A stretch of 11,936 nucleotides of DNA from Candidatus Micrarchaeota archaeon (lineage in GTDB: Archaea > Micrarchaeota > Micrarchaeia > Norongarragalinales > SBBD01): assembly GCA_038046605.1 (NCBI GenBank), contig JBBSVW010000058.1, positions 1 through 11,936 on the forward strand, given 5' to 3'. Each line of letters starts with the position of its first letter. Position 1 is the stretch's first letter. Made by a program: the position numbers and the translations under genes. The notes under the pieces were generated by a model. The model worked only from the letters and a program-made list of their open reading frames with translations, made no database searches and was not told the DNA's origin. Shown here in pieces: positions 1-11,936 of this stretch.

Positions 1-48
1 ATTGATTTCTAGAGCAAAGCTATAGGGATTGAAAATCCAATCGTCCAT
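1..48 (-). CDS. Possible 5' end of a gene running off the left edge (MDDWIFNPYSFALEIN...)
   Basis: ATG at 48-46, 8 nt after the stop of the ThiS/SAMP gene on the same strand. The frame is open to the window edge but only 16 codons are visible. Confidence 0.3.
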   Translation of the reverse strand, partial: MDDWIFNPYSFALEIN

Positions 49-56
49 TCGTTTTC

Positions 57-257
57 CTATCCACCGTAAATTACATTCAGGAACTCGAGCTCATCTCCCG
101 TATTAAGTTCGGTATCCTCATGGGCAATTTTGCCGTTGAGCTTGATTAGGAATGTCTCATCATTGAGGCCCATTTTTTGAATTAGCGATTTTACCTTTTT
201 ATCCTCGCCAACCTCCACTGACTTTGATTTGCCTCCCTGCACAAGCTTTATTTTCAT
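57..257 (-). CDS. MoaD/ThiS-family ubiquitin-like protein (SAMP-like sulfur carrier or protein modifier), 66 aa
   Basis: Size and pattern fit a beta-grasp fold (LNGKI...LNTGDELEFL). It ends in the C-terminal di-glycine (VIYGG). It starts 6 nt after the M50 protease stop. Confidence 0.9.
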   Translation of the reverse strand: MKIKLVQGGKSKSVEVGEDKKVKSLIQKMGLNDETFLIKLNGKIAHEDTELNTGDELEFLNVIYGG

Positions 258-263
258 ATTTTC

Positions 264-1631
264 TCAACTGAAGCTAGGGATGAAGTTGATGAGGAGCAAG
301 ATTACGGAAAGCGCGCCTGCAACGATCGCAATTCTCTTGGCAAAGCTGTCATTCCTGCTTGGGAAAAGCTCCTTTGCCTCCTCAAACACCAGCCGGTAGC
401 CATCGGTTAGGAAAATTGGAACCAGGTTGATGACCGCAAGCGCGAAATTGATGAGCATGATAAGGCCTAGGGTGCTTGTTATGAATAGCAAAGTGGCGAC
501 ATAGCCATCATCTTTTGGGAAGTAGTTTTCCATGGTAATGCCAAGTTTTCCATCCTTGCCCAAAACAACGTTCCGTGCTCCAGATGCCATCATCAATGAA
601 ACGGTTTCCCCCTCCTTTTTGGTTGCCATGTAGGTTCGGAATTCCTCAAGGGTGTTCATCGCCTTCCCATCAATTCCCTGCACGATATCGCCAACCTTCA
701 AAATTCCATTTGCAACCGCATCCTTCCCAAAGCCCGTGATCCTAATCCCATCGGAAAAGCCCATCACATATGGCGCCCAAAGGAAATTCGTAAGGGGCAC
801 AAGCAATAAGAAAAGCATGAAATTGGAAGTGGTTCCCGCAATCAAAATCCGCCTTTTTTGCTGGATCTTCATTTTCGCAAGCTTTTGCTCATTTGGCTCC
901 ACAAACGCCCCTACCGGCAGCACGCCAAATAAAATCGCCCCCGAATTCTTGACCTCCAATTTTTCAACCATGGCAAGGATGCCATGTGCAACCTCATGGA
1001 TGGTTGCAGCTATGATGATAGCAATTAGTCCCTCCCAAAATGGGATAGTAACTCCTGGAACAACAAGCGCTGCCCCCGCAGTGCTTCCTGGAACGGTTAG
1101 GATGTTTAGCGCCTGTATTAAGAGGGATGCGATTCCAAAGGCAAGAAGACCGCCAAGCACGCCAATTGCCGGCAGGATGAAGCTCTTTAGCTCATCGCCG
1201 AAGATGGTGATGTTGGAGCCTGCAAGCAGCAACCCAAATATGGCGCTTACGATTATGAGGTGTGAGAGGAATTTTAGGATGTTTTTCCTATAGATCAAAA
1301 ATCCGTATATCATGCCAAAGCCCAAACTCAATCCAAAATCCGCAAGCGCCCGCATTAATTTTGGGTGCCTTGCAAAGTACCTCATCGCGGAAAAGCCCTT
1401 CTCACCGCGCAAAATGATGATCCCGTAATAGTTCTCCAATTTCCCAAACCTGGAGATTAGGTTGCCGGAAGTAAAAAGGATCAGGAGGATCAATGGCGCC
1501 TTGATGAAATTATTAAGGGTGGATGTTGCCGTCCAGAAGAATGCAGCAACCCCCAGGATAATTGCCAGCAAGAGGAGCAGTTTATCGGAATTATCCATCC
1601 TCTCCTTTTTAACGGGGTCAACCTTTGCCAT
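264..1631 (-). CDS. Site-2 protease (peptidase M50) intramembrane zinc metalloprotease with PDZ domain, ~455 aa
   Basis: HExxH motif (IHEVAHG) in a hydrophobic segment, GAFVEP, AGxxxN, a PDZ-like stretch (LKVGDIVQGIDG) and NLVPIFLTDG (NxxPxxxxDG). Many TM segments. Start chosen at ATG 1631 because GGAGG lies at 1640-1636. Alternative ATGs are at 1688, 1673 and 1598. Confidence 0.92.
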   Translation of the reverse strand: MAKVDPVKKERMDNSDKLLLLLAIILGVAAFFWTATSTLNNFIKAPLILLILFTSGNLISRFGKLENYYGIIILRGEKGFSAMRYFARHPKLMRALADFGLSLGFGMIYGFLIYRKNILKFLSHLIIVSAIFGLLLAGSNITIFGDELKSFILPAIGVLGGLLAFGIASLLIQALNILTVPGSTAGAALVVPGVTIPFWEGLIAIIIAATIHEVAHGILAMVEKLEVKNSGAILFGVLPVGAFVEPNEQKLAKMKIQQKRRILIAGTTSNFMLFLLLVPLTNFLWAPYVMGFSDGIRITGFGKDAVANGILKVGDIVQGIDGKAMNTLEEFRTYMATKKEGETVSLMMASGARNVVLGKDGKLGITMENYFPKDDGYVATLLFITSTLGLIMLINFALAVINLVPIFLTDGYRLVFEEAKELFPSRNDSFAKRIAIVAGALSVILLLINFIPSFS

Positions 1632-1727
1632 TTTGCCTCCCTTATCATTCCGCGTGATTATTTTCCTTTTCATCAGCTTCAACCTCATTATTTATTACTT
1701 CCTGACCGGCATAAGTATTGGATGCAT

Positions 1728-2273
1728 ATGCCCAAAAAGCGCGCCAAGCAGCGAAAGGTAAATAATCTGTATTTGACGTTTAAATTCGTTTCGCTATTCT
1801 TAGCGCTATCATTATTTGCCTACCTAGTGCTTTCATTAACGAACATCCCCAATCTTGTAGCCGCCTATACCTCCCAACTTGCCCTGAAAGTGTTTTTCAA
1901 CCTGAATTCCGCCTTGATCCTCAATGGGCAATTCCCCCTCATCCAAACCCCAAACCTCCTCGCGCAGATAGTGGATTTATGCTCCGGAAAAATCGAGCTT
2001 GCGGTGATGTTCGGCATAATTTTCGCCAGTTTTGAGAAAAGAATGGGCTACCGGGTAAAGGGCTTCCTGCTTGGGGTGCTTGTGATGCTCGCCTTTAACG
2101 CCATCCGCATCGCCACGACAATTTATTACTTCGATGTGGGCGCGCTGGAATGGACCGCGGCACTGCATGACTTCCTCTTCCGGATGTTCCTTATTATTGT
2201 GATTGTCACTTACTATGCGATCTGGTATTACTATGACCTCCCCCGAAAGGCATCAAAAAGGAGCTCGACCTAA
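1728..2273 (+). CDS. Exosortase/archaeosortase family membrane protein, ~181 aa
   Basis: About four hydrophobic segments with the family's catalytic pattern: IVDLCSG (Cys), FNAIRI (Arg) and ALHD (His). ATG at 1728 or 1722. Confidence 0.85.
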   Translation: MPKKRAKQRKVNNLYLTFKFVSLFLALSLFAYLVLSLTNIPNLVAAYTSQLALKVFFNLNSALILNGQFPLIQTPNLLAQIVDLCSGKIELAVMFGIIFASFEKRMGYRVKGFLLGVLVMLAFNAIRIATTIYYFDVGALEWTAALHDFLFRMFLIIVIVTYYAIWYYYDLPRKASKRSST

Positions 2274-3084
2274 AGCAAAGCGAAATGCTTCACATCCCCT
2301 GCCCTCAAAGAAAGACGAAGCCGACAAGATTCAGCGCTCCGCCTCAAATTCCGCTCCATTTAAGGAAGAAGAGGCAGGGGTTGGATATATTGCTCCACGA
2401 GCCAGAAAAAGGAAAATCGAAAAACTCAAGTGGAACGGCCATTCCCTGCTGGTTTTTCCCGAAGTATATTTCCCCCATGAGGATTCCTTCCTGCTAGCGG
2501 AAGCGGCGGAAAAGCACGCATCCGGAAAGGTGCTGGATTTGGGCTGCGGCACCGGAATAGCCGGCATCTTTGCTTCCAAAAACCCAGAAGTAACGGAAAT
2601 CGTTTTCGCCGACATTTCAAAAAAAGCGCTTGAAAACGCGAAATTGAATTTTGAACAAAATAGGAAAGACGAAACCATGCTCCCGACCAAATTAAATCCC
2701 CAAAATAATCAGCTCCAAATGAATAAAATCAAAATATCATTCATTCAAACCGATTTGTTCCCCAACCTCAAAAAACTGAAATTCGGAACCATCCTCTTCA
2801 ACCCTCCCTATCTCCCCACAAGCAAGGAAGAAAAGCTGAAGGGCGGCATCAACCGGGCGTTCGACGGAGGAAAGGACGGCCGGAAGGTGATCGATAATTT
2901 CCTCCTGCAATTCAGCTCCCATCTCACAGCAAACGGAAGCCTGCTCTATCTCAACAGCTCCCTCACCAACACTGAAAAGACGCTCTCGTTCCTTTCGAAG
3001 CACGGATTTTCCATCCAAACCCTCTCATCACAGCGGTTTTTCTTCGAGGAACTTTCCGTGCTGATGGTGAAGCGAAAGGCATAA
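2233..3084 (+). CDS. HemK2/Mtq2-family N5-glutamine protein methyltransferase (probable release-factor methyltransferase)
   Basis: VYFPHEDSFLL (VYxPxEDS), motif I VLDGCGTG-type VLDLGCGTG, ADIS, TDLF, FNPPY and FDGGKDGR. The start is uncertain: the last in-frame ATG before the domain is 2233, which overlaps the archaeosortase by 41 nt. Confidence 0.88.
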   Translation: MTSPERHQKGARPKAKRNASHPLPSKKDEADKIQRSASNSAPFKEEEAGVGYIAPRARKRKIEKLKWNGHSLLVFPEVYFPHEDSFLLAEAAEKHASGKVLDLGCGTGIAGIFASKNPEVTEIVFADISKKALENAKLNFEQNRKDETMLPTKLNPQNNQLQMNKIKISFIQTDLFPNLKKLKFGTILFNPPYLPTSKEEKLKGGINRAFDGGKDGRKVIDNFLLQFSSHLTANGSLLYLNSSLTNTEKTLSFLSKHGFSIQTLSSQRFFFEELSVLMVKRKA

Positions 3085-3120
3085 GACAAAATTCAGCTAT
3101 TATTACAAAATTCGGTTAAA

Positions 3121-3153
3121 TTATACCAGCTGGTTTTAAACCAAAAGGTATAA
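3121..3153. repeat. 33-bp imperfect palindrome between convergent genes
   Basis: TTATACC-agc-TGGTTT-t-AAACCA-aaa-GGTATAA has nested 7-bp and 6-bp perfect inverted arms, with 26 of 33 positions symmetric. Confidence 0.7.
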
Positions 3154-3163
3154 CGGCAAAGAA

Positions 3164-3982
3164 TCAGAGCTTCCTCCCCAGGTACAGCATGTTGCTCTGC
3201 ACCTTGTCCTCCTCCGATTCTACCAACTTCAAGGGTTGCACCCTCCCACCGAACACGTCGGAGAGCAATTCGCGAAGGCTAGAAGTCGGGTCCCATACAA
3301 TTGAATGGCCTTCCCTATCGGCACCCATCAGCATGATGCTCTCCTTGTATGGAATCACCGCCTCCCCTTTTGGGGCCCTCTCCTTGCTGCTTTGATCGTA
3401 GAACCGCATCCCTCCGGTTTTTATCGGGCCCTTCATCCCGTACTGCTCCTGCTGGATTTTGGGGCGCTTTGCAAGCAAGTAGTCCGCGATAAGAATCAGC
3501 CCTCCGGGCTTCGTAAGTTCCAGCATGTTCTCCAAAACAATTTCCGGCTGGGGGGTGACGCAAAGGCCGTAAGTCATCACTGCCAGATCCGCCTTCCCCC
3601 TTCCAACGTAGCTCAGTGCATCACGCGCATCCCCGAGCTGCAACTGAACGTTCTCATATTGCAATTTATTCACTTTCCTCTTCGCCTCTTCCAGCATCCC
3701 TCTTGTTATGTCCAATCCCAACACTTGCAGATTTGGGTGATAGTAATAACCCGCTTCTATATTTCTCCCGCTCCCTACTGCTAATTCCACCACCTGCCCT
3801 CCGCCATTTTTCGCAATTTGCCATGCCGCGGAATGATGGGTGCGGGCGCATTCATGCACGAATTCCTGGTCGAGCAGGGACAAATACCCATTCATCCACT
3901 CGTCGTATTTAGGCCCAAAATAGCGCTTTTGAATCGTTTTCAACTCCACGCCCCGCTCCACGTCGCCCTCGCTCCCCTCCAT
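3164..3982 (-). CDS. Class I SAM-dependent methyltransferase (UbiE/PmtA-like small-molecule type), 272 aa
   Basis: Motif I VVELAVGSG, GLDITRGML, GDA, ADLAVMTYGLC and LTKPGGLILIAD. The substrate cannot be determined from sequence. Confidence 0.88.
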   Translation of the reverse strand: MEGSEGDVERGVELKTIQKRYFGPKYDEWMNGYLSLLDQEFVHECARTHHSAAWQIAKNGGGQVVELAVGSGRNIEAGYYYHPNLQVLGLDITRGMLEEAKRKVNKLQYENVQLQLGDARDALSYVGRGKADLAVMTYGLCVTPQPEIVLENMLELTKPGGLILIADYLLAKRPKIQQEQYGMKGPIKTGGMRFYDQSSKERAPKGEAVIPYKESIMLMGADREGHSIVWDPTSSLRELLSDVFGGRVQPLKLVESEEDKVQSNMLYLGRKL

Positions 3983-4054
3983 AATTTACCACCGGAATCC
4001 AGTGGGATTTGTAAAATATATGATTTATTTTCATTTTTTTTGTCCAATAGCAAC

Positions 4055-4075
4055 TTTTAATAATATTATTGTGAT
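4055..4075 (+). promoter_or_regulatory. Putative archaeal TATA box and operator region of the Lrp gene, inside the divergent methyltransferase/Lrp intergenic region
   Basis: TTTTAATA at 4055-4062 lies 23 nt before ATG 4086. It overlaps the 12-bp palindrome AATAATATTATT (4059-4070). GTGAT is at 4071-4075. Confidence 0.45.
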
Positions 4076-4085
4076 TAATCTAAAC

Positions 4086-5060
4086 ATGAGCGAATTCCAT
4101 TTGGATCAGAAGGATCGGAGGCTGCTCGCAGGCCTGGACCGGAACGCGCGTTCGCCGACCTCACTTCTGGCAAAAAAGGTCGCGCTTTCAAAGCAGGCCG
4201 CTGCTTACCGGCTGGAGCGCCTGCAGAAGAATGGCGTCATCTCCGGTTTCCTGACAATTATCAATCTTCCCCTCTTGGGGTACACTGGCTTCCAGCTCTA
4301 TTTGAAACTCAGGAGCGCTCCCCGCAAGAAAGAGGAAGCGCTTGTAACTTACGCACTCAACCATCCCCGAGTAATTTGGGGCATCCGCTGCACCGGCAGT
4401 TGGGATTTCCTGATTCTGTTTGCAGAGCATTCCGTTAAAGAATTCGATTCGGATTTGAAGGCGCTCATGCGCGAATTCTCGCCCTTCATCGCAACAACCG
4501 CCTTTTCCGTCTACACTTCCTGGCGCCATCTGAATCACAAGTATATTACCGGGGAGGAACCCGCAATTCGTTTTCTAAGGGAGAGCAAAACTGCCGAGCC
4601 GATCGATGAACTGGACCGCAAAATCTTATCCATAATTTCTACAAATTGCAGGGCCTCCTTATTGGAACTCGCAGCAAGAACTAAAATTCCAGCTTCCACA
4701 GTTGCCTACCGGCTGAAGGAATTGCAGAAACGAAGAATAATCGTAGGCTTCATGCCGCACCTTGATTTCAACAAAACCGGCTACCAATACTTTCATGTAA
4801 TCCTGAAACTCCGCCCAAATGTCACCGATGAAAGGAAATCCCAGTTCCTGCGGTTTTTCGAATTCCACCCCAATATTGTGTACATTGAGGAATGCTTCGG
4901 CGAAGCCGATTTGGAGCTTGAAGCGCACTTCCGGAATGCGATTGAACTCCGGGAATTCCTCGTTGGCATTCGCGGCAGGTTCGGGGAAGCCTTGGAATCA
5001 GATGAGTCCGTTCTCGCGTTTGATGTGATAAAGTATAATTACTTCCCTTTCAAAACCTAA
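4086..5060 (+). CDS. Tandem (double) Lrp/AsnC-family transcriptional regulator, ~324 aa
   Basis: Two wHTH+RAM units. The first is LDQKDRRLLAGLDRNARSP...AYRLERLQKNGVI followed by CTGSWDFL. The second is IDELDRKILSIISTNCRAS...AYRLKELQKRRII followed by CFGEADLE. ATG 4086 gives the typical N-terminus. Confidence 0.92.
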   Translation: MSEFHLDQKDRRLLAGLDRNARSPTSLLAKKVALSKQAAAYRLERLQKNGVISGFLTIINLPLLGYTGFQLYLKLRSAPRKKEEALVTYALNHPRVIWGIRCTGSWDFLILFAEHSVKEFDSDLKALMREFSPFIATTAFSVYTSWRHLNHKYITGEEPAIRFLRESKTAEPIDELDRKILSIISTNCRASLLELAARTKIPASTVAYRLKELQKRRIIVGFMPHLDFNKTGYQYFHVILKLRPNVTDERKSQFLRFFEFHPNIVYIEECFGEADLELEAHFRNAIELREFLVGIRGRFGEALESDESVLAFDVIKYNYFPFKT

Positions 5061-5197
5061 CCCCCATCTTCCTCAATTCGGCCATTACCTGCTCCGTACT
5101 CTGGAAATAAATCGTCCGGATGCCTGCCGCCTTCGCCCCGACCAAATAATCCTGCCTGTCACCGATGAAAATCATCCGATCCGCGCCTTCGCCAACC

Positions 5198-5206
5198 TTT
5201 TTATTA
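5198..5206 (+). promoter_or_regulatory. Putative TATA box of the HAD gene
   Basis: TTTTTATTA ends 21 nt before ATG 5228. The same spacing is seen at 4055, 9223 and 11896. Confidence 0.45.
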
Positions 5207-5227
5207 CCTCGAAGACATCTTCATAAC

Positions 5228-5827
5228 ATGGGCCTATTCCGCTTCGATTATTGGACGCAAAGGCTGACCATAATTATAGCCCTGCTGCTCTTTTTTTCCG
5301 GCTGGCTCTTGCTTGAGGAAACCCGTGACTACCTTCTTTGGATTGCCGTTTCATACCTGCTTGCGATTTTTATCTATCCATACTTCAAGAAGTACTTCTT
5401 TTCCAAAACCGTCATCTTTGATTTTGTTGGTGTTGTGAATATCGGCACGATGGAGGATTATTACATGGGCAACATTTTTGTGCGCCCGGGCATGCGCGAA
5501 TTGATTGAACGCCTAAAGGTGAACAACAAAGTTGTGCTCTTTTCCAACAACCCCTGGGAGGCGCACCAGGTTTTCAGCAAGAAACTAGGGCTTGATTCCC
5601 TCTTTGATTTTCAGTACACATCCGGCTCCATAAAGCACCGCAAGCCCTTTGCCGAGGCATACCGGATCATCCTAGGGAATATTAATTCCAGGCCCGGCGC
5701 ATCGGTTATGGTTGATGATAGGACGGACTACCTGACCGGCGCTTCGGAAATAGGCATGCACACAATTTTGTTCAAGGACATGGAGCAGTTAATGGCAGAT
5801 TTGAGGGCGCTTGGATATAGGTTCTAG
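5228..5827 (+). CDS. HAD-superfamily (subfamily IA-like) hydrolase with two N-terminal transmembrane helices, ~199 aa
   Basis: Motif I VIFDFVGV, motif II LFSNN, motif III RKP, motif IV MVDDR and GASEIGMHTI. Hydrophobic segments LTIIIALLLFFSGWLLL and YLLWIAVSYLLAIFIY come first. Confidence 0.85.
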   Translation: MGLFRFDYWTQRLTIIIALLLFFSGWLLLEETRDYLLWIAVSYLLAIFIYPYFKKYFFSKTVIFDFVGVVNIGTMEDYYMGNIFVRPGMRELIERLKVNNKVVLFSNNPWEAHQVFSKKLGLDSLFDFQYTSGSIKHRKPFAEAYRIILGNINSRPGASVMVDDRTDYLTGASEIGMHTILFKDMEQLMADLRALGYRF

Positions 5828-6900
5828 TTTTTGATGAAGTAATCCTCCCGAAAATCTATCAGTTTTCTCCAATGGGCATCCCGTTTTTCCCTATCCCCTG
5901 GTACGTTCCAGAATTTTTTATCGGCAAAGGGTTTTCCCCTAACCGCTTTGATCATGGCCGCGGATGGGCCTTCCGTCAATCCAAGACTTCTCCTTAATCT
6001 ATTAAGGAAAAAGCACCGGAATTCCAGGCCCTTTTGCTTAAGCGTTTCGAAATCAAGGGAAAGGAGCTTGATCCATTGCTCCTGGCTTATTTGCGCTAAT
6101 TTCTCGTGAATATCAATGATCCTTCCCATATCGCCCACAAATTCGCCGTCCACTTTCAGCGCCCATTTTTTCAATCCCTTAATCGGATCGCCCTTGTACT
6201 GAGAATGGCAGGTTATCCCCTCAAGCCAGAAATCCACATTTTCGTAGATGCAATAGATTGCTATGCGGTCAGCCGGGAAGCTGCGCGCCCCCTTCCAAAG
6301 GGAAAGCGGCTTAAGGTTCATGAAATTCTTAATTACCAGGATCTGGTTCTTCTTCAAATTCCTGCTTTTATATGGCCCTACATATTCGAAGGCGTTCCCC
6401 ATGTAGATGTCTGTGAACAATCCGTCCGTCAAATGATACCCCGAATTGGTGATTTTTCCAAGCAATTTGGCAATATCAGGATTCCCCTCTTGGAATTTTG
6501 ATTCCCCAATGATTTTATCAATTTCCTCCTGGGAATGGGCCCGGTTTGCTTTCCTGTTGTATGCATCCGTTCGCCTCCAGCCTGATATGATTGAATGGAA
6601 CAGGCGGGCAATCCTTTCCCGATCCTCGAATTTTAGTTTAGCTACTTTCATATCCAGGGAGGTAAAGTAAACCTGGTCCAATGCTTCAGAAGGGCTATCC
6701 GTGAATTTGTAAATATTCTCCCAGGATATGTTGCCGTTTTCTATGCTTTTGCATACCTCCAAGAGCCATTCACACCATTCTTTGGCAAATAGGGGATGGA
6801 ATTGCATATGGGAAAATGGCGCAAGGGTTTGGAAGTCCATTGATGTTGCCCAATTCAATGATTGTTCTGCAAGTTGGTTTTTCCAATCATCAGATTTCAT
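5824..6900 (-). CDS. Hypothetical soluble protein, 358 aa, no family recognised
   Basis: A long ORF with globular composition that fills the space exactly. Its ATG overlaps the upstream swivel-domain gene by 11 nt and its stop shares CTAG with the HAD stop. Confidence 0.85.
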   Translation of the reverse strand: MKSDDWKNQLAEQSLNWATSMDFQTLAPFSHMQFHPLFAKEWCEWLLEVCKSIENGNISWENIYKFTDSPSEALDQVYFTSLDMKVAKLKFEDRERIARLFHSIISGWRRTDAYNRKANRAHSQEEIDKIIGESKFQEGNPDIAKLLGKITNSGYHLTDGLFTDIYMGNAFEYVGPYKSRNLKKNQILVIKNFMNLKPLSLWKGARSFPADRIAIYCIYENVDFWLEGITCHSQYKGDPIKGLKKWALKVDGEFVGDMGRIIDIHEKLAQISQEQWIKLLSLDFETLKQKGLEFRCFFLNRLRRSLGLTEGPSAAMIKAVRGKPFADKKFWNVPGDREKRDAHWRKLIDFREDYFIKN

Positions 6901-7213
6901 AAATTTCCCCTTTGAGGCCGTCCACGCTCACTTTCATGCCTTCCTTCAGCTTGGTCGTACCATTCTTTGTGTTCACAATGCATGGAACACCTAGTTCCCT
7001 AGCAAGAATCGATGGGTGCGACATCAATCCCCCCATATCGCAAATTATAGCGGCTGCTTTATTCATCATAACCGTCATCGAAGGGTCGGTTATTCTCGTG
7101 ACTAGGATTTCGCCATCTAAAAACCGGCTGTAATCTCCAATTCCCCGGATTATCCTAACCCTTCCAGTTGCCTTCCCCGGGCTTGCGCCGATGCCTTTCA
7201 AAACAAGTTTCAT
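6890..7213 (-). CDS. Stand-alone PEP-utilising enzyme mobile (phospho-histidine swivel) domain protein, 107 aa
   Basis: GIGASPGKATGRVRII, GEILVTRITDP, GGLMSHPSILARELGVPCIV (His66, codon 7018-7016) and VSVDGLKG. GTGAT lies 4 nt upstream of ATG 7213. It has no ATP-grasp or PEP-binding barrel. Confidence 0.93.
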   Translation of the reverse strand: MKLVLKGIGASPGKATGRVRIIRGIGDYSRFLDGEILVTRITDPSMTVMMNKAAAIICDMGGLMSHPSILARELGVPCIVNTKNGTTKLKEGMKVSVDGLKGEIYEI

Positions 7214-7281
7214 ATGAATCACGTTAAAAAGATTCCAGGCATGATGTTCATTAAACTATTCCGCTTCGTGTGATTAATAAT

Positions 7282-8130
7282 ATGCTTTCAACAGGAATTC
7301 TTCTGGGCATCGCCGCCGCCTTCTTCTGGGGATGCGCGGATTTCTTTGCAAAAATTGCCGTGACGCGGGAAAAGAAATTCATCCCCATCCACATTTCCAA
7401 CTTCGTTGCCCTATTGGTGATCATCGGATATAATTTGCTAAATCCCACTCCCGGTTATTCCCTTTTCACAATAGTCCCATCCGTAATCCTAGTTTCCATC
7501 AGCATGACCGGAGGCTGGTGGTTCTTCTGGAAATCCCTCCAATCCGGAAAACTCACCCTTCAAACCGCGGTTGGCGCCTCATATGGCTTCATCACTCTGA
7601 TTTTAGCGGTTTTGTTCCTTGGTGAAAAGCCAACCTTCCTTCAGGTGCTTGGCGCTTTTGCCATCGTCTGTGGAGTTTTCCTTCTTTCTGGCTTTCGCTC
7701 TCTCAAAAAAGCCAAATTCGACATGAACATTTTCATGGCTTTCCTTGCAGCGCTTAGCTGGGGATCATCCTATTTCTTCCTTGCGCCTATCCTCAAAGTC
7801 CATCCAATTGGAGTTGTTTTGATGTCCCACATGTTCTTTTCCCAGTTCGTTTCATTTGGGATTGTGATATTGACCGGTAATAGGTTGCTTCCGAGGGATT
7901 TGAACAATTTGAAACCGGTTATGGCAGCTGGGCTTGTGGATTCCCTTGGCATCATCTGCTACTACGTTGCCGCCGGCACCATCCTAATTTCGCTCCTTGC
8001 GCCAATCTCCTCAATGTACCCCGTTTTCACAGCCTTCCTCGCCTTCATTTTCATGAATGAGCGGCTGACAAAAGAGCAGCTCGCCTTTGTCGGAATGATT
8101 ATAATTGGGATTCTGCTTATTTCTTTATAA
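7282..8130 (+). CDS. EamA/DMT-family transporter, ~282 aa
   Basis: About ten TM segments in two repeats: AAFFWG...LAVLFLGEKPT and AALSWG...LAFIFMNERLT. GTGAT lies at 7270-7274, before ATG 7282. Confidence 0.92.
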   Translation: MLSTGILLGIAAAFFWGCADFFAKIAVTREKKFIPIHISNFVALLVIIGYNLLNPTPGYSLFTIVPSVILVSISMTGGWWFFWKSLQSGKLTLQTAVGASYGFITLILAVLFLGEKPTFLQVLGAFAIVCGVFLLSGFRSLKKAKFDMNIFMAFLAALSWGSSYFFLAPILKVHPIGVVLMSHMFFSQFVSFGIVILTGNRLLPRDLNNLKPVMAAGLVDSLGIICYYVAAGTILISLLAPISSMYPVFTAFLAFIFMNERLTKEQLAFVGMIIIGILLISL

Positions 8131-8145
8131 TTGACTAGGGGGAAG

Positions 8146-8202
8146 GGAGCTGAGGAGTATCGATTGATTAATTGCGCCTTTGATTTCCTTCGGCTCCATT
8201 TT
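8146..8202 (+). terminator. Imperfect hairpin followed by a T-run after the EamA gene (possible terminator)
   Basis: GGAGCTGAGGA (8146-8156) can pair with TCCTTCGGCTCC (8186-8197) using a G-U pair and a bulge. ATTTT follows. Confidence 0.3.
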
Positions 8203-8227
8203 CGTATTTAATTTAGCTGATAAAATC

Positions 8228-9118
8228 ATGGCATCCCTGAACGCAACACCGGAATATTACGCGGCGGAAGAGCGCTACCGGCAGGCAAAAACTCCCGAGG
8301 ATAGGATGGCCGCCCTCAAGCAGATGCTTGGCCTTGCCCCCAAGCACAAGGGTTCGCAAAGCATACTGATGGAAATCAAGAAGAAGATTTCGTCCATTCG
8401 CGAAGAGCTTGTCGTAGAAAAGAAGAAAAAAGCGGGCAAAAAGGGAGGGGGCGATTTCATAAAAAAGCAGGGCGCCGCCCAAATTGCGCTTATTGGATTT
8501 GTCAATTGCGGCAAAACCGCCCTCCTAAACAAACTTTGCGGCATGCACCATTCATCATCGGATGTGGCGTATGAAACCGGAATAGTCTCCCCAGGAATGC
8601 TTGAATTTGAAAAAATCCAATTGCAGATTCTGGATACGCCCTCCATATTCGAGCAAAACAAGAACAAGCTGTTTGGAATTGCCCGGCTAGCCGACCTTGT
8701 GATAATTATCTTGGATCCCTTCCTGGATATTATGGAGCAAAAGAAATATTTTGATGAGCTAGTTGCAAAGAAAATTTTCGTGGTTTCGAAGAAGGGATAT
8801 TTGGACGTGCATGGCAACGATTTCCAATACGATGTAAATCTGGAGAGCAGCATTACCGAGCTAAAGAAGATGTTCGTTAGGCATTTGGACCTGATACGAG
8901 TTTATACGAAAAACCCCCGCGGCGAAACCGATTACCTCAAACCATTCGTAATGGTTAAGGGGAGCACGGTTTCCGACATTGCAAAGCAGATCCACAAGGA
9001 ATTCTACCAGAACCTCAAGTATGCCCGGCTGTGGGGAAGTTCAAAATTCAAGGGGCAGCAGGTTTCCGGCGATTTCATCCTGAAGGATGAGGATGTGGTG
9101 GAGCTGCATATGAAGTGA
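8228..9118 (+). CDS. DRG/Obg-like GTP-binding protein with C-terminal TGS domain, ~296 aa, with degenerate G3/G4
   Basis: N-terminal NATPEYYAAEERY...APKHKG typical of the archaeal DRG paralog, G1 GFVNCGKT and QLQILDTP. The TGS domain reads IRVYTK...GSTVSDIAKQIH...YARLWGSSKFKGQQV...LKDEDVVELH. Confidence 0.9.
   Translation: MASLNATPEYYAAEERYRQAKTPEDRMAALKQMLGLAPKHKGSQSILMEIKKKISSIREELVVEKKKKAGKKGGGDFIKKQGAAQIALIGFVNCGKTALLNKLCGMHHSSSDVAYETGIVSPGMLEFEKIQLQILDTPSIFEQNKNKLFGIARLADLVIIILDPFLDIMEQKKYFDELVAKKIFVVSKKGYLDVHGNDFQYDVNLESSITELKKMFVRHLDLIRVYTKNPRGETDYLKPFVMVKGSTVSDIAKQIHKEFYQNLKYARLWGSSKFKGQQVSGDFILKDEDVVELHMK
9053..9118 (+). repeat. Direct repeat copy 1 (last 21 codons plus stop of the GTPase gene)
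   Basis: Ungapped match to 10486-10551, 51/66 nt identical by hand count. Confidence 0.9.
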
Positions 9119-9222
9119 ATTGAAGTCGCCTGCTTTTTTGCCATTTTAATCTGATTATTGGGATTTGATCATTTCCAAGAATTATGGGTTGCATTCACTA
9201 TCAAATCAACCAAACTCATCTA

Positions 9223-9230
9223 TTTATATA
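9223..9230 (+). promoter_or_regulatory. Archaeal TATA box of the toxin-antitoxin operon
   Basis: TTTATATA lies 22 nt before ATG 9253, consistent with a leaderless transcript. Confidence 0.6.
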
Positions 9231-9252
9231 ATTTACGTTAATTAAAGAATAC

Positions 9253-9897
9253 ATGAAACTACCTTTGGAAAAGCGCCTTCGTAAGCGCATGCATGTGCAA
9301 ATAGGCTCATTGCAAGACGAAGCCATGGATGTACTTTATTCCATAAGCGACAAATTTACCCTGCATGGCGGGACTGCAATCTGGCGGTGCTATGGTGGTG
9401 GCAGGTTTTCCGAGGATATTGACCTTTACGCCACAAAGCTGCCGGATGACTTTGAAACTACCCTTGCTGACGCCCTAAAATCCCGGGCCTTGCAACTTCA
9501 AAAATTCAAGAAGACGCAAAACCTCATATTCTGCAAAATATCCTCTCCGGAAGCGGAGATTAGGTTGGAAATAAATTTTTCCGCAAATGTTAAGGCAGTT
9601 CCAATTCCCTTCGAGAAAATCGACGGTTCCTCCATGATTGTGCTTTGCCTTTCTGTTGATGATCTGATAATCGAAAAGGCAAACGCCTATATTTCAAGGA
9701 AACTTATCCGTGACATCTATGATGTATATTTTCTCCTTCCAAAGATTACAGATGCAGTCATCCTTTCCAGGTTGAAACCGTTGGTGCAAAAATTCCTAGA
9801 TCCGTTTGATGAGGATAACTTGAAGGCAATAATTTATTCAGGTGCAATTCCAACCTATGCGCAGATGCACAATTACCTTATGGGGCATTTGAAATGA
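9253..9897 (+). CDS. abiEii: AbiEii/AbiGii-family nucleotidyltransferase toxin (type IV TA), 214 aa
   Basis: LHGGTAI...RFSEDIDL (GGTA and RxSEDxD motifs), EKANA and RDIYDVY. Confidence 0.9.
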   Translation: MKLPLEKRLRKRMHVQIGSLQDEAMDVLYSISDKFTLHGGTAIWRCYGGGRFSEDIDLYATKLPDDFETTLADALKSRALQLQKFKKTQNLIFCKISSPEAEIRLEINFSANVKAVPIPFEKIDGSSMIVLCLSVDDLIIEKANAYISRKLIRDIYDVYFLLPKITDAVILSRLKPLVQKFLDPFDEDNLKAIIYSGAIPTYAQMHNYLMGHLK

Positions 9898-10475
9898 GCA
9901 ATTTCAAAATAATGCGGGAGGCATTTTCGAAGCAGCCGGCATTTACAATAGGGGATATGGGGAGGCTTCTTGGCAAAAAGGTGAGCCGCGAATACCTAAG
10001 CCAATTGCTGCACCAGCTCGCAAAGCAAAAGCGCATTTTCCGGATAAGGAACGGAGTTTATTCTTTTTCAGATGACTCCCAAATGGCTGGCTTTGCCTTC
10101 CGGCCCTTTTACTATGGGCTGCAGGATGCGCTTTCTTTGCATGGATTATGGGAGCAGGAAACAAATCCGGTGGTGATTACCGCTAGGAAGGTGCGCAGCG
10201 GCCTTCGGAAATTTTTCGGCTCTAATTTTGTCGTAAGGCGGGTTTCAAAAAAAATGCTCTTCGGGTCCGAGCCCATGAAATACGGCGAATACTGGATACC
10301 TGTTTCAACAATTGAAAAAACGCTTATAGATATGGTTTATTTCCGGCAGCATTTTACTCAAGAATTGAAAACGGAATTTCGCAAGCGCGCTGACCGGAAA
10401 AAGCTCGCTGATTTGCTTGAGCGATGCCCCGCATGGGTAAGGGAACGGGTTTCGAAGATTGTAAGAATAGGGTGA
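9894..10475 (+). CDS. abiEi: AbiEi-family antitoxin / transcriptional regulator, 193 aa
   Basis: N-terminal wHTH (FTIGD...LHQLAKQKRIFRIRNGVY), YYGLQDALSLHGL and VSTIEKTLID. ATGA overlap with the toxin stop. Confidence 0.85.
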   Translation: MSNFKIMREAFSKQPAFTIGDMGRLLGKKVSREYLSQLLHQLAKQKRIFRIRNGVYSFSDDSQMAGFAFRPFYYGLQDALSLHGLWEQETNPVVITARKVRSGLRKFFGSNFVVRRVSKKMLFGSEPMKYGEYWIPVSTIEKTLIDMVYFRQHFTQELKTEFRKRADRKKLADLLERCPAWVRERVSKIVRIG

Positions 10476-10485
10476 TTTTGATATG

Positions 10486-10551
10486 GGCAGGCAGGTTTCC
10501 GGAGATTTTGCGATGCAAGGTGAGGATGTGGTGGGGCTGCATGTGATGTGA
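10486..10551 (+). repeat. Direct repeat copy 2: degenerate duplicate of the GTPase 3' end
   Basis: It translates as GRQVSGDFAMQGEDVVGLHVM* against GQQVSGDFILKDEDVVELHMK* in the gene (13/21 aa identical, stop at the same position). Confidence 0.9.
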
Positions 10552-10648
10552 GTATCTCTGCTGGGTTGCCTCTTAAAAAGTAGCATTTTATGAAAAGGCT
10601 CGTTTAGCATACTTATAAAATATATTGAAATATCAAATTCTTGATAAT

Positions 10649-11761
10649 ATGCGGGAAAGAAAAAATAATAGTTACATGAAAAAATATTTTCAATTGACAA
10701 TCCTTTTAGCAGGCATACTTTTATTATTTATCATTAGTAATATTTTTCAAGTTAAGTCCGAACCTCAATCAATAATTGCTACATCAGTAACGCCATCTGT
10801 TTCAGAGAAGATTACGGTTACATTATACCCTACTACAAAAGAAATAATCGATCCCTATGAAAATAATTCTCCAACTCCTAAGGTGGAGGAAGTAGATAAT
10901 TACATTAATACTCATTATTCTATAGACGAATTAAAACAATTTGTTTTAAATCTAATTAATGCAGATAGAAAAAATGCAAGTTTGAAGCCTGTTTTTATGG
11001 ATAACAAAACAGCTGCACAAAAACATGCTGAAGAGATGATGAATAATAAGTATATTTCTCATTGGAATTTATTAGGACAAAAACCCTATGTCAGATATAG
11101 CATTGAGAATGGAACACAAGCAGTTGCGGAAAATGTCGCCTTAACTTCATATTACCAAAGAGACTCAAAAAATCTTCTTTTTGATGCCAAGATAGCAATC
11201 GCTAATCATGAGTATGGTATGATGTACGATGATGCTGATTGGGATTGGGGGCATCGTGATACCATCCTAAATCCATATCATAAAAAAGTCAATATTGGAG
11301 TTGCCTATAACAATGAGACTTTGGCGTTAGTTCAAGATTTTGAAACTGACAATATAATTTGGGAACAGCTTCCTACTATTCAAAATGGCTGGATAAAATT
11401 GAAAGGCAAAGTATTGGAAGGACAACTTTATGATGTATATATTTATTATGAAAAATTTCCGCAATCGCTGGATCTTGGTTCATTTAAAGAATGGCCCTAT
11501 AACGGATCATATTCTGAGGGCGAAAATGTAGCGGTTATTATTGAAGCTGATCACTTCCTCAATAATTTCAATGGAAGAATAATATATTCGACTAGGTATA
11601 ATGCAAATGCAGGGGGGCCTTTTGAAATTGAAGCGTATTTAGGCGATTGGATGCTTGACTATAACGATGGTATATATACTGTCGATGTTGTTGGTATGAT
11701 GAATGATAGAAAGAAAAAAACTTTAAGCACTTATTCGATCTTTTATAACAAAACGAGATGA
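10649..11761 (+). CDS. Membrane-anchored or secreted CAP (SCP) domain protein with a C-terminal beta-rich domain, ~370 aa
   Basis: N-terminal hydrophobic helix (LTILLAGILLLFIISNIF) and a Ser/Thr/Pro linker. CAP motifs are LINADR, AAQKHAEEM, ISHW, AENVA and GHRDTILNP...VNIGVA. TTATAAAA lies at 10613-10620. An alternative ATG is at 10676. Confidence 0.9.
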   Translation: MRERKNNSYMKKYFQLTILLAGILLLFIISNIFQVKSEPQSIIATSVTPSVSEKITVTLYPTTKEIIDPYENNSPTPKVEEVDNYINTHYSIDELKQFVLNLINADRKNASLKPVFMDNKTAAQKHAEEMMNNKYISHWNLLGQKPYVRYSIENGTQAVAENVALTSYYQRDSKNLLFDAKIAIANHEYGMMYDDADWDWGHRDTILNPYHKKVNIGVAYNNETLALVQDFETDNIIWEQLPTIQNGWIKLKGKVLEGQLYDVYIYYEKFPQSLDLGSFKEWPYNGSYSEGENVAVIIEADHFLNNFNGRIIYSTRYNANAGGPFEIEAYLGDWMLDYNDGIYTVDVVGMMNDRKKKTLSTYSIFYNKTR

Positions 11762-11888
11762 CATCTTTAGGGGTTTTTGAAATAATTACCCGTTTTTTTC
11801 CATTTTTGCCCAAAACGCTCAAGCGGCATTCCTTTCACCGCCTGAATTCACATCTCATTTTGCGGTAGAGGTGTTGAAAGAACTATAG

Positions 11889-11903
11889 CTAAAGGTATAA
11901 ATA
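11889..11903 (+). promoter_or_regulatory. BRE/TATA promoter for the next gene
   Basis: Purine-rich AAAGG is followed by TATAAATA (11896-11903), 22 nt before ATG 11926. Confidence 0.6.
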
Positions 11904-11925
11904 CTGGAACTTCTTTTAATTCAGT

Positions 11926-11936
11926 ATGACTTGGAA
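11926..11936 (+). CDS. Probable start of a gene running off the right edge (MTW...)
   Basis: ATG at the expected distance from a good TATA box. Only three full codons are visible. Confidence 0.35.

Follow-up and report, generated by a model that had tools for sequence, protein, structure and literature searches.

A free-standing swivel protein and an unnamed partner family in Micrarchaeota: candidate parts of a multi-component phosphotransferase

How might a swivel domain of the PEP-utiliser type operate as a separate protein, and with which partner? This question is raised by two overlapping genes on the minus strand of the window (the whole stretch of 11,936 nucleotides of Micrarchaeota DNA analyzed here). 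An earlier note, made from the sequence alone, had described a 107-aa gene composed only of this domain, with its histidine intact, which overlaps by 11 nt an unrecognised gene of 358 aa (here termed X), and had proposed X as a new partner in a two-gene phosphotransfer enzyme. Both genes and their overlap were found as described, and the relevant features are as follows.

5165..5827, plus strand: gene of 220 aa for a HAD-family hydrolase-like protein whose N-terminal part has hydrophobic segments (PF00702, PF13419)
5824..6900, minus strand: gene X, 358 aa, member of an unnamed family and predicted docking partner of the swivel protein
6890..6900, minus strand: 11-nt overlap (ATGAAATCTGA), in which the end of the swivel gene with its stop codon runs into the start of X
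6890..7213, minus strand: swivel gene, 107 aa from the ATG at 7213, stop codon at 6892..6890, matching PF00391
7016..7018, minus strand: codon of His66, the presumed phospho-carrying histidine, in the loop GGLMSHPSI (direct read, 107-aa numbering)

Pfam analysis of the swivel ORF revealed one family and no other, PF00391 (PEP-utilizers mobile domain; E 7.6e-25, 86.8 bits vs. a gathering cut-off of 23.1). The match covers profile positions 3-72 of 72 and residues 36-105 of a 110-aa form of the protein, starting at an alternative GTG at 7222 (minus-strand ORF 6890..7222). The protein contains the motif GGLMSHPSILARE, whose loop GGLMSH follows the G-G-x-x-S/C-H pattern of the catalytic histidine of PF00391. 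Among the NCBIfam models, the nearest in sequence is that of PEP synthase (NF005057, E 2.9e-33), while the rifampicin phosphotransferase (RPH) model gives a match over the last 100 residues (E 6e-20, far below the cut-off of that model) and the matches of PTS enzyme I are weak. A pseudogene fragment of a PEP synthase was considered and rejected: in relatives, the X-linked free swivel genes are kept as open frames of 104-158 aa, and His66 together with the GG..SH loop is invariant in all 19 X-linked free swivels compared. The regulatory Thr of the PEP synthase/pyruvate phosphate dikinase (PPDK) type, two residues before the histidine, is replaced by Met64 in the window swivel, as the earlier note had pointed out; this holds for the single protein but not as a family trait, since Thr occupies this position in 14 of 19 relatives, and the change is thus a local variant. 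A mark of the X-linked swivels is instead the Pro directly following the histidine, which is present in the window swivel, in 26 of 33 X-linked swivels and in none of 21 other swivels. In a phylogenetic tree the X-linked swivels form their own clade (32 of 33 monophyletic, support 0.96), and the window swivel lies inside it.

The second protein, X, matched no Pfam family and no NCBIfam family, and a nucleotide-binding, phosphate-binding or catalytic motif could not be recognised in it by these two collections. Sequence searches of the PDB with two family profiles (A1 and A2) gave best E values of 0.42 and 0.39, respectively. A model of X obtained with AF2 from an alignment of 101 sequences (pLDDT 96, pTM 0.93) was used in preference to a poor one built on five sequences only (pLDDT 59.9). 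Foldseek comparison of X with the PDB and BFVD yielded no match at E<=1e-3 (best values 7.3e-2, for TolC, and 6.7e-2, respectively), the VIA-align fold search gave no known-family match, and no RPH chain was present among the fold-search matches listed for X. The ESM Atlas provided no lead (own model with pLDDT 0.34, unnamed-cluster features and structural TM-scores of at most 0.32). A likeness to arginine kinase was rejected (Foldseek E>=0.14, TM about 0.1 only). The fold of X is confidently predicted and, as modelled, is without a counterpart in the PDB.

By Pfam, NCBIfam, the PDB sequence search, Foldseek and VIA-align, X belongs to an unnamed family without characterised relatives. This family comprises 282 representative clusters at 50% identity (E<=1e-3). 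Conservation among 101 members is highest at D164 (88%), G175 (99%), P176 (89%), Y177 (98%), P198 (86%), W202 (91%) and H232 (77%, i.e., replaced in 23% of members), and the segments that had been picked as candidate functional ones (YHLTDGLFTD, EYVGPY...IKNFMNLKP..LW and TCH) coincide with the most conserved positions. The window protein fits over its full length profile A2, which is composed of 101 stand-alone members and headed by this protein as its first row. It carries D164, G175, P176, Y177, W202, Y219 and H232, and departs from the family at two common positions (L74 for R and E310 for W). No paralog of X was found in this genome, either by a genome search with X or by phmmer comparison with the 17 swivel proteins of the genome. 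A homologous-protein search with A2 retrieved 12 proteins and no new names; a scan of genome contigs yielded two loci, and a metagenome scan with profile A5 added six, mostly short.

The association of the swivel with X proved to be widespread. Among 401 sampled genomes of the phylum, 18 carry X, and in 16 of these a swivel-bearing gene adjoins it on the same strand; the same arrangement was observed in four of the four metagenome loci that include the upstream DNA. The swivel gene lies upstream of X in most lineages and downstream of it in family f12. The link between them exceeds inherited synteny, since the gene order varies. The 11-nt overlap suggests, at the sequence level, translational coupling. 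An overlap of the same length is present at another locus, where the swivel ORF runs as far as 6011 and the X match sets in at 6001, provided that X starts at that ATG.

Covalent fusions join the two domains as well. The 150 best representatives of X included 13 swivel-X fusions, two Y-swivel-X fusions (P0035 and P0039; thus 15 of 150 with swivel and X in one chain), and one X-PPDK_N fusion (P0110; PPDK_N E 2e-97); Y-X fusions were also observed. Here Y denotes a domain like the rifampicin-binding domain, a label that in the X fusions rests on position and on a partial match (the last ~40 residues before the swivel), since the N-terminal domain of both types (Y-X and Y-swivel-X), compared by hhalign with the Y part of the paralogs of this genome, gave a probability of 0.4%. 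At the DNA level, one locus (L049) encodes swivel-X as a single ORF of 487 aa. Furthermore, in the three f12 genomes examined the X-swivel pair is followed directly by an ATP-grasp gene, and in one of them (G353) the operon consists only of X, X, swivel and ATP-grasp genes. The proposal of the earlier note stands as far as partnership is concerned, being supported by gene linkage, fusions and a predicted complex (see below); as a two-gene enzyme it is probably incomplete, since the fusion and the operons link the swivel-X pair to a third, ATP-grasp part.

The predicted swivel-X complex reached ipSAE values of 0.89, 0.91 and 0.91 in three runs, compared with 0.01 for the best of three controls. 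At least 97% of the contacts (82-83 in number) were common to the runs, and the pLDDT of the partners was at least 93. The score expresses the model's own confidence, and its calibration, in which the mark was reached by 116 of 157 solved complexes and 2 of 215 mismatched pairs, applies only roughly with the alignments used here. The PDB searches revealed no solved relative of X, which means that the prediction cannot reproduce a known structure of the entire pair. On the swivel side, the predicted interface is formed by residues 60-66, including His66; on the X side, it involves D164, K191, position 145 (R/K), position 227 (D/E) and H232. In the models the His66 loop is placed against conserved residues of X (D164, K191 and H232), located in the following segments.

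6409..6471, minus strand: X residues 144-164, helix with the closest predicted swivel contacts, ending at D164 (interface list, lowest-error pairs)
6330..6328, minus strand: codon of X K191, a position with R/K in 95% of members, touching the swivel in the predicted complex
6181..6222, minus strand: X residues 227-240, interface strands with E227 (D/E in 73%) and H232 (predicted complex, conservation)

Positions 145 and 149 are occupied by R/K in 82% and 71% of members, respectively. The mean conservation of the interface (0.38) is not above that of the rest of X (0.36), and few polar positions stand out. Since X has no recognisable catalytic motif, the swivel might serve it as a mere structural or binding module, in a pair without phosphotransfer function and with an X whose activity has nothing to do with phosphate. 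This we consider highly improbable, given that the catalytic His and its GG..SH loop are invariant, that the loop is located in the predicted interface and that X is repeatedly linked to ATP-grasp genes.

With a little better than even confidence, we propose that a swivel-based phosphotransferase of the PEP synthase/RPH kind, made up of several components, includes the swivel and X as two of its parts, with X on the acceptor side and ATP as the donor. The 107-aa protein would be a free-standing phospho-histidine carrier and X a new terminal domain on which it docks, with His66 turned toward a conserved polar pocket (D164, K191, E227 and H232); at the docked site, a substrate bound by X would then take over the phosphoryl group. 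The donor would most likely be ATP, and the ATP-grasp (PPDK_N) protein that uses it would act in trans; in this genome, the 319-aa protein of contig C68 may fill this role. Most likely, a three-piece ATP-dependent dikinase would have in X its acceptor-substrate domain, one of a new type; the acceptor role of X, the use of ATP and phosphotransfer as such are all read from the architecture and the models.

The size and confidence of the predicted interface, with its 82-83 contacts, resemble a stable complex more than a transient encounter. This would also suit X as a target or regulator of the carrier, i.e., a phosphorelay acceptor (e.g., through H232 or Y177), or a factor that sequesters the swivel or acts on it as a phospho-His phosphatase; in or near the interface there are conserved His and Tyr residues, and phosphatase-family genes recur beside X. 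Within 1.5 kb of X, HAD genes were found in six loci, and LMWPc recurs next to X in two. In the window itself, the HAD-like gene converges on X, the two overlapping at their 3' ends; a functional tie to X is conceivable, on a genomic background of nine PF00702 matches in 1.64 Mb. However, the 15 swivel-X fusions fit two domains of one enzyme better, the ATP-grasp fusion and operons have the appearance of a dikinase architecture, and the incomplete conservation of H232 argues against it as a phosphorelay site. A target or regulator role is therefore, in our view, quite improbable.

The proposed dikinase would require an ATP-grasp component. As the earlier note had stated, none is encoded nearby: neither PPDK_N (PF01326) nor the PEP-binding barrel (PEP-utilizers_C, PF02896) was detected by Pfam in any of the window's 14 main ORFs. 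Away from the swivel-X pair, this genome carries an intact stand-alone ATP-grasp gene on contig C68 (319 aa, PPDK_N E 3.7e-98) and a complete PEP synthase of 831 aa on contig C9. The genome also encodes 14 Y-swivel proteins that could be scanned and a fifteenth cut at a contig end; the profile of these proteins matches residues 482-878 of PDB 5hv2 (E 1.8e-35). Of 13 X-positive genomes of the order, nine have a clear stand-alone ATP-grasp, two have only contig-end fragments and two have none (G125, 90% complete, and G285, 82% complete). The stand-alone ATP-grasp also occurs in X-negative genomes and is thus not specific to X.

This distribution, together with the Y-containing fusions, bears on the side of the reaction to which X belongs. 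The Y-X and Y-swivel-X fusions set X beside the domain that binds the substrate in RPH, which leaves room for X as a donor or accessory part. As a phosphoryl-donor domain, X would charge His66 from a donor other than ATP via an ATP-grasp (e.g., a phospho-metabolite, PPi or polyphosphate), in a role like that of the PEP-binding domain in PTS enzyme I, and the acceptors would be the Y-swivel proteins or their substrates. The two Y-swivel-X proteins would then be complete acceptor-swivel-donor enzymes for which an ATP-grasp is unneeded. Moreover, G125, assembled in 8 contigs, has X, the swivel and about 17 Y-swivel genes, while its sole PPDK_N match is a full PEP synthase; four genomes without X and without a free ATP-grasp have no Y-swivel genes; and five loci (L025, L032, L037, L039 and L050) have Y-swivel genes next to the swivel-X pair. 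On the other hand, the genomes compared are few, incomplete and mutually related, and one X-negative genome (G131) has Y-swivel genes together with a stand-alone ATP-grasp. X has no recognisable nucleotide- or phosphate-binding motif, P0110 joins it to an ATP-grasp domain, and the G353 operon, taken with X as acceptor, contains donor, carrier and acceptor in full. A donor role for X is, on balance, unlikely, and X as acceptor domain of an ATP-dependent dikinase is the reading retained here.

A wider extension of the acceptor reading is doubtful, although it deserves to be set out. The free swivel might be a diffusible, HPr-like phospho-His carrier joining one ATP-grasp kinase to several acceptor modules in archaea with small genomes such as these. 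Two swivel-docking catalytic classes, the PEP-binding barrel and the rifampicin-binding domain, would be joined by X as a third, which would phosphorylate a metabolite that has so far escaped recognition. If the 15 Y-swivel paralogs are counted in, the whole would constitute a modular small-molecule phosphorylation network in Micrarchaeota.

To our knowledge, the terminal domains with which swivels work are few: ATP-grasp, the PEP/pyruvate barrel, the rifampicin-binding domain and the glucan-binding parts of glucan water dikinase. The family added here, unnamed and with at least 282 sequence clusters, is tied genetically and, by prediction, structurally to a dedicated swivel clade; if X is catalytic, this would mean a new reaction or substrate for swivel-based phosphotransferases. 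From a limited literature search, we know of no earlier case of the swivel as a separate protein. Genome-reduced DPANN archaea have more swivel proteins than would be expected, and the pair may account for some of them; the proteins of 107, 358 and 319 aa offer a concrete, easily expressed three-protein system for studying how a swivel chooses its docking partner.

Among known systems, PEP synthase and PPDK include the closest sequence relative of the swivel (PEP synthase), but the pair described here is without PPDK_N and the PEP-binding barrel and has Met at the regulatory Thr. In the PTS, HPr is a small free protein carrying phosphate on a histidine between larger partners; the HPr fold differs from that of the swivel, which is contained in PTS enzyme I. 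The likeness to the PTS is an analogy of concept only, and Pfam detected no PTS components in the main ORFs of the window. RPH (PDB 5fbs and 5hv1) shares the logic of ATP-grasp, His swivel and substrate-binding domain, but its roughly 865 aa form one chain, and X showed no resemblance to its substrate domain in the sequence comparisons or among the fold matches listed. A close parallel in component structure is provided by HpeHI, CreHI and PpsAB (phenylphosphate synthase), experimentally established two-component dikinases of the RPH family with a separate ATP-grasp, in which a small molecule receives phosphate from ATP by way of the swivel His (PMC12167813). In contrast to these, the window swivel is a separate 107-aa protein, unfused to a substrate domain, the ATP-grasp gene is not adjacent, and X is unrelated to the rifampicin-binding domain (hhalign vs. 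the Y-swivel profile, 0.2%). The HpeHI/CreHI/PpsAB type is also present in this genome, with its Y-swivel proteins; the genome has one free ATP-grasp as well.

The following two genes were distinguished by ORF calling in the window:

6890..7222, minus strand: free swivel gene (PEP-utiliser mobile domain, PF00391), 110 aa from a GTG start (107 aa if translation begins at the ATG at 7213)
5824..6900, minus strand: gene of protein X, 358 aa

The free swivel matches a single Pfam family, PF00391 (E 7.6e-25; 86.8 bits, cut-off 23.1), and its histidine (His66, codon 7018..7016) lies within the loop GGLMSHPSI. Protein X matches no family in Pfam or NCBIfam. The swivel stop and the X start overlap by 11 nt (ATGAAATCTGA), and Pfam detected neither an ATP-grasp domain (PF01326) nor a PEP-binding barrel (PF02896) in the window's 14 main ORFs. 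Every detail of the arrangement from which the earlier note had proposed a two-gene phosphotransfer enzyme (a swivel-only gene with its His, the overlap, an unrecognised partner, no ATP-grasp or barrel in the window) was thus confirmed by ORFs, Pfam and the sequence. The nearest named proteins related to X are annotated as hypothetical and come from Candidatus Micrarchaeota, and no paralog of X was found in the window's genome (an assembly of 1.64 Mb in 106 contigs, 90.7% complete).

Protein X is present in 18 of the 401 genomes sampled from the phylum. The X loci, with 1.5 kb of flanking DNA to either side, were scanned with X and swivel HMMs. In 16 of these 18 genomes a swivel-bearing gene on the same strand adjoins X, the exceptions being G192 and G395 (X partial). 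The neighbour is mostly a small free swivel (open frame of 104-158 aa), and in G356 a longer frame with the swivel at its end. The window shares its whole neighbourhood (EamA transporter, DRG-like GTPase, methyltransferase, exosortase-like protein and M50 protease) with loci L023 and L024, and the adjacency of X and swivel is in large part inherited synteny. The order of the genes nevertheless varies by lineage: the swivel precedes X in the window's order, whereas it follows X in family f12 (loci L029, L033 and L036). Among 6 further metagenome loci with X, the swivel is directly upstream in 4, including a single fused ORF of 487 aa (L049); the other 2 start with X at the contig edge, so their upstream side is uninformative.

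A first, word-indexed search with X returned 5 clusters, whereas a profile run exhaustively against 1.84 billion representatives gave 282, 166 and 87 proteins at E thresholds of 1e-3, 1e-10 and 1e-30, respectively. The best 150 of the 282 representatives were sorted by architecture with our own HMMs and Pfam (Y denotes the N-terminal part, like a rifampicin-binding domain, of the Y-swivel proteins):

X stand-alone, 300-399 aa: 102 of 150
X shorter than 300 aa, likely fragments: 26 of 150
swivel-X fusions, about 426-491 aa: 13 of 150
Y-like domain, swivel and X (P0035, P0039): 2 of 150
Y-like domain and X without swivel (P0013, P0021, P0025): 3 of 150
tandem X-X (P0006, P0020): 2 of 150
X and PPDK_N (P0110; PPDK_N E 2e-97): 1 of 150
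X of 410 aa: 1 of 150

The linkage of X homologs to swivel genes, which the earlier note had made one of the tests of its proposal, therefore holds in genomes, in metagenome loci and in 15 fusions among these 150 (13 swivel-X and 2 Y-swivel-X). X and Y are unrelated by hhalign (probability 0.2%). X is also doubled, both in the X-X fusions and as adjacent gene pairs in G353 (L054:4551-6735) and G172 (L035/L044), which may mean a dimeric function or diversified substrates.

A maximum-likelihood tree was constructed for 54 swivel domains from the window's genome, the loci and the fusions (four duplicate loci and partial domains of <85 profile positions were dropped). It placed 32 of 33 X-linked swivels in one clade (support 0.96; the exception is L042), which holds 0 of 20 Y-swivel domains, excludes the PEP synthase swivel and includes the swivels of both Y-swivel-X fusions. 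Pro directly follows the His (S-H-P-S/A-I) in 26/33 X-linked swivels versus 0/21 others; the X-linked swivels without this Pro include the three of f12, with S-H-A-A kept. The Met two residues before the His, at the regulatory Thr site of PPDK and PEP synthase, which had been singled out earlier, is present in the window, but relatives have Thr in 14 of 19 cases.

In an AlphaFold2 model of X (alignment of 101 stand-alone members; mean pLDDT 96.0, pTM 0.93), residues 5-162 form about seven helices. Two long helices (141-162 and 258-280) pack onto a sheet of six strands (171-250), and the C-terminus is helical. The X-swivel complex, predicted from 101 rows for X and 19 for the swivel, reached ipSAE of 0.89, 0.91 and 0.91 in three runs versus 0.01 for the best of 3 controls, with >=97% of contacts in common and partner pLDDT >=93; in calibration, which is rough here as own alignments were used, the mark was reached by 116/157 solved complexes and 2/215 mismatched pairs. 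Because X has no solved relative, this score cannot stem from a solved complex already known to the predictor, although swivel domains are known to dock on other domains. The predicted interface comprises swivel residues 41-51, 60-66 (the G-G-x-x-S-H loop with His66) and 69-75, and X residues 20-27, 144-164, 191, 227-240 and 265-277, including the following:

D164: 88% conserved
position 191: R/K 95%
position 145: R/K 82%
position 149: R/K 71%
position 227: D/E 73%
H232: 77% conserved

Several of the X interface residues rank among the family's most conserved polar positions. On average the interface is no better conserved (0.38) than the rest of X (0.36), and the signal is therefore confined to a few polar residues rather than the whole surface. 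By the contact list, rather than measured distances, His66 is predicted to face D164, K191 and H232; the suggestion that it docks on conserved residues of X is thus borne out in the predicted complex, which places the His66 loop in the interface with them. That X is a protein target or regulator of the swivel carrier we hold to be improbable.

The three f12 loci were extended outward for ATP-grasp neighbours. In G256, X (362 aa) and the swivel (108 aa) are followed by an 827-aa protein with N-terminal PPDK_N and C-terminal swivel, the same layout as rifampicin phosphotransferase. G060 has this arrangement with a 677-aa protein, and G353 has the order X, X, swivel, 290-aa PPDK_N protein (the profile match ends at position 283 of 328). 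With the P0110 fusion, these loci give four X-ATP-grasp links. Of the 13 X-positive genomes in the window's order, 9 encode a clear free ATP-grasp, in frames of about 306-441 aa; two of the remaining 4 have ATP-grasp fragments at contig ends only, and G125 and G285 have none. Free ATP-grasp also occurs without X, e.g., in G131 (8 Y-swivel genes).

We lean towards the reading that the pair and an ATP-grasp protein constitute a three-protein dikinase, in which X takes the acceptor side instead of the PEP barrel or rifampicin-binding domain. ATP-grasp would pass the ATP beta-phosphate in trans to His66 of the free swivel, a step established for the family; once charged, the swivel would bind to X and hand on its phosphoryl group to a substrate in an X pocket lined by D164, K191, E227 and H232. 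The best arguments are the X-PPDK_N fusion and the operon in G353, which comprises X, X, swivel and ATP-grasp with no other gene of this sort. The main rival, X as the donor side, seems rather unlikely to us. In its favour, it would make Y-swivel-X a self-sufficient enzyme, and it agrees with G125, which has the X pair and about 17 Y-swivel genes with no free ATP-grasp found (assembly 90% complete), and with four genomes lacking X, free ATP-grasp and Y-swivel genes alike, although the genomes behind these comparisons are few, related and incomplete.

Genes of the HAD family lie at most 1.5 kb from X in the window, G172, G308, G285 and G315; in L050 the distance is about 1.2 kb or less. LMWPc genes adjoin X in L041 and L046. 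The window's gene is convergent with X, the 3' ends overlapping:

5165-5827, plus strand: HAD-like gene, its matches to HAD profiles confined to their C-terminal half (positions 95-187 of 191)

Its product has hydrophobic N-terminal segments, and what we take to be motif I reads D-F-V-G-V, without the second Asp of typical HAD phosphatases. Since PF00702 has just 9 matches in the 1.64 Mb of the genome (two in frames of 748 and 962 aa), chance HAD-X adjacency should be rare; some of the HAD-bearing loci are close kin, and the HAD genes come from different subfamilies. By analogy with the Hpe pathway, phosphatase neighbours fit a phosphorylate-then-dephosphorylate pathway and are a possible substrate hint, which proves nothing. 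A role of the pair outside phosphotransfer seems very improbable.

Elsewhere the window carries a gene pair in which the toxin comes first, the usual AbiE order being antitoxin-first:

9253-10475, plus strand: AbiEii-like nucleotidyltransferase toxin gene (214 aa; PF08843, E 1.9e-18), then AbiEi-like antitoxin gene (193 aa; weak PF09407 and PF13338 matches), 4-nt overlap

The 352-aa protein encoded at 4002-5060 (plus strand) has two AsnC-type HTH modules (PF13412 and PF13404, in two stretches) and one weak AsnC ligand-binding match, and by sequence looks like a tandem-duplicated Lrp/AsnC regulator. Region 10500-11936 has a GC content of 0.33 versus about 0.46 elsewhere in the window and encodes a protein of 378 aa that has a hydrophobic segment in its N-terminal part and matches the CAP/SCP domain weakly (PF00188, E 1.6e-4); G353 likewise has a CAP-domain gene close to its X operon (L054:2306-3361).

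The window's genome has 17 PF00391 matches, among them the window's free swivel and a complete PEP synthase (831 aa; PPDK_N, swivel and PEP-utilizers_C). Fifteen of the 17 are Y-swivel proteins of 274-533 aa, with a C-terminal swivel and an N-terminal part without Pfam family. A profile built from 14 of them (the 15th runs off the end of its contig) matches rifampicin phosphotransferase (PDB 5hv2; positions 109-485 to chain residues 482-878, E 1.8e-35), which relates Y to the rifampicin-binding domain. Their genes are spread over contigs C60, C86, C79, C47, C101, C68, C73, C89, C23 and C52 (loci L009-L018), with three in tandem on C101 and two convergent on C23. A single intact free ATP-grasp is encoded in the genome, its gene being the second one upstream from a Y-swivel gene:

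C68:18103-19017: stand-alone ATP-grasp, 319 aa

Between them lies a 221-aa gene (L021:738-1403), whose product resembles, by eye, a helix-turn-helix protein in its C-terminal part. Y-swivel genes thus number 15 beside a single free ATP-grasp here, about 17 in G125 and none in four related genomes, and the substrate subunits of two-component dikinases are strikingly expanded in a reduced 1.64-Mb genome.

In HpeHI, CreHI and PpsAB, an ATP-grasp protein and a protein with a rifampicin-binding-like domain and swivel cooperate via the swivel His (PMC12167813). The window genome's Y-swivels and free ATP-grasp match this architecture. The genome therefore carries many copies of a known enzyme kind, from which the window's swivel and X pair differs. 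No description of the X family, its fold, the His-Pro clade or the swivel as a separate protein was found in Pfam, in NCBIfam or by full-text literature searches. Swivel-based phosphotransfer, split forms included, is already known; the new elements are X as a partner family, the apparently new fold of X, the His-Pro swivel clade and the swivel as a separate protein.
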